DNA from: Ostreococcus lucimarinus
Lineage: Eukaryota
Length of the DNA: 64,000 nt
NCBI GenBank assembly: GCA_000092065.1
Contig: CP000589.1
Strand: one strand, 5' to 3'
Below the pieces are notes generated by a model. The model ran no database searches and was not told the origin of the DNA. It was given only the letters and a program-made list of their open reading frames with translations. Position 1 is the first letter of the stretch, and each line of letters opens with the position of its first letter. The translations under genes were made by a program, and so were the position numbers. Shown here piece by piece: positions 1-64,000 of the stretch.

Positions 1-8
1 CGCGCGGC

Positions 9-1943
9 ATGGCGACGCGCGCGCGAGTCGACGTCCGCGGCGTCGCGCGTCGAATCGTTCGCATCGCATCGCATCGCATCGTCTCGCGTCGCACCGCGCG
101 TTCCGTCGCGTCTTCGCTCGCCGCTCCATCATTCCAAATCGTCTCCGTCTACGTCTCGCTTCGATTCGCGTCGCGCGCGGCGCGTCGTCGCGCGCTTCGA
201 TTCGTCCGCGTCGCCGTCGCGCGCGCGTCGTCGTCCTCGCGCGCGTCGACCGCCTCGCGCGTCTCCATCGCCGCGCGCTGGCTCGGCGTCATCCGCGTCG
301 TTTTGACTCTATTTTTTCTCGCGAGTTTTCCCTCGTTCGCCGCCGTCACGCGTCGTCGTCGCGCGTCGTCCTCGCGCGCGTCGGCTTCCTCGCGTCGGTC
401 GAGCGCCTCGCGCGCGGCGATGTACGCCATCCCGCCCGTGATGACGACGAGCAGCGCCGCGGCGACGCCGAACGCGAGGCCGACGAGCGTCTCGCTCGAC
501 GTCGCGGCGTTCGCGGCGTCGAGCGCGGCGTCGTTCGCGCCGCGGCGCGCGACGTCGCGGATTCGCGCGGACGCGGATTCGCGCGACGCGACGCCGCGCG
601 CTTCGACGGACGCGCGCGCGATCCGCGGCGTCGCGCGACGCGACGCGCGAATCCGCGTCCGCGGACGCCGCGTCGCGACGTCGCGGGACGTCGCGACGGC
701 GACGCGCGCGATGGATGCGCGCGGCATGGCGTCGAGTGACGACGACGCGGTATCCGCGCATCGCGACGCGCGCGCGCGCGACGCGTCGGCGCCGCGCGGC
801 GACGGCGCGATGCCGCGCGCGCGCGCGGACGCGACGCGGGACGCGCGTCGGCGCGCGCGCGACGCGGGACGCGCGACGACGACGCCGACGGCGCGAAATC
901 CGCGACGGCGCGCGCGACGGCGCGCGAGCGCGCCGAAGCGACGCGCGAGCGCCGAGCGCGTCGCGGAGACGGGCGCGAAGAACGCGTACTTCGCGCGCGT
1001 CGACGCGACGGCGCTGGCGGAGGAGGAGGCGCGCGACGACGACGACGCGAAGACGACGCGACGAAGACGCGACGAAGACGACGGGACGGGCGACGCGGCG
1101 ACGCTCCCGCCGGTGTTCGCGGCGGTGACGCGCGCGACGGTGACGGCGATGACGACGGCGAAGGCGCGGCGACGGGCGAGCGATCCCGCGGGCGCGGTGC
1201 GGAGGATCTTTGACGAACGACGCGCGAGACGGGCGGCGGCGACGATTCGGACGACGACGACGACGAACGCGGGACGAAGGACGAGCGAGCCGACGCCGGC
1301 GCGCGCGCGATTCGCACGCGCGTTGGATGGCGCTTTGGACGACGCTTTGGACGACGCGGAGGCGAGCGGAGGGGCGAGCGCGCGGGATGGGGACGACGAC
1401 GCGAGCGACGGGGCGTACGGGTTGTTGCTTCGCGCGGCGCGAGACGAACGCGCGGCGAGAGACGCGTCGTTGCCCGAGGAGTACTCGTTGCAGGAGGTGC
1501 GAGACGGCGGCGCGGCGTGCGAAGATTTGGTCGCGCTGTCCGTCGCGTTCGAGCGCGAGGACGCGCGCGTCGGGTCGCTCGCCGGCGGTTTGGGGGGCGC
1601 GGTGGCGCACGTCTTGCGAACCGCCTCGGGCGAAGCCGTCGGGTACACGTTGACGTACGAAAACCGCGCCCCGGAGTGGGACCGCGCGCGCGCCGTCGTT
1701 CTTCCTCCGCGACTCGCGCACGTGTTCATTCGTCGAGATCACCGCATGCGAGGACTCGGAACGGGTTTGGTGAATTGGTGGCGACGTCGATTCGCGCTGC
1801 GATGCGCTTTTTTCGCCGTCGATTCGCCCAACGACTCGATGACGCGAACGTTGCTTCGCGTCGAATGCGCGCCGGCCACGACGCGTTCGGGTCACGGCGC
1901 GTCTAGTGTACATTACATAGCTCCAGTCGCGGCGTCTTCGTGA
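9..1943 (+). CDS. Uncertain gene; only the C-terminal ~190 aa (about 1380-1943) looks like a folded domain, with a GNAT-like acetyl-CoA motif (R-x-x-G-x-G: RMRGLGTGL, resembling the Eco1/ESCO acetyltransferase core). The N-terminal two thirds is Arg/Ala low complexity in a region where all six frames are open.
   Basis: ORF-track translation; motif AHVFIRRDHRMRGLGTGLVNWW; the 5' 1.3 kb is CGCG-rich with long ORFs on both strands, so the coding status of the N-terminus is unclear. Confidence 0.3.
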   Translation: MATRARVDVRGVARRIVRIASHRIVSRRTARSVASSLAAPSFQIVSVYVSLRFASRAARRRALRFVRVAVARASSSSRASTASRVSIAARWLGVIRVVLTLFFLASFPSFAAVTRRRRASSSRASASSRRSSASRAAMYAIPPVMTTSSAAATPNARPTSVSLDVAAFAASSAASFAPRRATSRIRADADSRDATPRASTDARAIRGVARRDARIRVRGRRVATSRDVATATRAMDARGMASSDDDAVSAHRDARARDASAPRGDGAMPRARADATRDARRRARDAGRATTTPTARNPRRRARRRASAPKRRASAERVAETGAKNAYFARVDATALAEEEARDDDDAKTTRRRRDEDDGTGDAATLPPVFAAVTRATVTAMTTAKARRRASDPAGAVRRIFDERRARRAAATIRTTTTTNAGRRTSEPTPARARFARALDGALDDALDDAEASGGASARDGDDDASDGAYGLLLRAARDERAARDASLPEEYSLQEVRDGGAACEDLVALSVAFEREDARVGSLAGGLGGAVAHVLRTASGEAVGYTLTYENRAPEWDRARAVVLPPRLAHVFIRRDHRMRGLGTGLVNWWRRRFALRCAFFAVDSPNDSMTRTLLRVECAPATTRSGHGASSVHYIAPVAASS

Positions 1944-1984
1944 GCCGAGAGGTTTCACGAGCGCGCGGCGCGCGTTGTAAATTT

Positions 1985-3238
1985 CTATTCCAGCCGGGCG
2001 GGACCTCGGTCCGCCGTCGCGGCGATGTACTTACCAGTCTTTCTGCAGCGGTCGACGTCGTACCCACCGACGAGTTTCGCGCGAATACGATCGGGTAGCT
2101 TGAGCGACGCCTCGACGTCAGCCTTCGTCGCCCCGCGGCCGAGCAAGCGTTCCATGTGCTCGCGGCGCACGCCGTTTTCGAGCACGTCGCGCGTCTCCAC
2201 GCCGCTCTCGTGACTGTCCCATCGAACGCGCTCTTGAAGTTCTTCGTGCATCGCGCGCAAGACGGCCTGCGCCAAGGCGAGCTGACCTTGCGTCTCGGTT
2301 ATCTTGGATTTGAGGTCTTCGGCGTCGCAATCTTCCAAGTCGTCAAAGTACACGCCGCATTCGCGTACGTTGTACGATTCCCCGGTGACTTGGCTCGTGA
2401 GCGTCAAACCTTCGTGCAAGCGATCGATGAGATCGGCATCGACGACGCGACGCGTGAAACAGTCTTCGGGAATGACGCCGCACGATCCAACCTCGAGACC
2501 GCGACGTATTTCTTCTAGATGCGCGATTCGCAAGTGTAGCGCGGCGACGCGACGATCGCGTTCGGCGATCTTTCGCACCAAAGGTTCCGCCTCGCTTTGG
2601 AGCCCTCTGTATCGGCCGAACTCTTCCGCGAACTTCCCCTCCCCGCTCCACGCGAATTCGTACTTGGTCTTTCCCTTCTCGTACCCCTCGTCGCCCTCTT
2701 CTAATTTCCGCGGCGTCCACACCTCGGGATTCTTCCCGACGCTCGCCGCGCGCGTCCCGAGCGACCGCGCGCCTTCGGCCACGACTTCACACATCGCACT
2801 CGCGCACGCTTCCATCGCTGGATGTAACGGGTCGATCGTCAACGCTCCGTCCAACACTTCGCACGTCCCTCGACCGTCGTCATCTCTCGCGTTACCGAAT
2901 CGCAGCTGCACCGCCGCGCCGCGTTCCGCCAACGTCCCGAGCTGTCGCTGCGCCACCTCTCGCGCGTCTACGATCTTCGTCAGCCTCGGTTCGATCGATC
3001 GCGTGAACCTCACGCCGTGAATTTCGATCAAGCACGTATCGCACGCGCGCGACACGCGCCCGTCGCCGTCCTCAACGCGCGTCAAGCGCGTCATGTGCCC
3101 GGTCGTCCCAGTCGTCGTCGCGCGCACGAGTTTCGAGCGTTTCGTGCGGTCGAAGCGGAACGCGATCGTCTTCGCTCGAACGGTGGCGTCGGCGGACGAG
3201 GTAAACATGACGCGCACGTCGTGCGCGACGTCGGTCAT
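1985..3238 (-). CDS. Conserved hypothetical protein (417 aa) with a central coiled-coil/acidic region; family not recognised
   Basis: Clean 417-aa ORF with balanced, non-repetitive composition, sitting between two other genes; no diagnostic motif identified by eye. Confidence 0.45.
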   Translation of the reverse strand: MTDVAHDVRVMFTSSADATVRAKTIAFRFDRTKRSKLVRATTTGTTGHMTRLTRVEDGDGRVSRACDTCLIEIHGVRFTRSIEPRLTKIVDAREVAQRQLGTLAERGAAVQLRFGNARDDDGRGTCEVLDGALTIDPLHPAMEACASAMCEVVAEGARSLGTRAASVGKNPEVWTPRKLEEGDEGYEKGKTKYEFAWSGEGKFAEEFGRYRGLQSEAEPLVRKIAERDRRVAALHLRIAHLEEIRRGLEVGSCGVIPEDCFTRRVVDADLIDRLHEGLTLTSQVTGESYNVRECGVYFDDLEDCDAEDLKSKITETQGQLALAQAVLRAMHEELQERVRWDSHESGVETRDVLENGVRREHMERLLGRGATKADVEASLKLPDRIRAKLVGGYDVDRCRKTGKYIAATADRGPARLE

Positions 3239-3470
3239 CGCGCGATGGCGCGCGCGCGAGTGCGGACGGCGTCAGCGTTCGCGTTTCGTTTTTTTCGAGC
3301 GTTTCTCGAGCGTTTCGACGCGCGACCGCGCGTCTCCGAAATGCGCGAAACACCCCCCCGCGTCTCCGCGTAGTTCGCGTCGCGCCCGACCGCACGCAGA
3401 CGCGCGCGGTGGCGATGCGAGGCGGTACGCGTTACGTTGACTCCGTGCGCACGATCGCGCGTCTCGCGCG

Positions 3471-5447
3471 ATGACGGCGCGCCATGACGCGCGCGCGCGA
3501 GCCGGTCGACGCCGCGTCGTCATCGTCGCGGTGTTGGCGGCCTGGGCGTGGGCGACCGCGGCGAGTGCGGCGCCGTTCGAGAACGCCGCGGCGCTCAAAG
3601 CAGCGGTGAACAATTGCCTCGCGGCGAGTCACACGGGTGATTGCGATTGCTCGAGCGCGTCTGTGGACTGTGGGGCGGCGGGGAGCGACGCGATGTCGCA
3701 GTGGGACACGAGTCTGGTTCCGGACATGAGCTACTTGTTCCACGACGCCCGTTCCTTCAATCAGTCCATCGGGAACTGGAATACGAGTCAAGTAACGAAC
3801 ATGGTTGGGATGTTCTTGTACGCCGCTGCTTTCAATCAGCCCATCGGGAACTGGGACACGAGTCAAGTGACTAACATGACTGACATGTTTGCGATCGCCC
3901 GTTCCTTTAACCAACCCATTGGTGACTGGAACACGAGCCAAGTCATGGACATGCGTTTTATGTTCGCTACTGCTTATGCTTTCGATAGTCCTATCCGCAA
4001 CTGGGACATCAGCCAAGTGACGAACACGAGTTACATGTTCTATTCTATTGCTGCATCTTTCAATGTTTTCAACCAATCCGTCGAGAACTGGAACACGAGC
4101 CAAGTTATGGACATGCGTGGGATGTTCGGGAACGCACGTTACTTCAACAAGCCTATCGGCGGCTGGAACACGAGCCAGGTTACGGACATGCGTAACATGT
4201 TCGTTACCGCCTCTTCCTTCAACCAGCCCATCGGTGACTGGGACACGAGCCAGGTTACGGACATGCGTTACATGTTCGCTACCGCCTCTTCCTTCAACCA
4301 GCCCATCGGTGACTGGGACACGAGCCAGGTTACAGACATGCGTGGAATGTTGGGGTCTGTGTCCTTCAATCAGCCCATCGGGAACTGGAACACGAGCCAG
4401 GTTACAGACATGCGTACGATGTTCGCTACCGCCTCTTCCTTCAACGCGCCTATCGGTGACTGGAACACGAGCCAAGTTACAGACATGGGTAGAATGTTTT
4501 ACGCAGCCTCTTCTTTTAACCGGTCTATTGGCGACTGGAACACGAGCCAAGTCACGGACATGCAGTCGATGTTTTACGCCTCTTCATTCGATCAACCCAT
4601 CGGGAACTGGGACACAAGCCTAGTCACATACATGAATTCGATGTTCAACAGCGCAGTTTCCTTCAACCAGTCTATCGGTGGCTGGAACACGAGCCGAGTG
4701 GTGAGCATGCAGTCGATGTTCGCGAACGCATTTTCCTTCAACCAGCCCATCGGGAACTGGAACACGGGCCGAGTGGTGAGCATGCATTCCATGTTTGACA
4801 GCGCAGTTTATTTCAACCAGCCCATCGGGAACTGGAACACGGGCCGAGTGGTGAGCATGAATTCCATGTTTGACAGCGCAGGCTTTTTCAACCAGCCCAT
4901 CGGGAACTGGGACACGAGCCAGGTTACAGACATGAATTCCATGTTTGATAGCGCAGGCTCTTTCAACCAGCCCATCGGGAACTGGAACACGAGCCAGGTT
5001 ACAGACATGAATTCCATGTTTGATAGCGCAGGCTCTTTCAACCAGCCCATCGGTGACTGGGACACGAGCCAGGTTACAGACATGCATTGGATGTTCCAGG
5101 GTGCCTCTTCCTTCAACCAGCCTATTGGAGACTGGGATACGAGCCAAGTGGTGACCTCGTACTCATTTAGCGAAATGTTCAAGGACGCAACGGCGTGGCT
5201 ATGCTCACACACACACAATACGTCGGATCCGATGCATTTTCAAAGATACTACGATGGTCCACCGTCTTTTTGGTTCGAGTCAGCGGCTGGAATCGGTGCA
5301 GTGTGCTTGTCTCCACCACCGCCAACCACACTACCGTGTGTATATGTCGCCGCCCCTCCGTTGACCGCAAGGTCGACTGGAACCGCGAGGTCGAGTGTCG
5401 CACTCTCGCTATATACGACAGTCATTATCATATACTTCCACGCCTGA
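3471..5447 (+). CDS. Secreted/surface protein made of 19 tandem DUF285-type 'bacterial surface protein 26-residue repeats' (consensus [24 protein letters not shown]). It has an N-terminal signal peptide and a hydrophobic C-terminal tail (possible membrane or GPI anchor).
   Basis: Translation shows the repeated FNQPIG[ND]W[ND]TSQVT[DN]M..MF unit typical of Mycoplasma/Listeria DUF285 (TIGR02167-like) repeats; signal-like [20 protein letters not shown]; C-terminal [11 protein letters not shown]. Confidence 0.8.
3745..5160 (+). repeat. Intragenic tandem array, about 19 units of 72-75 bp, many near-identical at the nucleotide level
   Basis: Units such as ttcaaccagcccatcgggaactgg(g/a)acacgagccaggttacagacatg recur with few substitutions; this also creates long spurious antisense ORFs. 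Confidence 0.85.
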
Positions 5448-5642
5448 AACTGAGACAGAAACTGAGACATCGCACATTCACAAATCCTACAAGGATATGA
5501 TACCGTAGTCATAGTGGATATATACAGTGCTGCTCTCGCATTTCCAGTTCCTACCTGATGAATACTGGATTATGGGGTGATTTTCAAACAAGTGTAGAGT
5601 ACTAGCCTCCATTTCTCGCTTGTTCTTGAAATACAACTTGAA

Positions 5643-7808
5643 TTACAACTCGAGGCAAACTGAGGGCGTCGAGACATAATCGCCATCACCTGTCGCAGCG
5701 CGCGCGAAAATCTCTATCACGACGTCGGCGGCGGTGGCGGGCGTGAGTCCGCACGCCACGACGGGAACGACGATGATAGAAACGTCGTACACGCGCCGAA
5801 TCGCCGACGCGAGAGTCTCACTGAGCGCCGAATCGACGCTTAAATTATGATACAGTCGGCATGTGGACACATGCGACGCGGTCAGCTCGGCTTCGCCTAA
5901 ATACAGTGCGATTCGTGCCAAGATGTGCCCGTTGGTGAGCTCATCACTTTTCAAGACGGCTTGTTTGACGCTGATTGAACACTGGAGGAATCGCCCTGGG
6001 CGGCGAACGCTCGTCGATTCCATCACGTCGCAAGCCGAGTCGCCTCGCACAGACTCGCGCACGAGCGTTTCCTCGCCATCGAACGATTCTTCGTCGCCGA
6101 GAGGTCCTGTGCCGACGAGCAACGTGGGAGCGATCTCACCGATGGCGTTCTTTGGAAGATCGGTGACGGTGAGGTACGTCGTCGTCGGGCGCCATAGAAA
6201 TCTTCGTCCACTCTGCGCGACGACGCGTTCGAAGGACGCCGACATCACGTTCGCTGGATGCACGCCCTCTGCTTCGTAGTCTGCGTTGTACTTCGCACTA
6301 GTGTAGAACGTCACCGCCAGCGCTCGTTCACCAAGTGGCGCACCCGTGATGTCTGCGACAGCGACGGCGCTCGCCATCGCGCGGTCGAGTTGGGCAACTA
6401 TTCCGGGCACCAAGTCTAACGTTGTCGGCTCCATACCGATTTGCCCGGCCACGTACGCCAGGCCGTTCACACGAATCGACTGACCGTACGGCCCGATGCA
6501 CGCGGGAGCCCACGACGACAGTGACTGCACGTGTAGTGATTTTCGTTCGTTACCGCCGTCGAGGATGAACAAGCAATCAATCTGAACCTTGGCGTCGCCG
6601 GGCAAGCACGTGGCGACGCACGCGCGGGCGCTGGGCGCGACGGGCGGCATGTATCTAGAATACACGCCATTAACCGTTGCGAACTGGCTCATATCATCTA
6701 GATAAACGTGCGTCATGGCGACATTACGCCACGCCTCAGTCGCCCCGTCCTCGCCGAGTTTTTCGGCGACGAGAGCGCGCATCGTCTGAAAAATAGCCTC
6801 CGCACACGTTTCGTGCGTCTCGCTCGCTGGATCTGCGGCGCGCAAAGACACCGAAAGTATCGAACCCACTAAGCCTATCGTGTGATGCACACGGCAGGTC
6901 GTACCTGTGACTGCAACGCAACCTTCGGTTTCGGCCGTGAACTCCAACGTCGCGGACGCCGTCGCCGACGCTCTCACGCGAGGCGCGTCGTCTTCGACCC
7001 AAATCACCCTCCCGGGCGCGATTTCATCCCCCTTCTCTTTGAGCACGACGTCAAACGCGTCGATGACCAAGTGACCGCTCGGCGCGAATCGATCTTCGCT
7101 CGTCTTCACCGTCCTCGTCTCCGTAATCGCCAAACTCGCGCGAGCGAACATCGGACAATCCACCACGAGCGTCTCAAACTCCCCGCCTTCGCCCGCGCAG
7201 TGCGACCCGTACTCATCTTCAACCCTAATCAGCGTCTCCCTCGCGTCCGCGATGGACATCCCCAAGTGTTTCCCCGGATCCAATCCCATCGCCGCCACCT
7301 TGACCAGACGCGCGTCGACGCCCTCCGCCTCCACCCGCCGTAAAACCTCTCGCTGTTCCACGCGCCACAGCGGCGCCAACGACGTCAGCCCCAGGCTCGC
7401 GCACACCGCTTCCACCCGCAACCGCTGATAATCGCTCAGTATCGCCCCCGAGCACACGCTATTCACATCCGGTCGCTCGCGTTTCGCCGCCGCCAACGCC
7501 GCGCGCAAATCCTCCACCTCGTCCCCCTCCTCTCCGTCCCCGTACTCCAGCCCCAGCGCCTTCGACCGCCCCGTGATCCGTCGGCGGTACACGTCCAACC
7601 CCGCGCACGCCGCGAACGCCCCCACGCACTCGTGCGCGACCGTCTGAAAGCAGTGCGAGTCCACCTCGCGCGTCGCCGCGTCCCTCGGGCACAGGTTGAC
7701 GAGGCACGCCACCGTCGCGTCCGCGCGCCTCGACGTCTCGATCGCCGCCAAAACGCCGTCCTTGCCGCCGGACACGAGCGCCGCGCACGCGTACCGCCGC
7801 TCGGGCAT
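5643..7808 (-). CDS. DPH6: Diphthine--ammonia ligase (diphthamide synthetase): N-terminal PP-loop ATPase (Alpha_ANH_like_IV) plus two C-terminal YjgF/RidA domains
   Basis: MPERRYACAALVSGGKDGV PP-loop start as in yeast Dph6; C-terminal GPYGQSIRVNGLAYVAGQIG RidA motif; start set at the internal Met (7808) because the upstream 27 codons are Arg-rich. Confidence 0.8.
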   Translation of the reverse strand: MPERRYACAALVSGGKDGVLAAIETSRRADATVACLVNLCPRDAATREVDSHCFQTVAHECVGAFAACAGLDVYRRRITGRSKALGLEYGDGEEGDEVEDLRAALAAAKRERPDVNSVCSGAILSDYQRLRVEAVCASLGLTSLAPLWRVEQREVLRRVEAEGVDARLVKVAAMGLDPGKHLGMSIADARETLIRVEDEYGSHCAGEGGEFETLVVDCPMFARASLAITETRTVKTSEDRFAPSGHLVIDAFDVVLKEKGDEIAPGRVIWVEDDAPRVRASATASATLEFTAETEGCVAVTGTTCRVHHTIGLVGSILSVSLRAADPASETHETCAEAIFQTMRALVAEKLGEDGATEAWRNVAMTHVYLDDMSQFATVNGVYSRYMPPVAPSARACVATCLPGDAKVQIDCLFILDGGNERKSLHVQSLSSWAPACIGPYGQSIRVNGLAYVAGQIGMEPTTLDLVPGIVAQLDRAMASAVAVADITGAPLGERALAVTFYTSAKYNADYEAEGVHPANVMSASFERVVAQSGRRFLWRPTTTYLTVTDLPKNAIGEIAPTLLVGTGPLGDEESFDGEETLVRESVRGDSACDVMESTSVRRPGRFLQCSISVKQAVLKSDELTNGHILARIALYLGEAELTASHVSTCRLYHNLSVDSALSETLASAIRRVYDVSIIVVPVVACGLTPATAADVVIEIFARAATGDGDYVSTPSVCLEL

Positions 7809-7948
7809 CGCGACTCGCGACGCCGCGCGTCGACGCCGAGTGGCGTCGACGCCGCGCGACGTCGACGCCGCCTTATCCGCGCCGCACACGTCGACGCCGC
7901 GCGCGAGCGACGCGAACGCAGAGCGCGCGTGCGACGCGCGCGCTTCCG

Positions 7949-10024
7949 ATGGCGATGACGACCGCGCGAGGGGCGACGGCGACGCGCGCGCGCGCGAGGG
8001 CGACGACGATCGGCGGAAAGAAGAGGGATGGCGAGACGACGCGCGCGCGAGGACGCGCGCGGACGCGCGCGCGCGCGGACGCGCGCGAGGCGCGCGAAAA
8101 AACGATGGGACGACGCGCGGCGATCGGCGTCGCGGCGATCGCGCTGCACGGAGGAAAACGGAACGCGGCGCGGGCGGAGGAGGAGGCGGCGGCGACGGGG
8201 ACGGCGACGGCGACGCCGCGGGGGACGGCGAACGCGCTGGACGCGTACGAGATGGCGACCAGGAGCGGTGGGAACTCGAACACGGCGAAAGCGATCGTGA
8301 ATAAGGGCGAGAAGAAGAGCAAGGTGAAGATTGAGGCGAAGGAGGCGTCGAGCGGGCCGCCGGGGGCGCTGCTCGGAGCGATTCCCGTCGTGCTCGGTCT
8401 CGGCGGATTCGCCGCGTTCAAATCGTTGAGCGGCGGGTCGTCGGCGGATGACGACGATGACGACGAGCCGATTCGTGCGCCGCCGAAGAAGCCGTCGTTG
8501 CCGAAATTTGAGGCGCCGAAGGTTGTGCCGCCGAAGTTTGACGCGCCCGAGATTGACGCGCCCAAATTTGAAGTTCCCAAGTTTGAGATGCCGAAGATTC
8601 CGGGCGTCGGCGGCAGTGGTTTGCCACCGGATGCGCCTCGCGCGGGCTTCCCATCGCGCGCGGATTCTTTCGCTGAGGAGGAGGAAGAACAAGAGGAAGA
8701 AGAGGAAGCCGTCGAAGACGAAGACAGAGAGGCGCGCAAAGCGCGCCGCGCAGCTGAACGAGCCGAGCGCGAAGCCGAGCGCGCCGCGCGGGATGCTGAG
8801 CGTGAAGCAGCTAAGGCGCAACGCGCCGCTGAGCGTGAAGCCGTCGAAGACGAAGACAGAGAGGCGCGCAAAGCGCGCCGCGCAGCTGAACGAGCCGAGC
8901 GCGAAGCCGAGCGCGCCGCGCGGGATGCTGAGCGTGAAGCAGCTGAGGCGCAACGCGCCGCTGAGCGTGAAGCCGCAGAAGCTGAACGAGCTCAGGCGAA
9001 GGAAGCCAAGGCGCGGGAGGCGGAACGCATCGAGCGCGATCGCAGCGCCGAAGAGAGAGACGCGGCTGAACGTAAGAAACGCGAAAAGCAGCTCATCGAA
9101 CAGGAGCGCGAGCGTATCAAGGCCGAAAAGCGAGTCCGTGCGGAACAACAGCGCGCGGCCCGCGATGCGGAAAAGGCTGAGCGCCAAGCGGAAAGGGATG
9201 CGCGCGAAGCGGAGCGACAGGCTGAAAAGGAAGCTCGAGCCGCCGAGCGAGCGGATCGCAAGGCCGCAAACGCTCTCCTCAAGTCCAAGCCAAAGTCAGC
9301 GCCGGAACCCAAGGAAGCCAAGGAAGAGAAATCGTTCACGCAACTCTTTGCGAAAAAGAACGTCGAAGACAGCGAACCACCGGCCAAAACGCAAGTCATG
9401 AAAAAGGCGAAGCCCGAGCCGATTGCGCGAACTCAAGTCATGTCCAAGAGTGGGAAATCGTCTGGCGTGGCCGAATTGCCATCCAAATTCCCGAGCGTTG
9501 AGGATTTGGAAGGTTTAAGCAAGGAAGAAAAGCTTGCGATCGCCGATGAGGCCGACGCCTTCGCCGAACGCTTGGTTCGTAAGGCTGAAGCTGCGGAGAA
9601 ATTCGCCAACGGTCCGGTCGTCGGCGTCCTCTTCTTCTTGAAGTCTGGCGCCATCAAGTCCGCTGAGCGTGCCGCCGAGGTCGCAGAGCTCGCCGAAGCG
9701 ACCGCCGCGCAAGTTCGATCGGCGGCGGAGCGCGGCGATGGCATCTCTGGCGCCGTTATCGGCGCCATCGCCGCGACCGTTCTCGTCGGCGGTGGCGCCG
9801 CGTTGTTGGGCGGCTCGTTGTTGGGCGGCGATAACGCACCCTCCTCCGGACCCAAGGCTGTGGCCATCAAGAAAGCTGCGGCTCCCAAGGCATCGGCACC
9901 TATGTTCGCCGCGCCGCCTCAAGAGGCGCCCAAGCTTCGCGATTTGGAAGCTCTCGAAGCCATCGAGAAACTGAACAACGGCGAAGGCGACGCGTTGGAC
10001 CTGTACGAACAGATGCGCCGCTAA
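7949..10024 (+). CDS. Hypothetical highly charged (Glu/Arg/Ala) coiled-coil protein with two hydrophobic segments; contains an exact 132-bp tandem duplication
   Basis: ORF translation: AEREAERAARDAEREAAKAQRAAEREA blocks; hydrophobic LLGAIPVVLGLGGFAAF and GAVIGAIAATVLVGGGAALLGG; start uncertain (several in-frame Met). Confidence 0.5.
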   Translation: MAMTTARGATATRARARATTIGGKKRDGETTRARGRARTRARADAREAREKTMGRRAAIGVAAIALHGGKRNAARAEEEAAATGTATATPRGTANALDAYEMATRSGGNSNTAKAIVNKGEKKSKVKIEAKEASSGPPGALLGAIPVVLGLGGFAAFKSLSGGSSADDDDDDEPIRAPPKKPSLPKFEAPKVVPPKFDAPEIDAPKFEVPKFEMPKIPGVGGSGLPPDAPRAGFPSRADSFAEEEEEQEEEEEAVEDEDREARKARRAAERAEREAERAARDAEREAAKAQRAAEREAVEDEDREARKARRAAERAEREAERAARDAEREAAEAQRAAEREAAEAERAQAKEAKAREAERIERDRSAEERDAAERKKREKQLIEQERERIKAEKRVRAEQQRAARDAEKAERQAERDAREAERQAEKEARAAERADRKAANALLKSKPKSAPEPKEAKEEKSFTQLFAKKNVEDSEPPAKTQVMKKAKPEPIARTQVMSKSGKSSGVAELPSKFPSVEDLEGLSKEEKLAIADEADAFAERLVRKAEAAEKFANGPVVGVLFFLKSGAIKSAERAAEVAELAEATAAQVRSAAERGDGISGAVIGAIAATVLVGGGAALLGGSLLGGDNAPSSGPKAVAIKKAAAPKASAPMFAAPPQEAPKLRDLEALEAIEKLNNGEGDALDLYEQMRR
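8708..8971 (+). repeat. 2 x 132-bp near-perfect tandem duplication inside the CDS (encodes AVEDEDREARKARRAAERAEREAERAARDAEREAA[K/E]AQRAAERE twice)
   Basis: Direct comparison of 8708-8839 with 8840-8971. Confidence 0.85.
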
Positions 10025-10100
10025 TACACATTATCTGTCGACCGCGACTGCGAGCAAAGGCGTACATATTCGTTCGATTTTGATACAAGACTATAACATT

Positions 10101-11144
10101 TCATTTTTTTTGCGGCCGTTTCGGTGAACGCGACGCTTTCGCGTCCTCCTTTTGCGCCAACTCCGCTCTTTTATCCACCGCGAAAGCCGCCATGATGGAA
10201 TCTCCTAGGCCGTCCTCGAGTAAGAACTCGGTCAAATCAATACCACCGCTATCATCTAAATCGAACACACACCAGATACTTTCGACCATGCTGCGAACGT
10301 CTTGGATGTGCGCGACGTCGTCCTTGATGCCGAATGTTTTTATGAGCGCTCGCACGACTTCATCCTTCTCCAAAGTCCCCGAATCGTCCTCGTCCCAAAA
10401 TTTAAACCACGCCCGTTTATCTGTGACGTGTGGTACATGTTTATACTCTCGCAACCTGGGCGGGTATTTCTTGGACACGAACTCCAACAAACCGTCGGCG
10501 CCGACTAACTGCGCCTTGCCCAGCGCGCCCGAACTCTCGGGGTCCCACCGCGCCCACAAGCTCCCTAAATCCTTGTCGATCTTCCTCCAATCCACCGGAA
10601 TCTGTGCTCTTATCACCGTCAACACCTGTTCTTTGTCCAATTTCCCGTTCCCATCGACGTCGCAAAGCCTAAACCACTCGTTCGCGTCCTCCGTCGGAAA
10701 GGGCACGCCCCGCGCGCTCGCGAACGCCGTCCGACATATCGGACACACCGATCCGATGTGTTCGCACACCGCTCGCGCGCACCGCTCGTGTAAAAAATGT
10801 TTACACGTGCGCGCGCCGCTTTCGTCCACGAACACCGCCGTGCGTTCCTTGCACAGCGGTTCGAAGCACGCGCCGCACTCTTGATGATCCTCGCTCACGT
10901 GCAGTCCCCCCCGCGCGCTCCCTTCGTCGTCGCTCGTCCCGCACCACACGTCATCCGTCGACCGTCGCGATCGACGCCGTTCGTTCTCGCGCTCCAACAC
11001 CGCCGTCGTCGCGTCGGCGTTCTTGCGATGCAAGTAATCGTTCGGAGGTTCGTACACCCCCGGGATCGCCGGCGCGAAGTGCTGCGCGATCTGCCGCTTG
11101 TTGCTGTTCGCCGTGTGCGTGGGCAGGCGCAGCGCGGCGCCCAT
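10101..11144 (-). CDS. Calcium-binding protein with a Cys-rich RING-like zinc finger followed by three EF-hands
   Basis: CGACFEPLC...CKHFLHERCARAVCEHIGSVCPIC; EF loops DVDGNGKLDKEQ, DEDDSGTLEKDE, DLDDSGGIDLTE; start placed at MGAALRL (11144). Confidence 0.6.
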   Translation of the reverse strand: MGAALRLPTHTANSNKRQIAQHFAPAIPGVYEPPNDYLHRKNADATTAVLERENERRRSRRSTDDVWCGTSDDEGSARGGLHVSEDHQECGACFEPLCKERTAVFVDESGARTCKHFLHERCARAVCEHIGSVCPICRTAFASARGVPFPTEDANEWFRLCDVDGNGKLDKEQVLTVIRAQIPVDWRKIDKDLGSLWARWDPESSGALGKAQLVGADGLLEFVSKKYPPRLREYKHVPHVTDKRAWFKFWDEDDSGTLEKDEVVRALIKTFGIKDDVAHIQDVRSMVESIWCVFDLDDSGGIDLTEFLLEDGLGDSIMAAFAVDKRAELAQKEDAKASRSPKRPQKK

Positions 11145-11176
<32 letters not shown>

Positions 11177-11390
11177 TCGCGTCGCGTCGCGGTGTGGCGC
11201 CGTCGATCCTCCGTCCCATCCATTCCACCATCCGACGCGCGTCGCGTCGCGTCGTCGCCGCACTTCGCGACGCCGCACTTCGCGCCGCGTCGCCCGCGAT
11301 CGCCGCGTCGACGATCGATCGCGCGCGAAGCGCCCGAGCGAGCGAGGCGGCACCGCGCGCCGAGGCGACGCCGCGCGCGCGCGCGGGACG

Positions 11391-13296
11391 ATGAGTCTTC
11401 GCCCGGGGTCCAAGGCGAGCGAACGGAAGAAGGGCTTCAAGAAAGCCATCGACGCCGATGAGGCGCGACGGAAGCGCGAAGGTGCGCGGGGTGACGCGCG
11501 CGAGCGATGACGCGCGCGGACGGGCGCGGAGACGGCGCGCGGGCGCGAAGCGAGGGAGATTAAGTCGCGGTGGGATGATCTGGCGGCACGAAAACGGTGG
11601 ACGCGCGCGCGCGCAGCGCGCGCGCGAGGCGACGGCGACGCGGAGACGACGAAGGACTGACGATGCACGCGCGCGCGCGGTGGTCGGCGAACGCAGATAA
11701 CATGATTCAGATTCGTAAGGATAAGCGCGAGGAGGCGATGATGAAGAAGCGAAGGTGCGCGCGAGACGACGACGCGCGCGAGGCGGAAAACGCGAACGCG
11801 CGGTGATTCATCGGACGGTGACTGACGAAGTGGGTTTATGATGACGCAGGGACGGTGCGACTGGAAGCGTGGCGTCGGATTCGACGGCGATGACGGGTTC
11901 GCCGGGCGGGGGATCGGTGCAGAGCAAGCTCGCGCAGTTGCCGCAAATGCTTGAAGCGCTGAAGAACCCGGATCCGAACGTGCAACTCGAGGCAACGATT
12001 GCGTTTCGTAAACTTCTTTCCATCGAGCGATCGCCGCCGATCGATCAGGTGATTGAGACCGGCGCGACGCCGTTTTTCGTCGAGTTTTTAAAGCGTACCG
12101 ATGTTCCAAAGTTGCAGTTTGAAGCCGCGTGGGCGCTGACGAACATCGCCTCTGGTACGAGCGAGCACACGGCGATCGTGATCGATCATGGGGCTGTGCC
12201 CATCTTTATCGCGCTGTTGGGTTCAGACAACCCCGACGTGCGCGAGCAAGCGGTTTGGGCGCTCGGGAACATCGCGGGCGACAGTCCGCGGTGCCGCGAC
12301 TTGGTGTTGCACGCCAACGCGTTGCATCCGCTCCTCGCGCAACTCAACGCCGAAGCGAAGATCCAGATGCTTCGTAACGCGACGTGGACTTTGTCGAACT
12401 TTTGCCGCGGTAAACCTCAGCCTGACTTTAGCGCGTTGCGAGCGGCGCTTCCGGCGCTCGCTCGCTTGGTGCACTCGAACGACGAGGAGGTGCTCACTGA
12501 TGCGTGCTGGGCGCTCTCGTACCTTAGCGACGGTACGAACGACAAGATCCAGGCCGTTATCGAGGCTGGAGTGTGCCGACGTCTCGTGGAGCTCTTGGCG
12601 AGCAACCATCCGAGCGTGTTGATTCCGGCGCTTCGAACGGTTGGTAACATCGTGACCGGCGACGACTATCAGACTCAAATCATCATCAACTGCCACGCTC
12701 TGAAGGCGTTGCTCGGATTATTGGCGGGAGACTACAAGAAGAGCATTAAAAAGGAAGCGTGCTGGACGATCTCGAACATCACCGCCGGTAACAAGGACCA
12801 AATCCAAAGCATCATTGACGAGCAAATGGTGCCGCCGTTGGTCGAGTTGCTCGCCAACGCCGAATTCGATATTAAGAAGGAGGCGGCCTGGGCGATTTCT
12901 AACGCCACGAGCGGTGGTACGCATCAACAGATCAAGTATCTCGTCAGCCAAGGGTGCATCAAGCCGCTGTGTGATCTCATCAACTGCAGCGACGCGCGCA
13001 TCGTCACCGTCGCGCTCGAGGGGTTGGAGAACATTTTAAAAGTCGGCGAGGCTGATCGCGGCGACAACATGGAAGCCCCGAACGTTTTCGCGCAATACAT
13101 CGACGAAGCCGAGGGGTTGGAGAAGATCGAATCGTTACAGAATCACACCAACGACGACATTTACCAAAAGGCGATGCGTCTTTTGGAGACGTATTTCGGT
13201 TTAGAGGACGACGACGCGCAAAACCTCATGCCCGAGGTCCAGGGCGACCAGTTCGCCTTCGGCGCCGGCGCGCCCACGGGCGGGTTCAACTTTTAG
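11391..13296 (+). CDS. IMPA: Importin alpha (karyopherin alpha), 3 exons: 11391..11481, 11697..11754, 11850..13296. The IBB domain is split over two micro-exons, followed by the ARM-repeat body.
   Basis: Exon1 [30 protein letters not shown](G) and exon2 [20 protein letters not shown] match the plant importin-alpha N-terminus MSLRPNAKTEVRRNRYKVAVDAEEGRRRREDNMVEIRKSKREE; donors GTGCGC at 11482 and 11755, acceptors ACGCAG at 11696 and 11849, phases consistent; ARM repeats [32 protein letters not shown] in the 11869 ORF. Confidence 0.75.
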
Positions 13297-13345
13297 ACTT
13301 TTTTCGCGCGATGGATGAAACGACTTTTTTCGCGCGATGGATGAA

Positions 13346-13380
<35 letters not shown>
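13297..13380. repeat. 26-bp direct tandem duplication (acttttttcgcgcgatggatgaaacg x2) immediately followed by a (GAC)~12 microsatellite, between the importin stop and the ADAM start
   Basis: Seen directly in sequence 13297-13380. Confidence 0.8.
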
Positions 13381-13382
<2 letters not shown>

Positions 13383-13490
13383 TCACTAGCTCTTGAAATC
13401 AACGCAAATATTCACCCGCGTCGCCGCGCCACCTGGAGTTTCATAACGTCACCCAACAGCCGCGCTCGCGTCGCCACACGCGCGCGCGCC

Positions 13491-16040
13491 ATGCGCCCGA
13501 TCGCGCGATCGCGCGCCCGCGCGCGCGAAACACTTCGCGGCGCGTGGTTCCGGCTCGCGATCTGCGCCGCCTGCGCCCTCGCGCGCGCGAAATCCGCGCG
13601 AGGGCACGACGATGACGCATCGGGACGCGGCGCGCCCGCGTGGGTGTTGACGACGCTCACCGACGTTCGAGCGCGCGCGAGCGTCGACGGTGGCTACGCG
13701 CCCGAGGTGACGTTCACGCTCGATGCGTTCGGGACGTCGCACGACGTGCGCGTGGCGGTGAACGAGGAATTGACGTCGGGAGGGTGCGCGGCGAAACGGC
13801 GACTGGGCGCGAGCGACGCCGACTCGAGACGCCGACGCGAGGAGGGTCGGAGAAAACGCGAGGGAGGGCGGCGCGCGCGCGAGCTTTCGTCGGAGACGTC
13901 GAGCGCGCGCGCGCACGTGGAGACGATCGGGGAGAGCGATTTCGAGGTGATACCGATGGGGGCGTTCGGCGCGCGCGGCGCGGCGCGATGCCAGTATTTG
14001 GGCGCGACGACGAACGCGACGGTGAGAACCGCGGCGGCGTGCGCGCTGTGCGATGGGTTCGTCAAAGGGCAGATACGCTCGCGAAATGTGACGATCGCGT
14101 TCGAACAGGCGAGCGAGGCGGCGGCGGCGGCGTACTTGGCTTCGCGGACGATGCCGAGCGGGCGACACGCGCTCGAATACGTCGTGCTCAACGTGAGCAC
14201 CGTGCACGCGCACGAGGGGGGTAAGATTGACGAACCACGCATTATGGGGCCGGAAAGGCTCACGTACTTGGACGTTAATGGAAACGCGATGAGCATCGAG
14301 GAGGTTGAGCGGCAGGCGAAGGAGGCAAAGGAACCGGAAGACGCTGACCGCCGCCGAAAGCTTTTGCAAAGCTCGCAGCGATACATCGAACTCGTCGTCG
14401 TCAACGACTACGCGCGGTGTCAAATGTTTAACGGTGACGCGGATGCGTTAGAGGCGGACACGCTCTACGTCGTGAATGTCGTAAATTCGCTGTACGAAAA
14501 CGCATTCTCGCCGCCGATCAAAATAATCCTGAAGGACGTCGTATCGTTCACGGGTGGAGATCCGTACGAGCTCACGTGGCTTTCTGGCTCCGAGGAGGCC
14601 GCGGAAGAAATAATTGACGACATTAACGCGTGGCGGCGGGCGAATATAGGCTCCATCGCGGCGCACGACATGATGCACTTGTTCTCAGGGCTCGATTTCT
14701 ATGGCGTCGGCGACGAACCTGGTGAGAGTTCGCCTCACGTTATTGGCTTAGCGTCGCAGTACGCCGACTTCGGGTACAGCGGCGCTTGCGTGCAGTCAAA
14801 ATACTGCTCACAACTGCCCCCGGGAGTGTCGTCGGGTAGCGCTATGCTCACCGAGGGGGGCTGTTACGTTATATCTGGGCTGAAGTACTGCTGCTTCACC
14901 GCTGTGCAAGTCGCGGCGATCTCGATGGTTTGGAAAGCCAGCTCGCAACGAGACGCCATCACCGTCGCGCACGAAATCGGTCACCAACTCGGCTTCTCGC
15001 ACGATCACGTTGATTACGACTCGTGTCCGCAGTACGGCCAGATCATGGCAGTATACGCTAACTGGGAACTCGAGGTCGATTGGAGCACGTGCTCGAAGAC
15101 GGAATACGCTGCAAAAATCGGCGATATTTATCACGAATGTTTACTCGAGACGGAAACCGCGAGCACGTCGGTGTGCGGAAACGGGATCGTCGAGCCTGGG
15201 GAGCAGTGCGATTGTCCGGACAAAAACTGCACGTGTTACGATCACTGCTGCAATGCAGAGACGTGTCAGCTTTTGACGAACGCCACGTGTTCCGCGGTTG
15301 ATGGTTGCTGCGACGCTTCGACGTGCACGGTTGCCGCGTCGGGCACGGTTTGTCGCGCGTCGCTCGGCTCGTGCGACACCGCGGAAACGTGTGATGGAAC
15401 ATCGAAATCGTGTCCTGTGGACACGATCACGGCTTATGGAACCGCCTGCACGGACGCGAACGGTGATGTAGGCGCTTGTTGGGCAAACGAGTGCCGCAAT
15501 CGAGATTGGAAGTGTCAGGATTTAAGTGCGAACACGTACGGCGGCGTGCGAACGTCCACCGCGCGATGTCCGGCAACGGCGTACGCGCCCGCGCAAATCG
15601 CGGGCTCGTCGACCGCGTGCTCGAGTGGCGAAGGAGCTCAACCGTGGTATTGCTTCTCGGACGCCACGTCATGCTACGCTGGCTTGTACGCTGGCTTTAC
15701 TACGATAAACGCGTCGCTCGGCTTTCCCTGCGGCGCCGCGACTGCGGGAGTGCACTCGAACGTGTGCGATGGTTTGGGTTCGTGTGTGGCGCTGTCGTCG
15801 GTGATGCCGACGTACACTTCACCTTTGCCGACGTTGTCGCAACAACGCGAGCGAGACTGCGCCGCCTATCCAACGCCGACGGGGTACGTGCATCCCGTCG
15901 TCACGCCGCCTTCCTCGACGCCTGTTCCGTCGTCGACGCCGCCGACGACGCCGCCGTCGACGCCGTCGAGCGCGCCGATTCGAACTATTTCAACGCTGCT
16001 GTATATGTTGACGCTGACGCTCTGCCTGTCGCTCTCTTAG
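13491..16040 (+). CDS. ADAM-type metalloprotease-disintegrin: signal peptide, pro-region, reprolysin (M12B) catalytic domain with HEIGHQLGFSHD zinc site, canonical disintegrin Cys pattern, Cys-rich region, Ser/Thr/Pro stalk and hydrophobic C-terminus
   Basis: HExxHxxGxxHD; disintegrin CGNGIVEPGEQCDCPDKNCTCYDHCCNAETCQL...CRASLGSCDTAETCDGTSKSCPVD; N-terminal WFRLAICAACALARA; C-terminal STPPTTPPSTPSSAP...LLYMLTLTLCLSLS. Confidence 0.75.
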   Translation: MRPIARSRARARETLRGAWFRLAICAACALARAKSARGHDDDASGRGAPAWVLTTLTDVRARASVDGGYAPEVTFTLDAFGTSHDVRVAVNEELTSGGCAAKRRLGASDADSRRRREEGRRKREGGRRARELSSETSSARAHVETIGESDFEVIPMGAFGARGAARCQYLGATTNATVRTAAACALCDGFVKGQIRSRNVTIAFEQASEAAAAAYLASRTMPSGRHALEYVVLNVSTVHAHEGGKIDEPRIMGPERLTYLDVNGNAMSIEEVERQAKEAKEPEDADRRRKLLQSSQRYIELVVVNDYARCQMFNGDADALEADTLYVVNVVNSLYENAFSPPIKIILKDVVSFTGGDPYELTWLSGSEEAAEEIIDDINAWRRANIGSIAAHDMMHLFSGLDFYGVGDEPGESSPHVIGLASQYADFGYSGACVQSKYCSQLPPGVSSGSAMLTEGGCYVISGLKYCCFTAVQVAAISMVWKASSQRDAITVAHEIGHQLGFSHDHVDYDSCPQYGQIMAVYANWELEVDWSTCSKTEYAAKIGDIYHECLLETETASTSVCGNGIVEPGEQCDCPDKNCTCYDHCCNAETCQLLTNATCSAVDGCCDASTCTVAASGTVCRASLGSCDTAETCDGTSKSCPVDTITAYGTACTDANGDVGACWANECRNRDWKCQDLSANTYGGVRTSTARCPATAYAPAQIAGSSTACSSGEGAQPWYCFSDATSCYAGLYAGFTTINASLGFPCGAATAGVHSNVCDGLGSCVALSSVMPTYTSPLPTLSQQRERDCAAYPTPTGYVHPVVTPPSSTPVPSSTPPTTPPSTPSSAPIRTISTLLYMLTLTLCLSLS

Positions 16041-16090
16041 AATGCTCTAGAATCGTAATGTAATTTACAAACTTTCGCGCGAACGAGACG

Positions 16091-16889
16091 CTACGCCCTC
16101 TTGACGCTCACGCTGAGCGCGTCCTTTTTCGGCCCGCCCTCTTCGCCCTTCCACACCTGCTCATACTCAAACATCGCCTCCAATAAATGCGTGTCGTACC
16201 GACCCGCGCTCGAATCGACGTACTCTAAATACCCCGGCGCGCCCGGATACACGACGTTATCCGCGACGACGATCGTCCCCCGACGAACCACGCCCGCGTC
16301 TTCGTACAACTTCAAATCCGGCAAATACCGCTCCTTCGCGTGATCGAGAAACAACACATCCGCGCCCTCCGTCGTCCCGACCCCCTTCACGCTCTCCACG
16401 AACGCGCGCGCGTCCCCCACCGCCTCCGATCCCGCCGCCGTCAGCACTCGCACCCGATCGTCCAGCCCCGCGTACGCGAGCGCCCATCGCGCCACCTCCG
16501 CGTGTCGCGCCTCGTACTCGACGCACAGCATCCTCGCCCTCGCGCTCTTAAACCGCATCGCCGTCGCGATCGCGCTGTACCCCAAAAACGTCCCGATCTC
16601 CACGCAGCACTCCAGCTTCGGCGCGCGATCGAGCTCGCGTCCCAGCAGCGCCGCCTTCGCCCGTCCCAGCGCGTACGTCGGGTACCGCGCGAAGAACGCG
16701 TCGTACGCCTCGAGGATCGACGCCCCGTCGCCGCGCGTCGCGCGCCGCTCCAGGTACGGAATCACGTCCCGAGGTTCGCGATACGGCCACCGCGCGTAAA
16801 ACGTCGCCGCGTCGTCGTCGTCGTCGTCGTCGCGCGCGTCCGCGTCGCGTCGCGTCGTGGACGTGAGCGCGAGCGTCAGCGTCGTCATC
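16091..16889 (-). CDS. Class I SAM-dependent O-methyltransferase of the catechol/caffeoyl-CoA OMT family
   Basis: LECCVEIGTFLGYSAIATA (SAM motif I), DVLFLDHAKERY; start set at MMTTL (16889) because the upstream 235 codons are Arg-rich. Confidence 0.7.
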
Positions 16890-17251
16890 ATCGCCGCGCG
16901 TCGATTCGTCGTCGCCGGCGTTCGAGTCGTCGCGCGCGGGACGCGCGCGGACGCGCGCACCGCCGGCGTCGCGCGCATCGCGGGCGGCGCGCGTCGCGAT
17001 GCGTCGCGACGCGTCGTCGCGTCGTCGTCGGCGGCGGTGTCGCCCGCACGCCCGGGTGTTTCGGTCACGCCCGGGTGTTTCGACCGGTCGGTCGCCGCGT
17101 TCCAGCGTGGCGACGGCCGATCGCGCGAGACCGCGACGCGCGCGCGCGACGCGCCGAGGCGCGCGCGACGCGAGCGACGGGCACCGCGATCGAGAGCGCG
17201 CGGACGGCGTCTCGACCGCGTCGCGCGACGCGACGACGTCGAGCGACGACG

Positions 17252-19579
17252 ATGATGAAGACGATCGAGACGACGAAGACGCATCGGCGATCGGCGCGCG
17301 GCGTCGAACGACGGCGCGGGACGACGACGCGCGCGGAAGGACGCGCGGGACGACGACGGCGCGACGATGCGTCGAACGAACGTCGTCGTCGCGGGCTCGG
17401 GGCGATGCGCGCGCGGGACGAAGGACGGAGGGACGAAGCGCGCGGGGACCGGGACGGCGAGCGGCTTCGGGAGAGCGGCGCGGTCGCGTTGGCGATCGCG
17501 TTCGGGTTGGGATTCGCGAGCCCGAGCGCGAGGGCGGTGTGGCCGTTTCGGACGGTGCGAGCGACGACGTCGGAGGTGTCGGAGAGCGAACATCGGTCGG
17601 TGGTGGAGATGTTCGCCGAGGCGTTCGAGGAAGCCGAAGCGGCGGTCGAAGCCGAAGTCGTCGAAGTCGTCGAAGACGTCGTCGCGAAGCGAGACGGCGC
17701 GGCGGTCGGGGCGGTTCTGGTTCCGGCCGCGTGCGTCGTCGCCGTCGCGGCGCTCGCGTGCGTGACGTATGCACAGCGGTACGCGTTAATGTTGTGGGCG
17801 ACGAAGGCGTTGGATCAGTGGGAGGCGAACGATCCAAACTTTCCGAGCAAGCAGCTGCGATGGCAACAACTCTTGGACGAGGAGGTGAGCAAGAGGGAGG
17901 CTTTGAACGAGGAATGGCTCGAGCGATTACAGGCGGAAAAGGCGAAAACCAAAGCGAACGCGGATGAGATGCAACAGCGCATCGAAGAAGAACGCGCGCT
18001 CGCGCTGGACATGCGCGCGAACGCGACGGCTCTGGAAACCGAGTTCAGAGCGCTCATCGACGAACAACGCGCCGCCTCTGGGGCGCGCGAAGAAGAGTTA
18101 CACGGACGCATCGTCGAGGAACAGGCCAAGTTCGCGAGTCTTTCCGCGGAGGCTGGATCTCTCCGCGAGCAAATCAGTTCGCTCGAGGCGCAGTTGACGA
18201 GGAAGTCGGATTCATCAAACGACTTGAAAGAAGAGCTACTCTCGGCGCGACGGGCTGAAGAAGTCGTCAAATCCGAACTCGCCGGCGTGTGTGCGGCGAA
18301 GGATGCGCTCGCGCGACAGCTCGACGAAGTGCGTACGAATCTCACGTGGGAAACTTCGAAGGCGAGCGAGCTCGAGGAACAGCTCAGCGCGCTCAAGTCT
18401 GAGCTCGCCAGCGCTCGCGACGCGAGGGCCGAACTTGAGCGAGAGCTCGAAGGCGCCCGCGCTAACCTCGCCGTTGAGTCGTCGAACGAGCACGAGCTCG
18501 AAGAACAGCTCAGTGCGCTCAAGTCTGAGCTCGCCAGCGCTCGCGACGCGAGGGTCGAACTTGAGCGAGAGCTCGAAGGCGCCCGCGCTAACCTCGCCGT
18601 TGAGTCGTCGAACGAGCACGAGCTCGAAGAACAGCTCAGTGCGCTCAAGTCTGAGCTCGCCAGCGCTCGCGACGCGAGGGTCGAACTTGAGCGAGAGCTC
18701 GACGCCATGCGCGACGGATTTGAAGCACAACTCGAGGCGCAGAAAGGCGCTGGCGCCGATATGAAACTCGAATCAGAGCGTCTCGAGGAACTGGTCGCGA
18801 AATTGAAGAACGAAATCGAGGCGAACAGTGTGCTTCGCGAGCGAATGCAAACCGAAAAGCAAGCGGAAGACTCCTACGTGACGGCCCTCAACGAGGAGAT
18901 TGAGGCTTTGCGCTTGGAGTTGCACGCGGCGCAAGCGCACGCGGCGCAAGCGCTCGGGCAGTACGCTGAACTTGATTCTGCGCTACCAAAGATCATCGAC
19001 GCAGTCGACCGCTTGCGCAGTCTTACGAGCATGGTAAACGAAGATAGCCCGATCGTAGAGCACACGTTCAGCGTCGCCGACGTACCACCACCGCAGCCGA
19101 ACGAGTTCCTCGTCATCGTCGGTTCATGGAATGACTGGGATCTCGCCACGGGCGTCGCGATGTCGTACGACCCCGATGGCAGCTGGAAAGCGCTTGTTGA
19201 GCTTCAGTCTGACATCGTGTACGAGTATAAGGTTTGTGTTTGTTCGGGGTCCGATGAAGAGCGCGTGCCCCAGGCCTGGCAATCCGGCGCAAACTCGGCG
19301 TTTGCGATCGCCTCCTCGTTGATCAACGAACAAGGTTTAGCGCCTAAGGCGACGGTGATGAGTCACTGGGTCGCAGATCCTGCGAACGCGCCAATTATGA
19401 TGTTCGGTCCCGACGGCGAAAAGTTCACGTTGAGCTCCACTCAACTCATGACCGATCTTCCTGCTAACTTAATCACGGACACGCTCGAGGATCTGTCGCA
19501 CGTCATCTCCGAGGTGACGAGGGGAATCGACAACGACATCCTCAATACCAAGCAGCACGCGGCGACGGCTTCGCGTTAA
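17252..19579 (+). CDS. PTST-like protein (PROTEIN TARGETING TO STARCH family): N-terminal hydrophobic segment, long coiled coil, C-terminal CBM48/AMPK-beta-type carbohydrate-binding module
   Basis: C-terminal EFLVIVGSWNDWDLATGVAMSYDPDGSWKALVELQSDIVYEYKV matches the CBM48 core; start uncertain (the first ~300 codons of the ORF are antisense to the OMT gene). Confidence 0.6.
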   Translation: MMKTIETTKTHRRSARGVERRRGTTTRAEGRAGRRRRDDASNERRRRGLGAMRARDEGRRDEARGDRDGERLRESGAVALAIAFGLGFASPSARAVWPFRTVRATTSEVSESEHRSVVEMFAEAFEEAEAAVEAEVVEVVEDVVAKRDGAAVGAVLVPAACVVAVAALACVTYAQRYALMLWATKALDQWEANDPNFPSKQLRWQQLLDEEVSKREALNEEWLERLQAEKAKTKANADEMQQRIEEERALALDMRANATALETEFRALIDEQRAASGAREEELHGRIVEEQAKFASLSAEAGSLREQISSLEAQLTRKSDSSNDLKEELLSARRAEEVVKSELAGVCAAKDALARQLDEVRTNLTWETSKASELEEQLSALKSELASARDARAELERELEGARANLAVESSNEHELEEQLSALKSELASARDARVELERELEGARANLAVESSNEHELEEQLSALKSELASARDARVELERELDAMRDGFEAQLEAQKGAGADMKLESERLEELVAKLKNEIEANSVLRERMQTEKQAEDSYVTALNEEIEALRLELHAAQAHAAQALGQYAELDSALPKIIDAVDRLRSLTSMVNEDSPIVEHTFSVADVPPPQPNEFLVIVGSWNDWDLATGVAMSYDPDGSWKALVELQSDIVYEYKVCVCSGSDEERVPQAWQSGANSAFAIASSLINEQGLAPKATVMSHWVADPANAPIMMFGPDGEKFTLSSTQLMTDLPANLITDTLEDLSHVISEVTRGIDNDILNTKQHAATASR
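18368..18700 (+). repeat. About 2.6 tandem copies of a 126-bp unit encoding ELEEQLSALKSELASARDAR[A/V]ELERELEGARANLAVESSNEH inside the coiled coil
   Basis: Unit starts at 18368, 18494 and 18620. Confidence 0.85.
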
Positions 19580-19631
19580 ACGAGTACTACTATCACATGT
19601 AATCATACTTCAAGCATGCTATGAATATTGT

Positions 19632-21599
19632 CTATAGGCCGATCCAGTACGATCGCCCATTCGGGTTGTGTATGTGCCCTTGAACCGGTTTCGCAATCGT
19701 CCATTCGTACCACATTTTGTGCGCGTCGACGCGGCGCCAAATATAAAATTCAATCTTCGTCGGCGAAGCGCCGCGTCTATCGATGTACACTGGCGTTTGA
19801 ATGGGAAAGAACATTGGAAACCACGAAAACATGAGCTCGCCCGTCGGACCTAAAGTGTGGTTATGAGGATGGATGCTACAGCGCACGCATCCGGCAGGTC
19901 CGTCGTACAGCGTCGCGTCAAAGTACGCGGCGAAACCGTGAAGCGTGCTCGAGGCTGATCCAAGTTCTTCACTCGACCACTCGACGCGCGCGTAACGCTC
20001 GTTGTCGATTCGCGCGGCGTTGTTCGGGTGCTCGAACTCCCACACGCTCTTCGGTTCCGCGATGTGATGCACTCTGTGAAACTTGACCACGTACGGTGTT
20101 TCGATGGATTTCAAATCCTTGTACGAGACGACGGCGTCGTGCAATTTTGCCGCAGCGATGGGCGCGACGAAAGATTCGTACGACTGCGGCACGCTCACGC
20201 CCGTTGGTTTGAGAAATCGCTGCGCGCCGTCCAAACACTCTGGGCTCAACTCGTTGTCTCCGAAACTCCCGAGCAATTCGCTCACCAAAACGTCGACTCG
20301 AACATCCGCGGCGCACGTGCGCATATCTCCCGGGAAAATTTGTACTCTATCACCCCAACCCTCTTTCGCGACGAGGTGCTGCAGCGTGACGACCGCGTTT
20401 GGATTCTTCTCCACGGCGCACACTTTGATGTTCCTATTGGCGCGTTCGGACGCACGCAATGACGCGCGAACCAGCGGTCCGCGACCTGCGCCGACGACCA
20501 TCACAGAGCCCTCGTCGCCCTCTGGCACGAGATCAAGAAGCGCGCACCGCACGGCTTCTTCGTATTGAATATACTTGCTCGCATCCTTTTCGAACGTTTC
20601 GTACGTCACGCTCTCCAGATTATCCATCAACGGCTGCAAGGGCGCTTGTAAATAATCCCTGTAAGGCGCTTCCGCCAACGCCTGTTCGCTCGCGGGCTCG
20701 ACGCCGCGAAAGAGGTAGACGAGATACTCCCAATACAGCCGCATTGGATGCGCAGAGTCGACGCCCACGCGCCCTTCGTCCCCGGCCACATCTCCGGGCG
20801 CGATGGTCTCGCGCGCGCACCCATCGGGCGCGCCGTTCCAGTCCGTCAACATGATTTGAATATTCCTGCGAAACATGTCGCGAACCATCGCTTGCGCCTC
20901 CTTCGGCAGCACCGGAAACCCCCGCGCGTTCTTCACGAACGCTCGAACGCTCAGCGCACACGCGCCCACGCGCTCACCGATCCATCTTTCCCACCATTCG
21001 CGTCCGATCGGCGCCGCCACGACGTGAAGCAACGCGTACACATTCGACCTTCTTCCGCACGCCTCGTCCGTCGTTCGCCATCGCGCGTGCGCGTCCTCGT
21101 CCGTCGCCGCGTCCCCGCTCGCCCCGAGCACCCTCACCCACACCTTCGTGTGCGTCAGCGCATCAATATTCATCAAAATCACCCGCGCCACGCGCACGTC
21201 CCCCCCTTCGCCCTCGTTCGACGTCGCATCGACGATCGCCGCGTGCGCGCCGACGTGTCCCGCCCACCGAAGCTCGCGCGCGAGCGCCCTCTCGTTCCCA
21301 TTCATTCGCAACTCCCGAAGCGCCGCCGCGGACGTTCGCATCACGACGCGCGTGGACCACTCCTGCGAGTTCAACTCTTCGTCCGAGCGCGCGAACGGCG
21401 TTCGAGGGTACATCTCCGACGCGCACTCGTCGTCGATCGTCGCGAATTCATCGCGCGCGGTGACTGGAATCGACACGAAATCGAACCCTCCGCGCGTCGC
21501 CGCGTCCACGCTCGTCCCGACGCGCGCGCGCGCGTCCGCGGTGCGCTCGCATCCGACGAATCGCGCGTCGCCGAGGTCGTCGCGCGCGCCGAGCGTCAT
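19632..21599 (-). CDS. PRMT5: Protein arginine N-methyltransferase 5 (type II PRMT)
   Basis: VMVVGAGRGPLV SAM motif, GDNELSPECLDGAQRFLKPTGVSVPQSY; N-terminal MTLGARDD...GGFDFVSIPV aligns with plant PRMT5 MPLGERGG...GGFDYVLAPL. Confidence 0.8.
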   Translation of the reverse strand: MTLGARDDLGDARFVGCERTADARARVGTSVDAATRGGFDFVSIPVTARDEFATIDDECASEMYPRTPFARSDEELNSQEWSTRVVMRTSAAALRELRMNGNERALARELRWAGHVGAHAAIVDATSNEGEGGDVRVARVILMNIDALTHTKVWVRVLGASGDAATDEDAHARWRTTDEACGRRSNVYALLHVVAAPIGREWWERWIGERVGACALSVRAFVKNARGFPVLPKEAQAMVRDMFRRNIQIMLTDWNGAPDGCARETIAPGDVAGDEGRVGVDSAHPMRLYWEYLVYLFRGVEPASEQALAEAPYRDYLQAPLQPLMDNLESVTYETFEKDASKYIQYEEAVRCALLDLVPEGDEGSVMVVGAGRGPLVRASLRASERANRNIKVCAVEKNPNAVVTLQHLVAKEGWGDRVQIFPGDMRTCAADVRVDVLVSELLGSFGDNELSPECLDGAQRFLKPTGVSVPQSYESFVAPIAAAKLHDAVVSYKDLKSIETPYVVKFHRVHHIAEPKSVWEFEHPNNAARIDNERYARVEWSSEELGSASSTLHGFAAYFDATLYDGPAGCVRCSIHPHNHTLGPTGELMFSWFPMFFPIQTPVYIDRRGASPTKIEFYIWRRVDAHKMWYEWTIAKPVQGHIHNPNGRSYWIGL

Positions 21600-21651
21600 C
21601 GACGCGTCGTTTTGTGTCGACCGAGCGGTGCGGTCGTTACTCCGCGACGCC

Positions 21652-22818
21652 ATGTCGACGCGCCGCGCCGCGATCGCCGCGCCCGCGCGCGCGCCGCGCG
21701 CCTCGGGACGACGCGGGCGATCCGCGCGCGTCGCCGCGGCGCCCGCGGAGGACGCCGCGGCGATGGTGCGATTGACGACGGCGCTGCGAAGGATCGACGA
21801 CGCGAAGTCGCGCGACGGTGGCGGCGCGTGGCGCGTCTGCGAAGCCACGGGCGCGCGCGTGCGCGCGCCGAGGGCGAAGACGCCGTGGGGATGCGTGCAC
21901 TTCGTCGGCGGCGCGGTGCTGGGAAGCTTTCCGGACGTCGCGTACGACGCGTGGCTCTCGGCGTGCGCGGACGACGTCGGGCTCGTCGTCGTGGCGACGC
22001 CGTACGAGTTGGATTTGGATCACGAAAAGTGCGCGATGGCGGTGAAGAAGACGTACGATGAGGCGAGAAGGCTGGCGTGCGCGAAGGAAGGGATGGACGC
22101 GTCGCGCGCGCCGACGTTTCGAGTGGGGCACTCGTTGGGATGTAAGCTGTTGTGTCTCGTCGCGAGCGCGGAGGACGCGAACGAACGCGAAGGGAACGGA
22201 GAGGCGGGGGATGGGACGATCGATATGGACGTCGACGCGACGAGTGGAACGGCGGTAGCGGTGAGCGGGACGACGAGGGGGGGAGTTGGGAACGTGGCGG
22301 GTCATTTTCTCGTCGCGTTTAATAACGCCGACGCGACTGATTCGGTTAAGCTCGTGGAAAAGTTTGCGCGAGAGTTGCTGAAGAAACGCGCCGGTGCCGC
22401 GAGCGGAGCGTCGGAGGAGTTTTTCAAGACGCTTCCGAATCTCGCGGCGTTCGCCGAGCGCGCGGCCAAGGCGGCGGGGTTGGAATTTAAGCCGACGCCC
22501 GCGCAGACGCTCGAGCGATGTCGAACGCGCTTCGCGTCGAAACGCGTTCGGTTGATCAAATTTAAGGATGATGATTTAGACCAAAACGACGAGCTTTTGG
22601 AAGTTTTGCGAGAACGCATGAAAGTCTATCCCGGGCGCGTGGACGCGCGTGAGCTGGACTTCGGTAATCATCTGACGCCCGTGTACTTTAGCACGGACGG
22701 GTTGAAGCTCACCCCAGCGCTGGAGAAGCTCGTCGGTCAATTCGCGCTCGGCGATGCGGAGGGTGTGCGTAAGCTCTCCGCAGAGTTCGCCGCGTTCATC
22801 CGCGACGCGTCATCGTGA
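21652..22818 (+). CDS. DUF1350-family alpha/beta-hydrolase-like protein (plastid-type) with an Arg/Ala-rich N-terminal presequence
   Basis: HFVGGAVLGSFPDVAYDAWL...VVATPY and GHSLGCKL as in DUF1350; diverges head-to-head from PRMT5 with about 52 bp between start codons. Confidence 0.6.
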   Translation: MSTRRAAIAAPARAPRASGRRGRSARVAAAPAEDAAAMVRLTTALRRIDDAKSRDGGGAWRVCEATGARVRAPRAKTPWGCVHFVGGAVLGSFPDVAYDAWLSACADDVGLVVVATPYELDLDHEKCAMAVKKTYDEARRLACAKEGMDASRAPTFRVGHSLGCKLLCLVASAEDANEREGNGEAGDGTIDMDVDATSGTAVAVSGTTRGGVGNVAGHFLVAFNNADATDSVKLVEKFARELLKKRAGAASGASEEFFKTLPNLAAFAERAAKAAGLEFKPTPAQTLERCRTRFASKRVRLIKFKDDDLDQNDELLEVLRERMKVYPGRVDARELDFGNHLTPVYFSTDGLKLTPALEKLVGQFALGDAEGVRKLSAEFAAFIRDASS

Positions 22819-22903
22819 AAGAATATACATGAATGTCGAATCAAATGAATTTAGCTAGGCATCGCCGCTCGCGATGGCGTGTACAATATCATACATTTCC
22901 AAT

Positions 22904-25369
22904 TTATTCGTCGTCGGCGTCGTCGTTGGCGTCGTGAATTTGCGCATCTATCGTCGTTCCGTTCGACGGAAGCTCACTCACGAACGATATGAGATCGCTC
23001 CTCATGGCGTTGATGAGTAAGGGATCGGTCGTGGTCGTCGATGCATCCACGCGCCAGTGGTCGGGCGTCTCGCCCGTCATGGCGGCGATCCGGTCGGCGG
23101 TGTCACACCGCGTGTCCTTGACGTACGAAAACAGGTCTCGCAGTTCGGCTTGCGTGAACGTGCTGGAGCTCGATCCGGCGGAGTTGTTGTTACCAGAAGT
23201 TGATTTGAATCCGAGCGTTCGCGCGAGCGCGCCTTTGAGCTCTTGGCGCTGAAACATGCGCTCCTCGATCGTTCCCGTGCTCAGCAAGCGATAGATGGAA
23301 CACGGTTTCGTTTGACCTTCTCGCCACACGCGCGCCTGGGCTTGCAAATCGTGTGCGGGATTCCACGACGAGTCGACTAGTACCAATCTGTTCGCTCCGA
23401 CCAGATTAAGCCCGACACCTCCAGCTTTCGTGGAGAGCAACAAAATCTTGCCAGAATTATTGAACGTGCGAACAATGGACGTGCGCTCTTTCGGCGGCGT
23501 GGAACCTTGTAATCTATCATACTTCAGGTGCTCGCTCTCGCAAAGCTTGGCGATGAGGTCTAACGTCGTGGTGAAGCCAGAGACGACGACGATGCGTTCA
23601 TCGTTGGCGAGCGCCCGGAACATGGCGCGCAACACGGCGAGTTTGCTCGACGAAGCCACCGGATCGCTCACCTCAGTCGCGAGCGCCGCCGCGTTGCAGA
23701 GCTTTTGCAGCGTCTGAATCGCCTGAAGCGGCGAGATGGATTCCGCATCTTGCGTCTTGCCGATTCGCCCGAGCATCGAAAGCATCGACTTTTGCTTGAG
23801 TTGGTCGACGTACAAGCCTTTCTGCACTTCAGAAAGTCGAACGAAGACGACGTACTCGGTCTTTGGCGGCAGCAGCGACGCGTTGATCTCATCCGCTTTT
23901 CTCGAGTGAATGAAAGGGCCGATCAAACGACCGACCTCTTCGCGACGTGCGTTACCGATTCGCACAACTTCTTCCTTGGCCCCACGCTCGCTCGCTTTCT
24001 CGATCGGCCCGGAATAAATTTTGCGAAACGAATCGAGGTCTCCCAGCAAGCCGGGCGCCGCGAAGTCCATCACACCCCACAACTCGTCCAAGTTATTCTG
24101 AATCGGCGTGCCCGTCAGAAGCACCCTGCGATGACACTTGAGCGACGCGAGCGCTTGCGCGCCTTTCGTGGACTGCGTCGCGTTCTTCAGGCGATGCGCC
24201 TCGTCGCACACGAGCAAGTCGACGTTCGCCCTCGCGACGACGTCCGCCTGCGCTCTCAAGGTTTCGTACGATGTAATCAACACGTTGTATCTGCGCTGCG
24301 ATGGAAGCGCGAATTCCTCGAAACTCTTTCTCGCCTCCTTATCACCGCCTTCCACGACTTTTGGATCGCAGCGTTCCTCGCCGAGCCACTTGCGAAACTC
24401 CAAGGCCCAGTTCCCCGTGAGCGACGCCGGCACGCACACGACGACGCGTCGACACGTCGGTTGGCCGCGCTTGAACGGTGACTGCTTGAGTAAAGTCCAC
24501 ACGAGCGCGATGACTTGCAACGTTTTACCAAGACCCATTTCGTGCGCCAACAAGCACCCGGTGTGCGCCCTGTTCGTGTGCACGCTCGTTCGCAGTCCCA
24601 TGACGGCTTCGTACATGAACTGCACGCCGTCGCGTTGATGCGGGCGGAGAAACCTCGATATGAACGGATCGCACACCACCGCACACGCCGTGCGATAATC
24701 TCTGCGATGGAAATCAGTGTCGAGCGTCGACAACACGAGCGCCCCGTCCGCGACGTCGCTGTGCAACGGCGCCTCCGGCGCGAACGTCTTCTTCGCCTCC
24801 GACGTCGTCGCCGATCCGACGGCGCCGCCGATCCCGCGCACCGGCGCCACGAACGATTTCACTTTCTGCTCGTTCGCGACGACCACCTTCTCCGGCGCCA
24901 CCGCCGCGCCGCCGCGCGAGAACGCCGCGCCCGAGTCCACGTCCTCCGCGCGCACCGCCTCGCCGATTTCCACCTCGTACTGTCCGATTTCGCACGTCGT
25001 CCCCTCCACGATCGTCCCCGCGCACCCTCTCGCCACCCGTTTCCCTCGCATATCGCACAGCTCCGCCCGCTCGCGCGCGCCTCGCGCGATCACCACGCCG
25101 TCCACGAACGTCTTCGCCGACCTTTGCTTCCCGCCGCCGCCCGCCTTGCGCTTCGCGTACAGCGCCGAGAAGCATCGCCGCGCCGCATCGTCCCGGGCGG
25201 TCGCCCGCCCGCGCCCGGCGACTTTCACCGAGCGCCGCGCGTACGGAGGCGCGCGCGTCGCGCCGTTCGCGCCGTTCGCGCCCACGTACGGCGACACGAA
25301 CGCGCGATTCGCGTTCGCCATTCGAGGCACCGACCCGTGGGCATCGTCGTTCGCGCCTCGCGTCGTCAT
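22904..25369 (-). CDS. RAD54: SNF2-family DNA repair/recombination helicase RAD54
   Basis: DGALVLS...DPFISRFLRPHQRDGVQFMYEAV...LAHEMGLGKTLQ (motif I), DEAHRLKN (DExH), SWNPAHDLQAQARVWREGQ (motif VI); N-terminal start uncertain. Confidence 0.8.
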   Translation of the reverse strand: MTTRGANDDAHGSVPRMANANRAFVSPYVGANGANGATRAPPYARRSVKVAGRGRATARDDAARRCFSALYAKRKAGGGGKQRSAKTFVDGVVIARGARERAELCDMRGKRVARGCAGTIVEGTTCEIGQYEVEIGEAVRAEDVDSGAAFSRGGAAVAPEKVVVANEQKVKSFVAPVRGIGGAVGSATTSEAKKTFAPEAPLHSDVADGALVLSTLDTDFHRRDYRTACAVVCDPFISRFLRPHQRDGVQFMYEAVMGLRTSVHTNRAHTGCLLAHEMGLGKTLQVIALVWTLLKQSPFKRGQPTCRRVVVCVPASLTGNWALEFRKWLGEERCDPKVVEGGDKEARKSFEEFALPSQRRYNVLITSYETLRAQADVVARANVDLLVCDEAHRLKNATQSTKGAQALASLKCHRRVLLTGTPIQNNLDELWGVMDFAAPGLLGDLDSFRKIYSGPIEKASERGAKEEVVRIGNARREEVGRLIGPFIHSRKADEINASLLPPKTEYVVFVRLSEVQKGLYVDQLKQKSMLSMLGRIGKTQDAESISPLQAIQTLQKLCNAAALATEVSDPVASSSKLAVLRAMFRALANDERIVVVSGFTTTLDLIAKLCESEHLKYDRLQGSTPPKERTSIVRTFNNSGKILLLSTKAGGVGLNLVGANRLVLVDSSWNPAHDLQAQARVWREGQTKPCSIYRLLSTGTIEERMFQRQELKGALARTLGFKSTSGNNNSAGSSSSTFTQAELRDLFSYVKDTRCDTADRIAAMTGETPDHWRVDASTTTTDPLLINAMRSDLISFVSELPSNGTTIDAQIHDANDDADDE

Positions 25370-25827
25370 CGTCGTCGTCGCGCGTCGTCGTCGCGGGCGT
25401 CGCGTCGCGTCGCGTCGCGATTCGTCGTCGTCGTCGACGACCGTCGCCCGTCGCGCGTCGCGCGCGTCGCGACGTGCGACGCGCGATCGCGTCGTCCGAG
25501 ACGTCCGAGACGCCGAGACGCCGCGCCGGCGATTTGAATCGATCGTCCGCGGTCGCGGTCGCGGGTCGGTATGGGTTTTTTTGTGGGCGAAACACCCGGG
25601 TGTGCGAATATCGATGAGCGCCGCGCGCGAGTGTGATTTCGACTCAACACTAATGCGGCGAACGTCGCAAGACGGCGCGCACACGACGGCGCGGGACGCG
25701 GGACGCGCGGCGACGCGGGACGCGACGCGCGCGGAAGGCGCGGTCGACGCGACGCGCGCGGTCGACGCTCGGACGCGGGACGCGCGGGACGACGGACGGC
25801 GCGACGGCGGACGCGAGGGCGAACACC

Positions 25828-28722
25828 ATGGCGCCACACGACGACCGGGACGTGGAGCGCGCGGAGACGGCGGCGCTGCTCGGGGACGACGGCGACGCGC
25901 GCGGTGACGGGCGAGGACGCGCGCGGGGGGGGACGACGCGCGGGACGACGCGGACGGCGATGGTGGTGGGCGGCGCGTGCGCGCTCGCGGCGTGCGCGTC
26001 GATCGGGGTGTGGACGCACCGGAGCGAGACGCTGCAGGAGGCGTGGCGACCGGTGCCGGGGGAGGAGTTAGCGATGCGAGCGAGGGGAGCGCGCGCGGGC
26101 GGGGCGTCGATCGCGCGGTGGGGGACGACGTCGACGGAGAGGGCGCGGTTGGGGGCGGATGCGGCGACGGGGGTGACGCCGACGCCGACGCAGATGACGG
26201 CGCTCAGAGGGTTGCGGTTACAGATTCGTAACGCGATGTTCAATCCGGGAACGGTCACGTCGCAGACGCTGAGCACGATGACGAACCAGTTTTTCAACAT
26301 CGTGCCGCAGGCGCGCGCGCTGTTCCCGACGGGCGCGCCGGCGAATATCGACGACTTGGACGCGACGATCAAATCTTTGATGGCGAACGGAGCGATGGCG
26401 GCACCGGCCGCACCGGCGGCGGAGAGTGAGTTTAGAGACATGCTCGCATCCAGTCACCCGACCGGGGTCTCGATGCCCATCGATGTTTCCACAGAGCCCA
26501 CGGCGCAGCAACAGCTACGTCCGCGCAAGCCGTTGACGTCGTACGAGTCTGCGCTGTACGAAACCAGGCAAGCGGCGTCGCAGGTTAGCGAGCGTAGCGA
26601 CGTCGCGTCCACGGGATCGCCTCACCACCATTCGCACCGGGTATCGAGCGAAACGCAGACGGTGATCGAGAACGACAACTTGGAACGCATGATTAATTCG
26701 CTGGACGCCTCGGGAGCCGAGGAAGTCGACAAAGTCGAACCGTATCGAGCGCCTTCGGGCGACTTCATTGAATACTCGAATGGCGATTCCACGAGGCATC
26801 ATAGACGACATCGTCATTCGTCGAACGGCGAAGAAGTTGAAGCCCCGCAGGACGCCGTCTCGACGGGTCCCGCTTTGCCGCCTTGGGCGGCGCAGCCGAC
26901 CGCCGCCGCACAAGTGCAGCAACCGATCCAACAGTGGACTGGTACTGGCTCAGTGGTTCAGAGCGGGCAAGCGATGCCGTTGGCGACGCCAGTGCCGGTG
27001 ACGACGACGGCGCCCGCGCAACAAGAGGACGCATCGTGGACGGATTTCCAGAATCTGATGTCGGCGGCGCCGACGCCGGATGCGCCGACGCCGACACCCG
27101 TTCCGACGCCGACACCCGTTCCGACGCCGACACCCGTTCCGACGCCGACACCCGTTCCGACGCCGACACCCGTTCCGACGCCGACACCCGTTCCGACGCC
27201 GACACCCGTTCCGACGCCGACACCGATGCCGGCGGATGAGCCTTCGGACATCAAGGACCTGCTCGATTTTGGCGCGCCGACGACGTCTCCGCAAGTCGAA
27301 GTGACAGCGAGCGCGACTCCTACCCCGACTCCGAGTGCTTCGGACGACGAAAGTGATATTGTAGATTTATTCACGAACGGTGGCGGCGAAGAAAAAGATA
27401 CTGGAGGATTGGGTGAGGACGTAGCGAGCGCGACGGACGATTCGACTGCGCCGGCATCCATGTTGAGACGGCCCGTCTTCCCGACCGCCGACGCGGAAGC
27501 GATTGCTTCGCACATCGTGGACATGATCATGCATCGTAAATCGAGCGATCAAGGCGAAGACGATGCCGCAGATATCGGGTTAGATCAGAGCGGCAGTGCT
27601 GAGAAAAAGTCGCAAGATGCGCCCAACCTTTCCAAGGAGGAAATCGCGGCAATGTTGGCGTCAAGCTTGACGGCGGTGACGACGGAGGCTGTGCAGGCGA
27701 ACGCTTTGGAGAACGCGCGCGTGTCTGACGCATCGAACGGTAGTGCCAACGCAAAAATAATGGCCGACGCATTAGTGGCGCACGATAAAATGATGGCAAA
27801 GCGCATAGCTGAAATTCTGACGAGCGAGAACGCAGAGGACAAGCTTGCCAATCCGAATGCCGCCGCCAGCATCGGCTCGGCGACGGGGTACGACGTTTCG
27901 GGTCGCTCGGGCGAAGCGGCGCAGTTGATCATGTACGAGGAACAGCGTCACCAGCGTGAGGAAGTTGAAGCCATGCGGCGAGATTTAGCGGCTCTGATGG
28001 CCAACATTCAGGCCAACTACGCCATGGGCGCGACGGAGGATCGAATTGATAAAACAGCTTCGGCGGCGGCGAGTCACATCATCGACACCCTTCGACCGGT
28101 GATCAAAACAGACGTCGCTCGCGAGGGTTCGTCCGAGTCGTCAACTCTGTTCGATTATCCAGTCATGCCGAGCTCGTCACTGAGTAGTGAAACTTTGCGT
28201 TTGGATTCGATCGACGACGATAGTTACGACGACGTCGGCTCGGCCGAGGCCAAGGCCAAGGCCAAGGCGACTTCCAAGGATGACGATGGCGCCGCTTCAG
28301 GAGACTGGTTAGCCCTCTTGGAAGAAGACGCCGGGGGTGCGTCAGCCGCTGCCACTCCATCGGCACCGGCGCCGGCGCCGGCTAAAAAGTCATCTGACGG
28401 CGTCGACGCGTCGTCTTCGAATTCCGAAGAAGACGTCTCCGTTCCCGGCGACAACGGCGCGACGGGCGATCAACCCGCTTGGCTCGCGCACGCGCTCACC
28501 GACGAGCAGCTCACCGCACAGTTCCTCGCAGACGAAGTCGAGGACGACGGCGAGGCGACGCGCAAGCGTTCCCGCAAGCACAGGGCGTCGAGATTGGGCG
28601 CGTCTCAACGCTTCACCGCGCCGACGCCCGTCGTCCGGGACGAACCGACGCGCGAAACCAAACAGGGCGCGTACGTTCGCGCCCTGAACGAGCGCGCCGC
28701 TCGCGCCCTGCGCCACGATTAG
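25828..28722 (+). CDS. Hypothetical low-complexity Pro/Thr/Ala/Ser-rich protein with one N-terminal hydrophobic segment and a (TPVPTP)n array
   Basis: 964-aa ORF; MVVGGACALAACASIGVW; PTPTPVPTPTPV x7; family not identified. Confidence 0.4.
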   Translation: MAPHDDRDVERAETAALLGDDGDARGDGRGRARGGTTRGTTRTAMVVGGACALAACASIGVWTHRSETLQEAWRPVPGEELAMRARGARAGGASIARWGTTSTERARLGADAATGVTPTPTQMTALRGLRLQIRNAMFNPGTVTSQTLSTMTNQFFNIVPQARALFPTGAPANIDDLDATIKSLMANGAMAAPAAPAAESEFRDMLASSHPTGVSMPIDVSTEPTAQQQLRPRKPLTSYESALYETRQAASQVSERSDVASTGSPHHHSHRVSSETQTVIENDNLERMINSLDASGAEEVDKVEPYRAPSGDFIEYSNGDSTRHHRRHRHSSNGEEVEAPQDAVSTGPALPPWAAQPTAAAQVQQPIQQWTGTGSVVQSGQAMPLATPVPVTTTAPAQQEDASWTDFQNLMSAAPTPDAPTPTPVPTPTPVPTPTPVPTPTPVPTPTPVPTPTPVPTPTPVPTPTPMPADEPSDIKDLLDFGAPTTSPQVEVTASATPTPTPSASDDESDIVDLFTNGGGEEKDTGGLGEDVASATDDSTAPASMLRRPVFPTADAEAIASHIVDMIMHRKSSDQGEDDAADIGLDQSGSAEKKSQDAPNLSKEEIAAMLASSLTAVTTEAVQANALENARVSDASNGSANAKIMADALVAHDKMMAKRIAEILTSENAEDKLANPNAAASIGSATGYDVSGRSGEAAQLIMYEEQRHQREEVEAMRRDLAALMANIQANYAMGATEDRIDKTASAAASHIIDTLRPVIKTDVAREGSSESSTLFDYPVMPSSSLSSETLRLDSIDDDSYDDVGSAEAKAKAKATSKDDDGAASGDWLALLEEDAGGASAAATPSAPAPAPAKKSSDGVDASSSNSEEDVSVPGDNGATGDQPAWLAHALTDEQLTAQFLADEVEDDGEATRKRSRKHRASRLGASQRFTAPTPVVRDEPTRETKQGAYVRALNERAARALRHD
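27085..27228 (+). repeat. 18-bp unit gacgccgacacccgttcc x7-8, perfect tandem array
   Basis: Direct reading 27085-27228; produces mirrored ORF artefacts on the minus strand. Confidence 0.9.
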
Positions 28723-28728
28723 CGTCAA

Positions 28729-29754
28729 ATGTCAAATGTCAAATGTCTCATAGCGACCACGCGCTCCCCCGACGCGTCACTTCGCGGCCGCCGCATGCCC
28801 GACGTCGCGCGCGCGCGCGTCCCGCGCCTCGCGACCGCGCGCGCGCCGAATCGCGTCGCGCGTCGCGCGATGTCGCGGCGTCGCGCCGCGCCCTGGACGA
28901 CCGCGGACGTCCTCGAGACGCTCGGCGACGCCATGACGCGCGGACGCGTGACGTCGCTCGCCGGCGACGCCGACGCGCGCAACGCGATTCAGCGCGCGGC
29001 GATCGCGACCATCGTCGACGCGGATCGCGTGCGCGTGCCGCCGGACGCGATCGACGCGCTCGCCGCGGGCGCGCGAGCGCACGACGGGGCGACGACGACG
29101 GACGCGCGCTGGGCGGCGCTTCGCGAGTGCTACGACGTCGCGCTGCGACGATTGATGGAGAGCGAAGGAACGGTCGATTTCGCGCTCGCGGACGCGGTGT
29201 ACGCGAGCGAAAGCGAGGATAGCGCGTGCAGGGTCGCGGAGGCGCGAATGACGTTCGTCGGGGACTCGAAGGATTTGACGCGATGGCGGTCGCTGAACGA
29301 CGGCGTCATGGGCGGGATGAGCGACGGTTTCATGGCGAGACGAGGCGACGAGGGCGCGAGTTTCATGGGGAACGTCAGTCTCGAGCGTAACGGTGGGTTC
29401 GCGAGCGTGCGCGCGATGGTGGAGGAGGACGCGAGCGATTTCGACGGCGTGTACGTCGACGCGAAGTCGCCCTCCGGCGCGACGAAAAAGTTTCTCTTCA
29501 TCCTGAAGGACGACGAGTGCTTGCGCGAGCAAATCAACTTCAAGGTGGCGTTCGAGGCGGGCGAGGAGTACGGAAGGGTGAAGATTCCGTTCGCGGCGTT
29601 CGCGCGTCCCGAGCGCATGGGACGCGCGTGCTTGCGCGAACCGCTCCGATTGGCCAAACTGCGCGAGTTCGGGTTGATGATTCTCAAAGGCGACGCCGCG
29701 CAAGTGGGGCCGTTTGAGCTCGTCGTGCGCGAGATCGGTTTCTATCGCGGCTAG
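28729..29754 (+). CDS. Complex I intermediate-associated protein 30 (CIA30/NDUFAF1-like) with an Arg-rich presequence
   Basis: FVGDSKDLTRWRSLNDGVMGGMSDG ... FELVVREIGFY, typical of the CIA30 domain. Confidence 0.65.
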   Translation: MSNVKCLIATTRSPDASLRGRRMPDVARARVPRLATARAPNRVARRAMSRRRAAPWTTADVLETLGDAMTRGRVTSLAGDADARNAIQRAAIATIVDADRVRVPPDAIDALAAGARAHDGATTTDARWAALRECYDVALRRLMESEGTVDFALADAVYASESEDSACRVAEARMTFVGDSKDLTRWRSLNDGVMGGMSDGFMARRGDEGASFMGNVSLERNGGFASVRAMVEEDASDFDGVYVDAKSPSGATKKFLFILKDDECLREQINFKVAFEAGEEYGRVKIPFAAFARPERMGRACLREPLRLAKLREFGLMILKGDAAQVGPFELVVREIGFYRG

Positions 29755-29783
29755 CATCATTTTTACAACAACATCGATCGTAT

Positions 29784-30839
29784 TCATTTCCCAATAGTGG
29801 AGTGAACGTTTGCCTCCGACGCGCGCACGTCCTTTGCGTCAGATTTCCCCGAAACACGAATCCCAGACGCGTCGACGCGGTACTCGAAAGACGTCAACGG
29901 CGCGAGCGGGCTCTTTACGATTTTCAACGCTCGTCTGTCTTCCAACACCTCGAGCGCGATGCGCGTGTTCACGCAGTGCGCCCACTTCGTGCCGAGCGCG
30001 GCGGTGATTCCACTCGATTCATCCGCGACATCATCACCGCCATCGCTCGCGTGCCGAGCGAACGTTCCAATTTTCGTCGTCACCTGATTCACCGCGAGCA
30101 CCGCGAGCGCGTGCTTCTCCGCGTGCCGCTTGAGCGTCGACGCCACCGCGCCCAACGCGCTCTGCCGCTGCACCACCTTCTCTCGTCCGAACTCCGCGCG
30201 CGCGAGATGCGCGATGGAGTCTATGATCACCAACCGCACCTTGTGATCGATGATCGCCTCCTCCAACGCGTCCAATCGTTTATTCAAATCCGTCAGACTC
30301 GTCGGCGTCACCACGTGCACTCTGCGCGCGAGCGCGTGCACGCTTTCCTCATCCTCAAACGCCCCGGGGAATTTCTCGCGCGCGATCTCCGCCAGACGCG
30401 CCCCACTGAATTTCCGTTCGGCGTCGACGTAAATCACCCCCCCATCGCGTCCACCGACGCGCGCCGGCGCCGCCGCGCTCGCGCACGCCGCGAGACACAG
30501 CTGCGTCTTTCCCGCGCCCGCCGCGCCGACCACCTCCGTCACCGCGCCGACGCGCAGCCCACCGCCGAGCGCTTTGTCCACGTCCTCGATGACGAGTGGG
30601 ACGTATTGCGACCTTCGCAGCGCGTCGAGCGCCGTCGTGGGCGTCGGCGCGACGGCTTTCGCGACGCTGATTATGAACTGTCGCGCGCGGTGCATCGAAA
30701 CGTCGGCGAGCTCGACGACGTCCAACGGGGCGCGATAGAGCGCGTCTTCGGCGGTGCGACATCCTCGGGACTCGAGCTTGGCGGCGAGGGTTTGGTCGAC
30801 CGCGGGTAAGCGGTCGAGGGTGCGACGGGACGCGGACAT
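29784..30839 (-). CDS. XRCC3: RAD51 paralog, XRCC3-like
   Basis: Walker A GAAGAGKTQLCL, VNQVTTKI, LGTKWAHCVNTRIALE, C-terminal LKIVKSPLAP...YRVDASGIRVSG parallel human XRCC3. Confidence 0.7.
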   Translation of the reverse strand: MSASRRTLDRLPAVDQTLAAKLESRGCRTAEDALYRAPLDVVELADVSMHRARQFIISVAKAVAPTPTTALDALRRSQYVPLVIEDVDKALGGGLRVGAVTEVVGAAGAGKTQLCLAACASAAAPARVGGRDGGVIYVDAERKFSGARLAEIAREKFPGAFEDEESVHALARRVHVVTPTSLTDLNKRLDALEEAIIDHKVRLVIIDSIAHLARAEFGREKVVQRQSALGAVASTLKRHAEKHALAVLAVNQVTTKIGTFARHASDGGDDVADESSGITAALGTKWAHCVNTRIALEVLEDRRALKIVKSPLAPLTSFEYRVDASGIRVSGKSDAKDVRASEANVHSTIGK

Positions 30840-30941
30840 GGCGCGCGAGGCGCGGTGTGGCGACGACGGATGACGAACGCGAATGTGTATGCTTTGTTTT
30901 ACAGGAAGAAATAGGGTAGTTGCGGTGGTGCGGGGATGTCA

Positions 30942-33056
30942 TCACGCCGACGCCGAAGTCGCCGCGCGGCGGGTGCCGCGACGTCGAACTGTGCGGCGGA
31001 AGAAGGTGCGCCGGATGCCTCGGACAAAGTCGAAAAACGGCTGCGCGAGGCGGCCGAAGACGATGGAGAGCAAGACGCAGCCGAGAGAGAAGGACTCCTT
31101 GACGTGTTCGGCGATGGACACCGAACGAAGACCAGTGAAGAGCTCTCGTCGAAGGGTCTTGTCCGTGGCGAGCATTTGCGCGGCGTCCTTGGCGAGGGCG
31201 AAGATGGGGACGTTGACGCCGCCCTTGGCGCCGATGCCAGCCATGTCCATCAAATTGCGCAGGCGTTCCCATTCGAATCGCTCCTTGACGACGACGACTT
31301 TGAGCAAACGAAGTCGAAGCGCGGGGTCGGGGTCGGTGAGCAGCCGACGTGCGACGTACGGAAACGCGGCGTCGAGTAAGTTGAAGTCTGGGTTGAGCGT
31401 CAAGCAAATGTTCTCCTGCGTGAGCAGCGAGCGAATGACGAGGGAGAAACGCTCGGGAACGCGGATGGGGTAATCGTACAAGAGCTTGTTGAACTCTCGA
31501 GTGAGACCTCGGAACGAAAACTTTTCCGTGCTCGCCAGCGATTGCAGCGCTTCGTCTCCCCACACGTCGGCCAAGCCTTCGGCGACGGGGCCGATGTCCG
31601 CGCCGGCTTGCAAAAAGCCCAAATCCGCCAACGTTTCGGCCAACGCCTCGTAATCACGGTTCATCGTGTGCACGACAGCGTCAATCAAGCTTTCTTGGTT
31701 CGCCCGCGAAATTTCCGCGACGTTACCAAAGTCCACGTACGCGATGTCGCCGTCACGCAACGCCAAAACATTTCCGGGATGCGGATCTCCATGAAACAAG
31801 CCAAACTCTAGCAATTGCTTCAAGCCAGCCTCGACACCGTTGACCAGGAATCGTGCGCGCGCGGCGTCGTCGGCGAAGGCGTCTTCGCGCGTGCATCGCA
31901 CGCCGGGTTGCCAGTGCATCACGAGCACTCGCGGACCGCTCAATTCGGCGACGACGGGCGGAATGTGCACGCTCTCGTCGTTTCGAAAGTTGAACGCGAA
32001 GTCTCGCAAGTTTCTCGCCTCTTGCACAAAGTCCAACTCCTCCAACAACTTCTCCGCGAATTCGTCGACTAAGAGCGACGCCGAGCACCCGAGATTGGCT
32101 CGCGCATACTTGTCAAAAAATTTCAGCGCCGCCGCGCGCAAAAGAAACAAATCCATCACGCACTGCGCGCGCGTGTTCGGTCGTAAGACTTTTATCGCGA
32201 CGTCGGTGCCATCTGTTTTCAGTTTACCTCTGTAAACTTGCCCGATCGACGCCGCCGCGATGGGTTCTTCGGAGATTTCGCTGAAAGTCTCCTCGATGAG
32301 CCGGCCCGTTTCTTCCTCGATTATCTTAAACGCCAGCTTTGAATTGAACGGCGGCACGCGATCCTGAAGCTTCGTCAGCTCTTCCATCAGATCCTCGTTC
32401 ACCAAATCAGGTCTGTTCGCCAGATTTTGCCCGAGTTTCACGAATAACGGCCCGAGTTCGCACAGCGTCTCCTTCACCGCCGCCCCCCAGCGCGACCCGC
32501 CGTCGGCTTCGTCCAGCTTTTGCAAGCGCGCCTGCTTATTCTTCAACTTCCCCAGCACGACCGCCAAACGCGCCGATCGCTGCGCCAGCTCAAACGGTCT
32601 CGCCAGCGCTTCCTGACGCACCGCGTCGGGATCGTATCGCGTCACCATTCGACAAAAATCTCGATCCGCCTCGAGCGTTTCCTTATCCTTCACCTTCTTC
32701 TCCCGCCCCGCGTCGACTTTCACCGGTTTCGCCTTCACCCTCACCGTCTTCCCGATCGCCCCTCCCCCGCCGCTCTTCGAGACGTCTTCCCCGCTCTCCA
32801 TCGGCGGCGGCGCGACCGCGCCCGTGCGCGTCGTCGACCCTCTGCTCGGCGTCCGCGCGCGTCCCGCTCGCCGCGAGGTCGCCGCGTCGTCGCCTCGCCT
32901 CCCCACCGCCACCGCGCGCGCCCATCGCGCGCTCGCGCGCGCGCGCGCCGTCGTCGCGATCGCCCGCGTCGACGCGCGCGCGATCCGCGGCATCGCGCGT
33001 CCCGCGCGCGCCGTCGTCGCGCCCGGCGCCGCGATTCCCAACCTCGTCGTCGTCAT
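30942..33056 (-). CDS. ABC1/ADCK (UbiB-family) atypical kinase, plastid ABC1K-like
   Basis: [13 protein letters not shown]...[37 protein letters not shown]. Confidence 0.8.
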
Positions 33057-33308
33057 CGTCGCCGCGCGCGCCGCCGTCGCGCGCGCGCCTCGCCCGCGTC
33101 CGCTACCGGCGCGTCGCCCGCGTCGTCCGCGTCGCCGTCGACGCGCGCGGCTCGATCCGCGCGCGAGTCCGCGCGCGCGTCGCGAACCCGCGCGTCGCGT
33201 TGTCGCCCCGCATTACGACGCGCGGATTCGCGACGCGCCGACGCGCGCCTCGCCGACGCTCGACGTCGATCGACGCCTCGCGCGCGCGACGCCGCGACTC
33301 GCCGCGCC

Positions 33309-35752
33309 ATGGCGTCGCGCGCGCCGCGCGTCGCGACGCCGCGCGTCGCCGTCGCCGCGCGCGGATTTCGTGACGGCGCGCGCGTCCGACGCGCGACGCC
33401 GTGGCGCGCGCGCGACCGCGTCGTCGCCGCCGCGGACGCGCGCGACGGCGCGAGCGACCGCGCGGACGCGTCGCGCGCGGGCGGTCGCGGCCGAGGTGCG
33501 ACCGCGCGACGCGCGAGTTCGCATCGCGCGCGAGCGTCCCTAACGACCTCGATCGACGAATGCGCGACGAATGGGCGACGACTGACGCGCGAAACGCGTG
33601 AAACAGGCGCTGCGCGACAGGGAGGACGCGGACGAGGACGCGGTGCGCGCGGGGGAGGGCGCGGACGGGGCGGCCGGGGACGGGTGCGGATACAGAGCGA
33701 TGGGAAACAACACCTCGGGCAGACGCTCGAGTACGCGAAGGAGAAGGCGTTTCCGAGCGCGAGCGCGGACGATTCGGGAGATTTGATCGATGATCCGCCG
33801 CTGAAGATACTGCCGCTCGGTGGGTTGGGTGAGATTGGGATGAATTGCATGCTCGTCGGGAGCGGGGATCGATACGTGCTGCTCGACGCGGGGTTGATGT
33901 TTCCGGAGTGAGTGCGCGAGGGCGAGCGAACGCGGCGCGAGCGAGCGAGCGACGACGAGAGCGCGAGGACTGACATGGGTTGCTTTGCGCGCGCGCGAAC
34001 AGTCACGAGGAATTGGGTATTCAGAAAGTGCTGCCGGACGTGTCGTTTTTGGCGCGTTGGAAGGATAAGATTGAGGCGGTGCTCATCACGCACGGACACG
34101 AGGACCACATCGGGGCGTTGCCGTGGGTCGTGCCCGCGCTCGACCCGTCGACGCCAATCTACGCGGGTTTGTTCACCATGCAGCTCATCAAGCGGCGCAT
34201 GCAGGAATACTCTCTGTGGAACGATCAACGGTTCAAGGTTTTCGACATGAACGAGCGGTTTCAGGCTGGACCGTTTGAGATGGAGGCGGTTCGCGTGACG
34301 CACTCCATTCCGGATTGTTGCGGGTTGATTTTCCGTTCAGAACACGGGACGATCGTGCACACGGGGGATTGGAAAATCGATGAAAATCCAGTCGATGGAC
34401 GCATATTCGATCGCACGTCGTGGGAACGCGTCGGGAACGAGGGCGTGACGCTCATGATGAGCGACAGTACCAACGTTTTGTCGCCGGGGCGCACGATCAG
34501 CGAATCCGCCGTGAGCGAGGGCATCATGCGTAGGGTGTTGGGCCATCGCGGACGGATCATCACCACACAGTTCGCGTCGAACATACATCGACTCTACGGC
34601 GTTCGCGCCGCGGCCGAGGCCACGGGGCGTCAGATTGCGTTCTTGGGCATGTCCTTGACGACGTACCTCGAGGCGGCGAAGCGAGCTGGCATCGCGCCAA
34701 TCGATCCTGAGAAACTCATCCCGGCAGACGAGATCGACAACTGCGATCCCAGTAAGTTACTCATCGTCACCACTGGGTCTCAAGGCGAAGAGCGCGCGCA
34801 ACTCGCCCTCGCTGCGCACGGAAGCTCGCGACTTTTGACGTTGCAACCGGAGGATCTGTTGCTGTATTCGGCGAAGATGATTCCCGGAAACGAAAAGCGA
34901 GTCATGCGTATGATGAATGAAATCGCCAAGCGCGGACCGGAGATCGCGATGGGACGCGAAGATTGCTTGCACTCATCGGGTCACGGGTACAAGGACGAAC
35001 TAGACGAGGTGATCAAGCTATTGAAACCCGAGCACTTCTTACCAGTGCACGGCGAGTATGCGTTTTTACGAGCGCACGAGCAACTTGCACGACAATCTGG
35101 CGTACGACACACGACTGTGATCGGGAACGGCGAGATGCTTGGTGTGACACCTTTAAGGAAGAAGCAATCACACGGCACTATGGGTAACTTTCACCGCATA
35201 GGAAAGGCGCGTTTACAAACAATGTTCAACGACGGAGGTTGGGGGAGCGGCACGTCAGAGGACATGGCCATCGAGGAACGAATGCGCATCGCCGTCGAAG
35301 GTATCATCGTGTGCGACTACGAAATTTCCAACGACGGTAATAATTTAATCGCCGCAAAGGCGCGCGTGACGTCGCGCGGCATGTGGACCGACGACGGTCG
35401 TCTGCTGGAGTCTGTGCGGTCGAGCGCCATCGCCGCGTCCGCCGACATGCCCGTCGGTACCAAGCTCAGCACCGTCGAACGCGCTGTATCCAGCGCCATT
35501 CGTTTCGCCGTGAAGAACTACTGCAACAAGCGACCAGATGTCATCGTCGTCGCGCATCGTGCGGGCGAGTCTTCACGTCCCATCCCCAAACTCGACGCCG
35601 TGGAAGACGACGACGACGACGAAGGCGGGCAAAAGCGATACCCCAAGCGCACGATGTCCCCGACCGACGTCAGACCGCTTCGAGGCGATTACAAAGGACC
35701 GGGACCATCGGGAGGCGAACGCCACAAACGTCGCGACTCGGAGTATCAGTGA
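33309..35752 (+). CDS. RNJ: Ribonuclease J (metallo-beta-lactamase/beta-CASP), 2 exons 33309..33907 and 34003..35752; Arg/Ala-rich transit-like N-terminus and an RGG-box insert
   Basis: Exon1 ends ...[33 protein letters not shown](E/D); donor GTGAGT at 33908, acceptor AACAG at 34002; exon2 continues [16 protein letters not shown]...[14 protein letters not shown] exactly as bacterial/plastid RNase J. Confidence 0.75.
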
Positions 35753-35863
35753 GCGAGCCGTCGCGAGCGAGCGACATTTTGATTGCGCCGAACAAACGGC
35801 GAAAATTTTAGTACGCAGACTGTGAATATTATTTTACATCTCTCGGAGTCACGTCGACTTTTG

Positions 35864-36313
35864 TCACATGGACTTTTCAACGTACTTCACCATCAGCGCG
35901 TCGTTCCCTCGCACCGTCGTCTCCACCGCCAAATCTCGGAGGGCTTGCCAATCGAAATTCTCCCGCGCGTAGGCGGCCCTCGTCTCCATCAACCTCAACG
36001 CCGCCAATCGCAACTGCGGCTCGTCCCGCATGAGCGCCTCCAACCACTCGTCTCCGTTTCGCAGCGGATGCGTCTCCAAAAACCCCGCGAGCGCGCTCGA
36101 CAGCGCGGTCGATCCGCCTTCGTTGTCGTAGCTCAGCTCTTGGTCGAGCGTCGTGCGAACCGCGGCGACGGTGAACAGCGTCTTCAGCGCCTCGCTCGCC
36201 TTCATCTCGGGCGACACGCCGTAGCCGAACGCGTCGGGCAGCGTCGACGCGCGCGCGCGCGCTCGCGCGCGCCGCGGCGCCGCCAGCGCCGGCCGAAACG
36301 TCCACGTCAGCAT
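35864..36313 (-). CDS. RBCX: RbcX-like RuBisCO assembly chaperone (plastid targeted)
   Basis: LFTVAAVRTTLDQ (cf. RbcX YLTYQAVRTV) and GDEWLEALMRDEPQLRLAALRLMETRAAYA (cf. GEAFLEELLRENKELALRIMEVRE). Confidence 0.6.
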   Translation of the reverse strand: MLTWTFRPALAAPRRARARARASTLPDAFGYGVSPEMKASEALKTLFTVAAVRTTLDQELSYDNEGGSTALSSALAGFLETHPLRNGDEWLEALMRDEPQLRLAALRLMETRAAYARENFDWQALRDLAVETTVRGNDALMVKYVEKSM

Positions 36314-36315
36314 GC

Positions 36316-38295
36316 GTGCGCTTTATTGCGCGACGCTTTATGCGGCTGATCGCGCGCGCGCGCGCGAGGGTCGATCGTCCGACGCGCGCGCGAACGCGAC
36401 GCAAAGCGCGATCGAGCGCGCCGCCGCGCGGCGGGCGCGCGGAGGCGCGAAGCGAGGGCGCGCGCGCGGATTCAGACGCGGCGGCGTGTCGAGTGAAATT
36501 CGCATTCGAAGGCACGGCGCGACTGTACGGTGACGCGCGATACGAGCGGCTGCGCGCGGCGCACGTCCTCGTCGTCGGACTGGGCGGCGTCGGGAGCTGG
36601 GCGGTGGAGGCGCTCGCGCGCACGGGCGTGGGACGGTTGACGCTGATCGATTTGGACGCGGTGTGCGAGACGAACGTGAATCGACAAGCGGAGGCGACGG
36701 TCGAGACGATCGGGGCGTTCAAGGCGGACGCGATGATGGATAGAGTGCGAGCGATAAATCCCGATTGCGACGTGCGCGTCGTGAGAGATTTTGTGCAGCG
36801 AGAGAACGTGGAGGAAATCTTGGGAGGGGCGGCGAGAGAGGTCGGCGGCGGCGTCGATTACGTGCTCGATGCGATCGACAAGGAGAAGGATAAAGCAGCC
36901 ATCATCGCGTATTGCGTGTCGGAGAGGATACGGATATGCTCCACGGGTGGTGCGGGTGGAGTGGATTCGTTGAGTGAGCTGCGCGCGGAGGACTTGGCGA
37001 ACGTGACGTTTAATCGGTTGTTGAGCTCGACGCGAAAGACGTTGCGAAAGCGGTACGCGTTTCCCAAGGAGTCGGGCGACGGCGGGTCGTTTCCCGGGGC
37101 GAATAAGGGCAAGCGTAAGTCGCAGGGGAAGTGGGGCGTGAAGTGCGTGTACGCGCCGGAGAACGATAACACATTTAAAAAGGCCGGGACGAAGGGGCGA
37201 GGTGGGATCGGTTGCGAAGGCGTCGGCGGTTCAGCCGTGTTCGTCACGGGCGCCATCGGGTTCAAGGCGGCGTCGGAAATCGTGATCGATCTTGTGCAAG
37301 ATTCGATGGCGGATGGTAATTCAAGTAATAAACAACCATCGACGGCGACAACTGGGTGGCGCTCGCGCGTGTGGCCGCCGAATGATACGTCCGATACCGC
37401 GGACGATTCGGCGCAAACGCCGAATGAAGACTCGCAAAAAGTTATCCCGGGGCGACAAGACGAACTTCAACCGACGACGGCGAGTCTCGAAGCCGCGCGC
37501 GCGCTAGATTCTGTAGAAATGTTCGATGCGCACTGTCACTGGCATTTGGACGGCGAACGCAAAGCCATTCGCAAGCTTTGCGCGAAACTCGCCGGGGCGG
37601 CGATGACGACGACGAGGCCGGGTGACTGGGGCGCTGCTCAAGCCGTTCGCGAGGGCGACGACGGACTGAACGTGAACGTCCCGATAGCTCTAGGCGTGCA
37701 CCCGTGGTGGGCACACTTAGAAAAGGAAGGTAAAGACGACTGGATGCGAGAGCTACGGCTTAATATCGAATCGACGCCAAACTCCGTCGTCGGCGAAATC
37801 GGCCTCGACAAAGTCGCGACGCCACCAGATGGGTCGCAGCCCGATTACGAAAATCAGCTTGATTGTTTTAAGCGTCAACTAGCACTCGCAACGGATGTGC
37901 GTCGACCGGTCGTCGTACACAGCGTCAAGGCGACAGGGGACATGATGGATATATTCAGGAACTCAGCCGAGTTACCACCTCGAATCTTCATGCACTCGTT
38001 TGGGGGGTCCGAGGATTTTATGAAACAACTCACGAAGATGAAGAAATTCGGCGACCGTTTTTATTACGGATTTTCATCCGTCATTAACCTTCGCTCACCG
38101 AAAACGCAGGGTGTCATAAAGGCTGTACCTGACGACAGACTGCTCCTGGAGAGCGACTTGTGCGACCCGACGTGCGCCGAGGACGAGTTGCGAACGATGC
38201 TAGCAATCATTGCCGACGTAAAAGGGTGGACGGTGAAGGAAGCCGCGCGCGTGACGCGAGAAAATGCGATACGATTCTACTCGTCTAGCGTGTAA
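36316..38295 (+). CDS. Fusion protein: N-terminal ThiF-family tRNA threonylcarbamoyladenosine dehydratase (TcdA/CsdL-like) plus C-terminal TatD-family metal-dependent hydrolase
   Basis: FEGTARLYGDARYERLRAAHVLVVGLGGVGSWAVEALARTGVGRLTLIDLDAVCETNVNRQ is near-identical in pattern to E. coli TcdA; C-terminal FDAHCHWHLD, GEIGLD, VVVHSV, FMHSFGGS, LLLESD are the TatD motifs; one uninterrupted 659-codon ORF. Start uncertain (abuts the RbcX start). Confidence 0.7.
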   Translation: MRFIARRFMRLIARARARVDRPTRARTRRKARSSAPPRGGRAEARSEGARADSDAAACRVKFAFEGTARLYGDARYERLRAAHVLVVGLGGVGSWAVEALARTGVGRLTLIDLDAVCETNVNRQAEATVETIGAFKADAMMDRVRAINPDCDVRVVRDFVQRENVEEILGGAAREVGGGVDYVLDAIDKEKDKAAIIAYCVSERIRICSTGGAGGVDSLSELRAEDLANVTFNRLLSSTRKTLRKRYAFPKESGDGGSFPGANKGKRKSQGKWGVKCVYAPENDNTFKKAGTKGRGGIGCEGVGGSAVFVTGAIGFKAASEIVIDLVQDSMADGNSSNKQPSTATTGWRSRVWPPNDTSDTADDSAQTPNEDSQKVIPGRQDELQPTTASLEAARALDSVEMFDAHCHWHLDGERKAIRKLCAKLAGAAMTTTRPGDWGAAQAVREGDDGLNVNVPIALGVHPWWAHLEKEGKDDWMRELRLNIESTPNSVVGEIGLDKVATPPDGSQPDYENQLDCFKRQLALATDVRRPVVVHSVKATGDMMDIFRNSAELPPRIFMHSFGGSEDFMKQLTKMKKFGDRFYYGFSSVINLRSPKTQGVIKAVPDDRLLLESDLCDPTCAEDELRTMLAIIADVKGWTVKEAARVTRENAIRFYSSSV

Positions 38296-38356
38296 TCTCA
38301 TCGATCGTTTAGAATGTGTGTCGTCTGTTTCAATCTGTTGGTTGCTATCGTTTCGT

Positions 38357-40696
38357 CTAAAAGTAGATGCGTTGGACTTCGCTCTCGGCGAAAGGTAACG
38401 AACATCCTGGACACTTGCGCTGACGTGACACCACGCGTTTGTTGATGCACTCTTCGCAGAACATGTGCCAGCATCGGGTGATGATGACGGCTTTTTGTCT
38501 CTCGCCTTGACACACGTTGCAGTTCATCAACGTCTTGTACGCGTCCACTTCCGCGTGCAAATCCTTAGTCCCGCCCTCTTTGAGTAAGCGGTCGCATTTC
38601 TTTTTCAGGCTGGCGGCAGTAGTTTCAGCCTTAACTCGAGCGGCTTTTTCGGCTTCGAGTTTGGCGATTTCGCTTTCGCTGCGCTTCGTCAACGTCGCGA
38701 CGTTCTTTTCTGATGCGGCGAGCTTATCGCGAACTTCAACGACTTGTTTCTCCATCGCGCGAAGCTGCGCCTTTGATCGGTCTACGTTTTCGCTGTTCCC
38801 ACTGACTTGCTCTTGCATCTTCTCGAACGCCGTTGTGGCTTCGGCGAGTTGTTCCTCGAGCTCTCTCGTTCGTTGGTCTGCGAGCTCGAGATCGCGCTTG
38901 TAATACGCAGCCGTTTCGTTCACTCGCTCGCACTCGTCTTCGAACTTCTTGGCAGAAGATTGCGCCGCGATGCGCTCGCTCGCCGACTTGTTTTGCGCCT
39001 CTTCGCTCGACGCGATGCGACTGAGGAGACGCGTGCTTTGTTCTTGCGCCTCGGCGTACGCGCCTGAAATCGCTTCAATCTCTTCGACGTACATCATCAC
39101 TTCTGCTTGCTTTTCTTCAAGCGCTGCGTTCGCCGCCGTGGCAGTCGCTTCAGCGCCCGCAAGCTGCTCCTTAAGCGTCACAATTTGCTTCTCTAGATCC
39201 GCCGTCTTGGCGGTCGACTTCTTCGCCGCGGACTTTTCGAGAGACGCGACGGATTCGGTGAGCGACTTGACTCGTTCTTCCGCCGCAGCTTTCTCAACCT
39301 TCGCCTTATCGAATAACGCGTACGACTCCTTGAACCTAGTATTTTCATCTTTCAGCACTTTGTTCTCCTTGAGCACGATTTCGAGCATTTTGAGCTTTTC
39401 CTCTTGCGCGACCGCGCCGCCTTGTTTCTGCGTCAGCGAACGCACTTTGTGATCCAATTCATCGCGCAAGGCGCTGATGTGCGAAATGCGCGCTTCCAAC
39501 TCATCCACATGCGCTTCCATTGAGCTCAGACGCTTCATTGCAGCTTCACCACGCTCCGCAGCTTGCCTATCGCGGATCGATTCTTGCATGGCACCGTCCA
39601 TTCGGCGACGGACCGAGCGCAAGTCTTCCGTGAGCTTGTCGTTCTCTTGCTTGGCGTTTTCGTATCGAGTGTTGAGCGCGACGTATGCGGCCGATTTTTC
39701 GATGTTCCCACCATGACTTTGCGCGTCACCTTGCGCGCGAACTTGCACCGCTAACGTTGACTTCTCCTTGTTCAACTCGGCGATGGTCTTCTCTTGAATC
39801 TTCACTTTGGCTTCGAGCTCGGCGATTTCACCGTTGAGCTTGGCTAGATCTCCGGCGGCTGCTTGCGGCGCCGCGGGCGTTCCGGGACGACTATCGGGAC
39901 CGGCCCCGACCTTTGCTCCGTCTGCCACGGCGGCCGCCTTCGCCTGCGCCTCGGCACCCGCCGCGCGAGCGTCCTCCGCCGTCGCCATCTTGGGCAACCC
40001 CTCGATGGTGTCGTCGCCCCCATTCGCCTTGGCGATGGCCAAACGCCGTCGCGTCCCCAAGAGCTGCACCTCCATCTCGTCTAATTCAGCCTGCAACTCC
40101 TTACAACGCGCTGAATCTCGCAAGTACGCGTGCGTCAACGCGTCGTAATCCCGCATCGTCTTCAGCCGACTCGCCTCGAGCGCGTCGATTTTCTTCTTCA
40201 GCTCGGCGTCCCCCGCCCCCGAAGTCTTCGCCTCGATCGCATCCAACACCGCCGCCAATCGTGCCTTGGTATCGTCCGCTTTATCCCTCAAACTCTTCAC
40301 CAGCTTCTCGCGATCCTCATCCTCAAACCTCGACGTCCCGTCCTCCAGTTCGTCCGCCGTCTCGTTCGTTCCGCCCCGTTCGTCGCCGTCGCCTCCGCGT
40401 TTCCGTTTCCCTGTCCCCTCCACCACGTGCTGATCCCCCGCCAGCTCGATCAATCGTTTCAAGAACGGATCGACGTACGCTCCCTCGTTCCCGTCCTCTT
40501 TCTTCGCCGCGCTCGTCTTTTTCGTCCCGTTCGCCTTGGCCGCCAACGCGTCGATCGCCGCGTTCGCCGCGTTCCACTCATTCGTCACGATCCCAAGCAC
40601 GCTCTCGTACTTCTCGCGCAGCTTTTCGTGCGCCGCGAGTTTTCGTTCGAGATCGCGCACTTCCTCGCGCCGCGCTTCGAGCTGTCGCGCGTCCAT
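38357..40696 (-). CDS. BRE1: BRE1/HUB-type E3 ubiquitin ligase (histone H2B monoubiquitination): long coiled coil plus C-terminal C3HC4 RING
   Basis: C-terminal CNVCQGERQKAVIITRCWHMFCEECINKRVVSRQRKCPGC...VQRIYF; start at MDARQLEARREE (40696). Confidence 0.75.
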   Translation of the reverse strand: MDARQLEARREEVRDLERKLAAHEKLREKYESVLGIVTNEWNAANAAIDALAAKANGTKKTSAAKKEDGNEGAYVDPFLKRLIELAGDQHVVEGTGKRKRGGDGDERGGTNETADELEDGTSRFEDEDREKLVKSLRDKADDTKARLAAVLDAIEAKTSGAGDAELKKKIDALEASRLKTMRDYDALTHAYLRDSARCKELQAELDEMEVQLLGTRRRLAIAKANGGDDTIEGLPKMATAEDARAAGAEAQAKAAAVADGAKVGAGPDSRPGTPAAPQAAAGDLAKLNGEIAELEAKVKIQEKTIAELNKEKSTLAVQVRAQGDAQSHGGNIEKSAAYVALNTRYENAKQENDKLTEDLRSVRRRMDGAMQESIRDRQAAERGEAAMKRLSSMEAHVDELEARISHISALRDELDHKVRSLTQKQGGAVAQEEKLKMLEIVLKENKVLKDENTRFKESYALFDKAKVEKAAAEERVKSLTESVASLEKSAAKKSTAKTADLEKQIVTLKEQLAGAEATATAANAALEEKQAEVMMYVEEIEAISGAYAEAQEQSTRLLSRIASSEEAQNKSASERIAAQSSAKKFEDECERVNETAAYYKRDLELADQRTRELEEQLAEATTAFEKMQEQVSGNSENVDRSKAQLRAMEKQVVEVRDKLAASEKNVATLTKRSESEIAKLEAEKAARVKAETTAASLKKKCDRLLKEGGTKDLHAEVDAYKTLMNCNVCQGERQKAVIITRCWHMFCEECINKRVVSRQRKCPGCSLPFAESEVQRIYF

Positions 40697-40937
40697 CGTC
40701 GTCAGTCGCGCCGTCGTCCACGCTCGACTCGAGTTCGATCGCGCAATCTTTCCCCGCGTCCATCGCGCCGCGCCCTTCCGCGCGCGTCCGGGCGCGTCGT
40801 TCGCGCGCATCGCGTCGCGCGCGCACCTGTCCGCCGAGCTGTTGGTTTTTAAACCGCAACACCGGCGCGTCTTCGGCCATTTGAAGATGGATTTGCGGCG
40901 TCGAATGCCGCCACGCGCGCGTCTGGTCGCCACTGTT

Positions 40938-42908
40938 ATGCGCGCCGCGTCGCGCCTCACTCGAACGAGCGCGAGAATCCGCGTCGAATCGTCGACGAAG
41001 TTCGCGGTGGCAGAATCGAGCGCGCGCGAGCGCGCGAGCGACGCGTTCGAGGCCGCGGCGCGGGCGTTTTCGTCGAGCTTTCCGAGGTTTCGAGGCGGCG
41101 GCGGCGGCGATCGAACGACGTCGGCGCGCGAGAAGCGCGAGAGAAGCGCCGACGAACGCGCGGGAGGGCGGGACGTGAGCGCGAGCGGTGACGCGCGCGC
41201 GATGGGAGACGGCGGCGCCGATCCGAAGGCGCCCGAGGGGTTTGAAGTCATTCGAGAAGGATGGGCGCGGGCGCTGCAGCGCGCGGGCGGCGACGACGTG
41301 TTTTATAATAAGCCGCAAGTGGTCAATCGCGATCTGTCGCTGGCGGTGATACGTGAATTTCAGAAAGTGCGAGCGACAGAGCACGCGAACGGGCAGTCGA
41401 AGCGGAATAAACGGGCGAAAGGGGCGATGTGTTTGACGCCGAGGGACGACGCGTTGCTGCCGCGTTTGCTCGACGAGGACGACAGAGCGGCGTTGTTTCG
41501 AAGCGCGGAGGAACATCGCGCGTGGGCGGCGGCGCAGGAAGAGGAACGCGCGAAAAATGGCGAATCAGCGGCGGGTGAGGAGAAAGCTGTGAAGCCGTTG
41601 AGGGATATTACGATTCTGGAAGGGATGTCGGCGACGGGATTGCGAGCGTTGCGATACGCGCAAGAGCTCGAAAACGTGGGGTGCGTGGTGGCGAATGACA
41701 TGGATCCCACGGCCGCGGAGGCGATCGAGAGAAACAAAGCGTACAACGCGCTTTGCTCACCGGATAAGGCGGAGGCGATCTCGCGAGTGATTCCCCACAA
41801 CGAAGACGTGCGAATGGTGTGCATGAAGCATGAAAAAATGTTTGACGTCGTCGACTTGGATCCGTACGGAACGCCATCGACGCTCCTGGACAGCGCGGTG
41901 ACGTCGGTGAAAGAGGGAGGACTTTTGCTCGTCACCGCTACCGATATGGCGGTGCTTTGCGGGAACAACGCCGAGGTCGCTTGGGCCAAGTATCAGTCGT
42001 ATCCGCTTCGTGCAAAGTATTGTCACGAAATGGCGGTTCGTACGCTCTTGGCGGCGGTGGAAAACGCCGCGATCAAGCACCGACGGCACATCGTTCCCGT
42101 GATTTCGTTATCGATCGACTTTTACATCCGTGTCTTCGTTCGCGTATACACGAGCCCGCTGCAAATGAAACAGACGCCGAGCAAGCTCAGCTACGTGTTT
42201 CAGTGCGTCGGTTGCGACGCGCACGAGCTCCAAGCCGTCGGTCGTCAGCAGACGAAAGGTAACGTCACCAAATATCAGCCCGGCGTCGGACCCGTGGTGC
42301 CGCAGCGATGTTCTAGCTGTGGATGGCACTATAACATGGGTGGTCCGATCTGGAGCGACCCAATCCACGACAAGACGTGGGTCACCAACGTCAAGAGCGA
42401 ACTCGAGCGAAACAAGGATGCGTACCCGGGGTACGGGAAAGTGCACGCGCTGCTCACGATGGCGAGCGAAGAGCTTTTGGACGTACCGTTGCACTACGAC
42501 TTACACGCCATGGGTGGAACGCTGAAGGCTACGCCACCGAGCTTTTGGTTGTTCAAGTCAGCCGTCATGAACGCCGGGTATCGCGTGAGCGGAAGCCACT
42601 CAAACCCGCTCGCGATTAAAACCGACGCCCCGGTGGACGTGCTTTGGGACATCCTACGATGCTGGGTGAAGGAGCACCCGGTGAAGCCGCAGTCGTCGCC
42701 GACACCAGGGGAAGCGATATTGGCCAAAGAACCGACGGTAATCGCGAATTGGACGCGACGCACCGAAGCTCAAAGCAAGGCGCAGAAAGACGGCGTGGCT
42801 CGGTTCCCGCAAAACCCGACGGCGGATTGGGGTCCGAAAAGACGCGCGGGCAAGTATCGCGAGGAAGAATTAGAAGCCAAACGGCGAAAAGAAGAAGAGG
42901 AAGATTAG
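40938..42908 (+). CDS. TRM1: tRNA (guanine26-N2)-dimethyltransferase TRM1
   Basis: VFYNKPQVVNRDLS, ILEGMSATGLRALRYAQE, zinc motif CVGCDAHE...CSSCGWHYNMGGPIW; alternative starts at 40887 or 41202. Confidence 0.8.
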   Translation: MRAASRLTRTSARIRVESSTKFAVAESSARERASDAFEAAARAFSSSFPRFRGGGGGDRTTSAREKRERSADERAGGRDVSASGDARAMGDGGADPKAPEGFEVIREGWARALQRAGGDDVFYNKPQVVNRDLSLAVIREFQKVRATEHANGQSKRNKRAKGAMCLTPRDDALLPRLLDEDDRAALFRSAEEHRAWAAAQEEERAKNGESAAGEEKAVKPLRDITILEGMSATGLRALRYAQELENVGCVVANDMDPTAAEAIERNKAYNALCSPDKAEAISRVIPHNEDVRMVCMKHEKMFDVVDLDPYGTPSTLLDSAVTSVKEGGLLLVTATDMAVLCGNNAEVAWAKYQSYPLRAKYCHEMAVRTLLAAVENAAIKHRRHIVPVISLSIDFYIRVFVRVYTSPLQMKQTPSKLSYVFQCVGCDAHELQAVGRQQTKGNVTKYQPGVGPVVPQRCSSCGWHYNMGGPIWSDPIHDKTWVTNVKSELERNKDAYPGYGKVHALLTMASEELLDVPLHYDLHAMGGTLKATPPSFWLFKSAVMNAGYRVSGSHSNPLAIKTDAPVDVLWDILRCWVKEHPVKPQSSPTPGEAILAKEPTVIANWTRRTEAQSKAQKDGVARFPQNPTADWGPKRRAGKYREEELEAKRRKEEEED

Positions 42909-42940
42909 AAGAAAGTTTTGTCATGCACAAATAAGGGTAG

Positions 42941-43708
42941 TCAAACAAAGAAGACTTCGTTCGACAAGAAGGATGCAAACTCGAGAGGTTTCGCGATGAG
43001 GGCGCGATGCGGATGTGCGCCGCCGCCGTCCCACCAGCGGCTGCAAAACGCGCCCGTGGTGTGCTCAGACCATCGCGCAATCATTTCGCGTGTCGTTCGC
43101 GTGTCATTTTCGATACCGATCGCCGTCAAAGGCACGTGTACTTTCTCGGTCGATCCCTCATACGATTCGCTCATTCGGAAGTCCTCTCGAAAGGGAGCGA
43201 TCAACGACGTGGACACGCATCGTAACTCGTCACTCACGCCGTAGCGCCGCTCGAACGCTGCCCAAAATGCGTCGTCAGTTTCCAACTCTGACAGTCGAGG
43301 CGTCTCGACGTCGGTATCGTTGAGCCAGTGCCCCAAACATGGCGCTCTGGCGGCCGACACGTACACGCCCGAGACGCGCTCGCCGAGCGCTCGAGCGCAT
43401 TCAAACGCGATCCACGCTCCGGCGCTATGTCCGTACAAATAAAGCGATTCACCTTTCGAGACGCACCCATGTTCGACGATGCGACGCGCAACATCTCTCG
43501 CAAAATCGACAACACTCCATCTCAGAGTTTCTACCTCCGGAACGCATCGCCTCCACCGGCATGGTTTGTCGACGGCGAAGCATCGCGCGTCGACGGCGCG
43601 CGTGAAATCTCCATTAAAGCACGACGCCGTCGCCCCCGCGGGCGGAAAGCAAACTAGAACCCGATCCATGTTCTGTTTTGCCGGCTGACACGTCACCAGG
43701 TCCGCCAT
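42941..43708 (-). CDS. Stand-alone type II thioesterase (alpha/beta hydrolase, PF00975-like)
   Basis: LVCFPPAGATASCF and GxSxG LYGHSAGAWIAFECA. Confidence 0.6.
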   Translation of the reverse strand: MADLVTCQPAKQNMDRVLVCFPPAGATASCFNGDFTRAVDARCFAVDKPCRWRRCVPEVETLRWSVVDFARDVARRIVEHGCVSKGESLYLYGHSAGAWIAFECARALGERVSGVYVSAARAPCLGHWLNDTDVETPRLSELETDDAFWAAFERRYGVSDELRCVSTSLIAPFREDFRMSESYEGSTEKVHVPLTAIGIENDTRTTREMIARWSEHTTGAFCSRWWDGGGAHPHRALIAKPLEFASFLSNEVFFV

Positions 43709-44213
43709 CTCCGATCGTCGGCGTCGTCAAATGTCGCGTCGAGTCGGCGACGCGACTCGCGTTCGCGTCGCCGACTCGCGGCGTCGCCCATCGCCCATCG
43801 CCCATCGCCCGCGCGCGCCGACGCTCGAGCGCATTCGCGTCCGCGATCGGCGCCGTCCGACGAACTCACGTCTTCCGCCTCGAGACGCGTCGGCGCGCGT
43901 CCCGTCGCGTCGTCGTCGCGTCGTCGTCGTCGCGCGCGTTCAAACCGTCGCTCGGCCAATCCTGCGGCGACGACGCGCGCGTGAAGAGCGCGAGCGCGCT
44001 CGCGACGATCGCGAGCGCGGCGGTGACGATCGCGATGTACTTGCGGAGCGGACACGCCATCGCGATGGCGTGTGCGGACGGGGAGGGGTCGATGTGATTC
44101 GGGACGCGCGTCCCGGCGACGGCGCGGCGGAATCGACGTCCGATATGTGATGATTAATAAAGGAGGTTACGCGCTGTTCGCTAGTGGTGATCGAAAACGA
44201 TCGTGGGAAATAA

Positions 44214-46916
44214 TTATGACGGAGCGCCGAGGTAGGCGCACACGCGCAAGATGTCGCCGAAGACGCCGCCGGCGGTGACCTCGGCGCCGGCGCCCGGACC
44301 GCGAACGACTAAGGGTCCAGCGGACGTGTAATACTTTGTGGTGAAGGAGACGATGTTGTCGCTGCCCTTGAGCTGAGCGAACGGATGGTCGGCGGGGTAA
44401 CGACGGAGTTCGACCGAGCCCGTGCCGTTCTTGACGTCGACGACACCGACGAAGCACAAGACTTCGCCCGCGGCGGCGGCTTCTTCTTGCTTGGACAAAA
44501 TATCGCCGTCGTACTTGGGAAGCTCCTTCATGAACTCATCCACGCTTTCGATGTCACGCAACGGCTCGGGAACGAGAGATTGAATCGGGACATCGCTGAG
44601 CTCGATGTTCAAACCGCATTCGCGCGCCAAGATGGTCACCTTGCGAGCGACGTCCATACCGCTCAAGTCGTCGCGGGGATCGGGTTCGGTGTATCCCGCT
44701 TCCTTGGCCTGCGCCACGATGTCGCTGAACTTCTTGCCCGGTTCCAAGGTGTTGAAGATGTAAGAAAGCGTACCGGAGAAGATGCCTTCGATGCGCTCGA
44801 CCTTGTCGCCCGAGTTTCGCAGGCTTTGAAGCGTGGCGATGATGGGCAAGCCGGCGCCGACGGTGCCTTCATAAAAGTAGTGCGTGTACGAATTACGTTG
44901 AATGGAACGCAATTCCTTGTAATACGCGAGCGGTCCGCTGTTCGCCTTCTTATTCGGCGTGACGACGTGCAATCCCTTGGACAACCACTCCTTGTAGTGA
45001 CCCGCGACGACGTCGGAGGCGGAGCAGTCGACGATGATTTGGTTTGGCGCCTCCGACTCGAGCACGTGCTTTGTGAAGTCGTCCATGTTCGCCTGCACAC
45101 CACTAGCGTATTCGTCTTCCCACGAATCTAAGTCGATCGCACCGTCGCTGAGCAACATCTTACGACCGCCCGTGATGGCAACCACGCGCAGTTCAACCGC
45201 AAACTCGTCTTGGAGCGTTTCGAGTTGTTCCTTCATTTGGCGAAGCAACGTCTTGCCGACGAGGCCTGGTCCCACGAGACCGACGCTAATCGCGGTCTTG
45301 GAGAGGTAGAATCGACCATGAGCGGCTTGAAGGGCCTTATTGACGTCCTTCTTGGAGACGACGACCGTGATGTTGTACTCGGACGCCCCTTGCGCGATGG
45401 CGATGACGTTGACGGCGCTCTGCGCCAGCGCTTCAAACAACATCGCCGACACGCCCGGCGTTTGGCACATGTTCTGCCCGACGATGGCCAAGATGGAACA
45501 ATCCTTCAAAGGGAGGATTCGAGAGATGCGACCGGCGGCGATGGCTTTCTCGAACGTCTTGTTGAGCGCCGCGACTGCCGCGTCCGCCTCGTGCGAGCGA
45601 ACCGCAAAGCAAATGGAGTGCTCCGAGGAAGCTTGAGAAATCATAACCACGTTGCAGCCAGCTTCCTTGACGGCTTTGAACACAGTGTTGGCCGTGCCCG
45701 GCACACCAACCATGCCCGTACCCTCGACGTTGATGAGGCACACGTCGTCGATGGTGGCGATACCCTTGACGAGCTCGCCGCTCATGTCGCGAGTCTCAAA
45801 CTTGCCGACGTTGCCCTCATCCCCGGCGGGCAGCGGGCACGCCATGCCGATGGACGTCCCTGGCGCGGCTTGGTTGAAGTAGTTGCGCAACGTGACTGGG
45901 ATGTTGTACTTCATCGCCGGTAAAGTCGTGCGCGGGTGGAGAACGTTGGCGCCAAAGTACGCGAGTTCCCACGCTTCGTTGTAGGAAATCGAGTTCAGGC
46001 ACTTGGCCCCCTTCACGCGGCGAGGATCGGCGCTGAATACGCCATCGACGTCGGTCCAGATGGTGATATTTCTCGCTTGCGTGAGCGCACCGAAAATTGT
46101 GGCGGAGTAATCGGAACCGTTACGTTTGAGCGTCGTCGGCACGCCCTCCGGCGTCCTCGCGATGAAACCAGTCACCATGACCACGGCGCCCTCTTGCATA
46201 TGCTCGTCGTACCACTTATCCAAGTTCGCGTTGGACAAGCTGTAGTCGACGTCCACGCCGCCGTCCTCGGATTCTGTGACGACGAGAATGTCTCGCGCGT
46301 CGATCCAGACCGCCTTGCCCCCCTTGCAGCGAATCGTCGCCGCGCACAAGCGCGCCGTCCAGAGCTCTCCGTGTCCGACGACGAAATCCCCGAACGCATC
46401 GGTCGAGCAACCGGCGATGTAAATAGCCTTAAACATCGCTCGTAAATCGTTCAATTCCTCGTTGAACGCCGCGATGTACGCGTCGTACTCGGCTTTATCC
46501 GTCAACAAAGCCTTCGCCGTGGACACGTGCTTATCCTCGAGCTTCGTCAACTCCGCCGCGTACGTATCGTCCCGTTTCGCCGCCATATCCGTCGCGTTTA
46601 TCAAGCAATCCGTCACCTTTGGTTCACCCTTCACCGCGACGCCCATCGCGGACACGATCCCCATCGTCAACTTGGAATCATTCTTCATCAAGAGCTCGCA
46701 CACGCCGCCGATGCGCTCCGCGCTCCCGACGCACGTCCCCCCGAACCTATCGTCGAACCGTTCGCCAGCCGTCAGTCTTCGCGCGCCGCGTCGCGTTCGT
46801 GCCCTTCCCCAAATCACCCGACCGTCGTCGTCGCGCGTCGCGCGCGCCCTCGCGCGCGCCCTCGCCGCGTCCGCGTCCCGTCCCGCCCTCGCGTTCAGGT
46901 TTTCCCCGCGGATCAT
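44214..46916 (-). CDS. Bifunctional aspartokinase / homoserine dehydrogenase (plastid type)
   Basis: RFGGTCVGSAERI AK start, two ACT regions, HSD VGLVGPGLVGKTLL NAD fold; 900 aa from MIRGENL; the first ~485 codons of the 1387-aa ORF are antisense to the MATE gene and were excluded. Confidence 0.85.
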   Translation of the reverse strand: MIRGENLNARAGRDADAARARARARATRDDDGRVIWGRARTRRGARRLTAGERFDDRFGGTCVGSAERIGGVCELLMKNDSKLTMGIVSAMGVAVKGEPKVTDCLINATDMAAKRDDTYAAELTKLEDKHVSTAKALLTDKAEYDAYIAAFNEELNDLRAMFKAIYIAGCSTDAFGDFVVGHGELWTARLCAATIRCKGGKAVWIDARDILVVTESEDGGVDVDYSLSNANLDKWYDEHMQEGAVVMVTGFIARTPEGVPTTLKRNGSDYSATIFGALTQARNITIWTDVDGVFSADPRRVKGAKCLNSISYNEAWELAYFGANVLHPRTTLPAMKYNIPVTLRNYFNQAAPGTSIGMACPLPAGDEGNVGKFETRDMSGELVKGIATIDDVCLINVEGTGMVGVPGTANTVFKAVKEAGCNVVMISQASSEHSICFAVRSHEADAAVAALNKTFEKAIAAGRISRILPLKDCSILAIVGQNMCQTPGVSAMLFEALAQSAVNVIAIAQGASEYNITVVVSKKDVNKALQAAHGRFYLSKTAISVGLVGPGLVGKTLLRQMKEQLETLQDEFAVELRVVAITGGRKMLLSDGAIDLDSWEDEYASGVQANMDDFTKHVLESEAPNQIIVDCSASDVVAGHYKEWLSKGLHVVTPNKKANSGPLAYYKELRSIQRNSYTHYFYEGTVGAGLPIIATLQSLRNSGDKVERIEGIFSGTLSYIFNTLEPGKKFSDIVAQAKEAGYTEPDPRDDLSGMDVARKVTILARECGLNIELSDVPIQSLVPEPLRDIESVDEFMKELPKYDGDILSKQEEAAAAGEVLCFVGVVDVKNGTGSVELRRYPADHPFAQLKGSDNIVSFTTKYYTSAGPLVVRGPGAGAEVTAGGVFGDILRVCAYLGAPS

Positions 46917-47427
46917 CCATCGCGCGCGCTGTCCCGCGTCGCGTCCGTCGCGCGCGCCCTCTCGCGCGGTCGCGCGTCGCGAATCATCGTCCCGCATCGC
47001 GCGCCGTCGTTCGCACGCACTTGTGCACGTCCCAATCGCTTCCGCGCGGGATCGCCGCGCGCGTCTCGAGGTTTCGCCGCGTCGTCGTCGCGCGCGGCGC
47101 GCCTCGCGCGTCGAGCGCGCGCCGGCGCGCGAGCGCGCGTCGCGACGCGACGGGCGCCGTTCGGTGCGACGCGTGTGCGGACATGGCGCTCGGCGGCGTC
47201 CGCGCGGCGGAGTGTCGCGCGCGCGCCGGCGCGCGCGCGCGGGATGGCGTAGCTTTGTATGGGTAAACAGTGTGCGTGTATGGATATCCGCGGTCGGTCG
47301 GACGCGAACGGTCGCGCGACGCCGCCGACGACGACGACGGCGACGCGCGCGCGCACTCCGCGACGCGGTCGACGGCGCGGCGCGCACCGCGAGCGTCCGC
47401 GCGCGCGCGTCGGCGCTCGACCGCGCG

Positions 47428-49158
47428 ATGCTCGCGCGCGTCGGCGTCGGCGTCGGCGCGCGACCGCGCGGCGGCGGCTCGGGGACGGGACGCGCGACGC
47501 GACGCGCGGCGACGGCGACGCGAGGACGCGCGAACGGACGAACGCGCGACGAAACGCGCGGTTTTGGCGCGCGCGCGCGCGCGCGCGTCGCGGTCGCGAA
47601 GACGCGAGCGCGCGAAGGGGCGACGCGAGGCGGGACGCGCGGCGACGGGACGCGACGCGAGGCGACGCGCGACGACGACGACGCGAGGACGCGCGATGCG
47701 GGCGGCGCGGACTCGGTGAAGGGCGCGCGCGGTGAGGACGCGCGCGATGGACGATTGCCGACGATCCCGCGAGGGACGTACGCGTCGCTGGCGACGGCGC
47801 TCGTGGCGCTCGGTTTTCCGGCGCTGTTGAACAGCGTGAACGAACCGGTGGTGTCGCTGTTGGAGACCGTGCTCGTGGCCAGGGTCGGGACGGTGTTTTT
47901 AGCCGCGCTCGCGCCGGCGTCGGCGTTGTTCGGGCTCGTCGAGGAGGTGTGCTTCGCGTTTAGCGTCGTGGTGACGACGGCGGTGAGTTCGGCGCGCGCC
48001 GAGTTTGAAGACGTCGACGCCGCGGTGCCGGAACGCGTGAAACAGACGGTGAGCATGAGCGTGATGGCGTCGTTCATCGCCGGTCTCGGGCTTGCGATCG
48101 GACTGCAAGCGCTGTACGGACCCATTTGCAAAATTATGGTGGTGCCGCGAGAGGTCGAGGCGCTGTTGCGCTCGTACACGGTGTTGCGGTGCGCGGGATT
48201 GCCCATGTTCGGCGCCGCAAACGCGCTCGAGGGGGTGTTTCTCGGAAGCAAAGACGCGCTGACGCCCATGACCGGATGGCTCGTCGCCGGTGTCATCACC
48301 GTCGCGCTGCAGCTGTTCTTCATTACACCGCAGATGAGCGCAAACGCGGCGGTGCGTTGGGCGGGCATCGCCCTCACCGTGGGTCAGACGTTCATTTTCT
48401 TCTATCTGTGGAAGATTGCGCATGGGCGCGGATTATTTTCAATGCGAAGCGTGTTCAAGGGCGCCGAGAGCGTGGGCGCGGCGATCGCGCGCTTGTACAG
48501 GCGTCTTGAGGAGGAGCACATCGCGAGCGAGTTTCGGTGGTTGGTACTGAGCGCGACGGCGCGTATGACGACGTACGTCATCATCACCTCGTGTGCCACG
48601 AATCTCGGGGTGATTTCTGCGGCGGTCAATAAGACGTTGCTGGATCTGTATATTTTATTAGGGTTATGTGCCGAGCCAGTGTTCACCGTCGGCAACGTCT
48701 TATTGCCGAGGAAGAGACGCAGTCTCGTCGAGGTCTTGACGTACCGACGCGCGCTGTTTTACGTCGCGCTGTTCATGGGGTTCACGCTCGCATGCTTGGC
48801 GTACATCCTTTGCGGCTCAACTTTGCTCTCGCACGATCCACACGTCCACGCAGTGGCGACCTCAATGCGGAGCTTGGTCGCGGTGACAATCGGTTTGTCC
48901 ACCGCGGCGTACGCCACCGACGGCTGCGTCATCGGTCTCGGCGGGGCCAGCTTCGTCGGTGCGGCGCAGATGATCAACACATCAATATTTGTGTTGGTTT
49001 TCATCGCGTTCAGGACGATTTACGGCGCCGCGACATCGCTCCAGCACCTCTGGCTGGCGCTCTTGCTGTTCCAGGCGCTCCGCCTGGCGGAGCACGTTTG
49101 GAAATTACGCCACGACGAGCGCGCGCTCGCGTTTCCTCGCACCGCCGCCTTGGCGTAG
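47428..49158 (+). CDS. MATE-family (DinF-like) multidrug/oligosaccharidyl-lipid/polysaccharide efflux transporter, 12 predicted TM helices, Arg/Gly-rich presequence
   Basis: Hydrophobic helices throughout; MATE-like LLETVLVARVGTVFLAALAPASALF and GLPMFGAANALEGVFLGSKDALTPM; start at MLARVG. Confidence 0.65.
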   Translation: MLARVGVGVGARPRGGGSGTGRATRRAATATRGRANGRTRDETRGFGARARARVAVAKTRAREGATRGGTRGDGTRREATRDDDDARTRDAGGADSVKGARGEDARDGRLPTIPRGTYASLATALVALGFPALLNSVNEPVVSLLETVLVARVGTVFLAALAPASALFGLVEEVCFAFSVVVTTAVSSARAEFEDVDAAVPERVKQTVSMSVMASFIAGLGLAIGLQALYGPICKIMVVPREVEALLRSYTVLRCAGLPMFGAANALEGVFLGSKDALTPMTGWLVAGVITVALQLFFITPQMSANAAVRWAGIALTVGQTFIFFYLWKIAHGRGLFSMRSVFKGAESVGAAIARLYRRLEEEHIASEFRWLVLSATARMTTYVIITSCATNLGVISAAVNKTLLDLYILLGLCAEPVFTVGNVLLPRKRRSLVEVLTYRRALFYVALFMGFTLACLAYILCGSTLLSHDPHVHAVATSMRSLVAVTIGLSTAAYATDGCVIGLGGASFVGAAQMINTSIFVLVFIAFRTIYGAATSLQHLWLALLLFQALRLAEHVWKLRHDERALAFPRTAALA

Positions 49159-49372
49159 TCGACATCGACGGCATCGCCGCCTCGACGCGTAGACGTCTCT
49201 CGCATTTGCCGGTTTTATAATATTGTTCAACGTTGCTGTAGTCGCCCGCGCGCCCCGACACACGCCCGACACGCGCCCGACACACGCCCGACACGCGCGA
49301 ACGCCCCGACACACCTCGCCGCTCCGGTCGCGCCCGCGCACCGCGGCGCGCCCGGTGACGCGAAAGGACGCG

Positions 49373-50506
49373 ATGCGATACCTCGCGGCGTCGCCGCGCG
49401 CGTTCGTCGATGCCGCGCCGACGACGACGTCGTCGCGTCAACGCTTCATCCGACGAACGCGCTCGGATATCACCGCGCGCGTGTTCGGTAACTTCACGCG
49501 ACGCCGCGACGACGCCGTGGAAGAGATGGCCATCGTGCCGAGCGAAAGCTCGGACGCGGACGACGACGCGCGCGGCTCGAAAGATTGGTCGAGGTCGAGG
49601 TCGTGGGAGGAAGGGGACGAGATGCCGGAGGCGTTGGCGAGCGCGATACCGAGCTGTTATTACAGCCTGTTGCAGGTCGACCCCGCGAGCGATCGCGATG
49701 AGATAAAAAAGAATTTTAGACAATTGTTGAAGGCGACGCACCCGGACGTCGCGGGAGAGGCGAGCGTGGAGATTTCTCGAATCATGAACGACGCATATAA
49801 AACGCTCCTGGACGACGTGAAGAGGGAGCTGTACGATCGAGATTTGGCCGAGTTGCGATACGCGATGGCGCTGGCGGGAGAACGCGCGAGCGAAGACTTT
49901 CGACCGTATACGGGAGAGGCGTTGAGTACATTCGTCGGGTCCGATCCGACGGGACAATCGCGCGCGGTGTTCGTAAACGAGTCGGTGTGCATCGGATGTC
50001 GCATGTGCAACCACAGCGCGGCGAAGACGTTCATGATGGAACAAGATTACGGACGCGCGCGCGCGTTTCAACAGTGGGCGGACAGCGAAGAGGACATTCA
50101 GATCGCCATAGACTCCTGTCCGGTGGACTGCATCTCGTGGGTCAACAAGAAGAATTTGCCCATACTCGAGTACGCGATGCAGACCATCGAACGCATCAAT
50201 ATCGCGTCGATGCGCGCTGGAAACGCGCGCGCCGCGGACCCTTTCGACATCGCCAACGGCATGATTCGCCGCGGCGAAGAAGCGAGGGCGCGCTTGGGTG
50301 ATTCGGGTGACACGCTCAACGGCATCGCCACCGTAGGTTCGCAAGCGCTCGCCATTCGCGAGGCGTGGCTCTTATTGAACGAATCCACGCGCGCGCGATG
50401 GCGCACGTACGCCTTAGCGCGCGCGAGCGTCGAGGACTCCTACGACGAATGCGACGACATCGATTGCGAGATCCCCAGCGCATCCATCGACGAAGATTTC
50501 GCGTAG
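49373..50506 (+). CDS. DnaJ (J-domain) protein with a C-terminal 4Fe-4S ferredoxin-like domain (CDJ3-5 / DJC76-77-like)
   Basis: J-domain YYSLLQVDPASDRDEIKKNFRQLLKATHPDV (HPD); CIGCRMCNHSAAKTF...DSCPVDCISWV. Confidence 0.75.
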   Translation: MRYLAASPRAFVDAAPTTTSSRQRFIRRTRSDITARVFGNFTRRRDDAVEEMAIVPSESSDADDDARGSKDWSRSRSWEEGDEMPEALASAIPSCYYSLLQVDPASDRDEIKKNFRQLLKATHPDVAGEASVEISRIMNDAYKTLLDDVKRELYDRDLAELRYAMALAGERASEDFRPYTGEALSTFVGSDPTGQSRAVFVNESVCIGCRMCNHSAAKTFMMEQDYGRARAFQQWADSEEDIQIAIDSCPVDCISWVNKKNLPILEYAMQTIERINIASMRAGNARAADPFDIANGMIRRGEEARARLGDSGDTLNGIATVGSQALAIREAWLLLNESTRARWRTYALARASVEDSYDECDDIDCEIPSASIDEDFA

Positions 50507-50562
50507 CGCGCCGTCGACCAACCTTGTACAAACCAAACCAAACCAACCAACCGCCGCACATC

Positions 50563-52122
50563 ATGTCGTCCGCGCGCGCCTCTCCGCGCGTCCACGTGCG
50601 CGTGCGCGCCTCTCCGCGCGTCCACGTGCGCGTGCGCGCCGGCGGTCACCTCCACGCGTCCCGCCGCGCGTTCACCACGGCCACGACCTTCGCCGCGTCC
50701 TCGCCGGGCGATTTCTTTGCGAAACTTTTCGACACCTCTCCTCCGGGACGCGCGCAAACGCCCGCGGCATCGTCGCGGCGCGCGCGTCCGACGAACGAGG
50801 TCGTCGACGTGATCGAGGGCATCAGGCACAAGCGCTTGGGCGGTCGGTCGGACATCGTGGTGAGCGAGCTCGCCCTCGGGACCCAGCGTTGGGGCGGCGC
50901 GGATTTCAATTCGCCGGATGAAGCGACGTGTCACGAGTTCATGGACGAGGCCATCTTAGGGCGCGGGATAAATCTCGTCGACACCGCAGAACAGGTGAGT
51001 GATTGGTGTTTTTCGATCGACAGCCTGTTCGCGGACGGTTCGGATGGCTCGAACGGTTCGAATGATCGCGAAACGCGCGACTGACGACGGCTTTCTTCGC
51101 CGCAGTACCCGATTCCGAGCGATCGGCGGCGACCGGAAGGAAGGACCGAGGAAATCATTGGAAGCTGGTTAGCGAAAGATAAGTCGAGGCGTGAAAAAAT
51201 GGTGATCGCGACGAAGATTACCGGCGGCGCGAACGTGACAAAGAAAAATATTGTGAAGGATTTGGAAGGGTCGTTGTTGCGGCTGAAAACCGATTACGTC
51301 GACGTGTACACGCTTCATTGGCCGGCGCGGTACACGCCTCAGAGTAATTGGGGACAGTCGTTGGAGTACGACGTGGATACGGAACGACAACCGTATTATC
51401 GCAACGCGGCGTCGTTTGAAGAAATCACCGAAGCCATGGGCTCGTTGATTCGTCAAGGAAAGATTCGCGGCTACGGCTCCTGCAACGATAACGCCTTTGG
51501 ACTCACGGCTATGTGCTACGCCGCGCGGAGCGTGGGCGCGCCCGAACCGTGCTGCATGCAGGGCGACTTTAGCTTGATCAACCGTCGGAGTCTGGAGAAT
51601 GGTTTAAGCGAGGCGTCCTCGCCCGTGCACGAAAACGCTGGGTGGATGGGATACAACCTGTTGGCGGGCGGCGTGTTAACTGGTAAGTATCGCGAGGTTA
51701 AGGCGGCGGTCGACAACGCGCGAGATCGCGAACTCGCGGAGAAGCTGCTCGCCGATCCCCGAGGTCGCATGGACGAATACGGTTGGGGCCAGACGTTGTA
51801 CCGCTATCGCAGCGCTCCGGCGCTTCGCGCCGTCGACCAATACGCCGCGCTCGCCGACGCCGCCGGCATGTCGCTCACCGAGCTCGCCCTGCGCTGGGCG
51901 CAGCGTAAATCATTCATGACCACCGCTCTCATCGGCCACACCTCGATGACGCAGCTCAAGGAAACCATCGGTCATTTCGACTCGTCCAAGCCGCCGCTCG
52001 ACGACGAACTCATGTGGGCCAGCGACGTCGTCCACATGCGCAACCGCCTGCCGATATTCTCGAGCGAGCGCGTCGGCCTGGACTGGAACGGTCGCGGTGA
52101 AATCGGCGAGCGCGTGCCCTGA
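50563..52122 (+). CDS. Aldo-keto reductase (Tas/AKR-like), 2 exons 50563..50994 and 51106..52122; the first exon carries a 30-bp tandem duplication (SPRVHVRVRA x2) in the presequence
   Basis: GINLVDTAEQ | YPIPSDRRRPEGRTEEIIGSWLAKDKSRREKMVIATKI matches E. coli Tas GINLIDVAEMYPVPPRPETQGLTETYVGNWLAKHGSREKLIIASKV; donor GTGAGT at 50995, acceptor CGCAG at 51105; DVYTLHWP. Confidence 0.75.
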
Positions 52123-52305
52123 GTGTAACGTCACCGCGCGCACAGTTTTAGCATTCATCCAGCACGAACGCGACGGTCGACGCGGTTGACTTCGCGCCCG
52201 CACTGCTCGCCTCGCTTGATGCCCGCGTCGCCCGCGTCGCGCGTCCGCCCTTCGCGCACCCACTCGCGCGCCGCGACGACGACCGCGCGCGGCGTGAAGT
52301 CAACC

Positions 52306-53583
52306 ATGCGCAATCTATTCGCGCGCGCGCGCGACGCCGGCGTCGGCGAGCGCCTGCCCGGGTCGACGTTCGAGCGATGCGTGTACTTGGACTACAACGC
52401 CACGACGCCCATATGGCCCGAAGTCTCTCGCGCCATGGCGCCGTTCCTGCACGAACACTTCGGGAACCCGTCGTCCGGACACGCGTTCGCGACGCCGTGT
52501 CGAGAAGCGATCGACGCCGCGCGCGAATCGACGGGCGCGATGTTGGGGTGCGCGAGCGACGAGGTGACGTTTACTTCGTGCGGAAGCGAGAGCGATAATT
52601 TCGCCATCGATGGCGCGGTGCGTGGGTTTTTGAAGAAGAACGCCGGACGCGGATTGCCGAAGATTGTGACGACGGCGATCGAGCACCCGGCGGTGATCGA
52701 GCACTTGAAGGCGAAGGCGGCGTTCGGGGAATTGACGTACGAGTTGGTCGGCGTCGACGAGGAGGGGTTGGTGAACGCGGACGACGTGATCGACGCTATC
52801 GATGAGAACACGTGCTTGGTGACGGTGATGCACGCGAACAACGAAACGGGAGCGATACAGCCTGTGGCTGAAATCGCGAGACGGGCGCGAGAGCGCGGCG
52901 TGCTGACGCACACGGACGCAGCGCAGAGCGCCGGAAAAGTTCCGGTGAAGGTTGACGCCCTCGGGGTCGACATGGCGACGATCGTTGGGCACAAAATCGG
53001 CGCGCCGAAGGGAGTGGGCGCCTTGTACATCCGTCGGGGTACTGACTTAGGCGACGCCAAGCCGTTTTACGGCGGTGGCCAGGAGAGCGGGCGGCGTGCG
53101 GGCACCGAGAACGTATTGCACATAGTCGGTTTGGGCAAGGCGTGCGAGATCGTCGAGCGCGAGATGGATACGTGCCCGAAACATTTGAAGGCGATGCGAG
53201 ACGATCTGCAGAAGCGGCTGGTTGACGCGCTCGGTGGCACCGATGGTTCGGGCGTGCGCGTGAACGGCCCGCGCGACGATGACAAGCGCTTGCCGAATAC
53301 GCTGAACATCGGCATCAAAGGTTTGCTCGCCTCGATCACGCTTATGGAACTCAGCGAACTGCTCGCCGCGAGTGCGGGCGCGGCGTGTCACACACCAGAC
53401 GCCGCCACGTCGGGCGGTGCGACGGTATCGAGCGTTCTAGAGGCGATGAACGTGCCCATGGAGTACGCCGTCGGCACGTTACGACTGAGTGTCGGTCGAC
53501 ACACCGTCGAGCGAGACGTCGAGCGCGGCGCGGCGTTGTTGATCGACGCCGCGAAAAGACAAAATGCGGGCGCGCCGCGGTGA
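52306..53583 (+). CDS. Class-V aminotransferase: cysteine desulfurase / selenocysteine-lyase-like (NifS superfamily)
   Basis: YLDYNATTPIWPEV, active-site loop SAGAACHT and LRLSVGRHTVERDV resemble SCLY (SVGAACHS...LRLSVGRSTT); a possible longer start at 52186 would add a presequence. Confidence 0.75.
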   Translation: MRNLFARARDAGVGERLPGSTFERCVYLDYNATTPIWPEVSRAMAPFLHEHFGNPSSGHAFATPCREAIDAARESTGAMLGCASDEVTFTSCGSESDNFAIDGAVRGFLKKNAGRGLPKIVTTAIEHPAVIEHLKAKAAFGELTYELVGVDEEGLVNADDVIDAIDENTCLVTVMHANNETGAIQPVAEIARRARERGVLTHTDAAQSAGKVPVKVDALGVDMATIVGHKIGAPKGVGALYIRRGTDLGDAKPFYGGGQESGRRAGTENVLHIVGLGKACEIVEREMDTCPKHLKAMRDDLQKRLVDALGGTDGSGVRVNGPRDDDKRLPNTLNIGIKGLLASITLMELSELLAASAGAACHTPDAATSGGATVSSVLEAMNVPMEYAVGTLRLSVGRHTVERDVERGAALLIDAAKRQNAGAPR

Positions 53584-53656
53584 ATAGCGCCGTTAGAGAC
53601 GCAGAAGTTCTTCTACCTAGCAATATTAATACACGATGAGTTATTCGAACGACGCG

Positions 53657-54514
53657 TCAAATTCGCAAGCTCTCCACGCCGAAATCCTCGTCTCGCGCGC
53701 CGCCGCGACTATGCTTGGCACCACCTTTTCCTTTTGATTTCTTCTTCGTCTTCACCTCGGCCCAATCTCCGGTGTCAAATTCCTCGACATCGATCCCATC
53801 CTCCACCGCCTTCTCCCTCGACCGTCGTTCTTCCTCCATCTCTTCCTCCAAGACGTCCGCGCACGCGTCCGCGTCGCCGCGACACGCTCGCAGCGTCCTC
53901 CGCAATCTTTCCGCGTCCACGCACCCCGTCCTGCGCGCCAACGCACACAACTCATCATCCCTCAACATCGCCACGCTCAGCGGTCCCCCCGGCTCGTCGA
54001 ATCGCCTCGAATTCCTCAACCGCACGCTATTATAATGATCGCGCCCCTCGTACGTCACGTGATACGTCTTCGCTCCATCGTCCCTCGCGTCCGCGCCCGC
54101 CACCCATCGCGGCGACCCCGCTTGATGGATGCATATCCCCACTCTCAGCGCCGCCGTCGCCGCGTTCACCTCCAGATGTCCCGCCCACTCCCCGTCCCTC
54201 GCCATTCGTTCGACGTACTCGTCGAACGTCTCGTCGTCCTCCACGAACGGCGCGAACGCCTCTCGTCTCGCCTCCACGCGCGCCACCACGCGTCTTCGCA
54301 CCTCCGCGTGTCTCGACTCGTCGCCGTACCTCTGATCCGCGAGCGCGCGAAAGAAGCAGTTCCCGTCCGCCTCCACCGCGCGTCGCTCGAGGTTCAGCGC
54401 GCGAAGCTGCCGCTCGAGCGTCGCGATCTCGTCCCGCGACGCCGCGTCGCGAGCGTCGCGCGTTATCGCGCCGTCGCGACGCGCGCGATCGCGACGCGCG
54501 CGTCCCTTGCCCAT
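53657..54514 (-). CDS. OTU-domain cysteine protease (deubiquitinase-like)
   Basis: Cys box DGNCFFRAL, His box THYNSV; Lys-rich C-terminal tail. Confidence 0.6.
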   Translation of the reverse strand: MGKGRARRDRARRDGAITRDARDAASRDEIATLERQLRALNLERRAVEADGNCFFRALADQRYGDESRHAEVRRRVVARVEARREAFAPFVEDDETFDEYVERMARDGEWAGHLEVNAATAALRVGICIHQAGSPRWVAGADARDDGAKTYHVTYEGRDHYNSVRLRNSRRFDEPGGPLSVAMLRDDELCALARRTGCVDAERLRRTLRACRGDADACADVLEEEMEEERRSREKAVEDGIDVEEFDTGDWAEVKTKKKSKGKGGAKHSRGGARDEDFGVESLRI

Positions 54515-54599
54515 CGAGGCGCGCGATCAGCGGCGCATCGCGTCGGCGCGTCGGCGCGTGACGCCGCCGCCACTCCGCGACGCGCGCGACGCGATCGAC

Positions 54600-55718
54600 A
54601 TGCCGCGCGCGAAGCGATCGGCGTCGGAACCGAGCGACGCGACGCGCGCGATCGTCGACGCGCGCGCGCCGAAGCGCTCCAGGACGCGCGAGGACGACGC
54701 GCGCGACGACGGCGCGGCGCTCGACGGGGCGATCTCGCTGCGAGCGGCGGGGCGAAAGAAAAATGCCGCGCCGACGCGCACGAGCGCGCTCGCGGCGCCC
54801 ATCATGGCGCTGACGAGGGGACACGAGGGCGGGGTGAACGCGGTGGCGTTCTCGCGGAGCGGCGCGACGCTGGCGAGCGCGGGACACGACGGGGGATTGG
54901 CGCTGTGGCGCGTGGGCGACGCGAGCGCGAGCGCGAATTTTATGACGGCGAGGGGGTGTAAAAACGCCGTCACGGACGCGTGTTACACGATGGACGACGA
55001 GTGCGCGGTGACGAGCGACGCGGATGGGGTCGTGAGGGTGTGGGACGCGGAGACTGGGGGGCAGGTGAAGTCGTACGCGTCGACGCGAGGGAAGTGCGCG
55101 AACGCGGTGAGCGCGGCGAGAGGGGATTTGGTGATGAGCGCGAGCGACGACGGGAGCGCGTGCGTGTGGGATTTGAGGGTGAAAAAGCGAGCGGCAAGGA
55201 CGTACGCGCACGCGGTGCCGCAGACGGCGTGCGTGATGAGCGCGCACGGGGATCGCGCGTACGTCGGAGGCGTGGACGACGTCGTTCGCGCGTGGGACGC
55301 TAGAATGGAGAATAAATCGCTGATGACGCTCGAAGGGCACGAAGACACGATCACCGGACTAGACATTTCGCCGTGCGGGTCGTTCGTGCTGAGTAACTCG
55401 ATGGATAACACGCTGAGGATGTGGGACACGCGCGCGTTCGTCGAGGGCGAACGCGAGACGAAGCGATTCGTCGGGCACTCGCACAATTTTGAAAAGGCAC
55501 TCTTGCGATGCGCGTTCAACGCCGACGGCACGCGCGTGGGGTCTGGGTCCGCGGACTCTTGCGTGTACGTCTGGGAAGTCGAGAACGCCAAGCTGAAGTA
55601 CAAGCTTCCGGGGCACAAGGGCGTGGTGTCCGGCGTCGCGTTTAGCCCGGCGGAAAACCCCGTCATCGCGAGCGGCGGCGCGGACGGCGTCGTCTTCGTG
55701 GGCGAATTGGATCGATGA
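54600..55718 (+). CDS. SNRNP40: U5 snRNP 40-kDa WD40 protein (SNRNP40/PRP8BP ortholog)
   Basis: APIMALTRGHEGGVNAVAFSRSGATLASAGHDGGLALW aligns with human SNRNP40 [37 protein letters not shown]; seven WD repeats. Confidence 0.8.
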   Translation: MPRAKRSASEPSDATRAIVDARAPKRSRTREDDARDDGAALDGAISLRAAGRKKNAAPTRTSALAAPIMALTRGHEGGVNAVAFSRSGATLASAGHDGGLALWRVGDASASANFMTARGCKNAVTDACYTMDDECAVTSDADGVVRVWDAETGGQVKSYASTRGKCANAVSAARGDLVMSASDDGSACVWDLRVKKRAARTYAHAVPQTACVMSAHGDRAYVGGVDDVVRAWDARMENKSLMTLEGHEDTITGLDISPCGSFVLSNSMDNTLRMWDTRAFVEGERETKRFVGHSHNFEKALLRCAFNADGTRVGSGSADSCVYVWEVENAKLKYKLPGHKGVVSGVAFSPAENPVIASGGADGVVFVGELDR

Positions 55719-55772
55719 GTCATCGTTTGTCATATAATTTACATGCAGTAAGTAGTCTATCGGCGTGCGTCG

Positions 55773-57866
55773 TCAGCCGTCGCTGCTATAATATCCAGCG
55801 CTCGCGCGCGCCGTAAACGCTTCGCCGTCCAATCCGCGCGTCGCCTCGATGACGTCAACCTTTGCGGGTCGACGTTTCGGTGTCGTCGCTTTGCTCGATC
55901 GTCGAGACGACGTGCGATGGATGCCGACGCGCTCTTCCCCGCTCTCTAACGAATCTGAGCGGTCACCGAGCGATCGTCGCGATCCGCCGCGAGACGAACG
56001 GTCGCGCGAGCGACGACTACGATCTCGCGAACGGTCGCGCGAGCGACGCCGTCGCGGTGATCTGTCTCGCGAGCGATCGCGTCGCCGTCTGTCCCGGTCG
56101 TCATATCGATCGTCGTAACCCCCTGGATGATGATATCCAGGAGGTGGAGGCATGCCTGGATATTGCGCCGCCATGTACATGGGATGCATCGGCATCATCG
56201 GCGCCGCGTACGCGTAGGGCATCGCCATGTACGGCTGTGGCACACCGTACGGCTGCATCGGAGGCGGATGCCCGTGCGCGCTCGGCGGTCCGCGCGGGTA
56301 CCCTGAGGAATCGTACGAGGCGTGCGATCTATCGTCGCTGTATTCACTATTCGAGCGGCTGCGCGCGACGTAGCCGCCGGGTTCGCTTCGTTGTCGCGGG
56401 ACGTCGTGTCCACCGAAAGAGTCCGCTCGAGTAAACGCGTCCGCGGACGCGACGCTGCGACTCGAAGATGGTACGCCTCGAGGATAGCCGTCGTGGTTGG
56501 CGCCCGGACGCTGCGACTCGATCCAACGCTGCATTCGAGACTCGTGCGCGCGCGCCTTCATCTCCGGCGTGGTGAGCGTTTCGCGCGCGTCGTTCGGTTC
56601 GAGCCCTTCGTAACAGCACAGGCCGTGAACATTCGTGATCGTGTCCGAGGCCCCGAGCGAGAGTAAGTACTCGCCGAGCGCCTGATAGCCGTAAGCGAAA
56701 CAAAAGTGCAAACCGGTGTGCCCGTTGTTCGTTTGAGCGTCGATGAGTTCCAACCTCGGCGGCTTTGATTTATAATCCGTGCTCTTCAGCACCAATTTCG
56801 CCGACCGTCGCTGATTGTTTTGACACGCGATGTGCAACAGGGTCAGCCCGTTGCCGTCGCGAACTCTCGGATCGACGCCCGAGGCGAACAACTTTTGCAA
56901 CTCCTTCACGCGACCGTGACGGGCGCGACTGAATGCCTCGATCACCAGCGCGTCGCCACCCGCGCTCGAACCTCCCCAAGAGCTGCCTCCGTCGTCGTCC
57001 GAGAAGTCGGAGCGGTCGCTCGAACGCTCCGATCCGATGTCTGAGATGTCGCACCTCGTCAGACGCGCTTGATTTCTAAACTGCGTGGCGAGCTCGTCCA
57101 CCCCACCCTGGGTTTGCAGCAGCGGCCGTCGCGCGTTCGACGCGGTTTTATTCGTCAGACTTTCGTCTTCGCCGAAATTCGGCACGCCGAGGTCTTCGCG
57201 ACGAGCCGCGCGCCGACTCGACGGGCTCGCCTCGGGCGAAACGGAAATCATCACGTGTCCGTCGTTGGCGCCGACGGCGCCCGCGCGCGTGGGCGTCGAC
57301 GGTTCCGGAACGAACGCTCGCGCTTGAGACGCCGAGTTCGCGCGTCCGCGCTCGAGTCGCGCGCCCCCGACGTCGTCGTCGTCGTCGGTGTCGTCTAGGT
57401 TGCTCTCCGCGTCGTCGTCGTCCACCGCCTCCAGCGCTTGGTTCGCCCCCGCGCTCTCCGCGTACTCCCGCACGACGATCGCCAGCCCGCGCTCCCACAT
57501 CGCCGCCTGCGCCACCGTCTGTCCCGTGAGCTCGACCACGTCCCCGTCGCGCTTGATCAACCGCACCACCAGCCCGTCGCCTCGTCGCTCCACTCTCGAC
57601 ACGTTTTTAAACGCGCACATCCTCGTCAACCTCGCCTCGTCCGCCGCCCCTCGAACCTCCCCCCACCGCACGCTCGCCCCGTTCGCGTCCACCTTGGCGA
57701 ACACGCACCGCCCGCCGCTCCCGCGCGCGGACCCATCCGTCGCGAACTCTCGCGCCGCCGCCAGCGTCCCGCCCGCTCGCAGTCGCCTCGTCGCCTCGTC
57801 GTCGCCCTCGCGCGTCGTCGACGCCGTCGTCCCGTCCGCCTCGAACAGCGGGTTCGTCCGTCGCAT
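55773..57866 (-). CDS. Ankyrin-repeat protein with an N-terminal PH-like region and a C-terminal Pro/Met/Tyr-rich plus RS/RD-dipeptide domain
   Basis: GNGLTLLHIACQNNQ, NNGHTGLHFCFAYGY; RDRSRDRSPRRRRSRDRSRDRS. Confidence 0.55.
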   Translation of the reverse strand: MRRTNPLFEADGTTASTTREGDDEATRRLRAGGTLAAAREFATDGSARGSGGRCVFAKVDANGASVRWGEVRGAADEARLTRMCAFKNVSRVERRGDGLVVRLIKRDGDVVELTGQTVAQAAMWERGLAIVVREYAESAGANQALEAVDDDDAESNLDDTDDDDDVGGARLERGRANSASQARAFVPEPSTPTRAGAVGANDGHVMISVSPEASPSSRRAARREDLGVPNFGEDESLTNKTASNARRPLLQTQGGVDELATQFRNQARLTRCDISDIGSERSSDRSDFSDDDGGSSWGGSSAGGDALVIEAFSRARHGRVKELQKLFASGVDPRVRDGNGLTLLHIACQNNQRRSAKLVLKSTDYKSKPPRLELIDAQTNNGHTGLHFCFAYGYQALGEYLLSLGASDTITNVHGLCCYEGLEPNDARETLTTPEMKARAHESRMQRWIESQRPGANHDGYPRGVPSSSRSVASADAFTRADSFGGHDVPRQRSEPGGYVARSRSNSEYSDDRSHASYDSSGYPRGPPSAHGHPPPMQPYGVPQPYMAMPYAYAAPMMPMHPMYMAAQYPGMPPPPGYHHPGGYDDRYDDRDRRRRDRSRDRSPRRRRSRDRSRDRSRRSRDRSSRGGSRRSLGDRSDSLESGEERVGIHRTSSRRSSKATTPKRRPAKVDVIEATRGLDGEAFTARASAGYYSSDG

Positions 57867-58165
57867 GTTCGCGCGTCCCTCGCGGCGCTCTCGCGTCGCT
57901 CGCGTCGGTTTTCGCGCGCGATCGCGCTTACGGTCGTTCGTTCGCGCGCTTTCAATTCGCGTCTTCGACGCCCTCGCGCTCGACGTCGCGCGCCGCTCGA
58001 CCGCGCGCGCGCTCACTCGACGCGCATGCCGCGCGCGCGCGATCCCGCGTCGCGCGCCCCGCGCGCGTCGCGTCGCGTCGCGTCGTCTTCTCCCGGATTC
58101 GCGTCGTCGCCCCGCGCGCCGAATCCCCAATCGCCGACGCGCGTGCTGGTCGCGCGCCGCGCGCC

Positions 58166-58492
58166 ATGGTGGACGCGCGCACTTTTGCCGGCGCGCGCGC
58201 GTCCCTCGATCCCGCCAGCGCGCCGCGCGCGCCCGCGGACGTCCCCGGATTCGATCGCGCGAACCCTCGCCGGAGCGCCCCCGCTTCGGTGCTCGCCGCG
58301 CGCGAGGTCGCCGCGCGCGAGACCGCGGTCGCCGTCGAGCGCGCGAAATTGCTCCGCGAGAGCGTCGTCGCGTGTTATCGCGCGGAGGGGGTGAATCACC
58401 TCGAGCGGTGCGGCGCGCGCGTCAGGGCGTACCTCGAGGCGATCGGAAACGTCGGCGCGCATCGAATCAACGCGGGCGAGCGCGACCGATAG
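58166..58492 (+). CDS. NDUFB10: NADH dehydrogenase (ubiquinone) 1 beta subcomplex subunit 10 (complex I PDSW)
   Basis: LRESVVACYRAEGVNHLERCGARVRAYLEAIGNVG versus Arabidopsis LREKVKWCYRVEGVNHYQKCRHLVQQYLDSTRGVG. Confidence 0.7.
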   Translation: MVDARTFAGARASLDPASAPRAPADVPGFDRANPRRSAPASVLAAREVAARETAVAVERAKLLRESVVACYRAEGVNHLERCGARVRAYLEAIGNVGAHRINAGERDR

Positions 58493-58694
58493 CGAGCGAC
58501 GCGATTGTAACGAACGACGATGTAACGACGAACGATGACGAACGCGTCGGCGCGTCGACGGACGCGCGAATCGCGAGTCGCGCGGATTGCATTGAATTAA
58601 ATTAAATCATCGAACGAACGACAGACGTCGACGCGGCGCGCGACGACGACGGCGCGACGCGCGCGACGCGCGCGCGCGCGAGGGACGCGGGACG

Positions 58695-61600
58695 ATGTCG
58701 AGCGACGACGACGCGGGACGGCGTGCGCGGGGGGAGGCGAACGCGGGCGAACACCCTGGACGGGAGCGACGGACGGCGACGGACGACGAGGACGACGGCG
58801 ACGCGGGGGCGGGGGGGGGGGCGAGGGACGAGGGCGCGCGGCGCGAGGGCGGGCGCGAGGGCGGGAGGGCGCGGGAGGCGCGGGAGGGGGCGGGCGACGC
58901 GCGGACGACGCGCGAACGCGAACGCGAGCGCGAGCGCGAGCGCGAACGCGAGCGCGAGCGCGAGCGCGAGAGCGAGAGCGAGAGCGAGAGCGATTCGGCG
59001 TCGACGTCGACGTCGGACGGATCGACGACGACGGATGGGGAGACGCGCGCGGGCGCGGCGCCGGCGACGGAGGAGTACGACGTCGAGGGCCGACTTCCGT
59101 CTCGAACGCCTCCCGCGGGCGATTCGCGAGGATTCTGGACGCGCTGCTATCACGAGGGCGCGAAGTTTTGCGGACTCGGGGTTTTGTTGGAGGAAATTCC
59201 GTCGGAGAGTTCTTCGAGCGAGAGTTCGAGCGATTCCGACAGCGAATCGGACAGCGAAGGATCTCGACGACGTCACAGGTTGCGCGCGTTGGATAGCTTT
59301 AAGAGCAACATGTCGGAGGGTTCAGAACTTGATGAAGCAGATCTCAACGACGAGGTTAAGCAGAGAGTTCTAGACGAAGGGAAGGCGAACATTTACCCGT
59401 CTCTGGCGATCATGGAGGTGCTGTTCAACAAAATGCAGGAACGACTCTCGAAGAAAGCGGTTCGCGACGAAATGCTCGAGGCGAAACGCGCGGACGAAGC
59501 TGTTACGGCCGCACACCGGAATCGCAGGCAACGGTCGAGAGCGTGGCTGTTGCATCAGTTTGTCTCGTCCAAGTTCTTTACGTTTCTCACCGCGTCGATG
59601 ATTTTCTATTCCAGCATCGTGTGCGGCATCGTGTCGCAGGATCCCGACAAATGGTTTGACACGAAGTTCGAAGATGTTAGCTTCTTAGTGCTGAACATCG
59701 GGTTCGCCGTCGAAGCGGTCATGCGCATCATGTCTAGCGGCGTCATCATCAAAGAGGATGGCGTCAAACACTTGGTCGAGTTGAGGCCTCATTACTACTT
59801 TCACGACCCCGTTAACTGCGTCGATTTCGTCGTGACAGTGCTGTCGTTTATGGAGTACGTCGTCAGCGGTAATTCTCTGGACGCCGTGCGAACTTTCCGT
59901 CTCATTCGATTGCTTCGTCTGATTCAGATGGTCGAAGACATGCGTGTAATTTTGGATGGCGTCATCCAAGGCGTCCTGAGCATAGTCTGGATTCTCGTTC
60001 TCCTTACGGTCGTCGTGTACATCTACGCTGTGATCGGTGCGGTGTTGTTCGGTGAAAACGATCCGCGCAACTTCAGAAGTCTGAGCATCGCGTTCAAGAC
60101 GGTTATATCGATGACGACGATGTCGGACTGGCTAGACTTTCTGTACATCAATTATCATGGCTGCGACCAGTACGGCTACGACGGAGCAGACGCGTCTTAT
60201 TGTACGAACCCAAAGTCGCAGAAGGTATTGGCGACTGCGTACATTATGTCTCTCATCGTCATTCTCGGTAATATCATGATGAGCCTGTTCATCGGGGTCA
60301 TCACAAACAAGATGGAGGACGCCGCGCTCGAACTGAAGGATTCCAAAGACGCGAAAAAGAGGAAGACGAAAGCCGCAGTCGCAGCTGAGGTGTGGGACGA
60401 TCCGGCGTTAACTCCGTTAAAAATCGGTGCCGAGCAGTACGCGCAGTTGCTGTATCACCTGAATTTACTCTCCGGCGTGCGAGCGGAAGGGGTTGTCAGG
60501 CCGCTGCCAGATCTGCCAAAGTGGAAACGCGCGCAACTCTGGTTGAAAAGAATGGTCACGAACACAGTGTTCGAGTGGGGTGTCGTGATGATGATCATCG
60601 CCGTGGCTATTACTTCGGGTCTTGGTCTTGAATACAACCAGCAAGGCAAAGAATGGTACAAGACAACTGAGGCGTTTTTCATAGCCGCCTTTACGGCTGA
60701 ACTCATCATAAAGTTTTTCGCCTACCTCGACAGAAGTCTTTCGTTTTACACGGGCAAGCAAAAGTGGTGGAACTTGTTTGACACATTCGTGGTGCTGGTT
60801 GGGCTCATACCCAGTTCGTATCAGAAGGCGGCGGTCGTTGTGCGACTTCTTCGGCTCCTTAGAATCCTGCGCCTCGTACGCGTGATCAAGCAGCTGCAAG
60901 TCGTCGTTCTCTCGCTCATCGCGGGAATGAACTCGATTGTTTACGTCGCGGTGTTTATGAGCGTCATCTTCTTTGTCTACGCCGTGGCAGGCGTACAAGT
61001 GTTTCGATTGAACGATCCATTCCATTTTTGCGATTTGTCCAACGCCGTGGTGACGCTTTTCACGGTATCCTTCTTGGAAGACTGGCGACCGGTGTTTGAC
61101 ATCAATTTTTACGGCTGCGACAAAAATTTGTTCGGCGATACCGATGGCGGCGTATATTACGCGTCGACGATTGATGTTGACATATCGAACGGCTCGACCG
61201 TGGTGTGCTCGCATCCACAGCAGCACAAGATGTTTGCGTTCTTCTTCTTCAGCTCGTACATTCTGTTGTCAGCCATGGTCCTCGTGTCCGCGTTCGTCGG
61301 TATCATCGTGACGAGTATGCAAAGCGCGTCCACGATGGTCCGCCAGCGCCTTGCCTCCGAAGAGCGCCTGAAAATGATCGAAGAATTCTTCCAACTCGAC
61401 GAACACGCATCAAAACAAACTGTTTACGTATACAATCTTCTTGACAGCGGATTTGAAGGCGAGCTCACGCCGGAGAAGATTATGGAGAAGATGGCGCTCT
61501 TTGACATTCCCACGAACCCGGAACTCCTCAAACGCGCGCATCAAACCGTGAACGGGCTCATGGACGCCCCGTTCGACGCGGCCGACTTCTTGCTTCTCAC

Positions 61601-61733
61601 GGTTCTCGCCGAACGCGCGAGAAAAGTACAGGAAAAGCTCGATGAAGACGGCCAAGTCGGCTCGCTCGAAGACGTCGATTTTATTCGCGCGCGCCTGAAC
61701 CAATCGGGTCACCACGATATCGGTGCGCCCTAA
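58695..61733 (+). CDS. Two-repeat (2 x 6TM) voltage-gated cation channel with Nav/Cav-type pore loops; acidic low-complexity N-terminus
   Basis: Two S4 segments RLIRLLRLIQMVEDMR and VVRLLRLLRILRLVRVIKQL; pore I FRSLSIAFKTVISMTTMSDW and pore II FCDLSNAVVTLFTVSFLEDW align residue for residue with NavBac [20 protein letters not shown]. Confidence 0.75.
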   Translation: MSSDDDAGRRARGEANAGEHPGRERRTATDDEDDGDAGAGGGARDEGARREGGREGGRAREAREGAGDARTTRERERERERERERERERERESESESESDSASTSTSDGSTTTDGETRAGAAPATEEYDVEGRLPSRTPPAGDSRGFWTRCYHEGAKFCGLGVLLEEIPSESSSSESSSDSDSESDSEGSRRRHRLRALDSFKSNMSEGSELDEADLNDEVKQRVLDEGKANIYPSLAIMEVLFNKMQERLSKKAVRDEMLEAKRADEAVTAAHRNRRQRSRAWLLHQFVSSKFFTFLTASMIFYSSIVCGIVSQDPDKWFDTKFEDVSFLVLNIGFAVEAVMRIMSSGVIIKEDGVKHLVELRPHYYFHDPVNCVDFVVTVLSFMEYVVSGNSLDAVRTFRLIRLLRLIQMVEDMRVILDGVIQGVLSIVWILVLLTVVVYIYAVIGAVLFGENDPRNFRSLSIAFKTVISMTTMSDWLDFLYINYHGCDQYGYDGADASYCTNPKSQKVLATAYIMSLIVILGNIMMSLFIGVITNKMEDAALELKDSKDAKKRKTKAAVAAEVWDDPALTPLKIGAEQYAQLLYHLNLLSGVRAEGVVRPLPDLPKWKRAQLWLKRMVTNTVFEWGVVMMIIAVAITSGLGLEYNQQGKEWYKTTEAFFIAAFTAELIIKFFAYLDRSLSFYTGKQKWWNLFDTFVVLVGLIPSSYQKAAVVVRLLRLLRILRLVRVIKQLQVVVLSLIAGMNSIVYVAVFMSVIFFVYAVAGVQVFRLNDPFHFCDLSNAVVTLFTVSFLEDWRPVFDINFYGCDKNLFGDTDGGVYYASTIDVDISNGSTVVCSHPQQHKMFAFFFFSSYILLSAMVLVSAFVGIIVTSMQSASTMVRQRLASEERLKMIEEFFQLDEHASKQTVYVYNLLDSGFEGELTPEKIMEKMALFDIPTNPELLKRAHQTVNGLMDAPFDAADFLLLTVLAERARKVQEKLDEDGQVGSLEDVDFIRARLNQSGHHDIGAP
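58909..58993 (+). repeat. (GCGARC)n / (GAGAGC)n microsatellite encoding (RE)n(SE)n in the channel N-terminus
   Basis: Direct reading. Confidence 0.85.
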
Positions 61734-62063
61734 CCAATGCCCGCGTAAACATGTAATCACATCTTGGATTCTCAGCGATCCGATCCTCGTCCGATCCTCG
61801 ATCGACGCCGAACGCCGCCGCGGGCGCGACGCCAGACCCAGCCTCGTGGTGAATCGTCACCCATGACGAAACGCACGGTGCGTCTCCGCGCTCGAATTCG
61901 CTCGCGGCTGAACGCGCGCGCGTCGCGCGGCGCACACACACGTTCGAGCGTCGCGATCGACGCTCACGAGCGTCACCGCGCGCGAACGCTTCGACGCCGT
62001 GACGGCGATCGATCGATCGACTGACGACGAATTCCCCGGGAAAACGCGCGCAGAAGGACGCCG

Positions 62064-63277
62064 ATGTCGAAGATACCCCGCGACGACGCGCGCGTAATCA
62101 CGTCGATATCCCTCCCGGCACGGAACTCCCGCTCGAGCTCGGGACGAAGGTGCACTGTCGGTGGCGAGGAAAGGATGAGTTTTACCAGGCAAAGGTCATC
62201 GAGCGACGACCGGGACGAGGGAAATCGGACGAGGATTACGAGTATTACGTGCACTACGAACAGTTTAATCGACGGATGGACTCGTGGGTGAGCTTGGGAG
62301 AGATGGATCTGTCGACCTTGGTGGTTGTGGAGAAGACAGAAGACGGGAAGAAGAAGAAGGACGCGCACGAGCCAGACGCCGAGCACGCGGAGTTTGATCC
62401 GAAGGCGTTGCAGGAGCACGAAGAGTTCACCAAGGTTCGTAACATCTTGCAGATCGAACTCGGGAAGCACGAGATGGACACGTGGTATTTCTCACCGTTC
62501 CCACCAGAGTATAACGACTGTCAAAAGTTGTACTTTTGCGAGTACACGTTGCAGTTTTTCAAGCGTAAAGAGCAGCTACAGCGTCACTTGAAGAAGAATG
62601 AGATGCGACACCCGCCCGGGGATGAGATTTACCGCAAAGGCAAGCTGAGCTTTTTCGAGATCGATGGGAAGAAGCACAAGTTGTTTTGTCAAAACTTGTG
62701 TTACTTGGCGAAACTGTTTTTAGATCACAAGACGCTGTACTACGACGTCGACTTGTTTTTGTTCTACGTCTTGATGGAGTGCGACGAACGCGGGTATCAC
62801 ATCGTCGGTTACTTTTCCAAGGAAAAGTGCTCAGAAGAAGGATACAACTTGGCGTGTATCCTCACGTTACCCCCGTACCAGCGAAAGGGTTACGGGAAGC
62901 TGTTGATATCGTTCTCTTACGAGCTGTCCAAGATCGAAGGCAAGGTCGGCACCCCCGAGCGTCCGCTCAGCGATCTCGGTTTGGTATCGTACCGCGGCTA
63001 CTGGACGCGCGAGCTGTTAAAAATTCTCGGCGACGAGTCCAAGCAGTTCCTCTCCATAAAAGACCTGAGCGAGATGACGATGATCAAGACCGAGGACATC
63101 ATCTCCACCCTCCAGCACCTCGGTTTGCTCGCCTACACCAAGGGCGCGTACGTCATCTGCGCTTCGCCCGAGCTCATCGAGAAGCATTTCAAAGCCGCCG
63201 GCAGCGGCGGCGTACCGTGCGATCCCGAAGCGATCATTTGGTCCCCGTACGACCCCGAGCGCGCGAGGGACTTGTAA
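62064..63277 (+). CDS. ESA1: MYST-family histone acetyltransferase (Esa1/HAM/TIP60 type): Tudor-knot chromodomain, C2HC zinc finger, acetyl-CoA-binding core
   Basis: KVHCRWRGKDEFYQAKVIERR...EYYVHYEQFNRRMDSWV; CQKLYFCEYTLQFFKRKEQLQRH; QRKGYGKLLISFSYELSK; near-colinear with Arabidopsis HAM1. No in-frame ATG upstream of the 62150 GTG; a candidate exon ATG at 62064 joined by a 44-nt intron (62094..62137) would give MSKIPRDDAR|LGTKVHCRW. Confidence 0.85.
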
Positions 63278-63355
63278 TTTCACACCTAGCCACGATAGAC
63301 AGAACCTCCGTCGCGCGCGTAACCGCCGCAGTCGGCGCCTCGCGCGCGCTCTCCC

Positions 63356-64000
63356 CATGCGCGACCGCGCGCGCGAGATTCGCCTCGTCACCCTCGGTCT
63401 GTCGCCCCGGGACACGCACGCGAGATGCGTCGACCTCGCGCGCGAGCTCGACGACGCGGTGCGCGACGTGACGGCGCGCATCGACGCCCGCGCGACCGCA
63501 CACGCGAATGCGCTCGCGACGCTTCGACGACGCATCGAACACCTGCGCGCGCGCGTGCGCGACGTCGGGTCGAGCTCGAGCGCGCGGACGGTGATGCACG
63601 CGGCGCGGTACCCGATGGGCGCGCGAAACGGAGACGTGGAACGGATGTTCGGGACGAGCGCGCCGACGACGGCGGCGAGCGCGGCGGAGGACGAAGGCGA
63701 CGCGGAACGGAAAATGATGGAGGAGTTACTGGCGATCGAACGACAGACGGTACATCGAGAGATGACGGCGGAGATGTTTTATGCGAGCGAGACGCGCGAG
63801 AGCGCGAGCGGGCGCGCGCGGGTGGTGAGCGGGCGGGACGGATTGGGGACGTTGCCGGCGAGTTTGGAGAGCTTGAACGAGTGTTTGTTGTTTAATTCCG
63901 ACGTGAATCCGTACGTGGAGTACGCGCTGGTGGATAATTTGATGGACGGTGAGGACGATGGTGGTCGGGGCGATGAAGACGGCGAAGACGAGGGAACGCG
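63356..64000 (+). CDS. 5' part of a gene running off the window: hypothetical coiled-coil/acidic protein
   Basis: Open frame from ATG 63356 to the window end without a stop (MRDRAREIRLVTLGL...EMTAEMFYASE...NPYVEYALVDNLMDGEDD); not in the ORF track because it is unterminated. Confidence 0.3.

Follow-up and report, generated by a model that had tools for sequence, protein, structure and literature searches.

The window (the whole analysed stretch of 64,000 nucleotides from Ostreococcus lucimarinus contig CP000589.1) carries an uninterrupted open reading frame (ORF) of 658 codons plus stop on the plus strand at 3471..5447. It is flanked on the left by a minus-strand gene (1985..3238) whose 417-aa product is identical in an exact look-up to O. 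lucimarinus CCE9901 XP_001419820.1, and on the right by a minus-strand gene (5643..7808) for a 721-aa diphthine-ammonia ligase (DPH6-like), recognised from Pfam Diphthami_syn_2 domains and cluster names. In profile searches, the 658-aa product matches PF03382 (DUF285; E=1.4e-196, 641.7 bits, cut-off 25) and TIGR02167 ("PARCEL repeat-containing surface protein"; 256 bits, cut-off 30, in 11 stretches). PF03382 is the sole Pfam family on the product at E<=0.01. As both profiles score far over cut-off, the ORF and its identity as a DUF285 protein with a 26-residue-type surface repeat, proposed in the initial annotation, are upheld. Exact look-ups of the full product gave no match, and a search with the non-repeat termini only returned no O. 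lucimarinus reference protein among its matches, probably because the reference model of this gene is incomplete or otherwise differs from the ORF.

In marine phytoplankton, few protein families of unknown function are transcribed as highly as DUF285, which is still called enigmatic (10.1101/2024.06.08.598090). Genes of this kind have been known in O. lucimarinus since Roske et al. 2010 (BMC Genomics 11:430; PMC2996958), which tabulates PARCEL ORFs for each O. lucimarinus chromosome, includes O. tauri and Micromonas in the set, and argues for mobilisation. The gene described here shares with the PARCEL proteins, as they are presented there, the 25-residue tandem unit, the conserved hydrophobic positions, the variable unit sequences, the membrane-targeting termini and a distribution that differs between sister genomes.

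The repeat array occupies 3678..5183 on the plus strand and consists of 20 units with a modal length of 25 aa or 75 bp (17 units of 25 aa, two of 24 and one of 29), both end units being degenerate; 19 units had been counted previously. Tandem Repeats Finder recovers the 75-bp period across 3702-5149 with scores up to 933, far beyond chance. The consensus derived here agrees with the one first reported. F2, W9, V14 and M20 are invariant over units 2-19, and I6, M17 and F21 are nearly so, while entropy reaches 2.4-2.7 bits at register positions 18, 19, 22, 23 and 25. The array thus shows the periodic alternation of conserved hydrophobic and variable hydrophilic positions in 25-residue units that characterises PARCEL proteins. 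The initial description of the units as nearly identical holds for the three neighbours it cited, 4861-4935, 4936-5010 and 5011-5085 (72/75, 71/75 and 70/75 positions identical), but not for the array as a whole, in which DNA identity averages 71% between all pairs and 76% between adjacent units, and near-identity is confined to units 15/16 (95%) and 17/18 (97%). Slippage would find a suitable substrate in a few neighbouring pairs only, since identity between most units is no more than about 70%. The DNA dyad symmetry from which PARCEL elements take their name (Roske et al. 2010) is not enriched here: four exact hairpins with a 6-bp stem and a 3-14 nt loop occur in the array, compared with 7.7 +/- 2.9 in synonymous-codon shuffles and 4.9 +/- 2.9 in codon-order shuffles, exact hairpins being scored here as against the imperfect consensus palindromes of that study.

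The two strongest hydropathy segments of the protein lie at its two ends, in agreement with the eukaryotic-type signal peptide and hydrophobic C-terminal tail noted in the initial annotation from the sequence. The predicted signal peptide (aa 1-33, 3471..3569, plus strand) has a basic n-region and a hydrophobic core, with the hydropathy maximum at aa 19-24, and ends in ASA / AP; its assignment rests on hydropathy, inspection and conservation in a 72%-identical gene (L013) of another Ostreococcus-like species, and in the structural model the region is a short helix with pLDDT <50. It is followed by an N-terminal cap with a cysteine (3570..3677), a motif common to P0153-P0159 that is modelled with a helix at 39-52. 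Beyond the array, a C-terminal cap ending in GAVCLS (5184..5309; modelled helices 566-569 and 574-581) is kept by the L013 homolog and, in part, by P0159. A proline-rich linker with small residues (STGTARSS; 5310..5396, pLDDT <50) precedes the tail and is a possible GPI attachment region. The last 16 residues (5397..5444), the second hydropathy peak, may be a GPI signal or a membrane anchor, and are short for a transmembrane helix. The tail is kept as VALSLYLAVTIIYFHA in the L013 gene, whereas the linker varies and is not kept. By inspection and hydropathy, the sequence has candidates for the elements of a GPI-type protein: a predicted signal peptide, a putative small-residue attachment region with a short spacer, and a terminal hydrophobic tail. 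The core GPI glycosyltransferases PIG-A, -M, -V and -B have been reported in Ostreococcus (PMC3797821). The product is likely to be a secreted surface protein anchored at its C-terminus, with GPI-type anchoring favoured.

These termini separate the protein from its bacterial counterparts. Mycoplasma LppQ/LppC, the Mbov_0838 family (NF045896) and the Listeria-type TIGR02167 proteins share with it the repeat HMM, a surface location (putative in the present case) and variation between close strains. These, however, are bacterial lipoproteins with a lipobox; the product here instead combines a predicted signal peptide of eukaryotic type with cysteine caps and a hydrophobic tail at the C-terminus. 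Its NF045896 score is 355.1 bits, under the cut-off of 500, and its N-terminus carries no lipobox. The last 99 aa, searched exhaustively with HMMER against 1.84 billion representatives, recovered only the gene's own cluster and three weak partial matches, at least one of which falls on the proline-rich stretch. There appears to be essentially no wider family that shares the C-terminal tail.

No PDB chain was matched in a sequence search, so a comparison of folds was required. In the AlphaFold2 model, residues 75-560 have no helices and form one short strand per unit, with pLDDT >90, and this one-strand-per-repeat solenoid superposes on solved leucine-rich repeat (LRR) domains. The array is thus predicted to be an LRR-type beta-solenoid, which would correct the earlier view of the repeat as helical, amphipathic helices being predicted in Roske et al. 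2010. The ectodomains compared were those of the plant receptor kinases GSO1 and BRL2, internalins, Bacteroides BspA-like proteins (4fs7, 4fdw) and the giant-virus protein CroV588 (6nyr). Global TM-scores against them are low (0.13-0.19), which indicates a different curvature, and the repeat motif is FNQxIxxWxTSxVTxMxxMF rather than the canonical LxxLxLxxN of LRR ectodomains; neither the motif LxxLxLxxN/C nor a Pfam LRR match was found on the product. Unlike the LRR receptor kinases, it has no kinase or other signalling domain. Kinase-DUF285 fusions found among the best matches (P0026, P0064 and P0109) were considered as an analogy with receptor kinases and set aside, since they are K/N-rich proteins of an unrelated lineage that lack a signal peptide and carry the kinase at the N-terminus.

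The gene lies on a 2,384-bp segment (3316..5699) that is absent from eight near-identical wild contigs (L002, L006-L010, L024 and part of L005). The flanks of these contigs are 98-99% identical to the window up to 3315 and from 5700 onward. Filled wild alleles are found in L005, L012, L014 and P0152, and L001 is 100% identical to the window over 5056-8734. The ratio of empty to filled alleles is biased because repeat-bearing alleles break assemblies. The segment is a complete gene unit, comprising a 5' non-coding region with a putative promoter and 5' UTR (3316..3470, plus strand; GC 0.73) that moves with the gene, the ORF, and an AT-rich 3' non-coding region (5448..5699; GC 0.43). DNA homology with the L013 homolog begins at 3361 and covers about 110 bp ahead of the ATG. 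In L012, 77 additional bases stand at 3323, with a direct repeat, GCGCGTCTCCGAA, on either side.

All eight empty metagenome contigs carry the same 37-bp filler at the junction, with a 2-bp deletion in that of L024; 37 bp of target are thus lost, not duplicated, at the insertion site. A comparison of protein ends indicates that the end of the segment also supplies a new C-terminus of 18 codons plus stop to the DPH6-like gene (5643..5699, minus strand), the protein of which ends in ...EIFARAATGDGDYVSTPSVCLEL in the window and in ...EIFARRDDRHT in the empty-site strains. The segment begins with CGACGCGC... and finishes with ...GTCGCAGC, and these ends show no terminal inverted or direct repeat and no target-site duplication. 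Within the segment, the DUF285 gene alone is supported by a family or by homologs; the antisense ORFs are by-products of the repeats. A transposable element or self-mobilising cassette was therefore rejected, there being no target-site duplication, terminal repeats or other supported ORF.

Presence and absence give no direction by themselves, and both states occur in nature, apparently even within one sample (L005). The gene could therefore have been ancestral at this site, the empty strains having undergone a 2.38-kb deletion that was patched with the 37-bp filler. However, in the distantly related outgroup L011 (47-49% aa identity) DPH6 is followed directly, after a 177-bp spacer, by a 419-aa ortholog of the left neighbour. 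The adjacency of the two neighbours in this contig makes it most likely that the segment is a derived insertion, a polarity based on one outgroup contig and parsimony. Loss is also difficult to reconcile with the eight of eight empty alleles that share one junction, which itself supplies the DPH6 stop codon, and with the position of the homolog in the other species at an unrelated locus, which is without a DUF285 gene in an O. lucimarinus-like contig. Additionally, in Roske et al. 2010 (PMC2996958) chromosome 9 of O. lucimarinus, where the window presumably belongs, is listed with a PARCEL ORF and chromosome 9 of O. tauri with none. Ancestral presence followed by deletion is accordingly considered unlikely.

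A recent capture from a bacterium, with eukaryotic targeting signals added to a surface repeat gene of Mycoplasma, Listeria or Bacteroidota type, is suggested by the overwhelmingly bacterial distribution of DUF285 in databases, the top-scoring homologs being bacterial or archaeal "BspA family LRR surface proteins". The absence of the gene from close relatives and its overall GC of 52-54%, as against about 63% in its neighbours, point the same way. The low GC was nevertheless rejected as a sign of foreign origin, since it follows from an amino-acid composition rich in N, F, M, S, T and D. The comparison of GC3 with flanking genes that had been proposed as a check gives 0.70-0.72 for the gene and 0.74-0.76 for its two neighbours, the former being within the range of the 21 other window genes (0.69-0.86). 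Compared with what host codon preferences would predict, GC3 is about 2 SD low (observed minus expected -0.072; SD 0.037), a deficit due mainly to the tail, which has a GC3 of 0.53. The inserted unit as a whole has host-like composition: its GC-rich 5' region resembles the 5' intergenic regions found elsewhere in the window, and its AT-rich 3' region is close to the other tail-to-tail intergenic regions (GC 0.39-0.42), an arrangement typical of Ostreococcus. The signal peptide, both caps and the tail are common to the L013 homolog, and caps, signal peptide and tail are also met in other marine fragments of eukaryotic type. Bacterial matches, by comparison, show 35-63% identity and resemble the product in the repeat consensus only, the likeness in the consensus being 40-63% when bacterial and giant-virus matches are taken together, and the C-terminal module is essentially without relatives among the representatives searched. 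The recent bacterial transfer raised in the initial annotation is therefore not supported, and a recent capture from a bacterium is considered very unlikely. A bacterial-looking domain in a eukaryote is by itself no evidence of recent transfer.

A giant virus (a prasinovirus or another member of the Nucleocytoviricota) might alternatively have supplied the gene, as has been proposed for the exchange of DUF285 genes between Aureococcus and a virus. DUF285 arrays at 51-54% identity are indeed found on giant-virus contigs, and host-virus flux of DUF285 genes is reported in pelagophytes (10.1101/2024.10.30.620910; PMC10720644). The DUF285 genes of Aureococcus, Kratosvirus quantuckense and diatoms resemble the gene here in forming arrays in eukaryotic phytoplankton, with strain-specific presence. 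However, those of Aureococcus lie in a low-GC block of viral origin, whereas the inserted unit here has host composition. The viral proteins are AT-rich (N/K-rich) and match the repeat consensus only, and none of the giant-virus matches has the same N-cap, C-cap or tail. A viral source thus seems extremely improbable.

The L013 gene lies at a different locus and shares both the termini and the upstream region. It is found at a rearrangement junction, and four other contigs of the same species lack both the homolog and the junction at that position. A search for the donor through the neighbour of this homolog led to an O. lucimarinus-like SF1 locus without a DUF285 gene, and the immediate donor copy was not found.

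The filled alleles differ from each other in unit number, in line with the length variation anticipated in the initial annotation. L012 has an exact in-frame gap in pairwise alignment at 4205..4279 (plus strand), one 75-bp unit that is flanked by an exact 54-bp duplicate, and its ORF is intact (636 aa, 19 units compared with 20 in the window). The L014/P0151 allele has one unit fewer within units 15-18. All observed indels in the array are in frame, and the unit-number differences come from short-read metagenome assemblies, in which repeats can collapse. In these assembled sequences, the locus shows the repeat-number differences between close genomes expected of a contingency locus, to which in the strict sense high-frequency reversible switching with an on/off or phase effect would also belong. 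The window and L012 also differ by 21 non-synonymous and three synonymous codons, many of them at register positions 18, 19, 22, 23 and 25, and their flanks are almost identical.

The same pattern bears on the role of the solenoid, which might be an ice-binding, antifreeze-like surface, or be structural rather than involved in recognition. Such a role would be compatible with the modelled fold, and diatom DUF285 transcripts are enriched at high latitude, with a likeness to antifreeze solenoids noted (10.1101/2024.06.08.598090). Against this, no feature of the locus favours ice binding, the structural neighbours are ligand-binding LRR ectodomains, and the differences between alleles cluster at variable surface positions, which fits recognition better than a regular ice-binding face. 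There is consequently little to recommend an ice-binding or purely structural role, and it is regarded as improbable to a high degree.

On present evidence, the locus is probably an accessory surface-protein gene carried on an inserted 2.38-kb segment, the array of which has since diversified in place. The ectodomain would be a 20-unit DUF285/PARCEL LRR-type solenoid, capped at both ends by cysteine-containing modules. The gene, with about 155 bp of upstream and about 250 bp of 3' sequence, appears to have been inserted between two housekeeping-type genes in part of the population only, exchanging 37 bp of target for the segment and rewriting the last DPH6 codons. The junctions look like those of break repair or ectopic recombination rather than transposition, and the segment most probably came from a different Ostreococcus locus rather than from a bacterium or virus. 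Whole units may afterwards have been gained and lost, with patchy exchange between units, and differences at the variable positions would be mostly amino-acid-changing. A putative role is recognition or adhesion at the surface of a cell that has no wall, with viruses, bacteria and mating partners among the conceivable targets. The exact breakpoints, the presence and absence in populations and the unit-number alleles are absent from the available text of Roske et al. 2010, and are new here together with the evidence against recent bacterial or viral transfer.

A more far-reaching reading, which is speculative and at present unlikely, is that the protein is a polymorphic determinant of self/non-self recognition or host range in a naked picoalga, selected by viruses, grazers, bacteria or mates. 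Prasinovirus adsorption would be one example, with the presence of the gene, its repeat number and its exposed residues varying among co-occurring strains. If true, it would be a eukaryotic-phytoplankton counterpart of variable surface antigens, encoded on an ordinary chromosome and not on one of the hypervariable "outlier" chromosomes already known. The locus in any case offers a natural experiment, since near-identical wild genomes either have or lack a complete, native-looking DUF285 gene, and the alga can be cultured and has a tiny genome. The known breakpoints are suited to a PCR assay, filled alleles differ in unit number and exposed residues, and filled and empty strains permit a direct comparison of virus adsorption, bacterial attachment and mating.

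The window carries a single DUF285 gene, an ORF of 658 codons plus stop at 3471-5447 on the plus strand, exactly as delimited in the initial annotation. The family assignment is also borne out by HMMER: the 658-aa product matches Pfam DUF285 (PF03382; E=1.4e-196) and TIGR02167 (NCBIfam, now "PARCEL repeat-containing surface protein"), both far over the curated cut-offs. The exact product was not found in a collection of 15 billion proteins. Tandem Repeats Finder detects a 75-bp period over approximately 3702-5149 (scores up to 933), and with unit boundaries anchored on the W[DN][TI][SG] core, the array comprises 20 units (3678-5183, plus strand) rather than the 19 originally counted, of which units 1 and 20 are degenerate. 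The consensus unit is 25 residues, the length of 17/20 units; two have 24 and one has 29. The array is real, but the description of its units as nearly identical was overstated: scored over a common 66-nt register, mean pairwise DNA identity is 71% (76% for neighbours), and only the pairs 15/16 (95%) and 17/18 (97%) are near-identical. Three frames that had been cited as examples (4861-4935, 4936-5010 and 5011-5085) are mutually 93-96% identical. Three other long ORFs in the window hold near-perfect tandem repeats at 8705-8975 (132 bp x 2.1, 99%), 18367-18702 (126 bp x 2.7, 98%) and 27085-27224 (18 bp x 7.8, 100%); with a uniformity far beyond that of the DUF285 units, they make better candidates for recent expansion or for polymorphism in length. 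Two minus-strand ORFs of 372 aa (3432-4550) and 175 aa (4620-5147), with a repeated RVPVxDGLxE pattern, cross the array because, in that frame, its periodic codon structure is free of stops; nothing independent supports them as genes.

Contigs from relatives were collected by looking up those encoding the neighbouring proteins and by scanning JGI metagenomes with the 417-aa product of the left neighbour (1985-3238, minus strand), which is identical to XP_001419820.1 of Ostreococcus lucimarinus CCE9901. Many of the retrieved contigs have flanks 98-99% identical to the window. In eight contigs (L002, L006, L007, L008, L009, L010, L024 and one part of L005), the alignment breaks off at 3315 and restarts at 5700. 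Thus, the 2,384 bp at 3316-5699, containing the whole DUF285 gene with 155 bp upstream and 252 bp downstream, are absent from those genomes, and the empty contigs have in their place 37 common bases, TTATTCATTTGCTAATCTACGTATGTCTATCGTCGCG. Wild contigs that bear the gene are L005 (99.7% identity up to 4828), L012, L014/P0151 and P0152 (P numbers denote metagenomic proteins), and one Logan contig matches 5056-8734 at 100%. Within L005 (1-4960), the filled allele (window 858-4828, 99.7%) abuts, with no obvious overlap, another copy of 2520-3315 (97.5%) that leads into the empty-site junction and the end of DPH6. Either two co-occurring haplotypes are fused into a chimera here or the allele is rearranged, and under either reading filled and empty alleles both seem to be present in one sample. 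When filled haplotypes are compared with empty ones, the 50 bp left of the breakpoint (3265-3315) show clustered differences and a 3-bp indel, set within outer flanks of 98-99% identity; these differences may be an insertion scar or linked haplotype divergence.

The right breakpoint falls within the neighbouring diphthine-ammonia ligase (DPH6-like) gene, the last 18 codons of which (5643-5699, minus strand) come from the antisense strand of the segment. The DPH6-like protein has 721 aa in the window, ending in ...EIFARAATGDGDYVSTPSVCLEL / ...ARAATGDGDYVSTPSVCLEL, 709 aa in the empty-site strains, ending in ...EIFARRDDRHT, and 710 aa in L024, ending in ...ARRDETYVD, where the 37-bp junction has a 2-bp deletion. 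The ORF for the 721-aa form spans 5643-7808, but its cluster is represented at NCBI by XP_001419822.1, a 215-aa 'predicted protein, partial'; both the DPH6-like and the DUF285 gene seem to be poorly modelled in the reference protein set. In L011, a more distant relative with 47-49% identity in both neighbour proteins, the DPH6 ortholog immediately precedes that of the 417-aa gene, the spacer between them being 177 bp. As the empty alleles share one junction, that junction supplies the DPH6 stop codon and the outgroup has this arrangement, insertion in a subset of the O. lucimarinus population is more parsimonious; the converse history, in which most strains lost the segment by deletion, is improbable. 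No terminal inverted or direct repeats were found at the ends of the inserted segment, 37 bp of the target were lost and not duplicated, and no ORF in 3316-5699 other than the DUF285 gene has family or homolog support. These features do not amount to a transposon signature. The segment would fit a DNA fragment captured in break repair, or ectopic recombination.

Bacterial HGT had been put forward for the gene. The comparison of GC3 with flanking genes gives 0.70 (0.72 in the repeats) versus 0.74-0.76, within the 0.69-0.86 spanned by 21 further long ORFs in the window. Overall GC is low (52-54%) because the encoded sequence is rich in N/F/M/S/T/D. The 5' non-coding part of the segment has a GC of 0.73, as in other promoter-side intergenic regions, and the 3' part 0.43, like the 0.39-0.42 of tail-to-tail intergenic regions elsewhere in the window. 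In composition, the segment is native. A mild anomaly is that GC3 lies ~2 SD under the expectation from host codon preference for the same amino-acid composition (observed minus expected -0.072), and the C-terminal tail accounts for most of this shortfall. Bacterial and archaeal matches (35-63% identity) and giant-virus matches (51-54%) cover the repeat consensus only, without the caps and tail, and in an exhaustive HMMER search of 1.84 billion representatives the relatives of the last 99 residues are essentially only their own cluster. Recent transfer from a bacterium or virus is therefore unlikely, and the HGT proposal is not supported in that sense.

A search with the N- and C-terminal non-repeat parts alone retrieved nine proteins, all from marine metagenomes. 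One of these, P0153, leads to contig L013, which carries a homolog of the entire gene (~72% DNA identity) from ~110 bp upstream of the start codon to the stop. The two genes share the signal peptide, the cysteine-containing N-cap and the C-cap (WLCSHTxNTSxPxHFQ...DGPPSxW); the proline-rich linker differs in sequence and the tail is almost identical (SVALSLYxxVxIIYFHA). The splicing-factor-1 (SF1) neighbour in L013 has just 62% identity to the O. lucimarinus cluster (which includes XP_001420719.1, on a different chromosome), and L013 is from another, Ostreococcus-like species. Its homolog occupies an unrelated locus. No DUF285 gene neighbours SF1 at the O. lucimarinus-like locus, and four contigs of the L013 species (L028-L031) are without a DUF285 homolog at this position. 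The homolog (4849-7197) sits at a junction of sequences ~6 kb apart in L028-L031, and a frameshift splits it into 176 and 571 aa. Details at L013 are thus uncertain, as this is a 4x long-read contig in which the frameshift and odd junction may be sequencing error or mis-assembly. A capped, promoter-bearing Ostreococcus DUF285 gene whose location varies between lineages agrees with the "intragenomic mobilisation" of Roske et al. 2010.

The filled alleles also vary. Relative to the window, L012 has 77 extra bases at 3323, flanked by the direct repeat GCGCGTCTCCGAA, a deletion of 4205-4279 (exactly 75 bp, one unit), a 9-bp insertion near 5161 and substitution clusters at 4413-4449 and 5076-5079, and its ORF is still intact (636 aa, 19 units). 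The patch at 4413-4449 converts the end of unit 10 to the sequence of unit 13 and looks like inter-unit exchange. Collinear codons show 21 non-synonymous and 3 synonymous differences, approximately half of the codon changes falling at five high-entropy register positions (18, 19, 22, 23 and 25), and, besides the 77-bp insertion, about four differences are all that separate the non-coding flanks. L014/P0151 lacks one unit among units 15-18 and has more substitutions. Length variation among strains, as the initial annotation had predicted, is thus supported, together with a whole-gene null allele, with the caveat that both unit-number alleles come from short-read assemblies and that an exact 54-bp duplicate bounds the L012 deletion, where assembly collapse is possible. 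A surface molecule under diversifying or frequency-dependent selection would be expected to show such a null allele, one-unit indels, inter-unit exchange and excess of amino-acid changes; the same population pattern could, at least in part, come from relaxed constraint combined with mutation driven by the repeats. As far as sequence data allow, the reading as a variable surface protein is supported.

Hydropathy peaks at residues 16-33 and over the last 16 residues agree with the signal peptide and hydrophobic tail noted initially. The first, preceded by a basic stretch and ending ASA|AP, is a typical predicted secretory signal. The tail is uncomfortably short for a transmembrane helix, has no cytoplasmic residues beyond it, and is preceded by small residues (STGTARSS) and the proline-rich, low-confidence linker; L013 keeps the tail but not the linker. 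Such an arrangement is that of a putative GPI-anchor signal, and candidate GPI anchoring is favoured over a type I anchor. Core GPI glycosyltransferases have been reported in Ostreococcus (PMC3797821). There are 16 N-x-S/T sequons, mostly within the WNTS core. The AlphaFold2 model (43-sequence alignment; mean pLDDT 81, >90 throughout the repeats) predicts a single short strand for each unit, an array free of helices, helical elements in both caps, and a disordered signal, linker and tail; the helical repeat model proposed in 2010 is unsupported by this prediction. A PDB sequence search matched no chain. In a structure search, the giant-virus LRR protein CroV588 (PDB 6nyr_A, 'circular LRR') has 22% identity over 482 aligned residues, far above all other structural neighbours, and is perhaps the nearest relative of the DUF285 repeat with a solved structure. 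Foldseek neighbours are the same in kind with low TM-scores (0.13-0.19), therefore curvature differs. The DNA palindromes for which PARCELs are named (Roske et al. 2010) are not enriched in this gene (4 hairpins versus 7.7 +/- 2.9 in synonymous shuffles). Judging by its architecture and fold, the product would enter the secretory pathway, be N-glycosylated and be held on the outer plasma-membrane face of a cell without wall or scales, where it would display an LRR-type solenoid of ~500 residues with the variable positions as binding surface. Candidate ligands would be viruses, bacteria, grazers or gametes.

DUF285-type repeats of O. lucimarinus have already been described and named PARCELs: the available sections of Roske et al. 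2010 (PMC2996958) count PARCEL ORFs per chromosome in O. lucimarinus and O. tauri, with one and none, respectively, on chromosome 9 (Table 2), find paired chromosomes unequal in PARCEL content, and argue for horizontal and intragenomic mobility. The window may itself lie on chromosome 9, to judge from the 670,853-bp record that holds XP_001419820.1. Later papers treat the DUF285 proteins of diatoms, pelagophytes and giant viruses as LRR-related solenoids without an assigned function, and describe strain-specific and host-virus flux. Features of this kind had therefore been recorded before, and novelty is low for a member of a family published for the same species. To our knowledge, the exact insertion polymorphism and the allelic series are new details relative to those sections of Roske et al. 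2010, and they make the function of the gene testable.
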